Made by a program: the position numbers and the translations under genes. From Candidatus Saccharimonadales bacterium (GTDB lineage: Bacteria; Patescibacteriota; Saccharimonadia; Saccharimonadales; UBA10212): a DNA stretch of 64,000 bases. The notes beneath the pieces were generated by a model, which searched no databases, was not told the DNA's origin, and was given only the letters and a program-made list of their open reading frames with translations. The stretch is taken from the NCBI GenBank assembly GCA_038245195.1, contig JBBRSU010000001.1:121-64120 (forward strand), read 5' to 3'. Shown here piece by piece: positions 1 through 64,000 of this stretch (position 1 is its first letter; each line of letters opens with the position of its first letter).

Positions 1-585
1 TGATTCGGGCATAGTGCCGGTAAGTACTATCTGGGTAGCGGTACTGGCCGCCACCGTACCGGTATCAATTGCTGAGCCTGTAGTATCAGTTGAAGCGAAG
101 GTGGAAATTCGAACAAAGAAAGTGCAGTTAGGAGTAGTAGTGGCACAACTAGTGCCGTCGGGGTTAGTAACGCCTAGGAGTTGATAGCTGACCGCTTGAT
201 TGGGGCCGGTGCTGGCGGCCACACGAGTAATATATGGTGTACCATTTGTGGTACTTACAATGCTAAAGCCAGTAGCACCGGATTGGCTGCCCATAGTAGC
301 GGCCGTAGTGTCTAAACCGGTTGGCGTAGTACAAGTACCGGCAGCCAGTGTGCAATATTGAAATTGAATAGAGCCAACGTTAGCGGTGCTAGGGATAGTG
401 AAATTAAATTGATGATTAACCACACCACTAGGTTTAGAGCCACCGTCAGTTGCTCCAGCTTGAAGGGTCAGGCTGCGACTAGTAATTTGGGCAGCATCAG
501 CCGAGCCACTAAAGCTAGTAGCCAGTATTATGGCAAACAAAGCTAGGGCTCCGAAAAGTGCAATCTGCCGATTGAATTTATACAT
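1..585 (-). CDS. Secreted Thr/Ser/Gly/Ala-rich surface protein, N-terminal 195 aa (gene runs off the window edge)
   Basis: Absent from the ORF track because it is open at the edge. My reverse-complement translation from ATG 585-583 reads MYKFNRQIALFGALALFAIILATSFSGSADAAQITSRSLTLQAG..., with a signal-peptide-like start and no stop down to position 1. Confidence 0.6.
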   Translation of the reverse strand, partial: MYKFNRQIALFGALALFAIILATSFSGSADAAQITSRSLTLQAGATDGGSKPSGVVNHQFNFTIPSTANVGSIQFQYCTLAAGTCTTPTGLDTTAATMGSQSGATGFSIVSTTNGTPYITRVAASTGPNQAVSYQLLGVTNPDGTSCATTTPNCTFFVRISTFASTDTTGSAIDTGTVAASTATQIVLTGTMPES

Positions 586-627
586 TGTTAATTTTTATGA
601 CCTTTTTGTTTTTGTGAACTTAAGCCG

Positions 628-657
628 AATATAGCATAAACGTTATCGGGGTGTCAA
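628..657 (-). promoter_or_regulatory. Sigma70-type promoter: TTGACA, 18 nt spacer, TGcTATATT
   Basis: Minus strand reads gtgTTGACAccccgataacgtttaTGcTATATTcgg, about 40 nt upstream of the ATG at 585. Confidence 0.55.
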
Positions 658-685
658 CACCGTTATGTAGAAGCTGAGGATAACT

Positions 686-1417
686 CTAGTAAGTGCCTGT
701 GCACAGTAGCGTCTGGCCACCGGTATAGTCGCCACCAGGTGTTAGGGCGTTAACATTGATTATGTAACTAATGGTGTAATTGGTGGTACCAGAGCTCTTA
801 GGCCCAAGCGCAATGGTGTCACCACTGATGTATTTATAAGAATTAGCAGTGTTATAGCCGGTAGCGGCTTGGCCAAAACCAAAGCTACCGTTGTCGGGGT
901 TAGCACCCAATGATACCGGTGAGGTATTAGCCACCACATTGATGCCGAACTGCTCGCTACCACTAACCGATGGCCCAGCCGAACTCATGGCTGAAATGGT
1001 GTGACTACCATAGCTTGGCGGATTCCCAATTATCTGTACGATGTAGCCGTAACTGGTGTAGTCTAACACCGAGAATGTGGCGGTTGCTGTCGAGGCCGTA
1101 CCGGCCGAAAAGTTACCAAAAACGACGTTAGCGGAACTAACAATGAATGTCAGTGACGGATCGCCGGTAGTGATGTTACCAGCGTTAATCTGGATATTAG
1201 TTGAAGCTGAGGTATTTAAACCTAATATACCTATAGCCGAATCGGACTTATAATTAGCTGATTGCGAGCCGACCAGCCCACTGGCACCCAAGGATTGCTC
1301 AGTAAACTGATAGTTGGTTGATTTAAGTGAATCGGCCAAGACCACCGACGATAAATAACCACAGACCAGCAAAGCTGGAATAACAATTAGTAGGAAAATT
1401 TGTTTAATCAATCTCAT
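686..1417 (-). CDS. Secreted hypothetical protein (signal peptide, Ser/Thr/Gly/Asn-rich, probably beta-rich)
   Basis: 243 aa ORF with N-terminal hydrophobic signal MRLIKQIFLLIVIPALLVCGYL. Repeated S-x-N-Y motifs. No family recognised. Confidence 0.6.
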   Translation of the reverse strand: MRLIKQIFLLIVIPALLVCGYLSSVVLADSLKSTNYQFTEQSLGASGLVGSQSANYKSDSAIGILGLNTSASTNIQINAGNITTGDPSLTFIVSSANVVFGNFSAGTASTATATFSVLDYTSYGYIVQIIGNPPSYGSHTISAMSSAGPSVSGSEQFGINVVANTSPVSLGANPDNGSFGFGQAATGYNTANSYKYISGDTIALGPKSSGTTNYTISYIINVNALTPGGDYTGGQTLLCTGTY

Positions 1418-1574
1418 TCAAACAACCAAATACCGGACTTCGAAAAGTGCTAATACTTATAAATTATAGTCTATTGGCCAGCCAATGCCGGCAATCGATT
1501 GATTAATAGATAGCTTAAGGGGTATAATTGGCCTTAAGAACTCTTAAATAAAGATAAAAGAATTTTAGAAAAAA

Positions 1575-2597
1575 ATGGAAAACCAGCCTGCTCCGGCCAG
1601 TTCTAGTCCAACCGAAGCCCCTACCCCGGAGGTCTTAAAACCACGGGCTGTTGTTGGCTCAGTTCCGGTGCCATCAACTCCAAAACCAGGTTCCAAACTC
1701 GGTAATAAACCAACACACAGAAGCTATCGGCCCAGCCACCGAGCGACATTTATCGGACTAGCGGCAGTGATGGCGATTTTGGCGATTAACGCTCTGGTAA
1801 TTGGCTTTGTGCTAAAAAGCCATAATAAAAGCACCGGTCTGGCAAGTAAAGGCCAGGTTAGCCTTAGCGCTAGTGATCTTAATAAATTGGGAATTAACCG
1901 TAGTACGCTAGGTTCAACCAATTCCCTGTTAACTGTCGCACCCGACGCCCAGTTTAAAGGAAAGTTAGCGGTTGAGGGTAATACCGCCATTGGCGGCACT
2001 GTGATAATCAATGGCAAGCTATCTGGCACGGATGCCAGCTTGACCCAACTAGAGGCCGGCAACGTGTCTGTAGCCCAGCTGAATGTTAACGGCAATGGCA
2101 CATTAAATACCTTAAACCTCCGGAAAGATCTGGCAGTTAGTGGCGTTACTCAACTCCAAGGAGCCCTGACGCTTAACAATAGTGCCGCGATTTCCGGCAA
2201 CTTAACTATTGGCGGTACCCTATCTGTTAATACTTTCAGTGCCCGCAGCTTAACATCGGTAAGTAACTTTACAGTTGGTGGCCACATTATTACAGGCGGG
2301 CCAACCCCCGGGGTTAGCCGTGGCGGGGCAACTGGCTCGAACGGTTCAGTTAGTATTTCAGGTAACGATGCCTCCGGGGCTTTATCGATTAATATCGGGG
2401 TTGGGGCGATATCAGGTACTTTGATTAATGTATCTTTTGTTACGGCCTATGGCAGTATTCCGCAGGTGGTAATTACGCCGGTTGGAGTGGGGGCTAACTT
2501 TTATTTATCAAATCTGACGGCTAATGGTTTTAGCGTTGCCGTTACCAGTGGCTTACCACCTGGCGGCTTTGTAATGAACTACATTGTGATGCAATAG
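1575..2597 (+). CDS. Membrane-anchored surface protein with beta-helix-like repeats
   Basis: 340 aa. Pro-rich N-terminus, one TM helix (FIGLAAVMAILAINALVIGFVL), then degenerate G/N/L/V/T repeats (LAVEGNTAIGGTVIINGKLSG...). The C-terminal approx 90 aa form a distinct domain. Confidence 0.6.
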   Translation: MENQPAPASSSPTEAPTPEVLKPRAVVGSVPVPSTPKPGSKLGNKPTHRSYRPSHRATFIGLAAVMAILAINALVIGFVLKSHNKSTGLASKGQVSLSASDLNKLGINRSTLGSTNSLLTVAPDAQFKGKLAVEGNTAIGGTVIINGKLSGTDASLTQLEAGNVSVAQLNVNGNGTLNTLNLRKDLAVSGVTQLQGALTLNNSAAISGNLTIGGTLSVNTFSARSLTSVSNFTVGGHIITGGPTPGVSRGGATGSNGSVSISGNDASGALSINIGVGAISGTLINVSFVTAYGSIPQVVITPVGVGANFYLSNLTANGFSVAVTSGLPPGGFVMNYIVMQ

Positions 2598-2600
2598 TCG

Positions 2601-2867
2601 CTAGATATTTAAAAACAACAGAACGCTGTTATCCCTAACCCCAATGATTCCGTTGCTAATTGGAATGCTAACCGGTTCGGCGTCTGTCTCAATCACCACT
2701 TCCCCGGGGGTCATAAGCGAGAAAAAGTCAGCGTGGCCCGGCAATATATCGAACTTTCCGACCCCGTTAGTTGCCGAAACTAATTTGGCTTGGCCTTCAT
2801 AATAAACCTCGAACGGAGCCCGGGCGATGACCTTTAGATTAGTGCTATCGGGTGATTGATGTTCCAT
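2601..2867 (-). CDS. atpC: F-type ATPase epsilon subunit, short form (beta-sandwich domain only)
   Basis: 88 aa, last gene after atpD. Contains the GKFDILPGHADFFSLMTPGEV motif typical of the epsilon N-domain. No C-terminal helical hairpin. Confidence 0.75.
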   Translation of the reverse strand: MEHQSPDSTNLKVIARAPFEVYYEGQAKLVSATNGVGKFDILPGHADFFSLMTPGEVVIETDAEPVSIPISNGIIGVRDNSVLLFLNI

Positions 2868-2868
2868 G

Positions 2869-4290
2869 TTATTTAGCCGCCGGAGGAGTTGGTGTTGGTG
2901 CAGAAGCGACTGGGGCTGGGCTAGCCGGTGGCTGGTTGGCCACGGCTGGCTGGTCGGTCGATTTACCTATAATTGCCTCGATACCGTCTAAGGTTTGCTC
3001 GCGGCTGAAATACTGGCCCGGTTTACCGGTCATGTGCTCGGCCACCGCGAAATCCTGCGAAAAAAATTCAATTAGTGTTTTAGCGTTTCGATAGTCAACT
3101 AAATCTTGTGGGGACAGCTCGTTTTCACCAACAATTGCGATGATGTTTTTTAGTGATTCGTGCTTTTGCATGATGGCTTGGACGCGACCAGCCAGCTCAT
3201 AGTGGCGATCGCCGACAACTCTCGGCGTTAATAGCGATGATGTAGTTTTAAGTAGATCGACGGCCGGCCGAATGCCGGTTTCGGCTACAGCACGTGATAG
3301 AACTAGGACTGAATCTAGTTGCTGCTGAATGGCCTGGACTGCCGGGTCGCTAAGGTCGTCGGCCGGTATATATACTGCTTGTACCGAAGTAATCGAACCT
3401 TTACTGGTTGAACTTAACCGATCTTCCAACCGTCTAAGTTCTGAGAAGACCGTCGGGGCGTAACCGCCTTCGGAAGGGATTAATCCAAGGTTGGTTGATA
3501 ACTCGGTAAGGGCCTGAATGTGTCGATAAATGTTATCTACAAAAAATAATATGTCTTTACCCTCTTCGTCTCGGAAATATTCAGCAGCCGTAGCAGCGGC
3601 CGGTCCGACCATCGAACGGGTGGCTGGCGTAGCATCCATTTGTCCGAAAAACATAACTGTATTTTTTAGAACTTCAGTTTCTTTAAGAGTTTGATAAAGC
3701 TCGTTGCCTTCGCGAATACGCTCACCAACTCCGCAATATATCGACAAGCTCTTTTTATTACGGGTCACATTGTGAATCATTTCCATGGTCAAAACCGTCT
3801 TACCGACTCCGGCTCCACCGACAATGCCAATCTTACGGCCTTTAACAAACGGTGTTAGAAAATCAATAACTTTCAGGCCGGTTTCGAGTAGTTCGAGTTT
3901 CTCTTCACTGCGATAGCTCTTGGTACCGCTGGGCTGAGTAATAACCCGCCGGTTTTCGTTTAAAGCTGGTCCGTCATCAATCGGCTGTCCTAAGGGGTTA
4001 AATACTCGTCCTAAGGTTTGGGGGCCAACCGGAACTGTAACTTTTTGCTCGGTACGATAAATTAGCTGGCCACAACGTAGTTCCGGGCTATTAGTTAAGT
4101 TGACGCAGACCGCTACGTTGGCCCTAAAGAAACCAACCTCAATCATAATCTCCGGCAATCCCTCAACCGTTAAAATTTCCTTAACAGTTGGCTTGGCCCC
4201 CACAATCTCAACCTCTACCATCAAGCCACGCAGTGATAGAATTGTGCCAACTTTGGCACTGGGCTTTAGAGTTATTTCAGCCGGTTTCAC
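2869..4290 (-). CDS. atpD: F-type ATPase beta subunit
   Basis: 473 aa with Walker A GGAGVGKT. Beta-like throughout. Ends in a Pro/Ala-rich tail (QPPASPAPVASAPTPTPPAAK). Confidence 0.97.
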   Translation of the reverse strand: MKPAEITLKPSAKVGTILSLRGLMVEVEIVGAKPTVKEILTVEGLPEIMIEVGFFRANVAVCVNLTNSPELRCGQLIYRTEQKVTVPVGPQTLGRVFNPLGQPIDDGPALNENRRVITQPSGTKSYRSEEKLELLETGLKVIDFLTPFVKGRKIGIVGGAGVGKTVLTMEMIHNVTRNKKSLSIYCGVGERIREGNELYQTLKETEVLKNTVMFFGQMDATPATRSMVGPAAATAAEYFRDEEGKDILFFVDNIYRHIQALTELSTNLGLIPSEGGYAPTVFSELRRLEDRLSSTSKGSITSVQAVYIPADDLSDPAVQAIQQQLDSVLVLSRAVAETGIRPAVDLLKTTSSLLTPRVVGDRHYELAGRVQAIMQKHESLKNIIAIVGENELSPQDLVDYRNAKTLIEFFSQDFAVAEHMTGKPGQYFSREQTLDGIEAIIGKSTDQPAVANQPPASPAPVASAPTPTPPAAK

Positions 4291-5153
4291 TGATGATCCT
4301 TAACTTTTCGTTTTTTCTTTAAAGCCACCACAATCTCGCGTGATCGGCGGTCGCCTTCACTCCGTTTAGCGCGGTGGTATTCCAGCTTATAGTACTGCAG
4401 GAGTTCATAGGCCCGTTTTTTGGCGACCGCCATGGCATTAAACCGGCTGGCATTCTGAGCTAAGTTGGATTCCAAAATTGCTTGGCTAAACGCCAGGGTC
4501 ATCATAGTACGCTCGATTAAATCGGCAATTTCATCAAGTGATGGCTCAAAAATAGTGTCTTTAGCAGTAATATAATCAGCCGCGTCAGCATTATCAACTT
4601 CCTGGCTCATCTCTTGGATGCTAGAAATTAAGTTTAAGCTTTTAATGCCCTGCACGCCCAGCGATACATACTCTTCGTAATACAAGGTTACTTGTGAATA
4701 AGAACTAATCGCGTCAATCACTGGGCTAACATCAATGTAGCTGTCGCTTTCCGGCACTTGAAAGTAGCGCACAAACGGAACCCCTCGTTGTTCGAGTTGG
4801 TTAGCCCCATGGGCACCAACCACAATGATATCGGTGTTGGCTTTATCGTAATTTTCTAACATGGTTTCAATCAAACGAGTATCGATATCACCACTAAGAC
4901 CGGCCTGGGCCGCAATAATTACTACGGCTTTCCTGGCATTAGGGTCATCGTTTCGATCGGTAATCCGCGAACCCGGCTCCACCCGCAGTGCCGTGTAAAG
5001 CCGCCACAAAAGTTGGAAAAATTCTTTAGATAACTCCACTTTGTCTTTGGTTCTGGCCACCTGGGTACTGCTAATACTCTCGAAAACCCCCGTCAAATCC
5101 TCAACTGTGCCAATCTGCTGGCTTTCCTGCTGAATTACATTAGCTTTACGCAT
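4287..5153 (-). CDS. atpG: F-type ATPase gamma subunit
   Basis: Lies between atpA and atpD. Contains VVIIAAQAGLSGDID and a C-terminal NASRFNAMAVAKKRA helix. Start trimmed to ATG 5153 (MRKANVIQ...), 6 nt after the atpA stop; the ORF-track start at 5222 overlaps atpA. Confidence 0.85.
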   Translation of the reverse strand: MRKANVIQQESQQIGTVEDLTGVFESISSTQVARTKDKVELSKEFFQLLWRLYTALRVEPGSRITDRNDDPNARKAVVIIAAQAGLSGDIDTRLIETMLENYDKANTDIIVVGAHGANQLEQRGVPFVRYFQVPESDSYIDVSPVIDAISSYSQVTLYYEEYVSLGVQGIKSLNLISSIQEMSQEVDNADAADYITAKDTIFEPSLDEIADLIERTMMTLAFSQAILESNLAQNASRFNAMAVAKKRAYELLQYYKLEYHRAKRSEGDRRSREIVVALKKKRKVKDHQ

Positions 5154-6645
5154 TGGCTGGCTCCTCAGTTTTGGCGGCCGGCACTGGCGTTGGAGGGGTC
5201 TTTTTAGCGACGGCCTCTTCAACCGTCTTAATCGGCGATGAATGTTTCTTTAAAAGTTCAACTTCCTGTTTATCAAAGTCAGTCTCGTCTTTAACTTTTG
5301 GCGCAACTTCGGTGGCCGAGTGTTTCAGGCCTTTGACGTCTATTTCTAACTTGCCTTCGCCCTTCAGGATAGTCTCTAGCACCAGCTGTTGTTCGATAAG
5401 CGAATGGCGCTCTTCAGGGGGCTGTTGCAGAGCTTCGTAGATTTGTTTGCCTAGCAAGAAATCAACCGCCGCTTCATTAGATAAGCTGGACCCGAAGTGC
5501 GAAAACTCTTCGGCTTGTTGGTATTTGGCCAAGCTTTTGAATAGGGTGCCCGATAAACGTTTTTGGCGTTTAGTTTGGGCTTGACCGCCAACTCGCGATA
5601 CCGACAGTCCGGCGTTAACCGCCGGACGAATACCTTTTCTAAAGTTCGATAAATCAAAGATAATTTGGCCGTCAGTAATCGACATAATGTTAGTCGAAAG
5701 ATAAGCTGTAATATCGTCGTTGGGTGTTATCACCACCGGTAGGGAGGTTAATGTTTTATTATTCACTGCTAGCTTGCCGGCTCTCTCTAACAGAGACGAG
5801 TGGGCATAGAACATATCACCAGGGTAAGAATCACGACCCGGATCAACTTCTTGGAGTAGTGACAACTGACGATAGGCTTCGGCGTGGCTACTTAAGTCAT
5901 CGTAAATAATAATTGTGTCCTGGCCAGCATTCCACAAAAATTCGGCCATGGAACAGGCCGCGTATGGGGCTACGTAAGACTGAGTCAGTGAATCAAAAAT
6001 GTCGGCTAGCACTACGATGGTATGCTCCATAGCACCGGAGCTCCTAAGACCGTTTAGCAAAGTTTCGATATCGACTTTGCGTTTACCTATTAGAACAAAA
6101 ACCACGACTCGGTCTGAACCAGCCTGGCTGGCACTGAGCTGGCTTAGATAAGTACTTTTGCCCGACTTAGTATCACCCAAGATGGCAATCCTCTGCCCCA
6201 AAACAACTGGGAAAAACATATCCACGGCCGCAACACCAGTAACTAGCTGTTCGTTCAACATGGTGCGAGCCATAATGCCCGGCGCGGCATTAAAAATGCC
6301 GGAGCGTTGCTTGGTAATAATCGGGCCTTTGCCATCTAGTGGCTCGCCCATAGGCGAAACAACTCTGCCGACCAACTCCCGTCCCACCGGCACCTGTAGT
6401 AAATCGTTAGCCACCACCGCCAAAGTACCCGGCTCCATGTGTTCACTATCTAAATTAAATAAAATTACTTTGTCGCCGTAGGCCTCACGTACTATGCCCC
6501 GCTGGCCATCTTCGAATAATATCTCGGAGCCCAAACGAACTCCTTCTAAGCCCTTCACTTCCACGATAAAGCTGTTGTTGGCCACAACTTCGCCGGTTAA
6601 TTGATTAGCTTCAACTAATTTCTGAAAAGTCTGATTATCAAACAT
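5146..6645 (-). CDS. atpA: F-type ATPase alpha subunit
   Basis: Walker A is GDTKSGKST; alpha-like throughout. Start trimmed to ATG 6645 (MFDNQTFQKL...), overlapping the atpH stop as ATGTTTGA. C-terminal Lys/Glu/Pro-rich tail. Confidence 0.95.
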   Translation of the reverse strand: MFDNQTFQKLVEANQLTGEVVANNSFIVEVKGLEGVRLGSEILFEDGQRGIVREAYGDKVILFNLDSEHMEPGTLAVVANDLLQVPVGRELVGRVVSPMGEPLDGKGPIITKQRSGIFNAAPGIMARTMLNEQLVTGVAAVDMFFPVVLGQRIAILGDTKSGKSTYLSQLSASQAGSDRVVVFVLIGKRKVDIETLLNGLRSSGAMEHTIVVLADIFDSLTQSYVAPYAACSMAEFLWNAGQDTIIIYDDLSSHAEAYRQLSLLQEVDPGRDSYPGDMFYAHSSLLERAGKLAVNNKTLTSLPVVITPNDDITAYLSTNIMSITDGQIIFDLSNFRKGIRPAVNAGLSVSRVGGQAQTKRQKRLSGTLFKSLAKYQQAEEFSHFGSSLSNEAAVDFLLGKQIYEALQQPPEERHSLIEQQLVLETILKGEGKLEIDVKGLKHSATEVAPKVKDETDFDKQEVELLKKHSSPIKTVEEAVAKKTPPTPVPAAKTEEPANA

Positions 6646-7123
6646 TTCGAAGCACTCCCGGGAATTTGGCTCGGTTGGCCAAAATTTGACGTTTAAACGA
6701 CCAGTCAAAAACGTGGCTACCACAGCGCACAACCATTCCGCCAAGCATGGTAGCGTTAAAGCTAAAATCAACCAGCAAATCGGTCCTTACGTTCTTTCTA
6801 AACCAGGCCACCATCTCCTGTTTTAGGCTATTAGGTGGCGGGGCGGCCAAGGTTATGTTCACATAAGTGGCTTTGGCTGCAAAATCGTTCAGCTCAGCCA
6901 CCAGCTCATCCAAACTTTTTTGAGTAATGGCCTGGCCATTGTGCCACTGGCTCGTTAAATCCTGCGCGGCTTGCGAAAGGCTCGGGCTAGCCGGGGCTTC
7001 ACTTCCAATCACCTGTTTCTTGATAGTGGCTTGAGACAACCATTTAGCTTGGCTCTTTAGCTCGGCAATTGCCGCCTTAAGATCTTGGCGAGTCACTATC
7101 TCAGGTGGCAGTTTCAACCGCAT
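6638..7123 (-). CDS. atpH: F-type ATPase delta (OSCP) subunit
   Basis: 161 aa, positioned between b and alpha. C-terminal LGGMVVRCGSHVFDWSFKRQL resembles the delta C-terminus. Confidence 0.7.
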   Translation of the reverse strand: MRLKLPPEIVTRQDLKAAIAELKSQAKWLSQATIKKQVIGSEAPASPSLSQAAQDLTSQWHNGQAITQKSLDELVAELNDFAAKATYVNITLAAPPPNSLKQEMVAWFRKNVRTDLLVDFSFNATMLGGMVVRCGSHVFDWSFKRQILANRAKFPGVLRNV

Positions 7124-7733
7124 CTGTTCCCACCTCTCTTATAAAATCGGCCTTGTGTTCCTCTAGCATGGCCATCAAATACTGGCTCTGGTTACCCAAA
7201 TCAACATTGTGCTGTAAAGTTTCGCTCAAAAATGAGGCCATAGCGTCGGCCAGTTTGGTATCTATTTGCTGAACCAGTTGCTGTTTTTCGGCTTCTAGTT
7301 CTTTGTCTATCCTGGCTTGAACTTCGGTTTGGTGTTTGGCAACATCTTCTCGAATACCGGCCATTTTGCTATTAGCATCCTTGTGTAAATCACCCAGCTG
7401 GACGCGATATTTTTCCATTTCGCCAGATACAATATCGGTCGCCAGCCGTTTAACAAGCCGATTTATTTCTATGGCTTCGGTTTCTAAATCAGTATTGAGT
7501 TTTGATGAGGTATTATTTAAGGCCGCTGACATTTTTATCTCGGCTTCCTCGATTAAGCGCCGTTTTAGCTCAGGCGATAGGATATTCTCGGGGGGTTGGG
7601 CCCCGCCCAACTGGATGGTTTGGTTACTAGACCGAAAATGGCGGCGGTAATAGGCATAGCCATAGCTAGCTAGCGCACCAAGAATGAAAACTTGGAAGAA
7701 AAGTAGAAATTGTAATAAAGTACTTTCACTCAT
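7101..7733 (-). CDS. atpF: F-type ATPase b subunit (peripheral stalk)
   Basis: 210 aa with a single N-terminal TM helix followed by a long charged coiled coil. Position is upstream of atpH. Confidence 0.65.
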   Translation of the reverse strand: MSESTLLQFLLFFQVFILGALASYGYAYYRRHFRSSNQTIQLGGAQPPENILSPELKRRLIEEAEIKMSAALNNTSSKLNTDLETEAIEINRLVKRLATDIVSGEMEKYRVQLGDLHKDANSKMAGIREDVAKHQTEVQARIDKELEAEKQQLVQQIDTKLADAMASFLSETLQHNVDLGNQSQYLMAMLEEHKADFIREVGTDAVETAT

Positions 7734-7736
7734 AAA

Positions 7737-8576
7737 TTAAAATTTAGTTAACACCATATAGATTGAACCCACACTGACCCCTAAAATAATAATCACCAGC
7801 CCGGACAGTTGAATAACATTTCGATACACCGCGGCTTGGGCCATCGGGTTACGGCCAACCGAGATGATACTGCTTCGTATCAAAGAATAAACAATACTAA
7901 CCACCACAACTAATGTTACTAGGAATATGACAATGCTAATAATTATTGGCAAGGCGTTAACTTTCTTGCCGGCCAATGAATTAGCCAGGTTCTGCAGAGC
8001 TTGGGGGATGATGGTTCTATCGGGGGTTTTATAAAAATACGAGACACTAACCAAGAGTGGCACTGTACCAACCGTAACATTCTCTTTCTCGCCTTTAACT
8101 CCAGTGGTTGTCAGTTTTCGAGCCGTGCTATTGGGAAAATTGTCTTGGGCAACGCCAATAATTTTAGCGTTGTCGGTGGCCTTCATACCGATACCATCGA
8201 TAGGCGAGGCCGTGATTGAATCGCCCGAGGTAATTTTGCCATTTATATCCGAAACCAACACTTGCTCCAGCCCGCTTTGGGCCACATTAACTTGGTTGCT
8301 GCCGCCTGAAGAAATTGATAACTGCGACCCGTTTTCGCTAACCGACACTCCGAAAATATCAGCCGAATTGGAGATATTAGAGCCAGTAACTCGGTCTGAG
8401 TAGCCTTTTTGCAGGCTAACAATCGAGCCGTCCGGTAAACTACTATCAGAGGCAAAGGATTGCGAAACTAGGGTTGTGGCACTAACCAAAACCGGCACCA
8501 TAAAGCTGGCGATGCCCAGTCCAACCGCTAGGCGGTATCGGGGATTAATTAGACGGCGATTGGCTATTTTTATCAT
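7737..8576 (-). CDS. Exported protein with a C-terminal two-helix hairpin resembling a degenerate ATPase c subunit; first gene of the atp operon
   Basis: Stop codon is 3 nt from the atpF ATG. Signal peptide MIKIANRRLINPRYRLAVGLGIASFMVPVLVSA, an approx 170 aa Ser/Gly/Val-rich ectodomain, then ...IVYSLIRSSIISVGRNPMAQAAVYRNVIQLSGLVIIILGVSVGSIYMVLTKF. Start moved from 8612 to 8576 because a TGcTATACT -10 box lies at 8592-8600, inside the longer ORF. Confidence 0.6.
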   Translation of the reverse strand: MIKIANRRLINPRYRLAVGLGIASFMVPVLVSATTLVSQSFASDSSLPDGSIVSLQKGYSDRVTGSNISNSADIFGVSVSENGSQLSISSGGSNQVNVAQSGLEQVLVSDINGKITSGDSITASPIDGIGMKATDNAKIIGVAQDNFPNSTARKLTTTGVKGEKENVTVGTVPLLVSVSYFYKTPDRTIIPQALQNLANSLAGKKVNALPIIISIVIFLVTLVVVVSIVYSLIRSSIISVGRNPMAQAAVYRNVIQLSGLVIIILGVSVGSIYMVLTKF

Positions 8577-8591
8577 TAGTATTTTGAGTAA

Positions 8592-8600
8592 AGTATAGCA
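8592..8600 (-). promoter_or_regulatory. Extended -10 box (TGcTATACT) for the atp operon
   Basis: Minus strand reads aaaaaTGCTATACTttactcaaaatactaATG. Same motif as at 15624, 24042 and 628. Confidence 0.5.
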
Positions 8601-8681
8601 TTTTTTCACCATAAAACCCCTATAGCTTAGCCCTGCTTTAATATTGACGCGGGGCTTACAATACTCTTATGATTAGTTTAG

Positions 8682-8816
8682 ATGAGAAATATTTTGGCAA
8701 ACCAAAGACCACATAAACCGACCGGTCACAATCAAGCCGGCTATACCGTGTTAGAAGCTTTGGTGGTGGGCATAATAATTATTGTTCTACTTGCCCTACT
8801 GGCTTGGCATAAGTAA
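8682..8816 (+). CDS. 44-aa prepilin-like mini-ORF (class III signal peptide plus alpha1-N helix only), possibly a pilin remnant
   Basis: Hand translation: MRNILANQRPHKPTGHNQAG/YTVLEALVVGIIIIVLLALLAWHK*. Gly at -1 and Glu at +5 as in type IV pilins. Below the ORF-track size cutoff, and no clear RBS. Confidence 0.3.
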   Translation: MRNILANQRPHKPTGHNQAGYTVLEALVVGIIIIVLLALLAWHK

Positions 8817-8824
8817 TAAGGCTT

Positions 8825-8859
8825 TTTAAAAATACTTGACTTGTTAAGTATTTTTAAAA
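8825..8859. repeat. AT-rich inverted repeat containing copy A of the conserved 22-nt near-palindrome; probable bidirectional terminator
   Basis: ttttaaaAATACTTGACTTGTTAAGTATTtttaaaa, lying between the convergent mini-ORF and the 8854 gene. Confidence 0.6.
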
Positions 8860-9981
8860 ATGAACGTACTGGTGAGTTGGTTTTTGTGCCCGCAGGCTTT
8901 TGATGTTGCCCGAAATGTCATTTAGGTTAAAAACAATGTGCTCGGCGGTAAGATTATCTCCAGAAATGCCGGTTAGTTTAACGATTTGAAAGCTTGGGCC
9001 CTGGTTGGCTAAAACTGGGCTAGCCAGGATTATGTCAGACAGCTGGTTTAGCTTCATATCGTACAAAGCATTAACTACACTGGGTGGTAAATTGGGATTG
9101 GTTTTGGTAATTGAAAACCCGTAATCACCCCCGTTAGTTTTGGCCGATGGATCATCGGATACCTGCTTAGCAATAGTTGCAAAATCGGCCCCCGCTTTAA
9201 GCTGTGCCAACGCGTCGTTAGCTTTTTGATTGGCTGTGGTATCTAGTTTGGCAACTACTTTCTCTGTCAGTATTTCCTGTTTCAAGCTACGTTTAAAATC
9301 GTTTATCGACCAGCCCCAATAGCTCCGCAAAACGTCTTCGAATACTTTATTATTACCGCCCAGGCGGTTTTGATTACGGACTTCCGCTAATCGGTCATTA
9401 ACGTCTTTATTGCTCACGCCTACTCGGTTTTGGCTAGCCAGTTGTTTTACATAAGCATCATTTATAACGTTATCTAGGGCTTGTTTACGGAAAGCTACCA
9501 ACTGTTGGTGGTCAGCGCCAGCAAAGTTTCGCTGCTGCTGCGATTCATAGTAATGCACATAGTGGCGAAGTTCGAAAAAATAGTTTTCGTAGGACACATA
9601 GTGGCCGCCGGCTTTGGCAATCGGAAAAGGGACTACCTGAGTTACTCGATATAGGAAGGTATTGTACTGATAATATCGATATAGCCCCAAGAAGCAATAG
9701 ACAAACAAAGCGATAACTGCGGCCACCATGACGCTGGCGGTGATAGTAATAATTCGACGTTTGGAATGAGCCAATGGGTATATATATTTTCGGGCACCTT
9801 TAAGGACCTGTTCGCGATGTTCACCGATGTTCTCGGTGGTAATTTTTGGGACGTTATCTAAGCTAGGGCTATCATCTGTCTTATTAAGCGGATTTAAGCT
9901 GGCGGCCCGCTCGGCGACTACCTCTGGCATGATCTCTTTGGCTTTTTTTAGCCGGGGGTGTAGTTTGGGTCTTTTGACCAT
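8854..9981 (-). CDS. Membrane-anchored PpiC/parvulin-type peptidyl-prolyl isomerase (PrsA/SurA-like)
   Basis: 375 aa with an N-terminal TM helix and a SurA-N-like helical region. Parvulin signature DFATIAKQVSDDPSAKTNGGDYGF. Confidence 0.8.
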   Translation of the reverse strand: MVKRPKLHPRLKKAKEIMPEVVAERAASLNPLNKTDDSPSLDNVPKITTENIGEHREQVLKGARKYIYPLAHSKRRIITITASVMVAAVIALFVYCFLGLYRYYQYNTFLYRVTQVVPFPIAKAGGHYVSYENYFFELRHYVHYYESQQQRNFAGADHQQLVAFRKQALDNVINDAYVKQLASQNRVGVSNKDVNDRLAEVRNQNRLGGNNKVFEDVLRSYWGWSINDFKRSLKQEILTEKVVAKLDTTANQKANDALAQLKAGADFATIAKQVSDDPSAKTNGGDYGFSITKTNPNLPPSVVNALYDMKLNQLSDIILASPVLANQGPSFQIVKLTGISGDNLTAEHIVFNLNDISGNIKSLRAQKPTHQYVHF

Positions 9982-9984
9982 CGT

Positions 9985-10566
9985 TTAAGTGTTCATCTCC
10001 TCATGTTGGGGCGTTCTAGCACTATGGTGAATGCCTAAATCGCGTAAAATATGCACCATCTTGGTTTGGATTTTCTCCGGATGGTGCACCTGTTTTATCA
10101 CCAAGTCGCCCACGTAAGTTTGCACTACTATTGTACCAAAGTGCAGCACTGTTTCTTCCAAGCCGGTAATCTGGTAGTTAATCATTTGGATTTGATCCAA
10201 CCCAATATCAACCACATTGACTTGCAGTAGTGAGCGATTCTGTTGGATGAATCGTTTGTTAGTCATAATATAAACGCTAAAGTACCAGCGCACCCACCAA
10301 GGAAAAATTAAAATCATCGCTAGCAAAAAACTGGCCACCATACTTTCAAAAAAGAAAGCGATAGTTGGCGGATTGGTTTTATCAACGTAGGTCAGAATCA
10401 AGGTGTAAAGTGGCCCAACCAAGGTACCGAAGGCCGCCAAGATTAGACCTTTACGCATAATTATTGGGTGTTTTCTAAAAACTAATAAGGTTTCTTCGTC
10501 TTCGAATTGTTCTTTAAAATGTTTAGCTTTAGTTTCGGGCTTGGCTTTGGCCGGCTTTTCGCTCAT
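9985..10566 (-). CDS. Membrane protein with a bacterial PH-like (YdbT/DUF304-type) domain
   Basis: 193 aa with two or three TM helices, then YIMTNKRFIQQNR...FGTIVVQT, typical of bPH_2 domains. TACAAT lies 6 nt upstream of the ATG. Confidence 0.6.
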   Translation of the reverse strand: MSEKPAKAKPETKAKHFKEQFEDEETLLVFRKHPIIMRKGLILAAFGTLVGPLYTLILTYVDKTNPPTIAFFFESMVASFLLAMILIFPWWVRWYFSVYIMTNKRFIQQNRSLLQVNVVDIGLDQIQMINYQITGLEETVLHFGTIVVQTYVGDLVIKQVHHPEKIQTKMVHILRDLGIHHSARTPQHEEMNT

Positions 10567-10614
10567 GGATATATTGTAACTAAAAATGGTCTAAAGAGTT
10601 AGAATGGATTGGAC

Positions 10615-10689
10615 GCCCCTGTAGTTCAATGGATAAAACAACTCCGTCCTAAGGAGAAGCTAGAGGTTCGAATCCTCTCGGGGGCACCA
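10615..10689 (+). tRNA. tRNA-Arg (anticodon CCT)
   Basis: Hand-folded cloverleaf. Acceptor GCCCCTG/CGGGGGC, T arm AGAGG-TTCGAAT-CCTCT, anticodon loop GTCCTAA, encoded CCA. Confidence 0.85.
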
Positions 10690-10697
10690 TAAATTTT

Positions 10698-11192
10698 TTA
10701 CTGAGTTAGATGTTGATGGGCAGTTTTGTAGACGTGAAGCTCTTCTTTGGTGAACCAATGGTCAATTTCTTGCTTGGCTTCTTTAGGGTCGGCTGAGGCA
10801 TGGATAAGGTTTGGTAGGCCACCGCCCTTTTCATTAGCGTGGTCAATGGTCATGTGGGCGTAGTCACCCCTAATAGTGCCGGGTTGGGCTTTGTGGGGTT
10901 CGGTTTCGCCAACCATCTTTCGGACAGTCGGCACGGCCTGAACACCCTCTAAAACAGCCGCAATCACCGGGCCACTCTCCATAAAATCAGCGTTACGGCG
11001 ATAGACTTCTTCGCCACGCCGACTAATCAGTTGCCCAATATTTTCATAATGATGGTGATAATGTGCTTCATCGGGGCTGACCATTTTAAGACCAACAATC
11101 TTCAAACCAGCCCGCTCGAATCGGCTTAATATTTCGCCAGCGATGCCCCGGGCAACGGCATCGGGCTTAAGTACAATCAAAGTTTTTTCCAT
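10698..11192 (-). CDS. ndk: Nucleoside diphosphate kinase
   Basis: MEKTLIVLKPDAVARGIAGEILSRFERAGLKIVGLKM... and the NLIHASAD active-site His motif. Confidence 0.95.
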   Translation of the reverse strand: MEKTLIVLKPDAVARGIAGEILSRFERAGLKIVGLKMVSPDEAHYHHHYENIGQLISRRGEEVYRRNADFMESGPVIAAVLEGVQAVPTVRKMVGETEPHKAQPGTIRGDYAHMTIDHANEKGGGLPNLIHASADPKEAKQEIDHWFTKEELHVYKTAHQHLTQ

Positions 11193-11253
11193 TAACTACA
11201 ACTTTAACAGATATAAAATCGATAGTAAATCTGGCGAACTACCAAGGGCGCTC

Positions 11254-11262
11254 TGTTAGAAT
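11254..11262 (+). promoter_or_regulatory. Extended -10 (TGtTAGAAT) exactly 6 nt upstream of the recombinase ATG; implies a leaderless mRNA
   Basis: cTGtTAGAATaagcatATG. Confidence 0.5.
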
Positions 11263-11268
11263 AAGCAT

Positions 11269-12180
11269 ATGGATTACGAGCAGGCCGTCGCCGAATTTCT
11301 GGAATACCTCGAGCTAGAACAGAACCGCTCAATGAAAACCATCCAAAACTATAGCCACTACCTTACGCGCCTGAGTGATTTTGCCGGTGAGATTAAGCTA
11401 AACGAAATCGACGATGAGTTAATTCGAAAGTGGCGGATGTGGCTCAACCGTTTGCCGACTAGCAATGCCGACGAGCTATCCAAGACTACTCAGAATTATC
11501 ACCTAATTGCCTTGCGGTCTTTTTTGCGGTTTTGTGCCAAGCGTAACTGGGCCACATTACAACCCGATAAAATTGAGCTAGCCCGGACCAAACGCCCCCA
11601 AGTAACGTTTTTAAACACCGAGGAGTTGGCTCGGCTAACTCAACAACCCGATATCACCAAACTAAACGGCTTACGCGACCGAGCCATTTTAGAGCTTCTA
11701 TTCTCAAGTGGCTTGCGCGTTAGTGAGTTGGTGGGGCTAGACCGAGACCATATTAATCTTAAAAGACGGGAATTTATGGTGCGAGGCAAAGGCCAAAAAG
11801 ACCGACCCATTTTTATCAGTCCCGATGCCGCTGATTGGATCCAAAAATATTTAGACCTTAGGGCAGACAATACTAAACCTTTGTTTATCAGATATAGCGG
11901 ATCTCGGAAAGTGGATAACAGCGGTAACTTTAGCCGCTTAACCGCCCGTAGCATTCAGCGGATGGTGGCCCGTTATGCCCTGCTGGCTGGAATTACTAAG
12001 CACGTGTCGCCTCATACGCTACGCCACAGCTTCGCTACTGACTTATTGATGAACGGGGCCGACTTACGTAGCGTACAAGCCATGTTGGGCCATAGTAATA
12101 TAGCCACAACCCAAATCTACACCCATGTTACCGACCCGCACCTAAAAGCGGTCCACGAAAAATTCCACGCCAAAAAATAG
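11269..12180 (+). CDS. Tyrosine site-specific recombinase, XerC/XerD family
   Basis: 303 aa with an SAM-like N-domain. Catalytic region HTLRHSFATDLL...LGHSNIATTQIYTHV. Confidence 0.9.
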   Translation: MDYEQAVAEFLEYLELEQNRSMKTIQNYSHYLTRLSDFAGEIKLNEIDDELIRKWRMWLNRLPTSNADELSKTTQNYHLIALRSFLRFCAKRNWATLQPDKIELARTKRPQVTFLNTEELARLTQQPDITKLNGLRDRAILELLFSSGLRVSELVGLDRDHINLKRREFMVRGKGQKDRPIFISPDAADWIQKYLDLRADNTKPLFIRYSGSRKVDNSGNFSRLTARSIQRMVARYALLAGITKHVSPHTLRHSFATDLLMNGADLRSVQAMLGHSNIATTQIYTHVTDPHLKAVHEKFHAKK

Positions 12181-12189
12181 GGAGTCAGG

Positions 12190-13578
12190 TCAGCAAGCAC
12201 CCCATTTATAGGTACCGTCACTATACAAACAACCATTACCTGGTGTGCCCCCATCGGCCCTACAGAACCCTGCCGCCTCGTTTGGAATAAATGTCCCATC
12301 TAGCAAGCAACCAAAGACCGTTCTAACTGGAGTAGCACAACTATCTCCACCGCAAGTGGGTGGGCAACCCGGCGGAGTTATACAGCCACCACCGCCTCCA
12401 CCACCGCCTCCGCCTCCGCAGGCATCGCCGCCGCAGGTAGCCGGGCAGCCAGGAGGTGAAATGCAGGCAATGATTGGGCCAGTCACAGGGCCGGCTTGTG
12501 ATGGTGTTGCATCCTGGCAGGTGCTATCTCCACTTGGGTCATTACCAGTATCTACTTGCGGTGTATCAAAATTACCTCGAGCACTTACAGGTACCCTGAA
12601 AAGCTTGCAAATAGTGTTCATAGACCACACCGCATTTATGGGGCTGTTGTATTGGTTAGAGTTATCGAGAATTGCCCTTACTCTTTGTGATATATCGTTT
12701 CCGGTGCCAGTTATATCTAAAACGCTTTGGTTCCCTGTGAGTTGCAGTACTCTGCCCCCAGGATTTGTTGCGACTATAACCCCAGATAACGGTGTGTACA
12801 TAGCGGTTATACGTACGTAATATAAATTACCGGCTGATTGCAGTCCGTTAACTGACGAGACGCAAAACTGGTGTGGTGAGCTGGCATTCGGTAAGGCTAC
12901 GCCACCCGACTGGCAGTTACCGGATACAAATCCTCCATTCGACCCATAGTTCACGGTGTTCGACCCACCACTCGAAGGATACAGAAAGTAATTACGGGAC
13001 TTGCCGGTCAGCGTACTATTATCTGTCGCTGGTGGGGGAACAGGATATATCGCGGTTCGCAGGACTCCTGTGGCGTTCGGGGAAATAGCATCTTCTTTTG
13101 GCAAGAACCCTAAACCCCCTAGGGTTGATGTGTTAGAAGAGTTTTGCCAGCCAAAGTATAAACTATCTAAAGCAGGCTCGGTAATCTGATAAACTCGTGA
13201 TTCGCCGGCCTTTAGTTTAAATAAAATCTGCTTGGGGGCGGTGTCGATTATCACACAAGAGTATCGAACTAGATTATCACCGCTAATATTGCCTCCGGCT
13301 ACAAAGTTATTATTTGTCGGCGGGTCGCAGTTTGGATTTGCACCTCCCCCGGAATTTAGGTATGCTCTAGCATCATTGATACCCGACTCGGCTGCATAGT
13401 ATGCGACCGCCGAGAGCTGGCGATCCAGTGCTCTTTTGACCTCTCGGTTCATCAGGCGCGAAAAGCCCACGCTGACTAAGGCTAAGACTGTCATTAGAAT
13501 CATTACGACCAAAATCGATGCTACACCATTTTGGTCTGATTTGGTTTTCTGCCCGTTCATGTTGCTTATATTTAACAT
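12190..13578 (-). CDS. PilX-N-type pilus-associated protein with a Cys-rich C-terminal module (putative tip protein or adhesin)
   Basis: Last gene of the pilin cluster. N-terminus GVASILVVMILMTVLALVSVGFSRLMNREVKRALDRQLSAVAYYAAESGINDA is PilX_N-like. Start trimmed to ATG 13578, 4 nt after the upstream stop. C-terminus carries a duplicated C-I-S/T-P-P-G-C-P-x-T-C-G-G-D-x-C motif around an 11-Gly run. Confidence 0.65.
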   Translation of the reverse strand: MLNISNMNGQKTKSDQNGVASILVVMILMTVLALVSVGFSRLMNREVKRALDRQLSAVAYYAAESGINDARAYLNSGGGANPNCDPPTNNNFVAGGNISGDNLVRYSCVIIDTAPKQILFKLKAGESRVYQITEPALDSLYFGWQNSSNTSTLGGLGFLPKEDAISPNATGVLRTAIYPVPPPATDNSTLTGKSRNYFLYPSSGGSNTVNYGSNGGFVSGNCQSGGVALPNASSPHQFCVSSVNGLQSAGNLYYVRITAMYTPLSGVIVATNPGGRVLQLTGNQSVLDITGTGNDISQRVRAILDNSNQYNSPINAVWSMNTICKLFRVPVSARGNFDTPQVDTGNDPSGDSTCQDATPSQAGPVTGPIIACISPPGCPATCGGDACGGGGGGGGGGGCITPPGCPPTCGGDSCATPVRTVFGCLLDGTFIPNEAAGFCRADGGTPGNGCLYSDGTYKWGAC

Positions 13579-13582
13579 CTCT

Positions 13583-14176
13583 CTAGAAGGTTTGTAAAAT
13601 CGTTGCACTATAGTCAGCCGTAGCACAATACTGTGTACTATTGTCTGGACCGCTACATTGAGCATTAGGGTCCTGGGCATTTGGGGTCAAGACCGATGGA
13701 TCAGATCCATAAAAAACAATGTGCATGCTAATTGTGCACTGGCCGAACTGACAATTATTAAATTGAATGTTGTTAAGCTGCATGCCAGGATCTAATAATT
13801 CCGCGGCTGTGGATATGTTAGGGGCACCTGGGCCACAAGCATTTACATTTTCTTTCATAATTCCGATATCAGTGCTACTGCCCGGCGTGTACTGGGTACC
13901 CACTTTGTATGTATAACGGTGTTTGCCTATGCAGAAATAGCTTTGTGCTGGGAAGAATTGCGGCGAATTGCCATAAAATTGAATATCATTGGCTATATTC
14001 TGCACAGCATTTCTAGCGGTTTCCTGGGTGTTAGATAAATTTATACCTTTATAGAATAGTTGACTAATTCTGAGGAATGAAGAAACAAAAACTAGTAGCA
14101 CAACGGAAAAAACCGCTGTAGCTATCAATAGTTCTATTACCGTGAAGCCTGCATAGTTTCTTGATTTTTTAGCCAT
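13583..14176 (-). CDS. Minor type IV pilin/pseudopilin
   Basis: MAKKSRNYAG/FTVIELLIATAVFSVVLLVF prepilin signal. Start trimmed to ATG 14176. Confidence 0.75.
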   Translation of the reverse strand: MAKKSRNYAGFTVIELLIATAVFSVVLLVFVSSFLRISQLFYKGINLSNTQETARNAVQNIANDIQFYGNSPQFFPAQSYFCIGKHRYTYKVGTQYTPGSSTDIGIMKENVNACGPGAPNISTAAELLDPGMQLNNIQFNNCQFGQCTISMHIVFYGSDPSVLTPNAQDPNAQCSGPDNSTQYCATADYSATILQTF

Positions 14177-14177
14177 T

Positions 14178-14780
14178 TTAGAACCTATAATATACTTCCG
14201 CTTTTTGGTTCGAACCACCGCCCACCGGAGCCCAACGCACCGCAACTTTATATGCAGTCCGGTTTGGCAGACCCGATGTAGATGACGTTACTTGTGCAGC
14301 AATATCTACATAATAGTCGGTTGTCAAATGTCGCACACATGTATTGCCCCCGTTATCATTGTAGGGAGGAACAGTTAGGGCCTCGGCTTGAGCTTCGTTG
14401 GCAATCCCCGGATTAATCTGCGGCAACCAGGTTGCATCATCCAGCGGGTTTGTGGCACTGTCGAGTAAGCAGAAGTGTAGCTTAGCATTTGGATATGGTG
14501 CAAGTACTGTTCCATTACTATCCGCCAAGAAGTTCGCATCCCATTTAGCTTTATTGTTGTAATAGGTAAACTTGTAGCGACCTTTAAGGTCTGCTACCTG
14601 ATTTTGAATGATATTGAGTGCCTCATTGCGCTCCCGGGCATTAATAGCATTTTCAAGGCTTTTGTTGGCAATGGAATAGGAGGTTCCGATTGCAAAAGAT
14701 GCGATTGCTATAGATACCAGTACTTCAACAAGCGTGTCGCCGACTTTATTGGATTTAAGTTGTATAAATTTTGCAGCCAT
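14178..14780 (-). CDS. Minor pilin-like protein with an atypical +1 residue (G/DTLVEVLVS)
   Basis: MAAKFIQLKSNKVG/DTLVEVLVSIAIASFAIG. The TAATG overlap with the upstream gene favours a start at 14780. Confidence 0.6.
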   Translation of the reverse strand: MAAKFIQLKSNKVGDTLVEVLVSIAIASFAIGTSYSIANKSLENAINARERNEALNIIQNQVADLKGRYKFTYYNNKAKWDANFLADSNGTVLAPYPNAKLHFCLLDSATNPLDDATWLPQINPGIANEAQAEALTVPPYNDNGGNTCVRHLTTDYYVDIAAQVTSSTSGLPNRTAYKVAVRWAPVGGGSNQKAEVYYRF

Positions 14781-15616
14781 TAACAAACCTTGAATTCCAG
14801 CTTCGTGGAGGGGTTAAAGCCACCACCACTTAAAATTGTAAATAACGCCGTTTCTGAATTACTGTCATTCTGAAAACAGATTTCCCAATCGCTGAGTGCA
14901 GGAGGCTCTACTAAGCCGAAGCCAAATGTGCAAGGAGCTTTATTTTCAATACAATTAACTGTTGTAGTTGTTATCCCGCCCGCATCATTGCCTAGATTAT
15001 ATTGGTAGGCTTTTAAATTAGTTTCGCCGTTCTGACCGATTGCCGTGTCAGTGTTTAAACTCAAGTAAAAGCCGGCCAGGTGGCTATTATTTCCGGCAAT
15101 TCCGCTAGATTTTACAATGCTCCTAACTGTGGTGCCGGGTCCTAGGCTATATTTTTCTGTTAACTCCGCATTGCCAGTATCTCCGCCTGATGAGCCTGCA
15201 GCTGGGACGCTACCGCTGTCTTTGATGTTGGAGACTAGGTCTCCCGAACCCAGGGTTCTTTTTCCAAAGACGGAATAAGCGTAGACATTGGTAGCCGGGC
15301 TATCGACAAATTGGATCGCTTTACCCAGAAAAATACAGTTAGGTGCAGCCCCTGCTGATCTTGCACCATTCATAATCTGCACGGCCGAGCCACCTAAATC
15401 ACAATGGTTATTTGTTATGGTGCCATATGGAAAACCATTAGAAACGTCATCAAACCAACTTTGCATTTTTGACTGTAAGTCGTGCATGTTCTGGGTGAAA
15501 CGTTGCTTGCCATCTTGGCCGGATAAAAAAGTCATCGATACCCCAACTAAGATAATTGATATCGCCATGACGATCATTACTTCAATTATCGTGAAGCCCT
15601 CCGTCACGCGCTGCAT
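14780..15616 (-). CDS. Minor type IV pilin/pseudopilin
   Basis: MQRVTEG/FTIIEVMIVMAISIILVG prepilin signal; 278 aa. Confidence 0.75.
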   Translation of the reverse strand: MQRVTEGFTIIEVMIVMAISIILVGVSMTFLSGQDGKQRFTQNMHDLQSKMQSWFDDVSNGFPYGTITNNHCDLGGSAVQIMNGARSAGAAPNCIFLGKAIQFVDSPATNVYAYSVFGKRTLGSGDLVSNIKDSGSVPAAGSSGGDTGNAELTEKYSLGPGTTVRSIVKSSGIAGNNSHLAGFYLSLNTDTAIGQNGETNLKAYQYNLGNDAGGITTTTVNCIENKAPCTFGFGLVEPPALSDWEICFQNDSNSETALFTILSGGGFNPSTKLEFKVC

Positions 15617-15623
15617 AGGTCTC

Positions 15624-15632
15624 AGTATAGCA
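15624..15632 (-). promoter_or_regulatory. Internal extended -10 (TGcTATACT) 7 nt upstream of the minor-pilin ATG
   Basis: Minus strand reads aagcttaTGCTATACTgagacctATG, in the 49-nt pilD to minor-pilin gap. Confidence 0.5.
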
Positions 15633-15665
15633 TAAGCTTTACCGACAAAACACTATAATAACAGA

Positions 15666-16487
15666 TTAGGTAATCAGGTTTTTGTACCAGTTCAGAAGCG
15701 AGTCACCAAAAACTACTAGTACCCCGGTAGCAATGATTAGGAAAGGTCCATAAGGCAGCTTGCTGGTCATCTTCTTATCGCCCCTGGTTAAAGCCGGAAC
15801 AATTACAGCAGTTCCGATCAATGAAGCCAGGAAAAGCATCGCCATACTTTTCGCAGGATCGGCTAAGAGCGTTCCGGTTATAAGACCCAGACGCACGTCA
15901 CCGAAACCTATCCATTTACCCTTTGATACTGTAAATAAAAGAAAAAAGATGCCACTAGAGATGGCTACTGAAAATATCCAAAGCAGAAGTAGATGCCAAG
16001 GCCTCGTCCCAAACACAATAATAAAGACCAACCGCCCGACGAAAGCCACTAAAAATGTGGGGTAGATTATCTTATTAGGTAGTAGCATCCAGTGCAGATC
16101 ATAAACAGCCAGAGCCAATAAACCCACTGAGCAAGTTAGCCATGTAGCCAATAAGAGCCATTGTCCGCCTGTATGGACAGTTACCGGCCAAAATAAGTAA
16201 CTTCCCACAAATACAAACCCAGCAACTAGTTCAACGATTGGATATTGGAGCGATATTGGCTTTTTGCAATATCGGCACTTCCCCCTCAGAATCAGCCAGC
16301 TAAATATAGGCACCAAATCATACCAAGCCAGTTCGTGCTTACATTGAGTACACATAGAGCGTCCATTTATGATAGAAGGCTTAAAGTTCTTCTTCTTATT
16401 CTGTTCATGAAGTCGCCAAACAAGGGCGTTTACGAAACTGCCTGCACATATGCCTAGGAATAAAATATATAAGGCTACGAGAATCAT
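15666..16487 (-). CDS. pilD: Prepilin peptidase/N-methyltransferase (A24 family)
   Basis: 273 aa polytopic membrane protein. Cys pairs CTQCKHEL...CRYCKKPI in the cytoplasmic loop. GFGDVRLG Asp motif. Confidence 0.9.
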   Translation of the reverse strand: MILVALYILFLGICAGSFVNALVWRLHEQNKKKNFKPSIINGRSMCTQCKHELAWYDLVPIFSWLILRGKCRYCKKPISLQYPIVELVAGFVFVGSYLFWPVTVHTGGQWLLLATWLTCSVGLLALAVYDLHWMLLPNKIIYPTFLVAFVGRLVFIIVFGTRPWHLLLLWIFSVAISSGIFFLLFTVSKGKWIGFGDVRLGLITGTLLADPAKSMAMLFLASLIGTAVIVPALTRGDKKMTSKLPYGPFLIIATGVLVVFGDSLLNWYKNLIT

Positions 16488-16520
16488 TAGCCTTATCCTA
16501 GCAGAAATTGCCTTTCAATA

Positions 16521-16552
16521 GAAAAAGACCGTTTTGTTAAACGGTCTTTTTC
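16521..16552 (-). terminator. Rho-independent terminator/attenuator downstream of pilA
   Basis: Perfect 12-bp stem aaaagaccgttt/aaacggtctttt with a 4-nt loop, flanked by T runs, 17 nt after the pilA stop. Confidence 0.6.
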
Positions 16553-16568
16553 TCTTATTATTACGATT

Positions 16569-17021
16569 CTATGAATCGACGCAACGTGGCTGAATTGCTC
16601 CAGTTGTCTCAATGTTGAAAGTAACTGCAAAACCACGGGCTGTAGGAGTTCCTCCATAACCTGTCCCCGCAGCATTACAGGCTTTATTAAATTGCCAATA
16701 TGCTGAAACTGTGTCAGCTGGAGTCCCGGAAGTATAGCTGACTGTTGCTAGCTGACCGAGGCGAGTAGTATCGAGATCAACGTTTCCTACTCCAATTGAT
16801 GAACAGGTTCCTGTCACACCGTTGTGATTGGCTAAGCAGGTGTTTACGGCCGCCGCAATCTGGGCTGCATCATTGTTGCGCTGGGTATTACGGCTGTTTC
16901 TTTGTAGTGCCGGTACCGCCAAAAGCACGATAAGCAGAATGACAGCAGCTATGGCCAATACAATCATCACTTCGATGATCGTGAAGCCCTGTTCTCGCTT
17001 TTGTTTATATAGATTTTTCAT
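16569..17021 (-). CDS. pilA: Major type IV pilin
   Basis: MKNLYKQKREQG/FTIIEVMIVLAIAAVILLIVLLAVPALQRN; 150 aa. Has its own promoter, an SD (aaggggg) and a terminator. Start trimmed to ATG 17021. Confidence 0.85.
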   Translation of the reverse strand: MKNLYKQKREQGFTIIEVMIVLAIAAVILLIVLLAVPALQRNSRNTQRNNDAAQIAAAVNTCLANHNGVTGTCSSIGVGNVDLDTTRLGQLATVSYTSGTPADTVSAYWQFNKACNAAGTGYGGTPTARGFAVTFNIETTGAIQPRCVDS

Positions 17022-17050
17022 AGTGTTAAGCAAATGCCCCCTTTGCAATG

Positions 17051-17078
17051 ATTTTATTATGGTTGTGCTTATGTGCAA
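17051..17078 (-). promoter_or_regulatory. Candidate pilA promoter (TTGCAC, 16 nt spacer, TAAAAT)
   Basis: Minus strand reads TTGCACataagcacaaccataaTAAAAT, about 30 nt upstream of the pilA ATG. Confidence 0.45.
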
Positions 17079-17114
17079 ATAATAGGCTGTTAGATGCTAA
17101 AAAGCAATAGTTTT

Positions 17115-18329
17115 TTAACGGACATTCAGCTTGTTTGACAATCCGTATATTGGTAACAGTACGGCCGCTACTATAATTAGTGCCATAATTCCCAGTAAAA
17201 TCATCAATACCGGCTCGATTATCGTTGATATCGCTCGAATCTCATTATCAACCTCCCTCTCATAATAGTCGGCAGTCTTCCCTAGCATGCTTTCAAGCGA
17301 ACCGGACTGCTCGCCTATCCTTATCATATTAGGAACCAATGAAAGGAAATTTGGATCGCCGTCAATCGCTTCAGACAAAGCCTTGCCTCCCTTAACCTTT
17401 TCGGAAGCCGCCTCTATAGAATGGCTTAACTGGACATTATTAACCGCCTCAGAGACTATACTCATCACTTGTAAAAGTGGTACGCCACTAGAGACCAGGG
17501 TTTCGGCTGTCCGGGCAAACCTAGCCATATATACCTTCATGAATAAGCGCCCGATCGGCCAGGCTCGCATCTTGAACTTATCAACCACTTCTTTACCCGG
17601 CCCGGTCCTAGCCCAGCGAGTCGTGAAAAATATCCCTACACCAAACAGAAGGAGGATTAACCACCAAAAATGACTAATTATTTTTGAAACAAATAATAGA
17701 GCGATAGTTAAAAACGGAAGTTTGGCCCCTGGTATATCCCTATATATGTCCTGCACGTGGGGTAGGACAATAACAATCATAAATGTTACAACCGCAATCA
17801 TAACCACAATGACTAACAGTGGGTAGATCAAAGCCCCTCGCACCTTAGATATAATTTCGGCGTCTTTCTCTTGCTGATTAGCTAATCTTTCTAAGGATTT
17901 ATCAAGCGTACCGGAGGCTTCGCCGGCCTCGACCATACTCGTATAGACCGTGTTAAAGACTTTTGGATATCGACCCAGAGCCTCAGAAAAAGCCGAGCCG
18001 GCTTCCACATCCGCTATAACCTTCTGAATGACCACCTTTAATGCTTTACTGGAAGTCTGCGACTCAACGTTTCTAAGTGCCTGAACTAATGGCAGTCCGG
18101 CATTAATAAGGGTCGACATTTGCCTGGAGAAAATAACCTTATCTTTGGTTTTTACTCGGTTTGAAAAATTACCAAACATACCTGCTTCATCAGCCAGTGT
18201 TATCTCCAAAGGTGCATAGCCTTGCTCCTTAATGGCTTTGGCTGCTGATTTTTCATTCTCGGCCTGCACCTGCGAAGTTATTCTTTGGCCACTGGCTGGA
18301 TCACGAGCCACAAATTTGTAAGTGAGCAT
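17115..18329 (-). CDS. pilC: Type IV pilus platform protein (GspF/PilC family)
   Basis: 404 aa with two T2SF repeats and three TM segments. Confidence 0.9.
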   Translation of the reverse strand: MLTYKFVARDPASGQRITSQVQAENEKSAAKAIKEQGYAPLEITLADEAGMFGNFSNRVKTKDKVIFSRQMSTLINAGLPLVQALRNVESQTSSKALKVVIQKVIADVEAGSAFSEALGRYPKVFNTVYTSMVEAGEASGTLDKSLERLANQQEKDAEIISKVRGALIYPLLVIVVMIAVVTFMIVIVLPHVQDIYRDIPGAKLPFLTIALLFVSKIISHFWWLILLLFGVGIFFTTRWARTGPGKEVVDKFKMRAWPIGRLFMKVYMARFARTAETLVSSGVPLLQVMSIVSEAVNNVQLSHSIEAASEKVKGGKALSEAIDGDPNFLSLVPNMIRIGEQSGSLESMLGKTADYYEREVDNEIRAISTIIEPVLMILLGIMALIIVAAVLLPIYGLSNKLNVR

Positions 18330-18333
18330 TCTT

Positions 18334-19434
18334 CTAGCCTCTCATCAAACGATCTAGTTCATCTAAGTCAACTGCGTAGTTTCGGGCTTCGTCGTAGCTG
18401 ATAACGCCCGTATGTATAAGGTTAACCAGGGTACGATCCATGCTTTGCATGCCATATTCCGCACCGGTTTGAATAACAGCCTCCAGCTGATAACTCTTAC
18501 CTTCTCGAATAATGTTTCTGACTGCCGGGGTTGCCACTAGAATTTCCGCAGCTGCTAATCGGCCGCCGCCAAGTGCTGGTATTAATCGCTGTGACACAAT
18601 TGCCTGAAGCATATTGCCCAGCTGGGCCCTGACCTGGGGCTGTTGATGCGGTGGGAAAACGTCTATCATGCGGTCTACAGTCTGTGATGCACTATTGGTG
18701 TGCAGTGTAGCCAAAACCAAATGTCCGGTTTCGGCAATGGTAATGGCAGCCGAAATAGTTTCTAAATCGCGCATTTCGCCTATAAGCACCACATCGGGGT
18801 CTTCACGCAAAGCAGAACGGAGAGCTGACGAAAAACTGAAAGTATCGTAATGAACTTCGCGTTGGACTACTAAAGAGCGTTTTGATTTGTGGGTATATTC
18901 AATTGGATCTTCAACTGTAATAATATGGCTGGCCCGCTCACTGTTAATCTTATCGACCATAGCAGCCAGGCTCGTGGACTTACCAGAACCGGTCGGCCCT
19001 GTGACCAAAACTAGCCCACGTGGATATTCAGTGAACTTGTTAACCACCTGTGGTAGCCCTAAGTCCTCAATAGTTCTAATTTTATTAGGGATTAAGCGTA
19101 AGGCAGCCGCTAGATTACCCCGCTCATGGAAGGCATTTACCCTAAACCGGCCTAAATCACCGAAAGCAAAGCTAAAGTCGAATTCTTTATCTCTAAGTAG
19201 AATCTGCTTTTGATCGTCGTCCAACAAGCTAAAGATTAATTCCTCGACCCCTTTTTCATCCAGCGGTGTTTGACCATGGGGAGTGAGTGCTCCATCCAAA
19301 CGCAACATTGGAGGCATACCGACTTGTAAGTGCAGGTCAGATGCGTCCTTTTTAACGACTTCTTCTAATAAAAGCTCTACCTTTGGCGATTGGCCAGCTT
19401 GTGGTTGTGGTGTTGGATTTTGTTGCGGTTGCAC
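18334..19434 (-). CDS. pilT: Type IV pilus retraction ATPase
   Basis: 366 aa. Walker A GPTGSGKST, IITVEDPIEY, GHLVLATLHTNSA. PilT-sized, with no N-terminal GspE_N domain. Confidence 0.9.
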   Translation of the reverse strand: MQPQQNPTPQPQAGQSPKVELLLEEVVKKDASDLHLQVGMPPMLRLDGALTPHGQTPLDEKGVEELIFSLLDDDQKQILLRDKEFDFSFAFGDLGRFRVNAFHERGNLAAALRLIPNKIRTIEDLGLPQVVNKFTEYPRGLVLVTGPTGSGKSTSLAAMVDKINSERASHIITVEDPIEYTHKSKRSLVVQREVHYDTFSFSSALRSALREDPDVVLIGEMRDLETISAAITIAETGHLVLATLHTNSASQTVDRMIDVFPPHQQPQVRAQLGNMLQAIVSQRLIPALGGGRLAAAEILVATPAVRNIIREGKSYQLEAVIQTGAEYGMQSMDRTLVNLIHTGVISYDEARNYAVDLDELDRLMRG

Positions 19435-19464
19435 TTTATATACCCCTTATTCGGTGCCCTTATT

Positions 19465-21279
19465 TTATGCGTCCGAGCTAGCTACGCGGTCCACTTCCAG
19501 TAAAGTTGTTTGACCAGCCAGTGCCTTCAGATAACCGTCTTGGCGCATAATTACCATGCCCTGCTCTTGGGCCTTCCTTTGAATTATGGAACTAGTAGAG
19601 CGTTTGATGACCAGGTCCTGGATAGCCTCGGTAACTTCAAAAACTTCATACAATCCCATACGCCCAGAATACCCAGAAGGATTATCGGGGGTAACTTTAC
19701 CCTTAAGCAAAGTATAAGCGTTTTGGGTGGCCAGAGGCAAGGATTTATAACCCAAGTCGTTCGCTACTTTAGTAACTTCTTCGTGTGTCTTGGGGAGAAG
19801 ATTGCTGACAATGTGCTTTATAGCAGCAGTTTCGACCGAATTAGATTTATATGATTCACCATCCGGCACGTTTCTTCTAACTAAACGCTGACCAATCACG
19901 GTGTGAACTGTAGATGCAATCAAAAAAGGCTCGATATCCATATCTAGCAAACGCGGCAGAATCCCGGCAGCTGAATTAGTGTGAAGCGTGCTAAAGACTA
20001 AGTGACCTGTCAAAGCCGCTTGTACAGCTAAATTGGCTGTTTCCTTATCACGAATCTCGCCAACCATAATCACATCAGGATCCTGGCGGAGAATAGACCT
20101 CAGACCACTAGCAAAAGTTAGCCCTACCGCAGGATTAACTTGGATTTGGTTTACTCCATCTATTTTATATTCAACCGGATCCTCTAGGGTAACTATATTT
20201 ATGGAATCATCCTTTATTTCCTGAATCATGGCGTACATACTGGTACTCTTCCCAGACCCGGTTGGCCCAGAAGTTAATATCATGCCATAGGGGTTTTTAA
20301 GACCCTGGCGAATAGCCCTGAGTGCCCGTCCGGTGTAACCCATGGATTCAAGATTAAGACTAGTACCGGTTTTGTCTAGTAGCCGAATAATGACTTGTTC
20401 GCCCCACACCGTTGGGCTAATTGCAATACGAAGATCAATCACCATATCCTCAACCTTGATGCTAAATTGCCCGTCCTGCGGAATACGATGTTCATCAATT
20501 TTTAGATTTGATAAGATTTTTACACGACTAATCAGGGCCGGCTCGGTACTTTTTGGAAGTCTCATTATTTCACGAAGTACACCGTCAATCCGTGTTCTAA
20601 TTCGTAGTTCTTTTTCTAATGGTTCGATATGTATGTCGCTGGCCCGATTTTTAGCGGCATATTCCATAATGGCTGATAAGGCCTTGCTGATCGGTGAATC
20701 CTCGACAATAACTTGGATTTTTTTGGTTTCTTTTGGATTAACTTCACCCTTGAGTTGTATATCCTCTTTTGACTCAGTTGTAGCCAGCTCTTCAAGGCCA
20801 GCTAGCATTGAGCTGACACCTTTTTGAATATTTCGCTCGTACTGCTTTAACATCCGCCTAATACCGGACTCACTGGCCGCATAAACCTGGAGTGGCCGGC
20901 CGACCTTATTGCTTAGAAAGTCAACAGCCTGCAGGTTACTGGCGTCAAGCATTGCAACAACCAGCTTCTCTCTCATGGTGCCTAGTGGAACAGCCATATA
21001 GAAGTTAGCCGTGTCCTTACTAATCAGCTCGAGTACCTTTTGTGATATCGGTGGGGCTTCGGTTAGGTTTACATATGGAATTTTATTTACTATCGCACTA
21101 GCCCGAGTGAATTGCTCATCATTCATCTCCTTCTCTTCGATTAGCATACTGAAGAGGGGTTTGTGTTCTTTTTGAGCCTTCGCTTTATACAGTTCTAGTT
21201 TGTCTTCAGTAACTACTCCATCTTTGAGTAGCTGCTCCTCAATTTGGTGCTGGGTCGTTTCAGATAACAATACACTCAT
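19465..21279 (-). CDS. pilB: Type IV pilus assembly ATPase (GspE/PilB family)
   Basis: 604 aa. N-terminal T2SSE_N-like domain, Walker A GPTGSGKST, GHLVFSTLHTNSAA. Confidence 0.9.
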   Translation of the reverse strand: MSVLLSETTQHQIEEQLLKDGVVTEDKLELYKAKAQKEHKPLFSMLIEEKEMNDEQFTRASAIVNKIPYVNLTEAPPISQKVLELISKDTANFYMAVPLGTMREKLVVAMLDASNLQAVDFLSNKVGRPLQVYAASESGIRRMLKQYERNIQKGVSSMLAGLEELATTESKEDIQLKGEVNPKETKKIQVIVEDSPISKALSAIMEYAAKNRASDIHIEPLEKELRIRTRIDGVLREIMRLPKSTEPALISRVKILSNLKIDEHRIPQDGQFSIKVEDMVIDLRIAISPTVWGEQVIIRLLDKTGTSLNLESMGYTGRALRAIRQGLKNPYGMILTSGPTGSGKSTSMYAMIQEIKDDSINIVTLEDPVEYKIDGVNQIQVNPAVGLTFASGLRSILRQDPDVIMVGEIRDKETANLAVQAALTGHLVFSTLHTNSAAGILPRLLDMDIEPFLIASTVHTVIGQRLVRRNVPDGESYKSNSVETAAIKHIVSNLLPKTHEEVTKVANDLGYKSLPLATQNAYTLLKGKVTPDNPSGYSGRMGLYEVFEVTEAIQDLVIKRSTSSIIQRKAQEQGMVIMRQDGYLKALAGQTTLLEVDRVASSDA

Positions 21280-21293
21280 TTAGCCTTCAGATC

Positions 21294-21560
21294 TTATTGA
21301 GTACTACCCTGAAAAGGCTGGTTATTATCGCTGCCTCCAATTTGGATTAATTGTGTAGGGTTAAGGGCTTTATTATTAAAAATCCCTGAGTAGTCAGTAT
21401 CATTTTGGACATCTGGGAAGGTTGAGCTTATTTTATTGACAACTGGTACTTTGATAGGATTTTTCTTAGGAGTCCCAAATATTATTCCAGAAAGTATAAA
21501 TGATAATATAGCCGCTACACACGCCGATAGCCCAATCAGTAGCAGATCTTTTCGTTTCAT
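21294..21560 (-). CDS. Small membrane-anchored pilus-operon protein (occupies the PilP position)
   Basis: 88 aa with one TM helix. Start overlaps the upstream stop. Confidence 0.5.
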   Translation of the reverse strand: MKRKDLLLIGLSACVAAILSFILSGIIFGTPKKNPIKVPVVNKISSTFPDVQNDTDYSGIFNNKALNPTQLIQIGGSDNNQPFQGSTQ

Positions 21561-22237
21561 TACTTCACCTCCTTAGTAGCCTTTAAGTCTAGGCTCTTCG
21601 CAGGCTGATAGTATGTGGTCATACCTACTGTAAGTTTGAGTTTATTATCACTTCCACTAATTTCTAGAGTATTAAGATCAAATGGCCGAATTGACCGCTC
21701 AAAATCTTGGAAAAGTTTGGAGGCATCATTAAAATTAGTTGAGCCTTCAAACGAAAAGGTCATAGACTTATAGCTTGGTTGGCTCTGAGGTGCATCCGAA
21801 TTAGCGGAAGGATCGTCGTTCACCGTTAAAGAATTGATAGTTACCCCACGCTCAGTAAGAACTTTCTCAGTACTGGTTGCAAGAGCTGGGGCGTCATATT
21901 TACTTGGCAACGCATCGAGTACAATCACAGCGTTTTGGCCGTCTAAATTCGTTTTCCCGTTTACAGACCCACCCAATATATTTGGATTTTGATTAGCGAA
22001 TACGTTCTTATATTGGCTAACTAAAGTTTTAGCAGAGTCATAATTTGTTTTTAAAGTTGCCGCTACTTCTTTGCGAGCGTGCAATGCTCTTCTTTGATAC
22101 AGACCCTTAGTGACCATAGATTTGGTGGCAAATAGACTGAATACTACGACTACAACCGTTATGACTATTACAGCCATCATGCTCGACTGGTTTTTATCTA
22201 TTTGCAAGTGCTTGGCCGAAACCTTTTTCTGTGCCAT
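21560..22237 (-). CDS. PilO-like pilus alignment protein
   Basis: 225 aa. Has an N-terminal TM helix (MMAVIVITVVVVVFSLF) and follows pilN with an overlapping start and stop. Confidence 0.55.
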   Translation of the reverse strand: MAQKKVSAKHLQIDKNQSSMMAVIVITVVVVVFSLFATKSMVTKGLYQRRALHARKEVAATLKTNYDSAKTLVSQYKNVFANQNPNILGGSVNGKTNLDGQNAVIVLDALPSKYDAPALATSTEKVLTERGVTINSLTVNDDPSANSDAPQSQPSYKSMTFSFEGSTNFNDASKLFQDFERSIRPFDLNTLEISGSDNKLKLTVGMTTYYQPAKSLDLKATKEVK

Positions 22238-22959
22238 TACTGCCCTCCTTGCTGTTGCTGAGATTGAGTTTTTGTCTGGCCGTTGAATAGAGGACTAGCA
22301 CTTGGCGCATTTAAAACAGATCTGGTGGTTGTTTCTTGTGGCACATTCAATTTCACACTGTTAGATCCAGTCAATAGTGCAGGGTCTAAATTACAATCAA
22401 TAACGTAGGATGCGACCTTATCATCCCTGTCAATCTTAGTCAAAACCACACCGCTAAAGGCATTCTTTTGATTCTGTGCATTACTAGAGTCAGACGAACT
22501 AGAAGTATAGGTAGTGAATTTAAGAGTGTCGATAAACTTGTTAACGCTTTCAACTTTATCGGCAGTACCACTAAACTCGATGATGCCTGTAGTTGTATCT
22601 AGGCTCAGTTTACCGACGTTAACGCTTGTAGGTGTAATCTGAGGCAGGTAAGAGAACAGCCGCGAGCCATATCGCTTTTGCCCGTGAAGACTCGGTAAAG
22701 AACTAAGTTGATTTTGGATTGTTAAGATTTTATCCAAATCCGGAATATTATTAAGTTTTTTACTGTAGCTATTTATTTCATTCTTAGCACTGTCTAGCAG
22801 TCCTTTTTGTAGTACATTAACTACCAAGAAGCTGACGACGAAAATAGCTATCGCAACACCAGAAGCCAAGAAAGACAATGTATAAACTAATCGTTTGACA
22901 TGTTGCTGATTGTCAAACGCCAGTTTTACATCCGGAAGTAGGTTAAACTGGACAGCCAT
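22237..22959 (-). CDS. pilN: PilN-like pilus alignment protein
   Basis: Begins MAVQFNLLPD (the conserved xNLLP motif), then a TM helix. Follows pilM. Confidence 0.7.
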   Translation of the reverse strand: MAVQFNLLPDVKLAFDNQQHVKRLVYTLSFLASGVAIAIFVVSFLVVNVLQKGLLDSAKNEINSYSKKLNNIPDLDKILTIQNQLSSLPSLHGQKRYGSRLFSYLPQITPTSVNVGKLSLDTTTGIIEFSGTADKVESVNKFIDTLKFTTYTSSSSDSSNAQNQKNAFSGVVLTKIDRDDKVASYVIDCNLDPALLTGSNSVKLNVPQETTTRSVLNAPSASPLFNGQTKTQSQQQQGGQ

Positions 22960-22960
22960 T

Positions 22961-24001
22961 TTATACTTTCCTCTCCGCTAATCCACAAGCCACAGAAAAA
23001 TGGTTAGAGATACTTAGTAGCTCGTTCTGACGGCTTGATGGAAATGATACATTGCGCCAAGCGTTGCCGATTTCTACATTGATTCCAAATTTATTAGCAA
23101 TATATAAGGGGAACTCTGGTAGCGTAGATGCTCCTCCTGTTACAATAATCCTCTCTAGTTTCTGGTTTGTGTAACGGCTTTGGAAAAATTTAATTGATTT
23201 TTCAACTTCAGCTACTAGATTATCTACAGTGTTGATGATAGCGTTATACACCCTACCCTCAAGCTTGTCCTTACTGACACCAAACTTATAAACAAACTGA
23301 GTGGCTTGGGCAGCATCAACTCCCAGGCCAGCAATTGCTGAACGGATTATGGCTTCAGAACCAATTGGAATTGAACGAGTTAAGCGCGGGGCGCCGCTAA
23401 TAACTATGATCAAATCGGTCGAACGGGCTCCCACGTCTAATACCATCTGTGGTTGAGTGGCATCTGGTGCCACAATTGAACGCATAACCGCGAAAGTATC
23501 GGGTTCGAACGCAATTACATTAAAGCCAGCGTTCTCAAGAGTATCCAGTCGCTCCTCTATGTACGCATTGGATACACTGGAAAGTAAAACTTCGGCCTTG
23601 GTCGAATCTTTTGGCGAGTCCCCCAAAAGAGCCCAGTCAATTTTAGATTCTGCCAAGGGCGTAGGGATAAATGAATCAGCTTGATATCTGATAGTTTTAG
23701 CTAACTCCGCGGAAGAAAGTTTCTCGATATCGACAACCGTCGTGAAGACACGTGTTGATGGAACACCAACTGCTACGTTCTTAGTAGTTATCCCGGCCTG
23801 TTTACAAAGCTGAACTACAGCTTGAGCCAGTTTTTGCTGGTCGGCTTTAGCGTCGCTAACTGCAAGAGTACCGGCAACAGGAGCTGAACCATAACGATCC
23901 AACGTCTTCACTGGTGGTGCACCACGCAACTGAACGACCCTAATCGAGGATGTGCCGATATCCAGTCCAAAAAATTCTGATACCCCACTCAGTATGTCCA
24001 T
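22961..24001 (-). CDS. pilM: PilM, actin-like ATPase of the pilus alignment complex
   Basis: 346 aa. FGLDIGTSSIRVVQL and IIVTGGAS motifs of the FtsA/PilM fold. Confidence 0.85.
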   Translation of the reverse strand: MDILSGVSEFFGLDIGTSSIRVVQLRGAPPVKTLDRYGSAPVAGTLAVSDAKADQQKLAQAVVQLCKQAGITTKNVAVGVPSTRVFTTVVDIEKLSSAELAKTIRYQADSFIPTPLAESKIDWALLGDSPKDSTKAEVLLSSVSNAYIEERLDTLENAGFNVIAFEPDTFAVMRSIVAPDATQPQMVLDVGARSTDLIIVISGAPRLTRSIPIGSEAIIRSAIAGLGVDAAQATQFVYKFGVSKDKLEGRVYNAIINTVDNLVAEVEKSIKFFQSRYTNQKLERIIVTGGASTLPEFPLYIANKFGINVEIGNAWRNVSFPSSRQNELLSISNHFSVACGLAERKV

Positions 24002-24041
24002 ATATTTGTTTACTCTTTACCTAATCTTCTCAATTTCCTTG

Positions 24042-24050
24042 ATTATAGCA
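24042..24050 (-). promoter_or_regulatory. Extended -10 (TGcTATAAT) upstream of pilM
   Basis: Minus strand reads aaaaaagcttaTGCTATAATcaagg, giving a 40-nt leader to the pilM ATG. Confidence 0.5.
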
Positions 24051-24081
24051 TAAGCTTTTTTAGGCTATACATCTAGTGGTT

Positions 24082-27000
24082 TTAGAAAACTGGGGGTAAG
24101 CTATACAGTGCTTGGATATTACTATAATTAGGAGAAAAATATGGCTGGCCAATTATCATTGCAGGTATATAGTTGAACACCTCCGCCGGTTCTGTGGTAA
24201 TTCCGTTTAAGTCGTTCCCGAGCGGACCCATAGTGCCGTGTTCCCGGTTGAGCCTAACAGTCTGGGCTAGTATCGCCCCGTTTACTGTAAGTTTGTTATT
24301 CGGGCAAAAACCATCACAGGTTGAGAAAATTCCATTTGTAGCGTCAAGTGGCTGGGCAACATATAAGCCATCTATTTGATTAACGTTGTAATTAACGGTG
24401 ATATTCCCCTGAACAATTAATGAGAAGTAAGGCACATTACTGCGAGTGGATGCGCGGTAGGTCGGTGCGTAGCAAATATTATTAGCAATGGTAACATTAC
24501 CGCTTACGTAAAGTGTGAATTGTTCACCTTCTTGAATATCACCCCCTGGGCGGCTACTACTGCAATCACTGCCAGTAAGAGAAGTTAGCGTAACGTTCCC
24601 AGTAGCAGTGTACTGGGTCTGGGTACTAAGGCTATCGACATTTATTGTTGGGTTAGATCCCAGATCAGTTTGGCCAGGAAGCCTAGTCTTTAAGAAGAAA
24701 TCGTTCACGCAATGCCAATCGGTTTCAGCACTTTGGTTAAGTAGACCGCCCATTTCTCCCACTACGCCTGGGGCGGCAAATATTTCGTTGTTTTTACTAT
24801 AAAATCCAACATTGTTGCCAGATACGTTATATCCAAGTGCCAAGACACCGAAATCGCCGCTCGAGCCAGTTCCAGCACCCTGGTTGGCGTAAGCTCTCAA
24901 GCCCGCATTGTATGGGTTGGTGTTGATGGGGCTTATATAGCTTAAGGTCCCTGCCGTACACTTTCCGGTCGCATCACCAAAACCGCCCCCAACATCTACA
25001 TCACCCTGGGTAGCTTGGAAGTAAGGTCTAGTTTGAGGGGTACCGCTCCCAGAACAACCGACCGAGGGAGTGCCTGGAGGACCCTGCAGAGTAACTGTGA
25101 AATCACCAGTCCAATCCTCTCTTATCGAAACCGTGACTGTAACATCAGTATCAACCGGATTTCCCGACGAACCTCCGTTCCAGGCGTTAAATCCACTGCT
25201 CGTATTCTGAGGGTTCGGGCTTAATACTACGAAACCTGGGTTGGCTGTGGCGGCAAAAGTATAACCGCCGTCCGACCCGTTTAATGGCCAACCGCTACTT
25301 CTGCCTGCATCGTTAGTGAAATGAACGGTGACGTTGCCTTTCCCATTTTGTCCAGGCTCCGCATCGGTGGCGTATCCGCCGGCATTGCAGCCGACCTGAA
25401 GACAAGAGCTTATAGTGTCCGTGGCACCGGACTGTGCAACTCCGTCCACAATAAGTTGGAAGTTATACGAATTACTGGGCCACATCCCGGGGATCCACAT
25501 ATCGAAGGTCTTAACGGTTTTTTGGCCTATGTGCGTGGTCGGATCTAGCGCTACGGTTGTGCTATAGGTATGATTATCCCCCGCGTTGCCGGCATTCGTT
25601 ATTACGACCGAAACCGGCACAGGGTTAGCGCTTGGGGTTGGGTCATTAACAGTTAATCTGGTTTCTTCGCAGCTGGCGTCAATGCTCGATGTGCCAGGTG
25701 GCGGCCCGGTCTTCAAGATGAGCGTACATTTAGTACCAAAAGCTGGCTGAGTACTTTGCAGCATTTGGAATGTAATAGTTTTTGTAGTGTTAGGTGTGCT
25801 CGGAGCCGTAAAGGTAAAGTTACCTGTCGAATAATAAGACCCGGATCTAGTAAGGGTATTTACACTATTTGGCGAGTTTGGTGGATTACCATCAACGCTA
25901 GTCGACCATTGATAGGGTGGGCTCTGTGATGGATCCCATGTCGCTGAGCCCGTGTTTTTAAACGCCACACCAAACTGAACCGTGGCGTTGGGTGCCAACT
26001 GAGAATAAGTCTTGGAGCTTTGGGCAGTACCGGCATTTAATGAACAAGCTGCGTCATTCTTATTGTTACAGGCGTTGCCCGTGCTCCCTAAAGCATCGAA
26101 CTGGTCGAAAGGTAATCTAACTTGAACCAGGTTTCTATAAGATAAGTCCTTGAAGTCCAGTAGGTATCTATGAGAATTATCGTAATTGAATCTGAGCGGA
26201 AGCGAGTTCTCAAGATTTTGATTTGCAACCGGATTCCAGTCAGGGCCCACCAGTTTGGGAGCGGGGCCTCCCGCCGCACCCCAGCCAAAATTTGGATCAG
26301 TCCGGCCGTCTTGAAGCACTTCGGCCGTCAAGTCTGTATCCTGCTGGACATAGTCAGGATATAACGTGCCTGCGTTGGGGCGAGTTGAATAAACCTTGTA
26401 ATCGATATCGTAGATGCCTATTTGAACTGGGCTCGGTATGAGACTAGGATCCTCGTCGCAGAAAGGTGCGAATTGCACGCCATAATCCCAGTTGTACGAG
26501 CCGCTTTGGGCACCAGAACCATAAATCCCGACCGTGGTTTTGCCGTTTGTTCCTGCCCCTTGATTAACATTCCTCGATAATCCAACGTATGGCTGATAAG
26601 CCGAAGGGCCTGTCAACGTGACACTTAGCTTCCAGGCTTTAATTGTGTTACATGTATTTGGGTCGCCGCACGGGTTTGTCATAGTAGCTGTAAAGTAATA
26701 AACGATGTAGTTTGTATGACCAGGATGCGACGAACTATCGGCGGCGGTCCGAGCAGGAATATTAATTATTACGTTATGGCAGTTGGTATTGCCGTCCGCA
26801 GTATTACTGGTCGGAGTATTAAACCACCAAGCATTGTCGGAATTATTGGTTTCATCAGGATCTGTATTGGTCAACTGATAACCAACCTGTGGCGGCCCGC
26901 TATTGGTTGCGATGTCTAGCGGACAATTTTCACCTCCCCCATTCACGATTGTCAATTTAGCACCTACCCCTACCGGCACATAAACTTTTGCATTCGAGTT

Positions 27001-27228
27001 AGTCCCGTCATATTCACCCCTACCCACTACAAACCATGGCTGATAACCTGACGAGCTGCCGTGTACATTTGCTGAGTTTTGCGTGGGTGACGATGCTTGT
27101 ATTGGTGTGGTCGTGCTGTAAGCCAGGGCTTTCTTTTGGAATATAACTGACCCGACTAAAAAAGATACTAGGGCTATAAATAGTAGTCCCGTGAATTTTA
27201 AGATATTTTTTGGCATTATACTTCTCAT
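24082..27228 (-). CDS. Large (1048 aa) secreted protein encoded at the head of the pilus operon; function unknown
   Basis: N-terminal signal/anchor KFTGLLFIALVSFLVGSVIF. Asn/Gly/Thr/Ser/Pro-rich with many Cys. The C-terminal third looks beta-helical (VSGNVTIANNICY...LIVQGNITVNYNV). ATGA overlap with the upstream gene. Confidence 0.7.
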   Translation of the reverse strand: MRSIMPKNILKFTGLLFIALVSFLVGSVIFQKKALAYSTTTPIQASSPTQNSANVHGSSSGYQPWFVVGRGEYDGTNSNAKVYVPVGVGAKLTIVNGGGENCPLDIATNSGPPQVGYQLTNTDPDETNNSDNAWWFNTPTSNTADGNTNCHNVIINIPARTAADSSSHPGHTNYIVYYFTATMTNPCGDPNTCNTIKAWKLSVTLTGPSAYQPYVGLSRNVNQGAGTNGKTTVGIYGSGAQSGSYNWDYGVQFAPFCDEDPSLIPSPVQIGIYDIDYKVYSTRPNAGTLYPDYVQQDTDLTAEVLQDGRTDPNFGWGAAGGPAPKLVGPDWNPVANQNLENSLPLRFNYDNSHRYLLDFKDLSYRNLVQVRLPFDQFDALGSTGNACNNKNDAACSLNAGTAQSSKTYSQLAPNATVQFGVAFKNTGSATWDPSQSPPYQWSTSVDGNPPNSPNSVNTLTRSGSYYSTGNFTFTAPSTPNTTKTITFQMLQSTQPAFGTKCTLILKTGPPPGTSSIDASCEETRLTVNDPTPSANPVPVSVVITNAGNAGDNHTYSTTVALDPTTHIGQKTVKTFDMWIPGMWPSNSYNFQLIVDGVAQSGATDTISSCLQVGCNAGGYATDAEPGQNGKGNVTVHFTNDAGRSSGWPLNGSDGGYTFAATANPGFVVLSPNPQNTSSGFNAWNGGSSGNPVDTDVTVTVSIREDWTGDFTVTLQGPPGTPSVGCSGSGTPQTRPYFQATQGDVDVGGGFGDATGKCTAGTLSYISPINTNPYNAGLRAYANQGAGTGSSGDFGVLALGYNVSGNNVGFYSKNNEIFAAPGVVGEMGGLLNQSAETDWHCVNDFFLKTRLPGQTDLGSNPTINVDSLSTQTQYTATGNVTLTSLTGSDCSSSRPGGDIQEGEQFTLYVSGNVTIANNICYAPTYRASTRSNVPYFSLIVQGNITVNYNVNQIDGLYVAQPLDATNGIFSTCDGFCPNNKLTVNGAILAQTVRLNREHGTMGPLGNDLNGITTEPAEVFNYIPAMIIGQPYFSPNYSNIQALYSLPPVF

Positions 27229-27749
27229 TTTATGCTGTCCAGCGTAGATTTAATACCCTCAGCTGCCTGAGTATTGCCCTCGGCAATATATTTCTTTTCA
27301 AGAAGGCTAAGATAATTTTTATACTGCTGGGTATTCCCGTCCTCTTGCTGGAGATTAGCCATTTCGCTATAAGCCATGGTTGTAACTTTATCCGCAGGCA
27401 CAGAATCAAAAACTTCGCTCATAACTCTTATGGCGTTTTTGTAGTCGTTTGCCGCATCGTATTTAGCAGCTAAAGAAATCTGGCTATCAATATAAGATTC
27501 GTAGTTCTTGTTTTGCAAAAATATATTAGTTGAATCTTTGCCTGCTTTCTCGAATTGGACCGGTTTGGAAACTCCTATCTTGGAAAGTTTCTTTTCTTCG
27601 CTATGAGTGAGCTTCCGATAAACAAATATGCCGGCAAACACCAGTAAAGCAATAACTATTATAAGAATAATAATTCTTAAGAATTCTTTTAATCCCAAAG
27701 TTTTCTTAGTTTTTAGATTATCACCAAAAGCAGCCACACTGAGCTTCAT
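27225..27749 (-). CDS. Membrane-anchored helical (TPR-like) protein, first gene of the pilus operon
   Basis: 174 aa. TM helix IIILIIVIALLVFAGIFVY, then a helical-repeat-like region. TATAAT lies 8 nt upstream of the ATG. Confidence 0.55.
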   Translation of the reverse strand: MKLSVAAFGDNLKTKKTLGLKEFLRIIILIIVIALLVFAGIFVYRKLTHSEEKKLSKIGVSKPVQFEKAGKDSTNIFLQNKNYESYIDSQISLAAKYDAANDYKNAIRVMSEVFDSVPADKVTTMAYSEMANLQQEDGNTQQYKNYLSLLEKKYIAEGNTQAAEGIKSTLDSIK

Positions 27750-27837
27750 GCTTAAGCATTATAGATAGGTTGTAATAAACAGGCAATAAGCGATTATGGT
27801 TTTACCCGCAGCCCCTTATCAGAGCTGCGGGGTTAAG

Positions 27838-28314
27838 CTACTGCTGCGGCGGTTTGATGAAGTACAGATTTGCGAACAGCTGGTCCGACAGAACACTGTT
27901 GTATGCCTGGACGTTCATCCTGACGTAGTTGCTCTTGGTTCCCGGCCAGACACCGTCCGGGAATTGTTTGCTGGTAAAAATGAACGTCACCTTGAACTTC
28001 ACCGTCTTGCCCGGCCTGAGCAATTTGATGTGGAATTTGCAGCTTCCACCAAACTCCGCGCTCTTGACGCAGCCAGCCGGCGTGCCGTAGATGAATTTCC
28101 TGGAGCTTATCTGTGCCCAGCCGTTACGCATGGCGATGTTTGTGCCGTTGTGCACCACCAGCATCTCGCTGGCCGGCTGGTCCAGCACGAACTGGTTGGG
28201 TCCATAGTCCAGCAGGACCGAGATGTCACCTCGGTACGCGCCGGCACTCAGCGGAATAACCAGCATAACTACAAGTGCCGCTAGCAGCGACACCCAAGTG
28301 ATGATGTTTCTCAT
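27838..28314 (-). CDS. Secreted hypothetical protein in GC-rich islet A
   Basis: MRNIITWVSLLAALVVMLVIPLSAGAYRG signal peptide and a GGGAGGG SD 5 nt upstream. Start trimmed from 28428. The antisense ORF 27796-28284 was judged spurious. Confidence 0.5.
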   Translation of the reverse strand: MRNIITWVSLLAALVVMLVIPLSAGAYRGDISVLLDYGPNQFVLDQPASEMLVVHNGTNIAMRNGWAQISSRKFIYGTPAGCVKSAEFGGSCKFHIKLLRPGKTVKFKVTFIFTSKQFPDGVWPGTKSNYVRMNVQAYNSVLSDQLFANLYFIKPPQQ

Positions 28315-28498
28315 TCTACCCTCCCGGGTGTCGTCGTCGAGCAGTAGGCTCGAAGAGTAATGTGCGGCCCCAAGACGGAGCCGCCTTGAAGATACTTTAG
28401 TCATACCACCAACAGAGATAAAAAGCAATTGCTAGTGCTTAGAAACTATTTCTTAGTATGTGAGCGCCGGTACCCGAACCGACGCTCAACAAATACAA

Positions 28499-28849
28499 TT
28501 AGGCCTTTATTGTTTCGGGTTCCGGTTGGGCATTTAAACTGGCTTGGAACTCATTTTGGGCGGCATTTAGATCCCAGCCCGCCGATTCTCCCAGCTCCCC
28601 CTCAACGTAGTGCTTTAACTGAGCCCACTGCACCGGGCTGAACAACCGCAGTTTTTGGCTGTAAGTTTCATTGTCGGTATTTGGCTTGGGCCCGAACTTA
28701 GAAAATTCTATGTATTCCCGGCCCTCACCGGTTTTACCATGACGGGCATAAAATTTATTAGCTGATTTTTTGTGCAGCGGAATCTCTAAATAGACTTCCT
28801 CGCCCCATGGCAGAACTTTAACAGCTTGAACATGTGTAACTTTACTCAT
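28499..28849 (-). CDS. Hypothetical protein (weak resemblance to PC4/YdbC-type ssDNA-binding proteins)
   Basis: 116 aa with an AAGGAG SD upstream. ...EYIEFSKFG...LRLFSPVQWAQLKHYVEGEL is reminiscent of PC4-like motifs, but this rests on memory only. Confidence 0.5.
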   Translation of the reverse strand: MSKVTHVQAVKVLPWGEEVYLEIPLHKKSANKFYARHGKTGEGREYIEFSKFGPKPNTDNETYSQKLRLFSPVQWAQLKHYVEGELGESAGWDLNAAQNEFQASLNAQPEPETIKA

Positions 28850-28877
28850 TTTTGAGCTCCTTATTAATTACGATTTA

Positions 28878-28907
28878 GAAAAACAAAAACCAACCGCATG
28901 GGTTGGT
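28878..28907 (-). terminator. Rho-independent terminator, 177 nt downstream of the guaB-family gene
   Basis: Minus strand reads ACCAACC-catgc-GGTTGGT followed by TTTTTGTTTTT. Confidence 0.7.
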
Positions 28908-29083
28908 CTAAAATACTGCTAATTTCACTAAATCCTCCTTCTCGCAGCTGATTTAGGTGACAGACGTGCCGCGAATTAACTTACATTTTCGACTTTACGC
29001 TCACATATTTAACAATGCAAGCACCCATAACGCTAAAGCTTATCTCTAAAGATATCTACATTGTGAATTTTACTAATACAAAG

Positions 29084-30520
29084 CTAATTCCAGTTGGTTT
29101 GAATGGCCTTGCCCTCTTGATAGCCACTGGCCGACTGGACACCCACCACGGCTCTGTCTTGAAACTCTAAAATATTTCTAGCGCCGGCATAGCTCATCGA
29201 ACTACGTAAGCCGGCACAAATTTGGTCGATTAAATCCTCTACTCCCGGACGATCCGTATCAATGTATATCCGGCTAGTACTAGTCCCCTCCTCAAAAAGT
29301 TCACGTTTGGCCAAATCAAAGGCTGCTGCCTGTTTGTTACGGTTTTGGACTGCCCGTTTGCTGGCCATGCCGTAATTTTCTTTATAAAGCCGGCCGTTAC
29401 CGTCGTGCATAACATCGCCAGCACTTTCGTGAGTACCAGCAAACCAGGTACCAATAAAGCCACTGCTTGCACCGGCCGCTAGTGCCAATGCCAGGTCGCG
29501 TGGGTGCTTAATGCCGCCATCAGCCCAAACATTTTTACCAAGCTCTTGGGCGGCCGTGGAACACTCTAAAACGGCACTAAACTGAGGTCGGCCCACGCCT
29601 GTCATCATCCGAGTGGTACACATCGCCCCCGGTCCAACTCCAACTTTAATAATATCGGCCCCGGCTTCAATCAAATCCCGGGTAGCTTGAGCCGTAACCA
29701 CATTACCAGCCACCAAGGGCACTGTTTTATTAACCGATTTAACTGCTTTTATGGCCGATAGCATTTTCTTTTGATGGCCATGAGCGGTATCCAGCACAAT
29801 AATATCGGCCCCCATCTTTAAAACCTTGGCGGTCTTGCCAGCCACATCGCCGTTTATACCAATAGCCACCGCCACTTTTAGCCGACCGCGTTTATCAGTT
29901 AGTGGCTGATAAATACTCGAGCGCAAGGCGCCCTTCCTGGTTACAATTCCTACACATTTGCCTTTTTCAATCACCGGTGCGCTATCTATTAATTTCTTAT
30001 GAAGATAATCGAAAGTTTTTTGCGGAGAGTAGCCCGCTGGCACAGTAATTGGTTCATGGCTCATAACCTGTGATAACGGCGTAAAGCGATCATATCCCAC
30101 GGCATCGGCTTCTTTAAAAATTCCGACCGGCTGATTCTTATCGTCGATAATTACCACGGTGTTATGAGACCTTTTATGAATAATATTAAGTGCATCAGCA
30201 ACCGTATGACTTGGCTCTAAGCTTAAGGCCGTTTCGTAAAACAAATGTCGTGATTTAACGTACTTAATCATTGTGGCCAGTACTTCAAATGGAATATCTT
30301 GGGGGAAGACCGCCAAACCACCCCTTCGGGCGATAGTTTCGGCCATCCGCTTGCCAGCCACGGCGTTCATATTAGCTACAACTACCGGAATATGAGCACC
30401 GACAGCATCAGGTGCCGTTATATCCGTATCAAACCGCGATTCCAGCTCGCTGTAACCGGGGACTAAAAAAACATCATTATAGGTAAAATCTGCACTATCT
30501 AGATTATGCAAAAAAAGCAT
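29084..30520 (-). CDS. guaB: IMP dehydrogenase/GMP reductase family enzyme with a CBS pair (GuaB1-like)
   Basis: 478 aa. Catalytic loop [34 protein letters not shown], and an inserted CBS domain pair. Confidence 0.88.
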
Positions 30521-30533
30521 ATTTTTGGGCGGT

Positions 30534-30950
30534 TTAAGCCTTGACGGCTTTCAATGTAGCCGTACAGAATTTACAGCGGGTAGCCGCTTTCGGAATTTCA
30601 CTTAGACACTCCGGGCACTTTCGTTCGCTTGGTTCAGCCGGTGCGTTCTTTCTGTTTGCCATAGCCTGTAATCTATTCAATGGTTGGACGACAAAGAAAA
30701 ACACCACAGCCGCAATCGACAAAAAGGCGATTAATGCGTTTAGGAAATCTCCATACAAAAACTGACTGCCGTTTAGACTAAACTTCATTCGCGAGAAATC
30801 CGGTTGGCCGCCAATAGCCGCAATCAACGGTGTTACAAAATCCTTAACTAAGGCGGTTACTACCGCCCCAAAAGCCGCCCCAATTACAACCGCCACCGCT
30901 AGATCCACAACATTGCCACGCATAATGAACTTCTTGAATTCACCAAACAT
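30534..30950 (-). CDS. mscL: Large-conductance mechanosensitive channel with a C-terminal zinc-ribbon extension
   Basis: MFGEFKKFIMRGNVVDLAVAVVIGAAFG... is a canonical MscL N-terminus. Start trimmed to ATG 30950. C-terminus reads CPECLSEIPKAATRCKFC. Confidence 0.85.
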   Translation of the reverse strand: MFGEFKKFIMRGNVVDLAVAVVIGAAFGAVVTALVKDFVTPLIAAIGGQPDFSRMKFSLNGSQFLYGDFLNALIAFLSIAAVVFFFVVQPLNRLQAMANRKNAPAEPSERKCPECLSEIPKAATRCKFCTATLKAVKA

Positions 30951-31085
30951 AATATATCTCCTTAATAGCCTTATTAAACCAGTTAAATGCCGGCAAATAA
31001 AGCCATCCAGCAAATACTGTTAGATAAATCACAGGCAAAGAATAGTCCGCTTTGTTATTATCGGAGGTATTAATAGGAGGATACT

Positions 31086-31448
31086 ATGCCCAGAGAAGTA
31101 GTTAGAGAAAGAGTTATCGACACACCCGACGAAGCTGCAGTCGCACCGGTAAACGAGCATCCACAAAATGTCGCCACCAGGGTAATCTGGTACATAGCTG
31201 GTGTACTTCTGGTACTACTAGCCTTTAGGTTCATACTATCGTTGCTTGGAGCCAACACCACTAATGGTTTCGCCAATTTCATATACTCGGTCTCGCACCC
31301 ATTCGTGGCACCCTTCTTCAGCCTGTTTAGTTACAATAATATCCACTACGGAGTTTCGAGGTTTGAGGTTTACACCCTGGTCGCCATGGCGGTCTATGCT
31401 GTGATTGCTTGGGGCATAAGTGCGCTAGTTAATATCAGCCGTCGCTAG
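31086..31448 (+). CDS. YggT-family membrane protein
   Basis: 120 aa. ...LLVLLAFRFILSLLGANTTNGFANFIYSVSHPFVAPF... matches the YGGT repeat pattern. AGGAGG SD. Confidence 0.65.
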   Translation: MPREVVRERVIDTPDEAAVAPVNEHPQNVATRVIWYIAGVLLVLLAFRFILSLLGANTTNGFANFIYSVSHPFVAPFFSLFSYNNIHYGVSRFEVYTLVAMAVYAVIAWGISALVNISRR

Positions 31449-32530
31449 CTAAATTTTTTTGCGGCAGGTCTGGGTTTATCAGCCTCGAGTTTCGATGTTG
31501 GCTGAGTTTCGATTTGCACCGGCCTGGTACGTCGCCTGAAGACTTCGCCAGTAACAATACTGCCGGCTCCTAACACCGTATAGAGCCCGCCAAAGTACCA
31601 GTAGTTCTTATCGATTTGCTGAAATATATCAGTCGCTAAATTCCTCATATCTTGCTGTAAAATTGCATTATTATTCTGAACTTTTGGTACAACTTTAGTG
31701 CTCACTACCCGGTTTAGCACATAAGAAAATATTAACAATATTAAACCAATCGCCACCAAGTTAATCCCAACATGGCGTAAGCCTTTTTGCCAAGTATTAC
31801 TCAGAAAAACTATACTCAGGCCAGTCAGAATAGTAAGCATCGATAAGATAAAGGGCGTTTTTTTGGCTAGCTGGTATTGTTTTGGCACATTCTTGACCTT
31901 CGATTGCTCAAAAACCGGCTGGTTGTTCTGGCCTTTAATGCTACTGGCACTCAGGTCCAGTTTGTCCAAAAAACCACTAGACTCTAGGCTGGCTTTGACA
32001 CTATCCGCAGCACTTTCAGCGCTGACGCCTTTTGGCAAACAACTAATAGTGTTTACGTTTAGCTGGCCACTCTGAAGTATTTGTAGACTTTGTGAGTTCG
32101 TACAAGCCGGCAACCCGGCCAACCGTTGCCCAACGCTCGCCGAAAGACTTTCAGCAAATGTGTTTCTTGGGGTTGTTAAGTCAAACTTGAATGTGGGTTG
32201 GGCCACCTGCCCATCCAGCCACTGGTAAATGTTATCAATGGCAATCTCGGCGTTCTGTTGTATGTATTGTGGGCTGACGGCTTGGTTGGCGGCCTTCTCA
32301 ATTGCCGGATCGCTGGTCGAAAAGTTACCTACCGGAGTGTCAATCGATTTGGTTTGCTGTAAAAGATTGGGGATCAAACTATTGTAGATACCACTCTCGG
32401 ATATCAAATGTTTAACGGTGGCTGGATGAGTCGCCGTACGAACAAAACCAATATCAAATGCCGTAGCAAACAAAAGTGTAATAAACAGCGGACTCAGGAT
32501 AAATAAACCTATCCTCCGCAAGATATCCAT
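31445..32530 (-). CDS. Hypothetical integral membrane protein
   Basis: 361 aa. N-terminal TM helix, a large extracytoplasmic segment, three or four C-terminal TM helices and a basic tail. Confidence 0.6.
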   Translation of the reverse strand: MDILRRIGLFILSPLFITLLFATAFDIGFVRTATHPATVKHLISESGIYNSLIPNLLQQTKSIDTPVGNFSTSDPAIEKAANQAVSPQYIQQNAEIAIDNIYQWLDGQVAQPTFKFDLTTPRNTFAESLSASVGQRLAGLPACTNSQSLQILQSGQLNVNTISCLPKGVSAESAADSVKASLESSGFLDKLDLSASSIKGQNNQPVFEQSKVKNVPKQYQLAKKTPFILSMLTILTGLSIVFLSNTWQKGLRHVGINLVAIGLILLIFSYVLNRVVSTKVVPKVQNNNAILQQDMRNLATDIFQQIDKNYWYFGGLYTVLGAGSIVTGEVFRRRTRPVQIETQPTSKLEADKPRPAAKKFS

Positions 32531-32590
32531 AAGCAGTATTCTAGCAGAATCCCCAACAATGGCTTGATGAGCTATAATTACCTCTGTCGT

Positions 32591-32680
32591 GGAGAGGTGG
32601 CCGAGCGGTTGAAGGCGCTGCTCTCGAAAAGCAGTATACCCGCAAGGGTATCGAGGGTTCGAATCCCTCCCTCTCCGCCA
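32591..32680 (+). tRNA. tRNA-Ser (anticodon CGA)
   Basis: Acceptor GGAGAGG/CCTCTCC, anticodon stem-loop CTGCT-CTCGAAA-AGCAG, long variable arm, T arm GAGGG-TTCGAAT-CCCTC, encoded CCA. Confidence 0.9.
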
Positions 32681-32688
32681 TGATAATC

Positions 32689-33309
32689 ATGAAACTATCG
32701 CTCAAAAATTTAAACTATAAATATTTGAACTACGGTTTGATTGGTTTGATATTAGTTATAAATTGTTACCTAGTGGTTAGCCCATTTTTGCCCCAACTAG
32801 ATTTATGGAAGCGCAAACATAACACGGCAACCGTAGCCGGTCTCCCCTATAAAACTAAACTTGATAAAAAATCCACAGCTAGTGCCAAACGGGTTGATAC
32901 CCCCACCGATAACCGCTTAGTAATACCCAGCTTGGCGCTGAATCAGCACATCTACACCGGATCCGGTGCCTACTTAGTTAATCTAGGGGTTTGGGCCAGG
33001 CCGAGCACTTCTACTCCGCCAAACGGCAGCAACACGGTTATGATAGCCCATCGTTTCACGTACAATGGGCCTTCGACTTTTTACAGCTTGGATAAAATAA
33101 TAGCCGGAGATAAGGTAGTGGTTTATTGGCAAGCCAAAGAGTACGATTACACTGTTTCAGACACAAAAACCGTCGATGCTACAGATTTGGCGGTCGAAGA
33201 CCCCACGCCCAACCCGATCTTAACTTTATACACTTGTACCCCACTCTGGACTGCCGAGCCCAAATATCGGATAGTTGTAACAGCTACTCTGGATAGCCAA
33301 GCCCAATGA
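32689..33309 (+). CDS. Sortase-family transpeptidase
   Basis: N-terminal TM anchor, His motif MIAHRF, catalytic Cys motif LTLYTCTP, downstream Arg (YRIVV). Start placed at ATG 32689 because the track start 32680 overlaps the tRNA CCA end. Confidence 0.8.
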   Translation: MKLSLKNLNYKYLNYGLIGLILVINCYLVVSPFLPQLDLWKRKHNTATVAGLPYKTKLDKKSTASAKRVDTPTDNRLVIPSLALNQHIYTGSGAYLVNLGVWARPSTSTPPNGSNTVMIAHRFTYNGPSTFYSLDKIIAGDKVVVYWQAKEYDYTVSDTKTVDATDLAVEDPTPNPILTLYTCTPLWTAEPKYRIVVTATLDSQAQ

Positions 33310-33425
33310 GCGACAAGAAAAAGACCTTAATATTACTTCTCTTATTAGCCCTAAGCATTGGCCTGCTAATCTACGCCAAAACCCATGTTGGGCCCGGCTT
33401 TGTTAAACAGCTTTCAGCTAACTAG
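33306..33425 (+). CDS. 39-aa single-TM peptide translationally coupled to the sortase gene
   Basis: ATGA overlap with the sortase stop. MSDKKKTLILLLLLALSIGLLIYAKTHVGPGFVKQLSAN*. Below the track cutoff. Confidence 0.35.
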   Translation: MSDKKKTLILLLLLALSIGLLIYAKTHVGPGFVKQLSAN

Positions 33426-34192
33426 CTTTGTTTTCGGGCCAAGCGACCGCTAAAGGCAACGCCTAAAGTAACTGCCACTAATCCACCAGCAATTAAGCTA
33501 ACAGTTGTACCACTGCCAGTATTAACCAAAGTTGGAGATACAGTTGTAGATGCGCCCAAGACTAACGGCTTGGCACTAGGATCAATCCAGGCATCATTAC
33601 TGTTATTACTAGAATCGGCGTCGTTATATACACAACCACCGTCGCAGTGACCATTATCAAATTTAGAAAGCGTAGCAGTGTTCTGGAACAAACCAGTTGC
33701 TGTAGAGGTTGTGGTTAGAGTCAAGGTAGCTGGGAGCGTAGTTGCACTGCTTCCGTCGAGCAGCGGAAGAACCCAGTTGTTGGCAAAGAAACCAGTAGTT
33801 TGATAATTCCCTGCCGTAGCTGAACTGCTAACATAACTAACGCCGGCGGCTGGCAGAACATCGCTAACATAAACCGTACCAGTCGGCGTAAGGCCCTCAC
33901 TGCTCATATTAGTTACAATGATCTTCCAAGTTACTGTATCCCCGACATGGGCCTGTGCTGCATCAGCACTAGTATCTGCTTCCGTATAAGCACCGCCATT
34001 TATACTCACCTGTTTATCAACACTCAAATCGCATCCTTCAGATGTCACGAATGAAGGCTCCCCATTAAATCCAGAGCAGCTCACAGACACTTGAGGAGCT
34101 TGTTGGGCGTGAGCTATGCCCGCCATACCAAAAGGTGCCAATAGCGTACCGATATAAGCAACCGTAACTAATAGTTTTTTAAACTTTTTCAT
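33422..34192 (-). CDS. Cell-wall-sorted surface protein (DUF11-type repeat) with an LVNTG sorting signal
   Basis: Signal peptide. DUF11-like VSDVLPAAGVSYVSSSATAGNY. C-terminus is LVNTGSG, then hydrophobic TTVSLIAGGLVAVTLGVAFSG, then RLARKQS. Convergent with the sortase gene. Confidence 0.75.
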   Translation of the reverse strand: MKKFKKLLVTVAYIGTLLAPFGMAGIAHAQQAPQVSVSCSGFNGEPSFVTSEGCDLSVDKQVSINGGAYTEADTSADAAQAHVGDTVTWKIIVTNMSSEGLTPTGTVYVSDVLPAAGVSYVSSSATAGNYQTTGFFANNWVLPLLDGSSATTLPATLTLTTTSTATGLFQNTATLSKFDNGHCDGGCVYNDADSSNNSNDAWIDPSAKPLVLGASTTVSPTLVNTGSGTTVSLIAGGLVAVTLGVAFSGRLARKQS

Positions 34193-34290
34193 TTCCCTGG
34201 ACTCCTTTACCTAATTAAGTGAATAATACTACATTTTTAATAAATTTCAACTAGGTCCAACAAACCTACTTAATCTGATAACATAACTTT

Positions 34291-34464
34291 ATGAGTCCAT
34301 TTTTAGTCAGTCTTTTCTTTACAGCCGGGGCCTCTACCTGGATTTACACCAGATTCCAGCGAACTAGTGGTAATAACACTAAACAATCGGCTACCGCCGC
34401 CGGAGTGGCCGGTTTATTCATCTTCATTGTTTTCTTTTACATCACACACTCACTCCTAAAATAA
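34291..34464 (+). CDS. 57-aa two-TM membrane peptide
   Basis: MSPFLVSLFFTAGASTWIYTRFQRTSGNNTKQSATAAGVAGLFIFIVFFYITHSLLK*. TGaTAACAT box 6 nt upstream. TAATG coupling to the HIT gene. Confidence 0.4.
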   Translation: MSPFLVSLFFTAGASTWIYTRFQRTSGNNTKQSATAAGVAGLFIFIVFFYITHSLLK

Positions 34465-34856
34465 TGGCCAATAGTATCTTCACCCAAATCATAAATGGCG
34501 AAATCCCCTGCTATAAAATTTACGAGGATGAGAAAACCTTTGCCTTTTTAGACATAAATCCCACACAGCCCGGGCACACTTTGGTTATACCCAAAAATCA
34601 GATTGAATTTTTATGGGACTTATCCGACCCCGATTACCGCGCCTTGATGGATACTTGCAAAAAGATTTCCCGACATATCAGGGATACTCTAGAAGTAAAA
34701 TATGTTGGAGTTAAAGTTATAGGCGAAGAAGTTCCCCACGCTCATGTTCACTTAATCCCCCTAAACAGTGCCTCCGATTTTTTCGAGTTACGCCCAGAAG
34801 CTTCTCGGCCCGATCCGGATGAGTTGAGCAAAATGGCCCAGAAACTGCGTCTTTAA
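34464..34856 (+). CDS. HIT-family nucleotide hydrolase/transferase
   Basis: 130 aa with the histidine triad HAHVHLIP. Confidence 0.9.
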   Translation: MANSIFTQIINGEIPCYKIYEDEKTFAFLDINPTQPGHTLVIPKNQIEFLWDLSDPDYRALMDTCKKISRHIRDTLEVKYVGVKVIGEEVPHAHVHLIPLNSASDFFELRPEASRPDPDELSKMAQKLRL

Positions 34857-34954
34857 CATGATATACCTAGCCTTACGATACTAATTCCTAGTTCCTAATT
34901 CCTAGTTTCTGGTATTATTAGGCTATATGAGGTGGAGTTTTAGGCGGTGTTACT

Positions 34955-35806
34955 GTGGATGAGAAAACCTTAGGCAAAAGATTACAGCTGGCCCGTAAAC
35001 GAGCCCGTTTAACCCAACAAGAGTTGTGCCAAAAGGCCGGATTAAGCTATTCTACTTTGGCAAAAATTGAGCGGGGGGCTATCCGCACTCCGTCGGTATT
35101 TACGGTCGCTAGCATTGCGGCGGTTACCGGGGCTAGTTTAGAAGAATTACTGGATATGAAAAGTCGGAGTTTGGGCCTTATGCCAACCGACACCAAACAA
35201 CGTTCCAAAAATGGGGTTAGGTTTGTTTATTTCGATGTAAACGGCACCATCGTTAGGTATTTCGAACGAGCCTACACCGAAATCTCTCAGCAAGCTAACA
35301 CCCCTGTTGAAATCGTCGAAACCATGTTTTTACATTATGACGGCGCTGCTTGCCGCGGCAGTATGAGCAATGAAGAAGTAGAGAAGATTTTCGCGGCTCA
35401 GCTGGGCTTAGAAAACTTCAGTTGGGAAAGTTATTACATGGAAAACGCCCAAACCACCCCCGGTCTGCCCGAGCTTCTAGGCTGGGTGGCCCAAAACTAC
35501 CAAGTTGGTTTGCTCACCAATAACTGGTTGGGGTATACCGATGAACTAATGCGACGCGGCACTATCCCCAAAGTAGATTACAGGTCCATTATTGAATCCG
35601 CCAAAGTGGGCTGTCTTAAGCCCGAAGCCAAAATTTATGAACTCGCCCAACAGCTCAGCGGAGTCGAGCCCAACGAAATTTTACTCGTCGATGATAAGCA
35701 GGCCTATTTATCCGGGGCTGAAAACGCTGGTTGGCACAGCCTGTGGTTCGACGAAACCCAGCCCGAGCATAGCATAGAACAAATCAAGCAAGCCCTAGCT
35801 TTTTAG
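34955..35806 (+). CDS. Fusion of an XRE-type HTH domain and a HAD-superfamily hydrolase domain
   Basis: N-terminus LGKRLQLARKRARLTQQELCQKAGLSYSTLAKIERG (HTH_3). C-terminus has HAD motifs YFDVNGTIV, LLTNN, KPEAKIY, LLVDDK. GTG start. Confidence 0.75.
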   Translation: MDEKTLGKRLQLARKRARLTQQELCQKAGLSYSTLAKIERGAIRTPSVFTVASIAAVTGASLEELLDMKSRSLGLMPTDTKQRSKNGVRFVYFDVNGTIVRYFERAYTEISQQANTPVEIVETMFLHYDGAACRGSMSNEEVEKIFAAQLGLENFSWESYYMENAQTTPGLPELLGWVAQNYQVGLLTNNWLGYTDELMRRGTIPKVDYRSIIESAKVGCLKPEAKIYELAQQLSGVEPNEILLVDDKQAYLSGAENAGWHSLWFDETQPEHSIEQIKQALAF

Positions 35807-38404
35807 TGCTTGGCTGAATGATTCTAGCTCAGTTTCTAAAGCAGAAAGCAGGGCTTTTTCACTATCCAAACTAGCCTTTGTATCGTTAATTAACTCCTTA
35901 GGAGCTTTTAGGATATAGTTTTTATTAGATAGTCTTGCCTCTAGATTTTTTATGACCGATTGGTGCTGTAGTTTTTGTTGTTTGAGCTTATCTGAGTAGC
36001 TTTTGGCGGTTTTTTTATCAACATTCAGCCAAGCATCGGCCTTCACACCAACCAGCTTCAAACCGCCGGCTTTAGCTTCAGTCATTTCGGACACTCCACC
36101 AAGCCGGGCTAGTCTTTCGATTAAAGCCGCATTCTCATCAACCAATGCTGATTTTTCATAATACAACTTCGGTTTCTGAGCTCCGGTGGCTGCAATTAAA
36201 TGCCGAGCTTGGCTAATTATTTCTTTGATAGCTTCAAATTTGCCAGCTTCGGCTATATTAACCGTAGTTGGCTTGGGCAGTGGCCGAGCCGCCAGCAATT
36301 CTTGGTGTTCAGTTTCCTGCCATATAGCTTCGGTGATAAACGGTGCCAGCGGATGCAATAAAACCAAAGTCGATTCCAAGACCTGGTTCAAAACTCCAGA
36401 ATTAGGCTCGACTTTGCTAGCTTCGATATACCAATCGGCCAGCTCATCCCACACGAAATGATATAGACTTTGGTAGGCTTCACTAAATCTAAATTTAGTT
36501 AAATCCTTATCAACCGCCACTGTTAAAATACTTAACTTGTCAAGTATCCAGTGGTCGGCCGAGCTTCTCGGTTCAACTATTTTACTATCGCCGCCCACGC
36601 TTTCAATGTAGCGGGCAACGTTCCATAGCTTGTTGCAAAAGTTACGGTTATCTGCAATTTTAGACCGTCCCAATCGCTGGTCTTGGCCGGCATTTACACC
36701 CGAAACCAAGGCCAACCGCAACGCGTCAGTGCCAAATTCTGGAATGACCTCCATTGGGTCGATGATACTATCTGGGTCACTCTTGCTCATTTTGCGGCCG
36801 TCCTCAGCCCGCACTAACCCATGTAGATAAACCTGCTTAAATGGCACCTGCCCTATGGTGTATGTCGTCGATAGAATCATCCTGGCCACCCAGAAAAATA
36901 AAATGTCCCAACCAGTTTCCATAACGGTAGTGGGATGATAAGCCCCAAAATCAGGGCTACGAGCCAAAAGCTCTTCCAGACTCAAGCTAAAATCGTCGGC
37001 TAGCTCGGGGTTAATTAGCGTACTCCAGGTCCACAACGAGCTACTAAACCATGTATCCAGCGTATCGGGGTCTTGGGCCCAGCCCTGCCCTTCTGGTGCC
37101 CGCAAGCCAGCATAGACTTCATCGCCTTTGTACCAAACCGGTATCTGGTGGCCCCACCAAATCTGCCGGCTAATGCACCAATCACGCAAGTTATCTATCC
37201 AGTGGTAATAAATTTTATCGAACCGTTTAGGCGTTAGCTTGACATCGCCGTCTTCTATAACCGCCCGCATAACCTCTTTCAGTGGACGTAGTTGGCCTTT
37301 CCACTCCACCACCGGTCGGTTCACATCAATAAACCACTGCAATTTGATTTGAGGCTCAATTAAGCCCTTACCACGCTCATTGATGGCTAGGTTATGCTGA
37401 TAGTTCTTATCTTCCTTAACCAATAGCCTTTTGGCTTTGAGTTTTTCGACAATCTTTGGTCTGGCCTCCACAATCCCCTGCCCTGCAAACTCGTCGGCTA
37501 TCGGCAGTAGTTTACCGTCAAAACCGATAATTTGAGTTTTCTCTAGGCCGTGGCGTTCGGCAATCTCAAAATCGGTATGGTCGTGCCACGGGGTAATGGT
37601 CATCACCCCCGTTCCAAACTTTGGATCAACTGCTTGATCTTTAATAACCGTGGCTGTAACCGGCCCATTTATCCACTCAGCCACAAAGCTGTCGCCGTGT
37701 TTGTACTGTTTATACCGCTCGTCATCGGGGTGCATAACCACGTATTTATCACCAAACTTAGTCTCTGGACGGGCGGTCCCAATCTGAAATGGGCCATATT
37801 GCAAAGTATAGAAAGTCCCCTGCTCTTCCTTATGAACTACCTCATCATCCGACACTGTAGTTTCCAGGTTTGGATCCCAGTTTATAATTCTATGACCCCT
37901 GTAAATCAGCCCGTTGTTATACATTTTTACAAATACTTCGTTGACCGTTCGATTAAGCATCGGGTCTAGGGTGTAACGAGCTCGGCTCCAATCGACGCTG
38001 GCGCCCATTGCTCGAATTTGGAAATTTATGGTGTTGCGGCTAGCATCGACAAATTCTTTAACCGTGCTCACAAAGACTTCCCTACCCACCTGGTGTTTAT
38101 CGGTTCCTTGTTCTGCCAGTCGTTTTTCAATAATGGCATTGGTAGCCAGCGCGGCGTGATCGGTGCCCGGCAGCCACAGCACATCTTTCCCTTGTTGGCG
38201 GGCATGACGAGCCATAATATCTTGGAGAGTTAAGAATACAGCATGGCCAACATGGAGGGTGCCGGTTTCGTTGGGTGGCGGCATGGCTATCGAAAAATGT
38301 GGTTTGTTACTCCTTGGGTTAGCCACAAATAGCCGACTTTTGTCCCATATATCATAGATGTCGGCTTCGTATTTTCCGGGTTCGTAAGTCTTTGGCAGTC
38401 CCAT
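35795..38404 (-). CDS. valS: Valyl-tRNA synthetase
   Basis: 869 aa with HIGH-type motif LHVGH, KMSKS, and a C-terminal coiled coil. Confidence 0.97.
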   Translation of the reverse strand: MGLPKTYEPGKYEADIYDIWDKSRLFVANPRSNKPHFSIAMPPPNETGTLHVGHAVFLTLQDIMARHARQQGKDVLWLPGTDHAALATNAIIEKRLAEQGTDKHQVGREVFVSTVKEFVDASRNTINFQIRAMGASVDWSRARYTLDPMLNRTVNEVFVKMYNNGLIYRGHRIINWDPNLETTVSDDEVVHKEEQGTFYTLQYGPFQIGTARPETKFGDKYVVMHPDDERYKQYKHGDSFVAEWINGPVTATVIKDQAVDPKFGTGVMTITPWHDHTDFEIAERHGLEKTQIIGFDGKLLPIADEFAGQGIVEARPKIVEKLKAKRLLVKEDKNYQHNLAINERGKGLIEPQIKLQWFIDVNRPVVEWKGQLRPLKEVMRAVIEDGDVKLTPKRFDKIYYHWIDNLRDWCISRQIWWGHQIPVWYKGDEVYAGLRAPEGQGWAQDPDTLDTWFSSSLWTWSTLINPELADDFSLSLEELLARSPDFGAYHPTTVMETGWDILFFWVARMILSTTYTIGQVPFKQVYLHGLVRAEDGRKMSKSDPDSIIDPMEVIPEFGTDALRLALVSGVNAGQDQRLGRSKIADNRNFCNKLWNVARYIESVGGDSKIVEPRSSADHWILDKLSILTVAVDKDLTKFRFSEAYQSLYHFVWDELADWYIEASKVEPNSGVLNQVLESTLVLLHPLAPFITEAIWQETEHQELLAARPLPKPTTVNIAEAGKFEAIKEIISQARHLIAATGAQKPKLYYEKSALVDENAALIERLARLGGVSEMTEAKAGGLKLVGVKADAWLNVDKKTAKSYSDKLKQQKLQHQSVIKNLEARLSNKNYILKAPKELINDTKASLDSEKALLSALETELESFSQALKS
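36527..36548 (-). repeat. Copy E of the conserved near-palindrome, inside valS in the sense orientation
   Basis: Minus strand reads gATACTTGACaaGTTAAGTATT, encoding I-L-D-K-L-S-I. Confidence 0.6.
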
Positions 38405-38415
38405 AATCAGTCTTT

Positions 38416-38424
38416 AGTATATCA
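38416..38424 (-). promoter_or_regulatory. Extended -10 (TGaTATACT) 11 nt upstream of the valS ATG
   Basis: Minus strand reads gcTGATATACTaaagactgattATG. Confidence 0.45.
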
Positions 38425-38659
38425 GCGATGCCACAGAGGTAATAAATGGCCAGCAGAATCTGGGTACCCCGTCTTTTTTTAACAACGGCCGAAACTGCCG
38501 AAAGGTGTTTCACATGAAATCAGGCATTACCCATCAAGACCTCTCATGACAACGGTTGCATAAAAAGCCTGATAAATAACGCCTGATTGGTTGAGTTCGC
38601 ACCTGTTTGTTTTCAAATTTAGCATAACAAGTAAGCCTAGGGCAGGCAATAGCCAGCTT

Positions 38660-39715
38660 TTAGAGGTTGGGGATAACTTCTAATTTATGGGGGTCAGCGT
38701 AGACTTTGGGCTGGTAATAAGCGGCCGCTGCAATCATGGCGGCATTGTCGGTACAGAGTTTAATGTCTGGGCAGAGCAGGGGAGTGTTTAGTCGAATCTT
38801 AAGTTCTTGCCGAAGAGCCGTATTGGCGGCCACACCGCCCGCCAACAACACTACTTTAGGGGTAAATTCGGCTTCGGCTTTAGCAACCGTGCTACACAAA
38901 GTTATAACGGCAGTATGCTGGAAACTTGCCGCCAAGTTTGCCTTCTGAGTATCCGTTAATAGCTCGCTAAGTTCGAACGAAGGCAGGGTATAATCTCTGC
39001 CGGCCATTTCTTGACCGGCTCGTAAAACGGCAGTCTTTAAACCCGAGAAACTGAAGTCATAGGGATTTTCAAGTTTAGCAATCGGCAATTTAACCGAGTT
39101 CGGGTCACCGGTTTTAGCTATCTTATCCAGCGATGGGCCACCGGGGTAGGGGAGTCCTAAGATTTTAGCTACTTTGTCGTAAGCTTCGCCCACCGCATCA
39201 TCTCTGGTCTGGCCCAGAATGTTGTAATTTTTATGACTATTATATAGCATTAGTTGGGTATGGCCACCAGAGACAATTAAGGTTAGGAAAGGGAACTCAA
39301 TTTTAGTACTTGCTAGTTGGTAGGTGGTGGATAATTCGGGAGTAGTTTCGGTTATAAAATTGGCATAGCTGTGGGCCAGCACATGATTTATAGGGATGAG
39401 TGGCTTATTTTTAGCTATAGCTAAGCTTCTAGCGGTCATCATCCCAACCAACAAACTGCCAATAAGCCCCGGTCCTTGGGTAACAGCAATCGCAGCAATC
39501 GCATCCCAACTACACTTAGCCTCTGATACAGCTTGTTCGATAACTGGAATTATCACCTCAATATGACTCCGAGCCGCAATTTCCGGTACCACCCCACCGT
39601 AGGCCGTGTGTAAATCAACACTACTAGCTACCACATTGCTGAGCATCTTTTTTCCATCTTCAATAACCGCCGCTGCGGTTTCATCACAAGAAGTCTCGAT
39701 TCCCAGAATTTTCAT
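38660..39715 (-). CDS. tsaD: tRNA N6-adenosine threonylcarbamoyltransferase
   Basis: MKILGIETSCDETAAAVIEDGKK..., a canonical TsaD/Kae1 N-terminus. Start trimmed from 39937 to ATG 39715. Confidence 0.92.
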   Translation of the reverse strand: MKILGIETSCDETAAAVIEDGKKMLSNVVASSVDLHTAYGGVVPEIAARSHIEVIIPVIEQAVSEAKCSWDAIAAIAVTQGPGLIGSLLVGMMTARSLAIAKNKPLIPINHVLAHSYANFITETTPELSTTYQLASTKIEFPFLTLIVSGGHTQLMLYNSHKNYNILGQTRDDAVGEAYDKVAKILGLPYPGGPSLDKIAKTGDPNSVKLPIAKLENPYDFSFSGLKTAVLRAGQEMAGRDYTLPSFELSELLTDTQKANLAASFQHTAVITLCSTVAKAEAEFTPKVVLLAGGVAANTALRQELKIRLNTPLLCPDIKLCTDNAAMIAAAAYYQPKVYADPHKLEVIPNL

Positions 39716-39724
39716 CTGTTGTAC

Positions 39725-39732
39725 AGTATACT
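39725..39732. promoter_or_regulatory. Palindromic AGTATACT giving overlapping TATACT -10 boxes for divergent tsaD and murE
   Basis: The whole tsaD-murE intergenic region is 25 nt (ctgttgtacAGTATACTcaaaagtg). TATACT lies 8 nt from the murE ATG and 9 nt from the tsaD ATG. Confidence 0.5.
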
Positions 39733-39740
39733 CAAAAGTG

Positions 39741-41027
39741 ATGAATGCCAGGAAAATTGTTAAAAAACTAATTCCACGCAGTCTTTTTGCAAAGATAGAA
39801 CCACTCGGACATTTGGCCGAGGCAGTGATTTTTAACCTGTTATACGGCTTTCCGGCCCGTGGCTTTAAGGTTATCGGCATCACTGGTACTAACGGCAAAA
39901 CCACTACGGCGTTTTTAGTGCATCGGATGCTACACACGGCTGGCTACAAGGTTGGCCTAATGACCACCGTTGCCTATGGGGCCGGTGATAATATCAAACC
40001 TCAGGTCTACCATATGACTAATGTGCCGGTGCCAGTGATGATGAAACGTCTTAAGTATCTTAAATCTCAGGGGGTTGAGTGGCTAGTTATGGAATCTACT
40101 AGTATGGCTCTGGCCCAAAACCGGGTGTGGGGCGTGCCATTTCAGCTGGCGGTTATGACTAATATTAGCCAAGACCATCTGGACTATCACAAAACCATGG
40201 CCAACTATATTAAGGCTAAGCTTAAGCTGTTCCGCTTAACAAATAACAACAAAAAGGGCCTGCAAACAGGGGTAATTAACGCCGACGATGCCACCGCTGG
40301 GCAGTTTAGCTCGGCCATTTTGCATTCTAAGACTTATGGGATAAATAGTGGAGACTTGCGAGCCAAAGACATTAAATTATCGGCCTTGGGTGTGAGCTAC
40401 ACGGCCAAATCAACGAGCACAGAATATAAAATATCCAGCCATTTACCAGGCCAGTTTAACATCTATAACAGCTTGGCGGCGGTGAGTGTTGGCGAAGTGT
40501 TGGGGCTAAGCAAAGACCAAATCCAGCAGGGAATTGCCGCACTTGGGGGAGTGCCAGGCCGAATGACGGCCATAGACGCCGGACAAAGCTTTAGTGTAAT
40601 TGTAGACTTCGCACACTCGCCAGATGCCCTACAAAACGTTCTAACAGCTTGCAGGGGGCTCACAAAGGGCAAGGTAATACTAGTGTTTGGGGCTACAGGC
40701 GACCGCGATAAGTCTAAACGGCCGATTATGGGTGAAGTAGCGGTTAAACAAGCCGATTTAATTTATTTAACGGATGATGAAACCTACACCGAAAACCCAC
40801 AAGCAATCATCGAAGAAGTTTATAAGGGTATCGAAACCGCTGGTGGCCAAGCCAAAACCACCATAATTGGTGACCGACTTAAAGCTATCAAAGCCGCTTT
40901 TGCAACCGCTAAAGCCGGCGACACGGTGTTATTAACTGGTATCGGTCACGAAACTACCCGCAATATGGGCGGTAAAGAAGAACCTTGGAACGAAATCGAA
41001 CTAGCCCAAAAACTCCTTAAGAAATAG
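39741..41027 (+). CDS. murE: UDP-N-acetylmuramoyl-tripeptide synthetase (Mur ligase, MurE-like)
   Basis: GITGTNGKTTT P-loop. Mur ligase middle and C-terminal domains (GATGDRDKSKRP). Start trimmed from 39606 to ATG 39741. Confidence 0.85.
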   Translation: MNARKIVKKLIPRSLFAKIEPLGHLAEAVIFNLLYGFPARGFKVIGITGTNGKTTTAFLVHRMLHTAGYKVGLMTTVAYGAGDNIKPQVYHMTNVPVPVMMKRLKYLKSQGVEWLVMESTSMALAQNRVWGVPFQLAVMTNISQDHLDYHKTMANYIKAKLKLFRLTNNNKKGLQTGVINADDATAGQFSSAILHSKTYGINSGDLRAKDIKLSALGVSYTAKSTSTEYKISSHLPGQFNIYNSLAAVSVGEVLGLSKDQIQQGIAALGGVPGRMTAIDAGQSFSVIVDFAHSPDALQNVLTACRGLTKGKVILVFGATGDRDKSKRPIMGEVAVKQADLIYLTDDETYTENPQAIIEEVYKGIETAGGQAKTTIIGDRLKAIKAAFATAKAGDTVLLTGIGHETTRNMGGKEEPWNEIELAQKLLKK

Positions 41028-41090
41028 AACGGCCGTGCACCCGGGAGAGGGCAGCACGGCTAAGATAGTTCAGAACCAGTATGAGTCTTT

Positions 41091-41125
41091 GCGGGGAGGC
41101 CTGGATTAGGCCCTGGCCTCCCCGC
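41091..41125. terminator. GC-rich perfect hairpin at the left edge of islet B (bidirectional terminator candidate)
   Basis: GCGGGGAGGCC-13 nt-GGCCTCCCCGC. A second hairpin GCCGTGC...GCACGGC lies just after the murE stop. Confidence 0.6.
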
Positions 41126-41130
41126 TCGAT

Positions 41131-41562
41131 TCAGGCGAACCGTTGTTTCCGTTGGCAGTACCGACGACCCTTGTAACGCTCCTTTCGACGCTGAACTTTC
41201 AGCGTCTGGTTACGCTCAAGGCGCAGGGCCTTCTCGGCACGTTTGACAGTTCGAGGCACAAGGCTCTCGAGAAACCATGTCTTGGCCTTTCGCACGAGTG
41301 CGAGAGCTTGCGTGGGTAGTACGCCGATGAAGACAATCTTGGCAAAGGCTTGTTGGCGTTGCTTGAGCTTGTGTGGTACATGCTCACTCACCTCCACCAG
41401 TTGCTTGTTGGGCAGTCGGCTCGACATGTAGTCGCAGAGCTCCTGCCGGAGTTCCCTGGGGAAATCCAAACGGGGATTCTCGGCAAGATACACCGTGGTC
41501 GTAGTGCCGTTGGTTGGTCCCAGACGCTCAAGTACAGCGTGTGGCGACGATACGGTTCGCAC
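41131..41562 (-). CDS. Hypothetical basic protein in GC-rich islet B
   Basis: At 143 aa this is the longest ORF in the region, with a very Arg/Lys-rich C-terminus. No family recognised. Several alternative-frame ORFs exist, so the frame call is weak. Confidence 0.4.
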   Translation of the reverse strand: MRTVSSPHAVLERLGPTNGTTTTVYLAENPRLDFPRELRQELCDYMSSRLPNKQLVEVSEHVPHKLKQRQQAFAKIVFIGVLPTQALALVRKAKTWFLESLVPRTVKRAEKALRLERNQTLKVQRRKERYKGRRYCQRKQRFA

Positions 41563-41771
41563 ATGTCCTCCTGGGGTAGACAGCGATCTGAACTAGTCGG
41601 AGTATAGCGTTATGAGTTTATATTGGTCAATATTTTATTGCTTTTGCAAGCATAAGCTTGACAAGTGAAAGAATAGTGGTAATATTGTTTCATTCGATTA
41701 GGTCCTCCGAAAAGGGCTTGCAAGTAGCACATATCCGTTCTCTCCCCAGACTCGAGAAAGGAATCATAGGC

Positions 41772-42107
41772 ATGTGTGTCGATCAGGAACTGAGCGAACG
41801 CCACGAGCGCCGCCTACAGCAGAAGAACCGGTCACGCACCTCCAGAACGATAAATCGAATGAAGGTAGCCGTGCGTCACAAGCGCGGGCACATCAGCGTC
41901 CCTCTGGTCCTGGCGGCCATCGACGAGGACGTCATCGACGCTCTCGGCCCTGTCAAGATCCTGGGCAATCGTCTGCCGCAAGTGGTTGAGCCCGTGCCGT
42001 CCCTCGAGGAGGCGCGGGCACCCATCTATCACAGGCGTCACGAGGACGAACAAGTACGCATGCGATGGCTCGCAGAGAATCCCTTCCCGGGTCTTTCCGC
42101 CGCCTAA
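41772..42107 (+). CDS. Hypothetical protein in GC-rich islet B, divergent from 41131-41562
   Basis: ATG 41772 is preceded by gaaaggaa and by TTGACA-N16/17-TAATAT at 41658-41686. 111 aa with a basic N-terminus. No family recognised. Confidence 0.4.
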   Translation: MCVDQELSERHERRLQQKNRSRTSRTINRMKVAVRHKRGHISVPLVLAAIDEDVIDALGPVKILGNRLPQVVEPVPSLEEARAPIYHRRHEDEQVRMRWLAENPFPGLSAA

Positions 42108-42143
42108 CAAGCATCTCCACATGGATCTAATCGAATGAATCAA

Positions 42144-42178
42144 GATGGGCGGAAGGCCTAAAAAACCTTCCGCCCATC
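42144..42178. terminator. GC-rich perfect hairpin at the right edge of islet B
   Basis: GATGGGCGGAAGG-cctaaaaaa-CCTTCCGCCCATC, lying between convergent 41772-42107 and the GIY-YIG gene. Confidence 0.65.
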
Positions 42179-42203
42179 ACTCGCACACCGCCGATAGGCG
42201 GTT

Positions 42204-42470
42204 TTATTTTATGCTTGACCCTGTGGAATCAGATTTGAGTCGTTTCTTTAAATACATATGCCCATAAAAGGTTTTTAGATATTTTTCACGTTTCATGGCA
42301 TCGGTCTGTGAACGACAGGCCTCGAAATAAATTAGTTCAAACGGACGACGATATGAGGTTGAATGGACTTCACCGTTTTGATGTTGCTCAAATCTGGCTT
42401 CAAGATTGTGGGTATAACCAGTATAGTGCTTACCGTCTTTTAAGCTTCTTAGGACGTACGTATAGTACAT
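42204..42470 (-). CDS. GIY-YIG (URI) domain nuclease-family protein
   Basis: MYYTYVLRSLKDGKHYTGYTHNLEARFEQHQNG...KREKYLK. Start trimmed to ATG 42470. Confidence 0.8.
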   Translation of the reverse strand: MYYTYVLRSLKDGKHYTGYTHNLEARFEQHQNGEVHSTSYRRPFELIYFEACRSQTDAMKREKYLKTFYGHMYLKKRLKSDSTGSSIK

Positions 42471-42506
42471 TAAGGTACATAATACACCTTGAAGCATTCC
42501 ACAGGG

Positions 42507-42536
42507 TTGACACTGTATTTGGCACTCGGGTATTAT
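42507..42536 (+). promoter_or_regulatory. groESL promoter (TTGACA, 18 nt spacer, TATTAT)
   Basis: TTGACA at 42507-42512 and TATTAT at 42531-42536, overlapping the CIRCE element. Confidence 0.65.
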
Positions 42537-42545
42537 GAGTGCTAG
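42519..42545 (+). promoter_or_regulatory. CIRCE operator (HrcA binding site)
   Basis: TTGGCACTC-N9-GAGTGCTAG compared with the consensus TTAGCACTC-N9-GAGTGCTAA. Lies 52 nt upstream of groES. Confidence 0.8.
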
Positions 42546-42596
42546 CGTCCGCTGGTTGAGCGGAGATTTTCTAGGAAATAACTAAGGAGGAATTAT

Positions 42597-42860
42597 ATGG
42601 CTGGATTAAATCCATTGGCCGACTGGGTGGTCGCCGAGCAAGAAGAGGCTGTTACTAAAACAGCTAGTGGTTTGTACTTGCCTGACAAAGCCACCGAGAA
42701 ACCTAAGATTGCCAAGGTTTCAAAAGTTGGTAAAAATGTTAAGGAAATCAAAGTTGGGGATAGGATAGTTTATAAATCTTATAGTACTACCGAAGTTAAA
42801 GTGAATAATAAAGAGTATATCCTGGTCAAAGAAGAGGATATCCTAGCGACCGTTAAATAG
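42597..42860 (+). CDS. groES: Co-chaperonin GroES
   Basis: 87 aa with an AAGGAGG SD. ...LYLPDKATEKPKIAKV...GDRIVYKSY... Confidence 0.95.
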   Translation: MAGLNPLADWVVAEQEEAVTKTASGLYLPDKATEKPKIAKVSKVGKNVKEIKVGDRIVYKSYSTTEVKVNNKEYILVKEEDILATVK

Positions 42861-42870
42861 GAGGATTTAG

Positions 42871-44514
42871 ATGGCTAAAAAAGTATTTTACGATGACGAT
42901 GCCCGCCGGCGTGTGTTGGGCGGAGCCCAAATTTTATATGATGCCGTAAAGACCACTATGGGTCCCAAAGGCCGCAATGTGATAATTAGTAAAAGCTACG
43001 GCAACCCAACTGTTACCCATGACGGCGTAACCGTGGCTAAAGGTGTGGAAATCGACGATGTCGATGATGAAACCCTAGGCTACAAAGTCGGGGCTGAGCT
43101 TATCAAACAAGCCGCCAGCAAGATGAATGATGTGGCTGGTGACGGCACCACTACAGTTACTGTTTTGACTTATCACATCCTGAGTGAGGCCAATAAATTG
43201 ATTGCTGCCGGGCACAACCCCATGCAACTTCGCAAAGGCTTAGAAAAAGCTGCCGCCGATGTTATCAAACAAATTGGTGCTCAAAGTGAAAATATTGCCG
43301 GTAAGAAAAACCGAGTGGCCGAAGTCGCTACCATTTCAGCTGGCGATGAACAAATTGGTGCCCTAATTGCTGATGTTATGGAAAAGGTCGGCAAGGACGG
43401 CGTAGTTACCGTGGAAGAAGGCCAGGGCCTGACTATGGAGAGTGAAGTAGTTGAAGGTTTCACCATGGACCGCGGTTACGTTAGCCCCTACATGGTAACT
43501 GATACGGCCCGTATGGAAGCGGTTTACGACAAGCCCGCCATTTTAGTTACCGATCAGAAAATTAGCTCGATTCAAGAATTCCTGCCAATGCTGGAAAAAC
43601 TGGCCCAAAGTGGCAAGAAAGATTTAGTATTGATAGCCGAAGATGTTGAAGGCGAAGCCTTAGGTACTTTAATTCTAAACCGCCTAAAAGGCGTGTTTAA
43701 CACCGTAGCTGTTAAAGCTCCGGCCTTCGGCGACCGCCGAAAAGAAATCCTGGAAGATATCGCCATCTTAACCGGTGGTGAAGTAATATGCGAAGATACT
43801 GGCACGACCTTTGAAAATGCCGAATTGTCGGTAGTCGGTACGGCCCGGAAAGTTATCGTTAATAAAGACGAAACTACTTTAATCGAGGGTTCTGGAACAG
43901 CTGCTGCCATCAAGGCCCGGATTGACCAAATCAATCGCCAAATCGAGGCCGCTACCAGCGAGTATGACAAAGAAAACCTAGAAAAGCGCCGTGCTGCCTT
44001 ATCGGGCAAAGTCGCTGTCATTAAAGTTGGCGGTGCCACCGAAACTGAGATTGAAGAAAAGAAATTCCGAGTTGATGATGCAGTCAATGCCGTAAAGGCC
44101 GCTTTAGAAGAGGGAATTGTCCCAGGTGGCGGTGTAACTTTGGTAAATATTGCCCAAGTTATCAAGGCTGAGGGTGCTGATTCTGAAACTGCTGGGGCTG
44201 GACTTCTAAAAAACGCCCTGGACCAACCTTTCCGAATCCTACTTACCAATTCCGGGCTCAACCCCGATGAGTGGTTGCCACAAGTCAAAAAAGGCAAGAG
44301 CGGTATGGGCGTGGACGTTAATAGCCCAACCAAACTAGCCGACTTAAAGGCCGCCGGTATTGTTGACCCCACTCGGGTCACCAAAGAAGCGGTTCAAAAT
44401 GCCGCTAGTATTGCCGGCACAGCCATGACTATGGGTGCACTCGTAGTTGAAGTCCCCGAGAAAAACCCACCTGCTATGCCTGACATGGGCGGCGGTATGG
44501 GCGGAATGATGTAA
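42871..44514 (+). CDS. groEL: Chaperonin GroEL
   Basis: 547 aa. AKKVFYDDDARRRVLGGAQ..., GDGTTT, and a C-terminal GGMGGMM tail. Confidence 0.98.
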   Translation: MAKKVFYDDDARRRVLGGAQILYDAVKTTMGPKGRNVIISKSYGNPTVTHDGVTVAKGVEIDDVDDETLGYKVGAELIKQAASKMNDVAGDGTTTVTVLTYHILSEANKLIAAGHNPMQLRKGLEKAAADVIKQIGAQSENIAGKKNRVAEVATISAGDEQIGALIADVMEKVGKDGVVTVEEGQGLTMESEVVEGFTMDRGYVSPYMVTDTARMEAVYDKPAILVTDQKISSIQEFLPMLEKLAQSGKKDLVLIAEDVEGEALGTLILNRLKGVFNTVAVKAPAFGDRRKEILEDIAILTGGEVICEDTGTTFENAELSVVGTARKVIVNKDETTLIEGSGTAAAIKARIDQINRQIEAATSEYDKENLEKRRAALSGKVAVIKVGGATETEIEEKKFRVDDAVNAVKAALEEGIVPGGGVTLVNIAQVIKAEGADSETAGAGLLKNALDQPFRILLTNSGLNPDEWLPQVKKGKSGMGVDVNSPTKLADLKAAGIVDPTRVTKEAVQNAASIAGTAMTMGALVVEVPEKNPPAMPDMGGGMGGMM

Positions 44515-44632
44515 AACCATTCGACACCCTTCGGGGTTTCTTATCTTGCCGAAAAAACGGAATACATTCTCTCGGGCTATCTTTCCGAAACATTGAAGTA
44601 CTCGAGTAGTAATGATAGGTGTTGTATGCTAG

Positions 44633-44664
44633 AAAATCCCGCTATCATAAGCGGGATTTTTGTT
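44633..44664 (+). terminator. Rho-independent terminator downstream of groEL
   Basis: AAAATCCCGCT-atcata-AGCGGGATTTT followed by TGTT. Confidence 0.7.
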
Positions 44665-44723
44665 ATACCTTTTAGCCGGTCAGTAAAATATATGATATAA
44701 TTAACGGATACAAAGGGGAGACA

Positions 44724-45191
44724 ATGGAACCTAACCAAACTGAAACCAATCAAACTTTAATGCCAGCGCCAGAAGCGAGGTACCGACCACTTACAACCAC
44801 CAAAAACCAGCACGGGCTGGCTTGGGTGAGGTTAGTTTTGACAATCTTTGCAGCCATAGTGCTAATTGTCTTAATCGTTATGTTAGCCCGCTGGATTTAT
44901 CACAAAACTCACCACAAAACCGTCACAGTTCCAACTACTAGCCAAACTGCCCCCGTTAAATCAACCTCTACGCCGACCACCAGCGCCCCAACTTCTAACA
45001 CTAACAGCTCTGCCAGCCAGCCAACTAACACCTCCACTACTCCAACCACAAGTACTACTCCCGTCAATAGTACTCAAATTACCAACACTGGCCCGGGCAA
45101 TGTTGCAGGCCTTTTCGTTGGCGCTAGTTTAGCCGCCGCTGGTCTTCATTACATAATTAGCCTTCGTCGCTTAAATAAAACCGAATCTTAG
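44724..45191 (+). CDS. Thr/Ser/Pro-rich surface protein with a C-terminal ITNTG sorting signal
   Basis: 155 aa. N-terminal TM anchor, a TSTPTTSAPTSNTNSS stalk, then ITNTGPG, hydrophobic NVAGLFVGASLAAAGLHYIISL, then RRLNK. Confidence 0.6.
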   Translation: MEPNQTETNQTLMPAPEARYRPLTTTKNQHGLAWVRLVLTIFAAIVLIVLIVMLARWIYHKTHHKTVTVPTTSQTAPVKSTSTPTTSAPTSNTNSSASQPTNTSTTPTTSTTPVNSTQITNTGPGNVAGLFVGASLAAAGLHYIISLRRLNKTES

Positions 45192-45239
45192 AATCTAGCA
45201 TTAAATCATTTACAATAATGTAAGTGAGTAGGGAAGCCA

Positions 45240-46265
45240 ATGTTAGATGATTTAAAATACATCCACCAACGCGATGGGCAGGATGCTCTAGGCATTGCCG
45301 AAAGACAATCTAGACAGTTAGAACACGGTTTTGAAGTGCCAAAGATTGAGGGTGATTTTGCCAATATTGTGTTTGCCGGGATGGGCGGTTCGGCATTGCC
45401 TGCCCTAATTAGTGCCAGCTGGCCAGGCTATAAGATTCCATTCGAGATATGCCGGCAATACGACATCCCAGCCTACGTATCAGATAAAACTTTATTCATT
45501 GCTGCCAGTTACTCCGGAAACACCGAAGAAACCTTATCGGCGTTGGCCGAAGCCGAAGCCAAAAACGCCACGATTGCGGTGTTTGCCGCTGGGGGTAAAC
45601 TAGAGGAGATTGCCAGCCAAAAAGGCTACCCCTTCGTTAAAATCCCCAAAGCCGAACAGCCTCGTTACGCCGTGTTTTACATGTTATTGGCACTGCTAAC
45701 TATATTAAAAGCCGCCGGCTTGCAAGACGATGTTTCCGACCAGCTTAACCAAGGTGCCAAGTACTTAGCCGAAGCCGTCAAAGACTGGGTAGCTACAGTA
45801 CCAACCGCTAAAAACCCAGCCAAACAATTGGCCAACGAATTAGCTGGCAAATCTGGCGTAGTTTATGCCGGGCCACTACTAGCACCGGCGGCTTATAAAT
45901 GGAAAATTGGCTTTAACGAAAACGCCAAAAACGTGGCTTGGTGGGGCCAATACCCAGAATTTAACCACAACGAATTCATTGGTTGGAGTAGCCACCCGGT
46001 TCAAAAAGCTTACGCTGTAGTTGATTTACGTTCTAATCTAGAACACCCACGTGTTCAAAAAAGATTCGTGCTATCCGACCGCTTATTATCCGGCAAACGA
46101 CCGGCGGCCAATGTCGTCCAAGCCCAAGGTAAAAACTTACTCGAACAACTGTTGTGGACCATCGCATTTGGCGATTTTGTAACAATTTATCTGGCTTTAC
46201 TCAACGGAGTAAACCCAGCCCCAGTCGACCTTGTCGAAAAATTCAAAACCGAACTTGATAAGTAA
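45240..46265 (+). CDS. Bifunctional phosphoglucose/phosphomannose isomerase (SIS domain)
   Basis: 341 aa. FAGMGGSALPA, ...WKIGFNENAK..., EFNHNEFIGW motifs of the PGI/PMI family. Confidence 0.8.
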   Translation: MLDDLKYIHQRDGQDALGIAERQSRQLEHGFEVPKIEGDFANIVFAGMGGSALPALISASWPGYKIPFEICRQYDIPAYVSDKTLFIAASYSGNTEETLSALAEAEAKNATIAVFAAGGKLEEIASQKGYPFVKIPKAEQPRYAVFYMLLALLTILKAAGLQDDVSDQLNQGAKYLAEAVKDWVATVPTAKNPAKQLANELAGKSGVVYAGPLLAPAAYKWKIGFNENAKNVAWWGQYPEFNHNEFIGWSSHPVQKAYAVVDLRSNLEHPRVQKRFVLSDRLLSGKRPAANVVQAQGKNLLEQLLWTIAFGDFVTIYLALLNGVNPAPVDLVEKFKTELDK

Positions 46266-46276
46266 AAATACTTAAC

Positions 46277-47500
46277 TTATTCACCTCTTAAAGCCGCGAT
46301 CGGGTCTTTGCGAGCAGCTTTTAGGGCAGGGATGGTGCTGAAAATAATTCCAGTGGCAACAGATACCCCAACCGCCAGCAATATGACGGGTACTGAGATT
46401 ACCGGCTTCCAGCCACTATAGATTCTAAGCAACTGATTGATGAGTAGCGAAGCTATCACGCCAATTATGCCGGCGCCAATCGTCAGCACAAGGCCTTCGG
46501 TTAAAAACTGTTTCATAATTTGACGATTGGTGGCTCCGATAGCCTTCCTAATGCCGATTTCACGGGTCCGTTCGCTAACGCTCACCAACATGATGTTCAT
46601 TATGCCAATACCGCCAACCAGCAGGGAAATAGCGGCGATTGCCGAAACGAAGCTAGTAATTGTGTCGAGCACCTGGCTACTAACCCCAAGTAGCTGATCC
46701 TGCTTTAAGACTGTAAAATCACCATTACCACCATGATTTTTGGCTACCTCAGTGTTAATTGCACTGACTGCTTTATCAATATTGATATTTTTCTTTATGC
46801 TCACCAGGATCTGAAGAATATTAGTATGATTTTGGGTAAGTTGATCGGCGGCCGGAATTTGCATGAAAATCGCCGAGTTGTAATCGGACTGCGAAGTCGA
46901 TAAGAAACCGCCCTGAGTCGGTGCCATTACTCCGTGTACCGTAAAGTCTTGGCCCATCACAGTTACCGTTTCGCCGACCGGATTTAACTCGCCAAACAGC
47001 TTGGATGCGATGTTACTACCAATTATCACTGCCGTACTATTTCGCTCGTCATCAGAGAAAAAAGCCCCATAATTAATTTTTTGATGAACTGTATCGCTAA
47101 AGTTAGCGGTTGTTGCCGCTACAAAGATATCGTCGAACTGGCCCTTGGGGCCTGTGGCTGAATTAGTTACAAATTCGATGGGGGTTACACTGTTCGCTGC
47201 TGGCAATGCTTTGATAGAGTCGGTATCGCGGCTGGTTAGGGTACTGGGGGCTAAAAAGGCATACAGATTTAAACTGCTAGTATCGCCATTTTTAGTTAGT
47301 AGCTTGCCGGGTCTCACGGTAATCACATTACTGCCTAGCTGATTAATTTGGCCGACAATTTGATGTTTTAGACCATCGCCCAAGCTAACTACCGTAACCA
47401 CCGAAGTTATACCAATGATTATCCCCAGCATTGTGAAAATAGTCCGCCATTTGCTTTGGCGTAAACTCTGGGTAGCCGTTTTATAATCACCGCTCATCAT
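46277..47500 (-). CDS. ABC transporter permease, MacB/FtsX family
   Basis: 407 aa. N-terminal TM helix, a large periplasmic-type MacB_PCD domain, and C-terminal FtsX helices. Confidence 0.88.
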   Translation of the reverse strand: MMSGDYKTATQSLRQSKWRTIFTMLGIIIGITSVVTVVSLGDGLKHQIVGQINQLGSNVITVRPGKLLTKNGDTSSLNLYAFLAPSTLTSRDTDSIKALPAANSVTPIEFVTNSATGPKGQFDDIFVAATTANFSDTVHQKINYGAFFSDDERNSTAVIIGSNIASKLFGELNPVGETVTVMGQDFTVHGVMAPTQGGFLSTSQSDYNSAIFMQIPAADQLTQNHTNILQILVSIKKNINIDKAVSAINTEVAKNHGGNGDFTVLKQDQLLGVSSQVLDTITSFVSAIAAISLLVGGIGIMNIMLVSVSERTREIGIRKAIGATNRQIMKQFLTEGLVLTIGAGIIGVIASLLINQLLRIYSGWKPVISVPVILLAVGVSVATGIIFSTIPALKAARKDPIAALRGE

Positions 47501-48357
47501 TTGGACGGCCTTTTTTTGCGTTTTTTGCCTTTGGTTTTTTTGCGTTTGGTGGTGCCACTAATCTCTTGGCCAGGGATATCTTTGAGCATGGCCGAAACTC
47601 CAGCCTGAATGTCATCATCAGTAGTTTTTGGCTTTTTAAAGAAAACTCGGCGGGCTTGGTGAGCCATCTGGCCAATGGCTGTAGTTTCATCACCAACAAT
47701 TGTGCCGTCGTACATATAAATTACCCGGCTGGCGTAACGGGTTAGCTCAGGGTTGTGAGTGACCATTAAGATAGTGTTACCTTGGCGGTGTACCTCGGCT
47801 AATAACTCCATCACCACCCGGCTGTCGTGGCTGTCTAAGTTGCCGGTGGGCTCATCGGCAATGATAATATTTGGTCGATTTACCAAAGCCCTAGCAATCG
47901 ATGCTCGCTGGGCCTGCCCGCCCGACAACATATTGGGCATGTAATATTCACGGTCGCGCATACCAACCAATTCCAAAATATCACTGGCCCGTTTAGCTCG
48001 TCTAACAGGGGTCATGCCTTTGTAGGCTAGGGGCAAGGAAACATTATCCAAGACATTTAAATTGCCCAGTAAATTATACGATTGAAACACAAAACCAATT
48101 CGGTCACGACGAAATTTGGCTTGCCGGTTGGGCTTAAGACGAGACACCAACTCTCCACCAAGCAGGTAATCGCCGTGGGTTGGACTATCCAGCAACCCAA
48201 TGATGTTCATAAGTGTAGTTTTACCACTACCAGATGGGCCCATAACCGCCACAAATTCACCTTTCTCAACCAATAACGAAACCTCGTCGAGTGCCAAGGT
48301 GGTGGCATCGCCGAAGCCGTAGAGTTTAGATAGTTCTTGTAGCTCAATTAAAGCCAT
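47497..48357 (-). CDS. ABC transporter ATP-binding protein (MacB/LolD type) with a Lys-rich tail
   Basis: Walker A GPSGSGKTT, signature LSGGQAQR, Walker B IIIADEPT. C-terminal KRKKTKGKKRKKRPSK. ATGA overlap with the permease gene. Confidence 0.93.
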   Translation of the reverse strand: MALIELQELSKLYGFGDATTLALDEVSLLVEKGEFVAVMGPSGSGKTTLMNIIGLLDSPTHGDYLLGGELVSRLKPNRQAKFRRDRIGFVFQSYNLLGNLNVLDNVSLPLAYKGMTPVRRAKRASDILELVGMRDREYYMPNMLSGGQAQRASIARALVNRPNIIIADEPTGNLDSHDSRVVMELLAEVHRQGNTILMVTHNPELTRYASRVIYMYDGTIVGDETTAIGQMAHQARRVFFKKPKTTDDDIQAGVSAMLKDIPGQEISGTTKRKKTKGKKRKKRPSK

Positions 48358-48510
48358 GTTTTGCTAACAATGCTCCGTTGTTAATTAGTTTTGGTATAAA
48401 AAAGAGGCCCGCACCCCTCATGGCCCCACACACCAAGTCTCTATGTATTTAGTCTACGCTCTGGCTATATCTGTCGACAAATATAAAAGGTTGCGAAATC
48501 GGCTACAAAC

Positions 48511-48601
48511 TGGCGGAGAGGGAGGGATTCGAACCCTCGATAGAGTTGCCCCTATACCACCTTTCCAAGATGGCGCACTAGACCAACTATGCGACCTCTC
48601 C
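48511..48601 (-). tRNA. tRNA-Ser (anticodon GGA)
   Basis: Reverse complement reads GGAGAGGTCGCATAGTTGG...CCATC-TTGGAAA-GGTGG..., with a long variable arm, GAGGG-TTCGAAT-CCCTC and CCTCTCC-G-CCA. Confidence 0.9.
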
Positions 48602-48797
48602 TCGCAGAAGTATTTTAACAGATAGATAACTCTTTTAATTCAGCTTCCCTGCTGATGGTAAAATAGTAGTAGCGGCAAGTAAAACATAAACTACTAAAAT
48701 TTTCTTACCGCATTAAGTGACTTTTCTTAGCTAATTTTCAGCTTCGTCTGCCAAACTAGCTAGGCAACACCAAAAAAGTTAAACAAGGAGTACCAAC

Positions 48798-49244
48798 ATG
48801 ACTGACAGCTTGAGTGATAAAGAATTGATAAAAGAGATTGTAACTAGCGTTTCCCAACTACAGGATATGAAGCAGTGGGAGCGCCTGGAAGATTACTTTG
48901 TTAAGAAACCCTACGTTGATAACAAATCGATTAGTGGTGAAATGCCGGCTATGATCCCTAAGAAACGGCTAATTGATGGTTGGCGCCGAGAAATCGGCAG
49001 TTATTTCTACGCCACTAGGCATTTTATCCGCCGGCTGGCGGTTAGAATGGTTAGTAGCCGTCGAGCCAAGGTTAGCACCTCAGTTGAGCATGTTCATTAT
49101 GTGGCTGATAGAGGCGACCGTTACGTATGGACTGTCCGTGGCACCATCGATTACATCCTTGTTAAAACTAGCACCGGTACCTGGAAAATCAGCCAAATGA
49201 TATTTAAAATGACTGACCAAGCCGTTCGCCCCCTCGGTGCCTAA
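48798..49244 (+). CDS. NTF2-like (SnoaL-type) small protein
   Basis: 148 aa with an AAGGAG SD. Size and pattern (...WERLEDYF...GTWKISQM...) suggest an NTF2-like fold. Low specificity. Confidence 0.5.
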   Translation: MTDSLSDKELIKEIVTSVSQLQDMKQWERLEDYFVKKPYVDNKSISGEMPAMIPKKRLIDGWRREIGSYFYATRHFIRRLAVRMVSSRRAKVSTSVEHVHYVADRGDRYVWTVRGTIDYILVKTSTGTWKISQMIFKMTDQAVRPLGA

Positions 49245-49287
49245 TCAAAAGCATACCCTAAATTAGAAATTCGCTTACTGCTTAAGT

Positions 49288-49293
49288 TAGAAT
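49288..49293 (+). promoter_or_regulatory. -10 box TAGAAT 6 nt upstream of the ATG at 49300 (leaderless pattern)
   Basis: aagtTAGAATagagctATG. Confidence 0.45.
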
Positions 49294-49299
49294 AGAGCT

Positions 49300-49986
49300 A
49301 TGAGTGGGACTTCTTTGAACGTTTTAATAATCTATGCACATCATGAGCCGGGTAGTTTTACGGCGGCTATGAAGAATATAGCTATTCAATCATTGGAAGC
49401 TCAGGGTCACAATGTAACCGTTACCGACCTGTACGGCCAAGGATTCAGTGCCGTGGCCCAAAAATGGGATTTTGTGACCACAAGTGGCGGCCATTTTAAC
49501 TACATGCTCGAGCAAAAACACTCGGCGATTTTGCAAAACTCTTTCTCACCGGATATCGTCGGTGAAATTCAAAAGCTTCAAGCCGCCCATGTGGTGTTAT
49601 TTATCAGCCCAATTTGGTGGTTTAGTGTGCCGGCCATCCTTAAGGGCTGGTTCGACCGGGTGTTGGCCATGGGCGTGGCCTGGGATACCGCCAAGATTTA
49701 TGAAAATGGTTTAATGCGTGGCAAACAAGCCATGCTAGTTATGGCTGGTGGACACCCCAGTGAATACTATGAGTTAAAGGGCCGGCACGGTGTTAGCCCT
49801 AAGCAAATGTTGAACCACATCAACCACGGTACCCTAGCCTTTTGTGGTTTTAATGTTCAGGAGCCGTTTGTAGCCCTAAACGTCATGGGTTCTAGTGTTG
49901 ATGGCCGCGAAAAAGCCTTACAGGAGTTTGAGACTCGTATAAAAAGCTTGGTTGATAGTCCCTTGTGGCTAAGTTATTACGGCTGA
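49300..49986 (+). CDS. Flavodoxin-like NAD(P)H:quinone oxidoreductase (Flavodoxin_2/NQO-type)
   Basis: 228 aa. VLIIYAHHEPGSFTAAM...SPIWWFSVPAILKGWFDRV. Confidence 0.8.
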   Translation: MSGTSLNVLIIYAHHEPGSFTAAMKNIAIQSLEAQGHNVTVTDLYGQGFSAVAQKWDFVTTSGGHFNYMLEQKHSAILQNSFSPDIVGEIQKLQAAHVVLFISPIWWFSVPAILKGWFDRVLAMGVAWDTAKIYENGLMRGKQAMLVMAGGHPSEYYELKGRHGVSPKQMLNHINHGTLAFCGFNVQEPFVALNVMGSSVDGREKALQEFETRIKSLVDSPLWLSYYG

Positions 49987-50558
49987 ATTTTAGATTGAGC
50001 AAAAATTGTATAAAGCCTGACTAGGTTATCAAACATTTTCTTTAGATTTTCATTAGCGCCATTCTGGGCCGGTTGGCCTTGTTCGTTAAAGGCACCCCTG
50101 GCTATTCCCGGAAAATAGATGGCATTGGCCACTTGGATAAGTCCAAGTTCGTTAGTCACTTGGCGCAACTGCTCAACCGAGCCAGCACCGCCAGTAATGT
50201 TGCCATAGCTCACAAAAGCCACTGGCTTGTCGCCCCATTCTCGGCCCACCCAATCCAAGGCATTTTTTAAAATACCGGGGTAGCCGTGATTATACTCTGG
50301 CGTAACAATCAAAAAAGCTTCGGCTCGCCCAACCCGCTGAGCCCAAGCTTCGCCTTCGGAATGTGTATAAGCTACTCCGGTATCACGGATAGTGAACGGG
50401 CTCATTGGCTCATCAAACCACGGCAGGTTTAATTCCCTTAAATCAACGTAATCAAGCTCAATTCGGCCATCGGCTTCGGCGGCAGCCTTGACCCATTTAG
50501 CCACCACTTCACCACGCCGGCCTTGGCGGGTACTCCCCAAAATAATCATAAGTCTCAT
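49977..50558 (-). CDS. NADPH-dependent FMN reductase family protein
   Basis: MRLMIILGSTRQGRRG...LIVTPEYNHGYPGILKNALDW. Start trimmed to ATG 50558. Confidence 0.8.
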   Translation of the reverse strand: MRLMIILGSTRQGRRGEVVAKWVKAAAEADGRIELDYVDLRELNLPWFDEPMSPFTIRDTGVAYTHSEGEAWAQRVGRAEAFLIVTPEYNHGYPGILKNALDWVGREWGDKPVAFVSYGNITGGAGSVEQLRQVTNELGLIQVANAIYFPGIARGAFNEQGQPAQNGANENLKKMFDNLVRLYTIFAQSKIQP

Positions 50559-50612
50559 TGTCTTAACTTTACACCAGGCTACACGCTCAGTCACTACTCA
50601 TACAAATACGAT

Positions 50613-50780
50613 CGCGACCCACGCACTGGGGTACAGTGTGCGATTTATTGGCGAGGAGTGAAAGAGCCGTATTTAAATACGGTGAGTGAGCACCGGAGGC
50701 AAAAATCGTGCTCTGTGCCAAGAACAGCCTTAGAAGATGGGCTTCTGCTCAACTTATAAGGCTGCGATGCGTGAGTCGCG
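50613..50780 (+). ncRNA. Candidate structured RNA of unknown class (strand uncertain)
   Basis: Outer helix CGCGAC(50613-18)/GTCGCG(50775-80) plus ACGCA/TGCGT. Internal hairpins at 50622-50640, 50667-50682 (CCGTATTTAAATACGG), 50688-50713 (GAGCAC/GTGCTC) and 50725-50764 (CAGCCTTA/TAAGGCTG). No convincing ORF. Confidence 0.3.
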
Positions 50781-50785
50781 GAAAC

Positions 50786-50794
50786 TGTTATTAT
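50786..50794 (+). promoter_or_regulatory. Extended -10 (TGtTATTAT) 6 nt upstream of the argS ATG (leaderless pattern)
   Basis: aacTGtTATTATtgaatcATG. Confidence 0.5.
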
Positions 50795-50800
50795 TGAATC

Positions 50801-52459
50801 ATGCAATCGCAGGAGTTAATTCGGGCCATTCAGGTAGCAGCCCACAAGCTATATAATGCCAAGATTGAGCCAGAACTCAGCCGGCCGGATGAACAATTCG
50901 GCGATTATGCCACCAATGTAGCGTTGCAGTTAGCCAAAGCCACTGCCAAATCCCCCCAAGAAATCGCCCGAGCTTTGGTTAATGAGCTTAAAGACAGCCC
51001 AGGCATCGCTACCGTATCTATTGCAGGACCAGGCTTTATAAATTTCAAACTAACTGATAGTGCACTAGCCAAAACGGCACTAGTTGCAATCGATTTGCCA
51101 AAACCGCTGGCTGGCCAGGAAATTTTGGTTGAATTTGGCGACCCCAACCCCTTTAAAGAGATGCACATCGGCCATCTTTACAGCTACATTGTTGGCGACG
51201 CCATTAGCTCGCTCCTGGAAACTGCTGGTGCCCAAGTTCGTCGTTTAAGCTACCACGGCGATGTTGGTTTGCATGTGGCTAAAGCCATTTATGGGCTCCA
51301 AAATATGACCGACAGGACCGATTTGAAGGATGCTTCAGATGTCAGCGACAATGAGAATTATCTAGCCACGGCTTACGCCAGTGGTGCCAAAGCCTACGAA
51401 GATGATGAATTAGCCAGAAACGAAATCAACTCTATAAATACCCATATCTATGGTGGTAGTGACCCGGAAATTAACAAATTACATAAAAATGGCAGCCAAT
51501 TAAGTTTTGAGTATTTTGACAAAATACTTGAGCTGTTAAGTATTTCTACGGATAAGCGATACCTAGAAAGCCAAACAATTGAAGCCGGCAAGAAGCTGGT
51601 AGAAAAAAATGTCGGCCAGGTTTTTAGCCAAAGCCAGGGTGCCACAGTTTATGACGGCGAAAAAGTTGGGTTACATACCCGAGTTTTTATTACTTCTAAA
51701 AATTTGCCAACCTATGAGACCAAGGACCTGGGACTGTCTCAGCTGAAGAACAAAGACTACCCTGGGGCTACTCGCTCAATCATTATCACTGCCAACGAAC
51801 AGACTGAGTATTTTAAAGTTATGTTGGCCGCTCTAAAAGATATCGACCCAATACTGGCCGCTAAAACCACCCACTTGGCACACGGTTTCGTGAACCTTTC
51901 TAGCGGTAAAATGAGCAGCCGGACCGGTAATGTTTATCCAGCCATGAAGTTATTGCGATTGGTAAAAGACGCTGTGCACCAGCAATACCCCGAGTCTAAA
52001 GTCAGAAAAGAAGTGACTTTTGCAGCCGTTAAATACGCTTTTCTGAAACACCGTTTGGGTTCAGACATCACCTTGGACGTAGAAGAATCAATTAGCCTAG
52101 AAGGCAACAGTGGACCATACATCCAATATTCCCATGCCCGAGCCTGTAGCATATTGGCAAAATCCAAAATCCAAACTTCAAACATCGAAATTAAGGAATT
52201 TGATGATAGCGAGCGAAGTTTGGCCCGTAAGATTAGTCAGTACCCCGAGATAGTTGATAAAACCGTTGCCGAGTTAATGCCACACCATATCTGCACCTAC
52301 CTTTATGAGCTGGCTCAAACTTTTAACAGCTTTTATGAATCCAGCCGAATAATTGGCGATGAGCGCCAGCCCATCCGCCTAAAACTTGTAGGTGCCTACC
52401 AGCAAATCCTGGCCAATGGACTAGCAATATTAAATATTAAAGCTCCTGAAAGGATGTAA
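50801..52459 (+). CDS. argS: Arginyl-tRNA synthetase
   Basis: 552 aa. HIGH-type motif EMHIGHLYS. ArgRS N-terminal and DALR anticodon-binding features. Ends ...APERM. Confidence 0.96.
51523..51544 (+). repeat. Copy C of the conserved near-palindrome, inside argS in the sense orientation
   Basis: AATACTTGAGCTGTTAAGTATT, encoding I-L-E-L-L-S-I. Confidence 0.6.
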
Positions 52460-52460
52460 C

Positions 52461-52862
52461 ATGGTTAAGCAATTTACGGACGAAGAATTAAAGAAAAAAC
52501 TAACACCCGAGCAATATCATATCCTGCGAGAAAAGGGTACCGAGGCCCCATTTAGCGGTAAGTTTCTAGACAATAAGAGTGATGGCATGTATACCTGTGC
52601 CGCGTGCGGCCAACAACTATTTTCTAGTAATACCAAGTTTGAAAGTGGTAGTGGTTGGCCCAGTTTTTACGATGTGGCAAAGTCTGATGCGGTTAATTTA
52701 ATCGATGATGACTCATTAGGCATGCACCGGGTTGAAGTGGAGTGCACTAACTGCGGTAGCCACTTGGGCCATCTATTTAATGACGCCTTTGACCAACCCA
52801 CCGGCCAGCGGTTTTGTATAAATTCGGCGGCTTTAGGCTTCAATCCCAAAACCAAGAAATGA
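52461..52862 (+). CDS. msrB: Peptide-methionine (R)-S-oxide reductase
   Basis: 133 aa. CxxC pairs CAACGQ and [12 protein letters not shown], and FCINS. Confidence 0.95.
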
Positions 52863-53179
52863 CTCATAAAGAAGTTGGGGAATACCTACTAAGCATGCCG
52901 AGTGTCAGGCTGGATTACCCGTTCGGCGAGGATGTGGCAGTTTATAAAGTTAAAGATAAGATGTTTGCTTTGGTGCGAGAAAAAAACCTACCAATCCAAC
53001 TGAGTTTGAAATGCGACCCACTGTTAGCCGAAACTCTGCGGGCCAAGTACGACACCGTGATGGCTGGTTACCATTTGAACAAAAAACACTGGAACACAAT
53101 TTTACTTACCGGTCAGTTAAGCTGGGAGGAGATCCAAGATTTAATCCGCCTCAGCTATGACTTAGTAGCTAAGATTTAA
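52859..53179 (+). CDS. MmcQ/YjbR-family protein
   Basis: Start ATG 52859 (ATGA overlap with the msrB stop). ...[20 protein letters not shown]...[15 protein letters not shown]. Confidence 0.75.
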
Positions 53180-53771
53180 GTGGTGGATTAGCCAGTAAGG
53201 TGCCGGCTCCATCGTAAGCGTTTTTGAGAATGGTTTTACCTTTGGGACCGGCCAACTTAAAAGCAATCTGTAAATCGGCCTGATATTTAGTCAAGCTCTG
53301 CTGTAGATAGGTTTTGTAGGCTTGGTCCAAGTTGTTGTTTTGCGAGGCTGATAGCATCTGGGCATCAGTGGTTTTATCTAAGTCAGCTGCCAGCAATGCC
53401 GCACTTAGTTTGGTATGGTTATTAGCAAGATAGACCTTAAGCTGTTGTTGGTCGCTAGTTAATGAACTCAGGGTGGTTGCAGCTACGGCTTGAGTAGTGG
53501 GGTCTTGCAAGTTAAGTAGTTGGACGGCATGGGTTACCCGCAAAGTCTCTTGTCCCCGAGCCATAGCATTAATAATTGGCTGGGTGGCCCCTTTGTTACG
53601 TCCTGAGAGTGTTGAGCTAATGATTATAAGTATAAAAACCGCCAAAACTACGCCTAAAATAATTTTTACCGGCTTGGACATACCAGGCAAAGCCAACCGC
53701 CGTTTTGGCTTCTGGTTATCCTTGAGCATAAAATCAAACTTGGGGTCCGGGCTTTGCGGTTGCATAAGCAT
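53169..53771 (-). CDS. Hypothetical membrane-anchored protein
   Basis: 200 aa with one TM helix (VKIILGVVLAVFILIIISS) and a helical ectodomain. A TGcTATCAT box abuts the first ATG, so the true start may be ATG 53765. Confidence 0.55.
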   Translation of the reverse strand: MLMQPQSPDPKFDFMLKDNQKPKRRLALPGMSKPVKIILGVVLAVFILIIISSTLSGRNKGATQPIINAMARGQETLRVTHAVQLLNLQDPTTQAVAATTLSSLTSDQQQLKVYLANNHTKLSAALLAADLDKTTDAQMLSASQNNNLDQAYKTYLQQSLTKYQADLQIAFKLAGPKGKTILKNAYDGAGTLLANPPLKS

Positions 53772-53807
53772 TATGATAGCAGGGGAGGGGCTTTAGGGTA
53801 CAGAGCA

Positions 53808-53835
53808 CAGAATACTTGACTAGTTAAGTATTCTG
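53808..53835. promoter_or_regulatory. Copy B of the conserved near-palindrome, in a divergent promoter region (candidate operator)
   Basis: cagAATACTTGACTAGTTAAGTATTctg. It overlaps a TTGACT -35-like hexamer 19 nt upstream of TATAAT (53841-53846), and that -10 box lies 8 nt from the ATG at 53855. Confidence 0.5.
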
Positions 53836-53854
53836 TAAGCTATAATATTATGAT

Positions 53855-54415
53855 ATGGAGCTGACTGTAGTTAGGCATGGAGAGACTTTCGAAAATGCCA
53901 GCGACACAATAATGGGCCACCATGATGGGACATTAAACGAAAAGGGGCTTGAGCAAGCTGATAAAACCGCCGAAAAACTAAAAGACAAAAACTTTGATCA
54001 AGCGTGGTCTTCTGATTTGAAGCGTTGTGTCGATACCGCTAAACTTATTCTGCGATTTCATCCTTCCCTGAAGCTGGAAACTAATCGAGCCCTAAGAGAA
54101 GTTAATTATGGAAAATTCCAAGGCCGGCCGGGGACAGAAATAAGGGCATTTTTTGATAAAGAAGGCGGCTACACTAGAACCTCTCAAGTCCCAGGCGGAG
54201 AGACCCAACTTGATATGTCAACCCGCGTCCTTCACTTTGTAAACGATCTTTTTGATCAATACTCTAGCCAAAGAATCCTAGTCGTATCTCATAACGGGCC
54301 TATTGAAGCAATTAGAGCTGCTGTCGAGAGAACTCCATTTTTAGGCGATGCCAAAAATGCTAGCATTTTACAACTCCGGGTCACAAAGCCGCTTGAGCTT
54401 TACCCTATACTCTAA
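53855..54415 (+). CDS. Histidine phosphatase family protein (phosphoglycerate mutase-like)
   Basis: 186 aa with the catalytic RHGET motif (LTVVRHGETFEN) and a downstream SHNGPI. Confidence 0.85.
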   Translation: MELTVVRHGETFENASDTIMGHHDGTLNEKGLEQADKTAEKLKDKNFDQAWSSDLKRCVDTAKLILRFHPSLKLETNRALREVNYGKFQGRPGTEIRAFFDKEGGYTRTSQVPGGETQLDMSTRVLHFVNDLFDQYSSQRILVVSHNGPIEAIRAAVERTPFLGDAKNASILQLRVTKPLELYPIL

Positions 54416-54433
54416 ACCCTATACCCTATAAAT

Positions 54434-56179
54434 ATGGATGCGGTTGCGGAGGTTAAGTCTAGGTTAAGTATCGAGGATGTAATTAGCGAATACGTCCAGC
54501 TTAAGCGTACCGGTAGAAACTTTAAAGGTAATAGCCCCTGGACCAACGAAAAAACTCCAAGTTTTATAGTTAGCCCCGAAAAACAGATTTGGCATGATTT
54601 TTCATCGGGCAAGGGTGGCGACATGTTTAGCTTTGTGCAGGAAATGGAAGGCCTAGATTTTAGAGCCACACTAGAGCTGTTGGCCCGTAAAGCCGGGGTC
54701 GATTTAGACCAATTTAAAAACTCCAAGCCCGGCGTCAGCACTGAGCTTAAAAATCGGGCTTTGGAAGTGCTAGAACTATCCGCCAAGTTTTATCAAAAAC
54801 AACTCACTGTTAATAAAACAGCCTATGAATACCTGGCAAATCAGCGGGGTTTTAGCAAACCAACCATTTTAACTTGGCGGCTAGGCTATGCCCCCAACAC
54901 CGGCTTTGCACTGACCAATTTCTTGACCAAGCAGGGATTTACAACTGATGAGATGAAACGAGCTGGCGTGATTTTTCAGCGAGCCACACATAGTTCGGAT
55001 ATGTTTCGTGGCCGAATTATGATTCCGCTGGCCGACCAAGCTGGCCAAATTGTGGGCTTCACAGCCCGGTTATTAGCCGATGAGCCCGACTCGCCGAAAT
55101 ATATTAATACCCCGCAGACTGTTACATATGATAAAAGCCGCCAGGTTTACGGGCTGCATTTGGCCAAAGAAGCCATTAGAAAACAAGCTTTTGTGGTAGT
55201 GGCTGAAGGCAATTTAGATGTTATTGCCAGCCACCAAGCTGGCATAAGCAATGTGGTGGCCAGTGCCGGTACCGCCATGACCGAGCAGCACTTAAAAATA
55301 CTCAAGCGTTTTACGGGTGATATCCGCTTGAGTTTTGATGCCGATAATGCCGGCATTGCCGCCACCGAGCGAGTCATACCATTAGCTCAAAAAGCCGAAG
55401 TGTCTTTACGGATAATAAGCATCAAAGACGCCAAAGACCCCGATGAACTTATCCGTAAAGACATTAATTTTTGGCATAAAGCTATTGAAGACTCGCAATA
55501 CGCTCCGGATTGGCTGATTGACCGTTACAAATCCGAAGTTGACCTGAAGTCGGCTGCTGGTAAACGGATGTTTACTGATGCTTTGCTAACCACTATCCGC
55601 CAACTACGCGACCCGATTGAACAAGAACATTATCTTAAAAAAATCGCTGAACTCACTGATACTAGTTTGCATGCCGTCGAATCCAAATTCGCCACTCCAA
55701 CTGCTAAAACCGATTCGCTCAAAAAACCCAAAGCCGATTTGACCATCTTAGATAAAACTCAAGTGGAATACCAACGCCTGCAAGATCATCTTTTAGCCAT
55801 GTTTTTAATGCAGCCCAAAATAAGAGAACTTTTACAGGCTAGTAAGTCCGAATTTTTTACTGACGGACCTCAGCGCCAAGTGTTTAAATTCCTGCAGGAT
55901 AACCCTGACTTTAAAGGCGACCCAAAAGTGGCCGCCAAATTGCAACCAGTGGCTGATTATGTTAAAATTATAATGTTACAGTTTGAGGAATTATATCAAG
56001 ATTTGCCGCTCGACGATTTACGCGATTTGGCGGCTCAGCTCAAACACCGTCTTATAGACAGGTACGTCAAAATACAAAAACATACGCTTGCAGTTGCCAT
56101 GCAAGAGGCCAAGGGCGATAATGAGCTCAACTCACTAATGTCAAAGGCCGATAAACTGAACGAACTTATTAAGAGCTAG
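54434..56179 (+). CDS. dnaG: DNA primase
   Basis: 581 aa. Zinc-binding-region-like N-terminus, TOPRIM ([11 protein letters not shown]...FDADNAG). Upstream of rpoD as in the conserved operon. Confidence 0.93.
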
Positions 56180-56192
56180 GGGAGAGTTAATA

Positions 56193-57335
56193 ATGCCAAG
56201 AAAAAAGAAAACTGATGATATGGTCACCAAAGCCAGCAAATCTTTTGAAAAAGAAATGCTGCAGCTGGTGGAACGTGGTAAAAAAGCTGGGAAAATCGAA
56301 CAAAGTGAAATTTTCGAACTTATTCCTGATACTCCGGCTAACATCGATGTTTTAGAAGAACTTTATGTAGATTTAGCCGATGAAAGCGTTGATGTTATTC
56401 CGGTGACCGAGCCCCGGCCCGAGGATATTGCCGAAACCGACCAGTGGGCAGTTGAAGCCGAAGCTGACGAAGTTATTCCAGAGGATACCAGCTACTTAGA
56501 CGATATCGCCGATGATTCTGTTCGGCTTTATTTGCGTGAAATCGGCAAAATTCCGCTATTAACTTCTGAAGAGGAGTTGGCATTAGCCCAAAAGGTTGTG
56601 TCTGGCGATAAACTAGCCAAAGATCAGATGGCCGAGGCTAACATGCGCTTAGTGGTCTCTATCGCTAAACGCTACGTTGGCCGTGGGTTGGATTTACTAG
56701 ACCTAATCCAAGAAGGCAATACAGGTTTGTTGCGGGCAGTTGAGAAATTCGACCCCGACCGCGGTTTTAAATTCTCAACCTACGCCACTTGGTGGATTCG
56801 CCAAGCTATAACTCGGGCCATTGCCGACCAAGCCCGAACAATTCGCATCCCGGTGCACATGGTTGAGACAATTAATAAGCTGCTGCGCACCCAACGCCGT
56901 TTAACCCAAGAGCTTAACCGCGAACCAACCAACGAAGAAATCGCCGCTGCCATGGAGATGGAAGTCGACAAAGTAGAGCACATCATGAAAATTAAACAAG
57001 ATATTTCCAGCCTAGATGCTTCAGTTCGTGACGACGAAGAAGATTCCGTATTAGGAGATTTCATCGAGGATGAAGACGCCAAAACCCCTACCGAATCGGC
57101 CTCAGAACAGCTCTTAAAAGAGCAAGTTAAACAGATATTGGGTAGCCTTACCGAGCGTGAGCAAAAAATCTTAAAACTACGCTTTGGCCTGGAAGACGGC
57201 AAAAGCCACACCTTAGAGGAAGTCGGCCAAGAATTCAGTGTTACCCGCGAACGTATCCGCCAAATAGAAGCCAAAGCTTTGGCCAAGCTGCGTAAGCATA
57301 AAGATACCCGTCGCCTCCACGAATACCTCCAGTAA
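56193..57335 (+). CDS. rpoD: Primary RNA polymerase sigma factor
   Basis: 380 aa. Region 2 [37 protein letters not shown] and region 4 [24 protein letters not shown]. Confidence 0.96.
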
Positions 57336-57346
57336 ACTACTTAAAT

Positions 57347-57919
57347 ATGAAAATTATAGGCATTGGCGGTACAAATGGTTCCGGGAAGGATACACTAAGC
57401 CAGATTTTAGCCGATGATTACGGGTGGTTATTCGTGTCCGTATCTGGGGATTTAATTATTCCCGAATTAATAAAACGCGGTCTACCACTGGAGCGCGAGC
57501 AAATGGCGGCCCTGACTGCCGAATGGAACCGAAAGATCAGTAAGGGTGCCGTAATAGCTAAGGCTGTTGAAAAATTTAATGAGTCGAGCAAAACGAAAAA
57601 ATATAATGGGCTGGTTATTTCAAGTATTAGACACCCCTGGGAGGCCGATAGAATCCATAATTTAGGCGGCAAATTAGTTTGGGTAGATGCCGACCCCAAA
57701 CTGCGTTACAACCGCATATTTAACAGAGGCCAGGGTGACAAAGACAAAAAATCTTTCGCCCTTTTCCAAGTCGAAGAACAAACCGAGAAAGACCACGCCG
57801 GAGATGAAGCGACTCTGAGCTGGCAGGGAGTTAAAGACCATGCTGATTTTTTTATAAAAAATGACAGTAATGATTTCGAAGCCTTCAAACAAACCGTCCA
57901 AAAAGCCTTAAACCTCTAG
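57347..57919 (+). CDS. P-loop nucleotide/nucleoside kinase-like protein (CoaE/dNK-like)
   Basis: 190 aa with P-loop GIGGTNGSGKDT. Specific substrate not inferable. Confidence 0.55.
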   Translation: MKIIGIGGTNGSGKDTLSQILADDYGWLFVSVSGDLIIPELIKRGLPLEREQMAALTAEWNRKISKGAVIAKAVEKFNESSKTKKYNGLVISSIRHPWEADRIHNLGGKLVWVDADPKLRYNRIFNRGQGDKDKKSFALFQVEEQTEKDHAGDEATLSWQGVKDHADFFIKNDSNDFEAFKQTVQKALNL

Positions 57920-57992
57920 TGTTTACTTTTAAGTTGTTATCTGATATAATATGTGATTCGGCCGGCTTTTTTTGGCCGACGTTCCTACGAAT

Positions 57993-58072
57993 AAGGAGAT
58001 GATGAACTTGCCGACTTTGCACGGTAGTTTGAAAGGAGATGATGAACTTGCCGACTTTGCACGGTAGTTTGA
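57993..58072 (+). repeat. Perfect 40-bp tandem duplication of the RBS plus the first 11 codons of the downstream gene
   Basis: aaggagatgatgaacttgccgactttgcacggtagtttga occurs at 57993-58032 and again at 58033-58072. Confidence 0.95.
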
Positions 58073-58917
58073 TCGGTTTGGACCCCTACGAGTTGACTGG
58101 AGTCCGCAAACTGGCGGAGCTCACAGGTCTCGAGTTGGGTCTCAGGCCTTCCAAAGTTTCTATCCAGCGCGTCTTTGACGCCTGGGGGACCGAAACAGCG
58201 TTCGAACAGAACGCCCCAGCTGTCGCCCAGGCCCTAAAGCTGGACAGCGGGACAGTTCCTGATGACGAGGTTCTGGACCTTCTCGATCAGACAACCACAC
58301 TCGACAAGATCGACATTCGGTCGCTCGACAGCCATATCCAGCCAACTGGTAGCCTGGTCGCTATCGCGACCGGTGCAACCGTCCGCTGGATGGAATATCG
58401 CATAAGGCAGATGCAACAGCACGTCAACAACGGCTACAGCATCGACAAGGTCTACGCCGTCGCCAACCACAATCGTCCCTGCAGCTTGCCTACCGAGGTG
58501 AATCATCCGGTGATCGTAGCTCTCCAGGAGGACTTAGGCCAGCAGCCGATGGAGCACCACGCGATGGAAAGGCTTCTCACGGAGGCCCAGTTTCCGGCGG
58601 AATTCATCACCGGCCCGTCGCTTGAGGCGAACATCGGGACTCTGATGGACCGCCATCCGGAGCTCGCCCATGCTCGAACCTACGTGCCTGTCAACGGCAA
58701 CGCCACCTACATCGCGTTGGCCGTTCGGCGGTTCATCCGGCAGTCTCAACCCTCCTTCGACGGGGGGCTGGACCAGTTCTTCTTTAGCCAGCGGACAATA
58801 CCGCTAGCCCGAACGCCGGAGCAAGCGGTCGACACTCTGCATTATCAGCGTCCGCTGACTGTGTTCAGTGGCCTCGCTCGGCTGATGAACGAGCTCTATC
58901 TCCTCCCGAGGAGCTAG
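58039..58917 (+). CDS. Hypothetical protein in GC-rich islet C
   Basis: 292 aa ORF with clearly G/C-ending codons, unlike neighbouring genes. No family recognised. Confidence 0.55.
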   Translation: MMNLPTLHGSLIGLDPYELTGVRKLAELTGLELGLRPSKVSIQRVFDAWGTETAFEQNAPAVAQALKLDSGTVPDDEVLDLLDQTTTLDKIDIRSLDSHIQPTGSLVAIATGATVRWMEYRIRQMQQHVNNGYSIDKVYAVANHNRPCSLPTEVNHPVIVALQEDLGQQPMEHHAMERLLTEAQFPAEFITGPSLEANIGTLMDRHPELAHARTYVPVNGNATYIALAVRRFIRQSQPSFDGGLDQFFFSQRTIPLARTPEQAVDTLHYQRPLTVFSGLARLMNELYLLPRS

Positions 58918-58947
58918 GGAAGGCGAACTCTCCTTGTTCGTGTTTAA

Positions 58948-58990
58948 AAGCCCCGCGGCGTTCTTTACGCCCGGGGCTTCTTCCTTTATA
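58948..58990 (+). terminator. GC-rich hairpin plus T-rich tail downstream of the islet C ORF
   Basis: AAGCCCCG...CGGGGCTT with an inner GGCG/CGCC helix, followed by cttcctttat. Confidence 0.55.
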
Positions 58991-59027
58991 AAAACCATAA
59001 GCACTCCCTGTTTTAACAGATACGGCG

Positions 59028-59033
59028 TATAAT
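59028..59033 (+). promoter_or_regulatory. -10 box TATAAT 8 nt upstream of the polA GTG start
   Basis: gcgTATAATttaaggtaGTG. Confidence 0.4.
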
Positions 59034-59041
59034 TTAAGGTA

Positions 59042-61672
59042 GTGACTGAGAGGAAAAAACTAGCTGTTATAGACGGAAAATCGGTATTTTACAGGGGCTA
59101 TTACGCCATGCCCAATTTAAGCACCGGCGATGGTGTGCCTACCGGTGGCGTATTTGGTTTCACCACCATGGCATTGGAGCTCATCAAGAAACTTAAGCCT
59201 GATTACGTTTGCGTAGCATGGGATAAACCCAAAACTAATATCCGGAAACGTCTGGAAATGTACCCCGAATATAAAGCTGGTCGCAAACCGGCACCACCCG
59301 ATTTTTATACCCAAATCCCAATATTGCACGATGTGCTAAACGCTTTTGGCTGGCCACTTTATGAGCTAGACGATTACGAAGCCGACGATATAATGGGGAC
59401 TTTAGCCGTCGAGGCCGAAAAAGCCGGCCTTGAGACCCTATTAATTACCAGCGACTTGGATATGCTGCAGCTAGTTAATCGAAATGTGAAGGTTTACGCC
59501 CTAAAACGCGGCTTTTCTAATATTGAAGAGTTTCACCCCCAGAGTTTCGAGGCCAAGTACGGCATAAAGGCTACTCAATTCCTAGATTTAAAGGCCTTAA
59601 AAGGTGACAGCAGTGACAATATACCAGGCGTACCGGGTATCGGCGAAAAGGGCGCTTTGGATTTACTCAAAGAATACAAAACCCTAGACGGTGTTTATGA
59701 AAATCTACCGAAAGTTAAAGAGGGTGTCCGCAAAAAATTAGAGGCCGGCAAAGACTCTGCTTATCTTAGTAAAAAAATCGCCGCTATCTGGTGTGATGCC
59801 CCACTGCCGCTCAATTTAGACGAGATGGACGGTACCAAAATCGATACCGCTGCTTTACGAGCCTTATTAGAAAAACTAGAGTTCAGGAGTTTATTACGCA
59901 ACCTGCCAGATAATATGCGAGGTAGCGAGCCGGTTGTCGAAACAATCGGCGGCATCAAATTAGCTTTGGGCAAAAATCAGATTATCGAAAAAGCCCAGGA
60001 TTTACCCAAACTAGGCAATTCTAAGAATTTTTATATCCATAGCCGGGCTTCTGGCAAACACGGCGCTAAACCGGAAGTCTTGATAATCGGTTTGGATGAT
60101 AAACAAGTCTACACTTTGGATTTGCGTAAGCTAGACCACAAGTTGGTGACCAGCTACCTTAATGATGCAAGGCCGTTGATTGGCTACGATATTAAATCGA
60201 CACTAAAGATGCTACGTAGTATGGGCGTTAAAGACTTTCCAGAAGTTGGACACGACGTATTGGTTGGAGCTTTTTTAATAAACCCGCTCATCCGCAGTCA
60301 ATCATTAAACGAACTGGCTTACAGCCAGCTTAATTATGATGGTACATCATTAGACGATCTCGATTCAGACCAATTGATAGACCGAGCTCCCGAAGTAATG
60401 GCGGTAGTTAGGGAGCTTCATAAAAATCAGCTCAAAACCCTAGAAGATATGCCTAAAGTTGGCCAACTAGCCAAAGACATTGAGTGGCCCCTAATACCTG
60501 TGCTGGCCAACATGGAATATGAAGGTATCCAACTAGATACCGGTTATTTAAAGAAGTTCGCCAAGGAGTTGGAAGGCAGTATCAGCGATGTTGAGCAACA
60601 AATTTATGGTCATGCCGACCAAGAATTTAACATCGGCAGCCCTAGTCAGTTGGCCGACATTCTGTTCGTAAAACTGAACCTACCAACCCAAGGTATCAAA
60701 AAAGGTAAAACCGGTTTATCAACTGCCGCACCTGAATTAAGCAAGCTTCGAGGGGCCCATCCCATTATTGATTTAATCAGCCAATACCGTGAAGTGGTCA
60801 AACTTAAAAATACTTACGTTGATACTTTACCCGAACAAGTTGATAAGCATAGTCGAGTTCACACCACTTTTAGTCTAACAATCGCTCCAACCGGACGGCT
60901 ATCTAGTTCCGACCCAAATTTACAAAATATCCCCGTTAAAACTGATTTGGGTCGCCGGATTCGCACGGCGTTTGTGGCCGGTAAAGGCCAGGTGCTTATC
61001 AGTGCCGATTACAGCCAATTCGAACTACGCTTAGCTGCCGCACTGTCTGGTGATGAGGGAATGATAACTGCCTTTAATAAAGATGCCGATATCCATGTGG
61101 AAACCGCCGCCCAGGTTTACGGTATCGATGCTAAAGACGTTACTAAAGCCCAACGTTCATCTGTTAAAGAAGTTAATTTCGGGATTTTATATGGACTTGG
61201 TCCGCATGCCCTAAGCCAAAGTACTGGCATGAGCTTCGGCGAAGCTAAAGATTTTATTACCAAATATTTTGAAATCCGCCCCAAGCTCAAGCAATATATC
61301 GAAAAAACCCGCAAAATGGCCGAGCAGGCTGGTTACGTTGAAACTTTGCTAGGTCGGCGGCGGCCAACCCCAGACGTTCAATCGCCAAACTTCCAGGTTA
61401 GGGAAGGGGCTTATCGTGCAGCCGTTAACATGCCCTTGCAGGGCAGTGCCGCCGACATCATGAAAATCGCTATGAATAACATCGCCACCAAGCTTGATAA
61501 AGACTGCAAGCTGCTGCTACAAATACACGATAGTGTGATTTTAGAAGTGCCTAAAGCCAAAGCTGAGACCGTTAGCAAAATGGTCAAACAAACCATGGAG
61601 CAAGCCTACACCAAGCTGCCAATAAAACTTAAGGCCGACGTTTCCATCGGCCAAAACTGGGGCGAATTATGA
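59042..61672 (+). CDS. polA: DNA polymerase I
   Basis: 876 aa. 5'-3' exonuclease domain, a 3'-5' exo-like middle domain, and polymerase motifs (SADYSQFELR, QIHDSVILEV). Confidence 0.96.
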   Translation: MTERKKLAVIDGKSVFYRGYYAMPNLSTGDGVPTGGVFGFTTMALELIKKLKPDYVCVAWDKPKTNIRKRLEMYPEYKAGRKPAPPDFYTQIPILHDVLNAFGWPLYELDDYEADDIMGTLAVEAEKAGLETLLITSDLDMLQLVNRNVKVYALKRGFSNIEEFHPQSFEAKYGIKATQFLDLKALKGDSSDNIPGVPGIGEKGALDLLKEYKTLDGVYENLPKVKEGVRKKLEAGKDSAYLSKKIAAIWCDAPLPLNLDEMDGTKIDTAALRALLEKLEFRSLLRNLPDNMRGSEPVVETIGGIKLALGKNQIIEKAQDLPKLGNSKNFYIHSRASGKHGAKPEVLIIGLDDKQVYTLDLRKLDHKLVTSYLNDARPLIGYDIKSTLKMLRSMGVKDFPEVGHDVLVGAFLINPLIRSQSLNELAYSQLNYDGTSLDDLDSDQLIDRAPEVMAVVRELHKNQLKTLEDMPKVGQLAKDIEWPLIPVLANMEYEGIQLDTGYLKKFAKELEGSISDVEQQIYGHADQEFNIGSPSQLADILFVKLNLPTQGIKKGKTGLSTAAPELSKLRGAHPIIDLISQYREVVKLKNTYVDTLPEQVDKHSRVHTTFSLTIAPTGRLSSSDPNLQNIPVKTDLGRRIRTAFVAGKGQVLISADYSQFELRLAAALSGDEGMITAFNKDADIHVETAAQVYGIDAKDVTKAQRSSVKEVNFGILYGLGPHALSQSTGMSFGEAKDFITKYFEIRPKLKQYIEKTRKMAEQAGYVETLLGRRRPTPDVQSPNFQVREGAYRAAVNMPLQGSAADIMKIAMNNIATKLDKDCKLLLQIHDSVILEVPKAKAETVSKMVKQTMEQAYTKLPIKLKADVSIGQNWGEL

Positions 61673-62067
61673 AAACCCGAACATTTGAATTGAATAAGTT
61701 AGTTCGAGATAAAATCGTCGAAAGCACTGAGAACGAAGGCGGATCGGCAGAATACAGAGTTATTGAAGGTGAAGAGCTAACTCAAGCTGAAAAAGATAAA
61801 TTACTGGAGGAGCTAGGCGAGCTCATGGATGGACCGGAGCCCGACCTCGAAAAGTTGGCAGACATTAGAGAGGTCTTGGACGCGCTCGCGGTTCAGTTTG
61901 GGTATAGTAAAGTTGAGCTAGACGCCGCCCAATACGATAAACGCCGACGTATAGGCGGATTTACAGCGGGACATTTTGTAGAAATGGTTACTGTACCTGA
62001 AGATAGTGAGTTAGCGGAATACTATAGCTCGGATCCAACCCGTTTTCCAGAGGTTAAAAATGGCTAA
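61669..62067 (+). CDS. MazG-like all-alpha NTP pyrophosphohydrolase (PRA-PH-like)
   Basis: 132 aa. The N-terminal KLVRDKI motif and acidic helices (EELGELMD) are typical of this family. ATGA overlap with polA. Confidence 0.6.
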   Translation: MKTRTFELNKLVRDKIVESTENEGGSAEYRVIEGEELTQAEKDKLLEELGELMDGPEPDLEKLADIREVLDALAVQFGYSKVELDAAQYDKRRRIGGFTAGHFVEMVTVPEDSELAEYYSSDPTRFPEVKNG

Positions 62068-62491
62068 AGAGAAGTTATTTTTTATTGGTGTAAAAGCTTT
62101 AATAGAGGATAGTCAAGAAGAAATACTTTTGTTTAATTCACCCGGCTGGGCTCAACAGAAAGTTTCTCCGCACTGGGACATGCCTGGCGGTAGAATCAAT
62201 ATAGGCGAAGATCTACTGACGGCTTTGAGAAGGGAAATCTTTGAAGAAACAGGTATTAAAAAATATTCTTCCCCAGTGTTTTTTACGGCTACAATCTCAA
62301 ATCACATCACTGATCATAAAGAACATAACTTTAAAGTTGGCTTAGCGATATTCGTATACAAACTTCGAATACCAGAATTAAAACAACTGAAGATAAGCGA
62401 TGAACACACGGAATTTGAGTGGGTTGAAAAAAAAGAAGCAGCCAAGCGTTTGGCCAATAAATACCCGCCCGAATTCACCAATTTGCTATAA
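62060..62491 (+). CDS. NUDIX hydrolase
   Basis: Nudix box GGRINIGEDLLTALRREIFEETGI. Confidence 0.85.
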   Translation: MAKEKLFFIGVKALIEDSQEEILLFNSPGWAQQKVSPHWDMPGGRINIGEDLLTALRREIFEETGIKKYSSPVFFTATISNHITDHKEHNFKVGLAIFVYKLRIPELKQLKISDEHTEFEWVEKKEAAKRLANKYPPEFTNLL

Positions 62492-62514
62492 TTCGTCGAA
62501 ACGAGGAAAAGTAT

Positions 62515-62736
62515 ATGGAATTTGGTAAAAAATTTGAATTCCCGGGCGAGGATAGGGACGCCGTTTTTGTTTCACTCACCGGAGGTAATCTAGCTGATAG
62601 ACTTGAGACCACTCAAACAACCTGGAATTTATATACTGATGAATTAGCTGCATGGGCCACCCGCAGGACACATGATTATGGAGATTTTATTGAACCAAAA
62701 CAGTTATATAGAGTGGCTAAATGGGCAAGCTCATAG
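62515..62736 (+). CDS. Hypothetical protein (73 aa), possibly the 5' part of a frameshifted gene
   Basis: GAGGAAAAG SD upstream. Overlaps the next ORF by 65 nt, with that ORF in the +1 frame. Confidence 0.35.
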   Translation: MEFGKKFEFPGEDRDAVFVSLTGGNLADRLETTQTTWNLYTDELAAWATRRTHDYGDFIEPKQLYRVAKWASS

Positions 62737-63205
62737 AGTCGCTTGGGTAGACCACCTAGGTGTAAATAGACGAACAGGAAGTCCTTTTCATCTTCACCAT
62801 GTAGTCTGTGACTGTGCTTATTATGCCAATTCAAGTTTTCCAGAAGAAGATGAGCTGGCTGATTGTGAAATTTTACAGAATGCAGTTGTTGAACGGACTG
62901 ATTTAATCGCAAACCAGCATCGTGTTCGAGAAATGATTGAATCTTTCGGCAATATTCCTGCAACAGATTTCGATAGAAACAATGAGCTGAATGATATTCT
63001 AACGACAAGTATCGAATCTATCCTTCTGTTTGATCACCTACACCCCGAAGAATGGGCTGGGAATGTGGTTAGCGGAGAACATGATGTTAGCCTATTGAGT
63101 TTGATCGTTGACCAACCCCCGGATGCTATTCGTTTATGTGCAGACATCCTAGCCTTTCAAGGTAAAGTTGAAATAACCGGCGACACAGTAAGATTAGCAG
63201 CTTAG
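62672..63205 (+). CDS. Hypothetical protein (177 aa)
   Basis: Long ORF with no recognisable family. No RBS or promoter of its own is visible, and its start lies inside the upstream ORF. Confidence 0.4.
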   Translation: MIMEILLNQNSYIEWLNGQAHRVAWVDHLGVNRRTGSPFHLHHVVCDCAYYANSSFPEEDELADCEILQNAVVERTDLIANQHRVREMIESFGNIPATDFDRNNELNDILTTSIESILLFDHLHPEEWAGNVVSGEHDVSLLSLIVDQPPDAIRLCADILAFQGKVEITGDTVRLAA

Positions 63206-63246
63206 TATTGCTATTTTAGTTCTAAAATGGTATTATATGCCTTGAA

Positions 63247-63834
63247 ATGTATTTCGGTAGGCTATTAGCCGGTTTTGTAGGCATTATTATTCTCATCCTA
63301 ATCTTTGTGGTGCTGTTTGGTCATGGCGGTAAAAAAGCCCCCACTGGCCCCCAGCTTGACCCCTTGCCAGATTACGCCGGTACCAACGCCACTGTCAGTT
63401 TTACAACCGACGGCATCGTAAATGCCGATGAGCTTCATCGTTCTATTCGAATTACTGTATCTAACAGCCAAATGAGCTTAGATGTCTTACAAGGCTATAA
63501 TCCCCAAGTTATTCAAAGTAAAACTTTTTTGAACAACCAAGAAGCCTACAGCGTGTTTCTTAAAGCCATCAATAACTCTGGCTTCTTACTCAAACTAAAA
63601 AATTCCAAATCACCCGCCGATGAGCGCGGTCAGTGCCCACTGGGCTTCCGCTACATCCTAGACTTGAATCAGGATGGCAATGATTTATCACGGACTTGGG
63701 CTAGTTCATGCGGTTCCAAACTAGCAACCTCTGGTGCTACTTTAACCAGTATTCAGGCTCTGTTCCAAGACCAAATCCCCAATTACGAAAACCTAGTTGG
63801 CCAAGTCAATCTGTCGGCTACCTCTAGCCAATAG
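63247..63834 (+). CDS. Hypothetical membrane-anchored extracytoplasmic protein
   Basis: 195 aa with N-terminal TM helix LLAGFVGIIILILIFVVLF. Confidence 0.55.
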   Translation: MYFGRLLAGFVGIIILILIFVVLFGHGGKKAPTGPQLDPLPDYAGTNATVSFTTDGIVNADELHRSIRITVSNSQMSLDVLQGYNPQVIQSKTFLNNQEAYSVFLKAINNSGFLLKLKNSKSPADERGQCPLGFRYILDLNQDGNDLSRTWASSCGSKLATSGATLTSIQALFQDQIPNYENLVGQVNLSATSSQ

Positions 63835-63836
63835 CT

Positions 63837-63845
63837 TGCTATAGT
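63837..63845 (+). promoter_or_regulatory. Extended -10 (TGcTATAGT) 6 nt upstream of the ATG at 63852 (leaderless pattern)
   Basis: tTGcTATAGTtattagATG. Confidence 0.45.
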
Positions 63846-63851
63846 TATTAG

Positions 63852-64000
63852 ATGATAAAAGCTGTTATCTTTGATTTTTTCGGTGTGCTTTGCACTGATG
63901 AATTCTGGCAATTCGTAAAAGAAGATAAGAATCGCCCGGGGCATTTCAGTGACTTGGCCCAATCCGTTAATTCAGGCGAAATATCTTGGGATAATTTTCT
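63852..64000 (+). CDS. HAD-superfamily hydrolase-like protein, N-terminal fragment (runs off the window)
   Basis: MIKAVIFDFFGVLCTDEFWQF... has a HAD motif-I-like start. Open to the window end. Confidence 0.55.
   Translation, partial: MIKAVIFDFFGVLCTDEFWQFVKEDKNRPGHFSDLAQSVNSGEISWDNF

Follow-up and report, generated by a model that had tools for sequence, protein, structure and literature searches.

Positions 57922-58992 of the window (the whole stretch of DNA that was analysed, 64,000 nucleotides) are on balance judged to be a native Saccharimonadales accessory cassette whose gene, here called X, would be expressed from an mRNA silenced by a panhandle between its two ends, whose bias toward G+C at third codon positions (GC3) would come from selection on the RNA, and in which a local duplication would be derepressing. 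The cassette is self-contained: an extended -10 promoter of its own and a 5' stem-loop precede the Shine-Dalgarno site and the coding sequence of 289-292 aa, and a 3' UTR with an intrinsic terminator follows. As in icaR of Staphylococcus aureus, the leader Shine-Dalgarno region would be clamped by an element of the 3' UTR, here situated immediately before the terminator, and the closed panhandle would keep the message translationally silent until the helix is opened; meanwhile the G+C-rich third positions would make a compact, highly paired coding RNA able to persist without ribosome protection. The duplication found here would then relieve repression by adding a Shine-Dalgarno site and a start that escape the 3' element. 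Among close relatives the cassette has been lost, and probably exchanged, at a slot between a kinase-like gene and polA; exchange would proceed by natural transformation, the conserved flanks serving for homologous recombination, and Saccharibacteria are naturally competent and recombine DNA bearing 1-kb flanks (PMC10633639).

The X coding sequence occupies 58039-58917 on the forward strand, where the preliminary description had placed it, and specifies 292 aa if translated from ATG 58039, but the more likely product is one of 289 aa that begins at TTG 58048. Judged from the sequence, TTG 58048 is likely the start codon because it reproduces the length of the NCBI protein record P0001 (289 aa, 100% identical to the window protein), lies at a spacing of 9 nt from an AAGGAG, and agrees with the start of the closest orthologue, that of locus L011. 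The G+C content of the ORF is 58.9% vs 45.9% for the whole window, placing it in the top 0.13% of all 879-nt windows (the next-best elsewhere reaches 55.3%), and the bin 58001-59000 is the G+C-richest of 64 1-kb bins. GC1/GC2/GC3 of X are 0.63/0.41/0.73 vs means of 0.53/0.40/0.47 over 61 ORFs (GC3 sd 0.074); its GC3 is the highest among the 61 window ORFs, and by synonymous-codon likelihood X is the third most deviant of them, with CTC, GTC, ATC, GAC, CCG, GCG and CAG enriched. The preference for G/C-ending codons, unlike the flanking genes, that had been claimed at the outset is thus borne out statistically, and the base counts given with it (36/60 G+C at 58081-58140, 19/60 at 57841-57900) are exact on recounting. 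The G+C step sits at the X start codon: in seven orthologues the non-coding sequence at the 5' end of the cassette has a G+C content of 32-43%, and the DNA on either side of the cassette is at background. A conserved antisense or overlapping gene was rejected as the source of the bias, the antisense ORFs of the window being short (<=90 aa). In L017 the public gene call is on the antisense strand, where a long antisense ORF is a by-product of a GC3 of 0.93.

The ends of the X transcript were placed from consensus motifs. The promoter (57922-57950, + strand) consists of TTTACT (57922-57927), 17 nt and TATAAT (57945-57950), with a TG ahead of it (TG-n-TATAAT), a predicted sigma-70 extended -10 promoter that matches 10/12 consensus positions with the TG present in a consensus scan, so that a promoter belonging to X itself, as first proposed, is found at its place; TTTACTTTTT-N-TGATATAA(T/C) is kept at the equivalent position in five orthologous loci (L001, L002, L006/L007, L011). 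The leader has a predicted stem-loop (57958-57979, + strand) close to the putative 5' end of the mRNA; four orthologues have one too, predicted at the equivalent position with differing stem sequences (the stems include TCGGCC/GGCCGA, TTCGGC/GCCGAA, TTCGACT/AGTCGAA and CTCAGCT/AGCTGGG). An exact 40-bp tandem duplication (57993-58072, copies 57993-58032 and 58033-58072; Tandem Repeats Finder, period 40, 100% match), which went unmentioned in the preliminary description and which the closest orthologue, L011, does not have, spans the Shine-Dalgarno site, ATGATGAAC-TTG and the first codons. It leaves a second Shine-Dalgarno site, AAGGAG (copy 2, 58033-58038, + strand), preceding the real ORF, and it creates an out-of-frame upstream ORF of 22 codons (57999-58067, + strand, read directly from the sequence) that ends 19 nt inside the real one; the duplication could be an assembly error. 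At the 3' end, the terminator hairpin that had been noted downstream of X is confirmed as part of an intrinsic terminator (58948-58992, + strand), made of a G+C-rich hairpin (58948-58979) and a T-rich tail (cttcctttat). The region 58918-59045 folds with z = -3.6, and a simple scan missed the terminator because of a bulge in the stem; a hairpin of differing sequence followed by CTCTTTCCTTTTT stands at the equivalent place in L001, L002, L007, L009, L011 and L017. Promoter, leader, Shine-Dalgarno site and 3' UTR are conserved along with X, promoter and leader being AT-rich. Rfam yielded nothing in or around X, and in the whole window only three tRNAs.

The predicted silencing depends on a long-range helix. 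Its 5' strand, UACGAAUAAGGAGA (57986-57999, + strand), holds the original Shine-Dalgarno site (copy 1) and is complementary to a 3'-UTR anti-Shine-Dalgarno element, UCUCCUUGUUCGUG (58929-58942, + strand); when the whole transcript is folded, the two pair in the minimum-energy structure (ensemble probability 0.998). The complementarity is 14 bp contiguous in the window and 9-12 contiguous bp in the other orthologues; 58 control genes average 7.4 (sd 1.5), and three of them have complementary stretches of >=11 nt. Pairing of the Shine-Dalgarno site with the 3' element recurs in 7/7 whole-transcript folds, with probabilities of 0.85-0.998 and 14-25 long-range base pairs, although end-to-end pairing involving the Shine-Dalgarno window is also given by RNAfold for 4/16 controls cut at arbitrary ends.

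Conservation of the helix was judged by duplex energies with shuffles and by a cross-pairing matrix, used instead of column covariation because the internal loops of L003 and L017 differ in length, which prevents alignment in register. CTCCTTGTTCG is conserved in L001, L002, L007 (as TTCCTTGTTCG), L009 and L011; since these five orthologues share the same pair of elements, they amount to one evolutionary observation, and the independent support comes only from L003 and L017. These two have 3' elements of other sequence, each matching its own leader: their own duplexes reach -26.3 (L003) and -25.0 kcal/mol (L017) vs -10 to -19 for mismatched partners, and 0/1000 shuffles equalled them. Homologues of a second clade (clade B, as distinct from clade A, to which the window belongs) show neither the 5'/3' pairing nor the excesses of G+C and of structure. 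The tail of the X mRNA is accordingly predicted by folding to hide its own ribosome-binding site in a panhandle. Copy 2 of the Shine-Dalgarno site has a probability of 0.0 of pairing with the 3' element (its overall pairedness is 0.65), and its duplex with that element is worth -15.1 kcal/mol vs -21.3 for copy 1; the folding models suggest that the 40-bp duplication probably relieves repression through this second site and a start unmatched to the 3' element.

For icaR of S. aureus, translation is known to be controlled through base pairing between the 3' UTR and the Shine-Dalgarno site (PMC3868564). The two messages are alike in having a 3'-UTR motif complementary to their own Shine-Dalgarno region, with an expected block of ribosome binding, and in being monocistronic with their own promoter and terminator. 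The X case differs in being predicted only, in its short 3' UTR (about 75 nt) and Patescibacterium host, in a helix of 10-25 bp directly upstream of the terminator, and in a coding sequence that is itself compositionally abnormal and over-structured. In Bacillus subtilis, a 5'/3'-UTR interaction of the hbs mRNA controls ribonuclease access (PMC5737220); this message, too, has interacting ends and a structured 5' region linking stability to translation initiation, but there the interaction shields it from RNase Y and J1, whereas the pairing in X would instead hide the Shine-Dalgarno site.

The codon bias is not peculiar to the window. Orthologue GC3 is 0.58-0.93 in eight other clade-A assemblies vs backgrounds of 0.40-0.71; the individual values for X and background are 0.73/0.47 in the window, 0.84/0.44 in L011, 0.86/0.60 in L001, 0.82/0.47 in L002, 0.79/0.53 in L003, 0.85/0.71 in L007, 0.58/0.44 in L009 and 0.93/about 0.40 in L017. 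Identity between orthologues at four-fold sites is 0.23-0.44 vs 0.27-0.35 expected from composition, i.e. these sites are saturated. High GC3 at saturated sites, together with a conserved AT-rich promoter and leader, points to a maintained property of the coding sequence and not to unameliorated donor DNA, and we infer from the sequences that the strong GC3 bias is a maintained trait of the clade-A orthologues. The coding sequence is also unusually structured: folding z for X is -5.2 by the tool employed, -6.8 by our own dinucleotide shuffles and -3.8 vs synonymous-codon shuffles. By two measures, mean z is -4.0/-3.2 for eight clade-A orthologues vs -0.8/-0.75 for ten window controls, -1.7/-1.6 for eight GC3-matched controls and -0.8/-0.6 for four clade-B homologues; the excess attributable to X is thus about 1.5-2.3 z units (n=8 per group), G+C-rich controls also beating their shuffles. 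Most likely the GC3 bias reflects selection on the RNA for a compact, highly paired coding sequence that survives without ribosome protection. We know of no precedent for RNA-level selection pushing GC3 to 0.93 in a genome with a GC3 of 40%.

GC-biased gene conversion at a recombination-prone slot is a possible cause of the GC3 bias. The full alternative, which we consider doubtful without dismissing it, is that the cassette is native, that alleles are swapped between related strains by transformation at an often-recombining slot, that a fixation bias from A/T to G/C raises GC3 more than GC1 and GC1 more than GC2, and that the RNA features are incidental. The observed order of the shift, GC3 >> GC1 > GC2, is the one expected, C- and G-ending codons are both up, the slot is variable, the X tree is discordant with the relationships of the neighbouring kinase, and Saccharibacteria are naturally competent (PMC10633639). 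Raised GC3, due chiefly to non-optimal codons, is documented for recombining bacterial genes (PMC4450053), and X resembles them in a rise of GC3 exceeding that of overall G+C, in its non-optimal G/C-ending codons and in its recombination-prone region; the published effects, however, are slight (R2 0.03-0.09 in S. pyogenes), whereas the shift in X is far larger, +0.14 to +0.5, and is confined to the translated part. Conversion tracts should ignore the boundary at the start codon, so the G+C step there, with the 80-125 nt of 5' non-coding sequence just 32-43% G+C, counts against this explanation. Clade-B homologues at the same slot have a GC3 slightly below background, and the matching 5'/3' elements would be left unexplained.

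At the left edge of the slot in the window is the kinase-like gene (AAA_17/AAA_18 by Pfam and NCBIfam matches; 57347-57919, + strand), an orthologue of which adjoins X or is near it in L001, L005, L009, L011, L013 and L017, and at its right edge is a conserved block upstream of polA (CCATAAGC...TTTTAACAGATACGGCGTATAAT; 58993-59041, + strand) that aligns across genomes with and without X. All located copies of X are in Saccharimonadales-type loci, 12/13 of them in the dnaG-rpoD-(sigma)-kinase-...-polA region (L001, L002, L004, L005, L006/L007/L010, L009, L011, L012, L013 and L017), with L003 the sole located locus outside it; the metagenome locus scan used an alignment narrower than the family alignment A2. 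The 12 syntenic loci span two clades with polA proteins 60-67% identical: X is at the same site in L001, L002, L007, L009, L011 and L017, a diverged X subfamily is at the slot in L004, L005, L012 and L013, and polA clades and X subfamilies agree. Recovery of the same cassette between the same genes in several independent assemblies led to rejection of an assembly chimera.

Four relatives were sampled through polA, independently of X, as a small unbiased sample (n=4), and X is missing from three of them (L014, L015 and L016, polA 75-81% identical), where the slot holds other small genes and no X homologue in any frame. The synteny check first suggested therefore has a mixed outcome, X lying between kinase and polA in relatives but being absent from the slot in these three, which cluster with the window in the polA tree at 83% bootstrap (this and the other trees were built by neighbour joining and have moderate support). 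Window X is closest to the L011 copy (65%); the L011 kinase is closest to that of L001 (71%) and only 52% identical to the window kinase. Absence from three of the four polA relatives together with this discordance indicates that members of the clade gain and lose the cassette, or exchange it among themselves. The patchy presence and the discordance of the X tree with the kinase also fit repeated lateral acquisition.

The preliminary description had taken X for an inserted foreign islet. A variable slot, bounded by the kinase-like gene and the polA block, stands; foreignness to the lineage does not, with X homologues in the same region at 12/13 located loci in two clades, an outcome that the preliminary description had itself listed as refuting, and a donor lineage has not emerged, all located homologues (a minority of the 164 family representatives) being of Saccharimonadales type and a tblastn search of phage and plasmid collections giving no X homologue. 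Recent horizontal transfer from a G+C-rich donor outside the lineage, e.g. an actinobacterial host, with the codon bias as the unameliorated donor signature, is accordingly very unlikely. It would account for a GC3 of 0.73 vs 0.47, for codon usage that ranks third in deviance over 61 ORFs and for the nearest polA relatives being without X, and cultivated Saccharibacteria do live on G+C-rich Actinobacteria (PMC10633639). Against it are the location of the family only in Saccharimonadales-type loci and, except in L003, always in the same region, the recovery of only 164 family members, nearly all about 290-300 aa, in a profile search of 1.84 billion representatives, the conserved promoter, leader and 3' UTR, the first two AT-rich, and the retention of high GC3 by all the orthologues with saturated four-fold sites. 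Like horizontally acquired genomic islets, X is atypical in G+C and codon usage, has sharp boundaries and sits in a variable slot; it is missing from the nearest relatives by polA, though present at the same site in others. It differs from such islets in the lack of mobility genes, of tRNA or repeat borders (no integrase, transposase, tRNA or flanking direct repeat was found in the slot or at its borders) and of a donor lineage, its homologues are instead at the same locus across the order, and its composition fails to relax towards that of the host despite saturated synonymous sites. From its sequence context X does not look like a recent foreign import, and synteny and the conserved regulatory regions leave that reading largely refuted.

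It is still less probable that the 5' and 3' elements act on DNA, as short inverted repeats for inversion (on/off) or for excision and insertion of X. Inverted repeats of 10-14 bp do bracket the coding sequence in every clade-A orthologue, co-changing in L003 and L017, and X is present or absent at one slot; but the left repeat coincides with the Shine-Dalgarno site, promoter and terminator are found outside the repeats and yet travel with X, all independent assemblies showing flanks have one orientation, no invertase or recombinase is close to X (the window's sole example, at 11269-12180, is Xer-like), and genomes without X show no leftover repeat. Least probable of all is translational selection of a very highly expressed X for optimal C-ending codons, for although the C-ending shares are high (GAC 88%, AAC 82%, ATC 79%, TTC 70%) and the promoter match and Shine-Dalgarno site are good, G-ending codons are equally raised (GAG 71%, CAG 83%, AAG 60%), CTC is the most used Leu codon in X (36%) and the rarest in the rest of the window (7%), clade-B homologues are without such bias, and GroEL, normally a highly expressed gene, has in the window a GC3 of 0.47, equal to background, so that the bias of X is not tied to high expression.

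The protein remains, as first described, without assignment to any family: window protein X has no match in Pfam, NCBIfam, PHROGs or PADLOC. Pfam searches with 10 distant members and all 41 members of alignment A2 gave nothing consistent, apart from a marginal DUF218 match for one family member, and a PDB sequence-profile search gave no relative of X. The predicted layout has a helical domain at the N-terminus and a Rossmann-like alpha/beta domain at the C-terminus, with AlphaFold pLDDT of 81.7 overall and 93.3 over residues 100-292; the C-terminal model is three-layer alpha/beta/alpha with five parallel strands. Foldseek searches of the PDB with whole-protein and domain models show a generic Rossmann-like resemblance (TM at most 0.38), and a BFVD structure search has no match with E <= 0.001 (best query-normalised TM 0.40). 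The three-layer architecture resembles that of the ferredoxin-reductase-type NADP-binding domain, the nucleotidyltransferase class and DUF218, with weak Foldseek TM of 0.34-0.43, but no match of X to Rossmann-like nucleotide-binding families reaches TM 0.5, a glycine-rich dinucleotide-binding motif is absent, and the conserved residues (G112, W117, R146, E153, E172, N221, R230, D241 and Q270) fit no motif known to us; membership of X in any of the three is not supported. The N-terminal domain of four long fusion proteins was not found in any fetched locus. X thus belongs to an uncharacterised family with a confidently modelled Rossmann-like domain that has no close solved relative, and the best guess, from the fold class and the neighbouring genes, is that it binds or processes a nucleotide-like ligand.

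Atypical G+C content and codon usage are routinely taken for a sign of horizontal transfer. X passes such screens, yet it occupies one and the same locus across the order, and since its bias persists after synonymous turnover and must be actively maintained, composition screens can mislead. The G+C bias also misleads gene callers, as in the antisense call of L017, and the X family is therefore under-counted in protein databases. As a tentative and rather unlikely extension, X may exemplify a class of latent mRNAs that have a clamped Shine-Dalgarno site, end-capping hairpins and a GC3 (up to 0.93 vs 0.40) selected for compact, nuclease-resistant RNA, and that would stay untranslated until opened by a signal. 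Were this true, the transfer-like codon bias would be an RNA-level adaptation, and the 40-bp duplication would be a natural de-repression mutation providing a decoy Shine-Dalgarno site for the clamp. RNA-level regulation in Patescibacteria is, to our knowledge, almost unstudied; if the 5'-3' pairing is real, it would extend icaR-type regulation to these bacteria and link codon composition to mRNA architecture. Saccharimonadales must scavenge nucleotides from their hosts, and X, located so far only in Saccharimonadales-type loci, is a confidently folded uncharacterised family standing beside nucleotide-handling and replication genes.

The open reading frame at 58039-58917 (+), encoding the 292-aa protein here called X, was singled out in the preliminary description for its mostly G/C-ending codons, and the reading frame, the base counts (36/60 G+C for 58081-58140, 19/60 for 57841-57900) and the codon preference all hold good. 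Its G+C content is 58.9% vs 45.9% for the window, which ranks it in the top 0.13% among all windows of 879 nt (the best elsewhere reaches 55.3%), and G+C at codon positions 1/2/3 is 0.63/0.41/0.73 vs means of 0.53/0.40/0.47 for 61 window ORFs (GC3 standard deviation 0.074). X has the highest GC3 of the 61 and is the third most deviant by synonymous-codon likelihood; C-ending and G-ending codons are alike enriched, and CTC is the commonest leucine codon in X (36%) and the rarest in the remainder of the window (7%). GroEL has a background GC3, which argues against a bias tied to expression level. A second GC3 outlier is the 196-aa ORF at 27838-28428 (-) (GC3 0.71), with an N-terminal hydrophobic stretch, folding z-scores of -2.7 and -2.8, no Pfam match and no homologue among the fetched loci of relatives. 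The stretch 41131-42107 is G+C-rich (1-kb bin 0.546); its two ORFs, 41131-41562 (-; GC3 0.63) and 41658-42107 (+; GC3 0.66), translate to Arg/Lys-rich strings unlike proteins, searches against Pfam and Rfam and for tRNAs gave no match in it, and it may be non-coding or mis-framed.

The preliminary description could place X in no family, and it indeed has no Pfam, NCBIfam, PHROG or PADLOC match, nor does any defence-system model match it. Six relatives turned up in a word-indexed search over 5.8 billion proteins, and profile searching against 1.84 billion cluster representatives gave 164 members at E <= 0.001 (33 at E <= 1e-30), nearly all of 285-310 aa and, among those tested by Pfam, without a Pfam domain. 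Four database proteins of 650-700 aa (P0038, P0041, P0044 and P0047) bear the X domain at the C-terminus, preceded by a common N-terminal domain of ~350 aa that has no Pfam match and is absent from every fetched locus. In the AlphaFold model a helical N-terminal domain is followed by an alpha/beta domain of five strands, with a pLDDT of 81.7 for the whole protein and of 93.3 (pTM 0.88) for residues 100-292 with a 27-sequence alignment. The best PDB structure match reaches only TM 0.38 (a ferredoxin-reductase-type NADP-binding domain), the best viral structure match only TM 0.40 (query-normalised), and a PDB sequence-profile search found no relative. Given a confident model and weak or no matches, X is predicted to be a real, folded, Rossmann-like protein of an uncharacterised family, with G112, W117, R146, E153, E172, N221, R230, D241 and Q270 conserved family-wide. 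Judging loosely by fold class and by the conserved neighbours (polA, a dNMP-kinase-like gene and, downstream, deaminase and NUDIX genes), its ligand or substrate may be nucleotide-related.

The names borne by the nearest polA proteins place the lineage in Candidatus Saccharimonadales. X homologues in relatives lie in a region with the order dnaG - rpoD - (extra sigma factors) - AAA_17/18 kinase-like gene - ... - polA, namely in the loci L001, L002, L004, L005, L006/L007/L010, L009, L011, L012, L013 and L017, with L003 the sole located exception to the placement between dnaG and polA. The genomes fall into two clades, with polA identities of 68-81% within clade A (the window, L001, L002, L007, L009 and others), 68-76% within clade B (L004, L005 and L013) and 60-67% across, and the X proteins divide as polA does (30-65%, 40-54% and 19-28%, respectively). 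Loci found through X itself are a biased sample, and four relatives were taken independently through polA. Only one of these has X (L017, 71% polA identity). In the other three, L014, L015 and L016 (80, 81 and 75-76%), no frame encodes an X homologue; the interval from the kinase stop codon to the polA upstream block holds a 64-aa ORF in L014, an 88-aa and a 114-aa ORF in L015, and a 488-aa ORF in L016. Synteny bears out a variable slot, three polA-sampled relatives being without X, but, by the refuting condition set in the preliminary description, runs counter to the idea of an insertion peculiar to this genome, since X occupies the same region in many relatives.

Neighbour-joining on polA clusters the window with L014, L015 and L016 (83% bootstrap). 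The closest X to the window copy is that of L011 (65% identity, 100% bootstrap), and the kinase beside the L011 gene is closest to those of L001 (71%), L009 (65%) and L017 (63%), with the window at 52%. The relatives without X and the kinase/X mismatch in L011 point to a cassette that has been repeatedly lost, or exchanged within the clade, or both. No mobility genes were found in or beside the slot. Natural competence and DNA integration via ~1-kb homologous flanks are documented for Saccharibacteria (PMC10633639) and would be a possible exchange route without mobility genes. The rpoD-kinase interval is variable too, since the window is without the one or two extra sigma-70 paralogues found there in L001 (6345-8827), L002 (6490-9264) and L014-L017. 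The kinase-like protein (57347-57919, +) has an archaeal-type hypothetical kinase as its best NCBIfam match and shows weak similarity to the kinase part of models for anti-phage dCTP deaminases (PADLOC dCTPase, 1.3e-8; NCBIfam NF041025, 8e-6). The polA upstream block (58993-59041, CCATAAGC...TTTTAACAGATACGGCGTATAAT) is conserved with or without X in L001, L002, L007, L009, L014 and L015 and more diverged in L016 and L017; its TTAACA-TATAAT spacing is only 9 nt, so that the -35 element is doubtful. In L017 a public gene call (4918-5901, -) lies antisense to the X homologue (5005-5913, +), its GC1 of 0.89 being the mirror image of GC3 0.93 on the sense strand. Codon bias as extreme as that of X misleads gene callers, and the family is consequently under-represented in protein databases.

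The putative promoter and terminator of the cassette (57922-58992) lie where the preliminary description put them, the former as TTTACT, 17 nt and TG-n-TATAAT at 57922-57950, the latter as a hairpin (58948-58979) with a T-rich tail. The start codon is probably TTG 58048, which yields the recorded 289-aa product P0001, is spaced 9 nt from AAGGAG and agrees with the start of the closest orthologue. Conserved alongside X in clade A are the promoter, a 5' stem-loop, the block GAACAAGGAG(G), the 3' UTR and the terminator hairpin; promoter and leader share 73% mean column identity, the stem of the 5' stem-loop varies in sequence with its structure retained, and the terminator hairpin likewise varies in sequence. 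The regulatory parts thus appear to travel with the gene.

The 3' UTR contains, immediately before the terminator, (A/C)CTCCTTGTTCG, the reverse complement of the leader sequence CGAACAAGGAG. In whole-transcript folds from predicted start to terminator (~1 kb) for the window, L001, L002, L003, L007, L011 and L017, the Shine-Dalgarno region is predicted to pair with this 3' element in 7/7 cases (ensemble probability 0.85-0.998; 14-25 long-range base pairs), and the window helix would join 57986-57999 (UACGAAUAAGGAGA) to 58929-58942 (UCUCCUUGUUCGUG) through 14 bp, two of them G-U. Five orthologues have one common sequence pair, so that independent support for such a clamp comes from two lineages only, L003 and L017, whose differing leaders are each matched by a correspondingly altered 3' element; their own duplexes (-26.3 and -25.0 kcal/mol, vs -10 to -19 for mismatched partners) were equalled by 0/1000 shuffles. 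The controls moderate this support: arbitrary transcript ends gave high end-to-end RNAfold pairing in 4/16 window genes, and a complementary stretch of at least 11 nt occurred in 3/58 genes (control mean 7.4 vs 9-14 in the orthologues); one control gene, 5146-6771 (-), has a 14-nt leader/3'-flank complementarity (CCGATTTGCTGGTT / AGCCAGCAGATTGG). Clamp pairing is found in 0/4 clade-B homologues. In L009 a 90-aa ORF (10766-11038, +) lies between the X stop codon and the anti-Shine-Dalgarno element and terminator, where a clamp would span a two-gene message. The pairing predicted for X resembles that of S. aureus icaR, in which translation is repressed by a 3'-UTR motif that pairs with the Shine-Dalgarno site (PMC3868564), and the 5'/3'-UTR interaction of B. 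subtilis hbs (PMC5737220).

An exact 40-bp tandem duplication in the assembled sequence (57993-58032 and 58033-58072, +), overlooked in the preliminary description and present as a single copy in L011, repeats the Shine-Dalgarno site, ATGATGAAC-TTG and the first codons. Since 40 is not divisible by three, copy 1 is out of frame with X and opens a 22-codon ORF (57999-58067, +) that stops 19 nt within X. Copy 1 retains the full 14-nt complement of the 3' element (predicted pairing probability 0.998, duplex -21.3 kcal/mol); copy 2, which precedes the real ORF, shares only AAGGAGA with that complement (0.0, -15.1 kcal/mol). Copy 1 would occupy the 3' element and leave copy 2 in front of X unpaired with it, and the duplication should relieve repression if the clamp represses translation.

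GC3 of X vs local background in clade A is 0.73 vs 0.47 (window), 0.84 vs 0.44 (L011), 0.86 vs 0.60 (L001), 0.82 vs 0.47 (L002), 0.79 vs 0.53 (L003), 0.85 vs 0.71 (L007), 0.58 vs 0.44 (L009, the lowest X value) and 0.93 vs about 0.40 (L017), with 0.77 in L008, which has no flank for a background. In the same slot clade-B X is at or below background: 0.31 vs 0.36 (L004), 0.40 vs 0.47 (L005), 0.38 vs about 0.50 (L012) and 0.56 vs about 0.70 (L013), whereas clade-A X lies far above it. The coding RNA of window X has a dinucleotide-shuffle z of -5.2 (tool) or -6.8 (own) and a synonymous-codon-shuffle z of -3.8; the corresponding means are -4.0 and -3.2 for eight clade-A orthologues, -0.8 and -0.75 for ten ordinary window genes, -1.7 and -1.6 for eight relatives' genes of GC3 about 0.7, and -0.8 and -0.6 for four clade-B homologues. 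Clade-A X is thus predicted to have structure beyond composition, modest vs G+C-matched controls (~1.5-2.3 z units) and consistent across orthologues.

Clade A combines G/C-rich third positions, excess folding and the predicted 5'-3' clamp, clade B has none of the three, and selection on RNA, the simplest single account, is tentatively proposed to link them. The main rival, GC-biased gene conversion at a recombination-prone slot, agrees with the patchy distribution of X, but it is ill-suited to a sharp boundary, the G+C step starting at the X start codon with cassette promoter and leader at 32-43% G+C and flanks at background, and the effect is too large vs published bacterial cases (PMC4450053); it is regarded as unlikely. 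Recent foreign import of X is highly improbable: four-fold-site identity between clade-A orthologues at conserved amino acids (0.23-0.44) is near that predicted by composition alone (0.27-0.35), so that turnover of synonymous sites extends to the closest pair and a donor signature should have decayed, and the G+C richness of clade-A X appears instead to be a maintained trait. On balance the X cassette seems to be a native one whose bias is maintained and which probably has a clamp. Were its RNA under selection, the X message would carry hairpin caps at its 5' and 3' ends, would keep its ribosome-binding site hidden, and would have to persist without ribosome protection.
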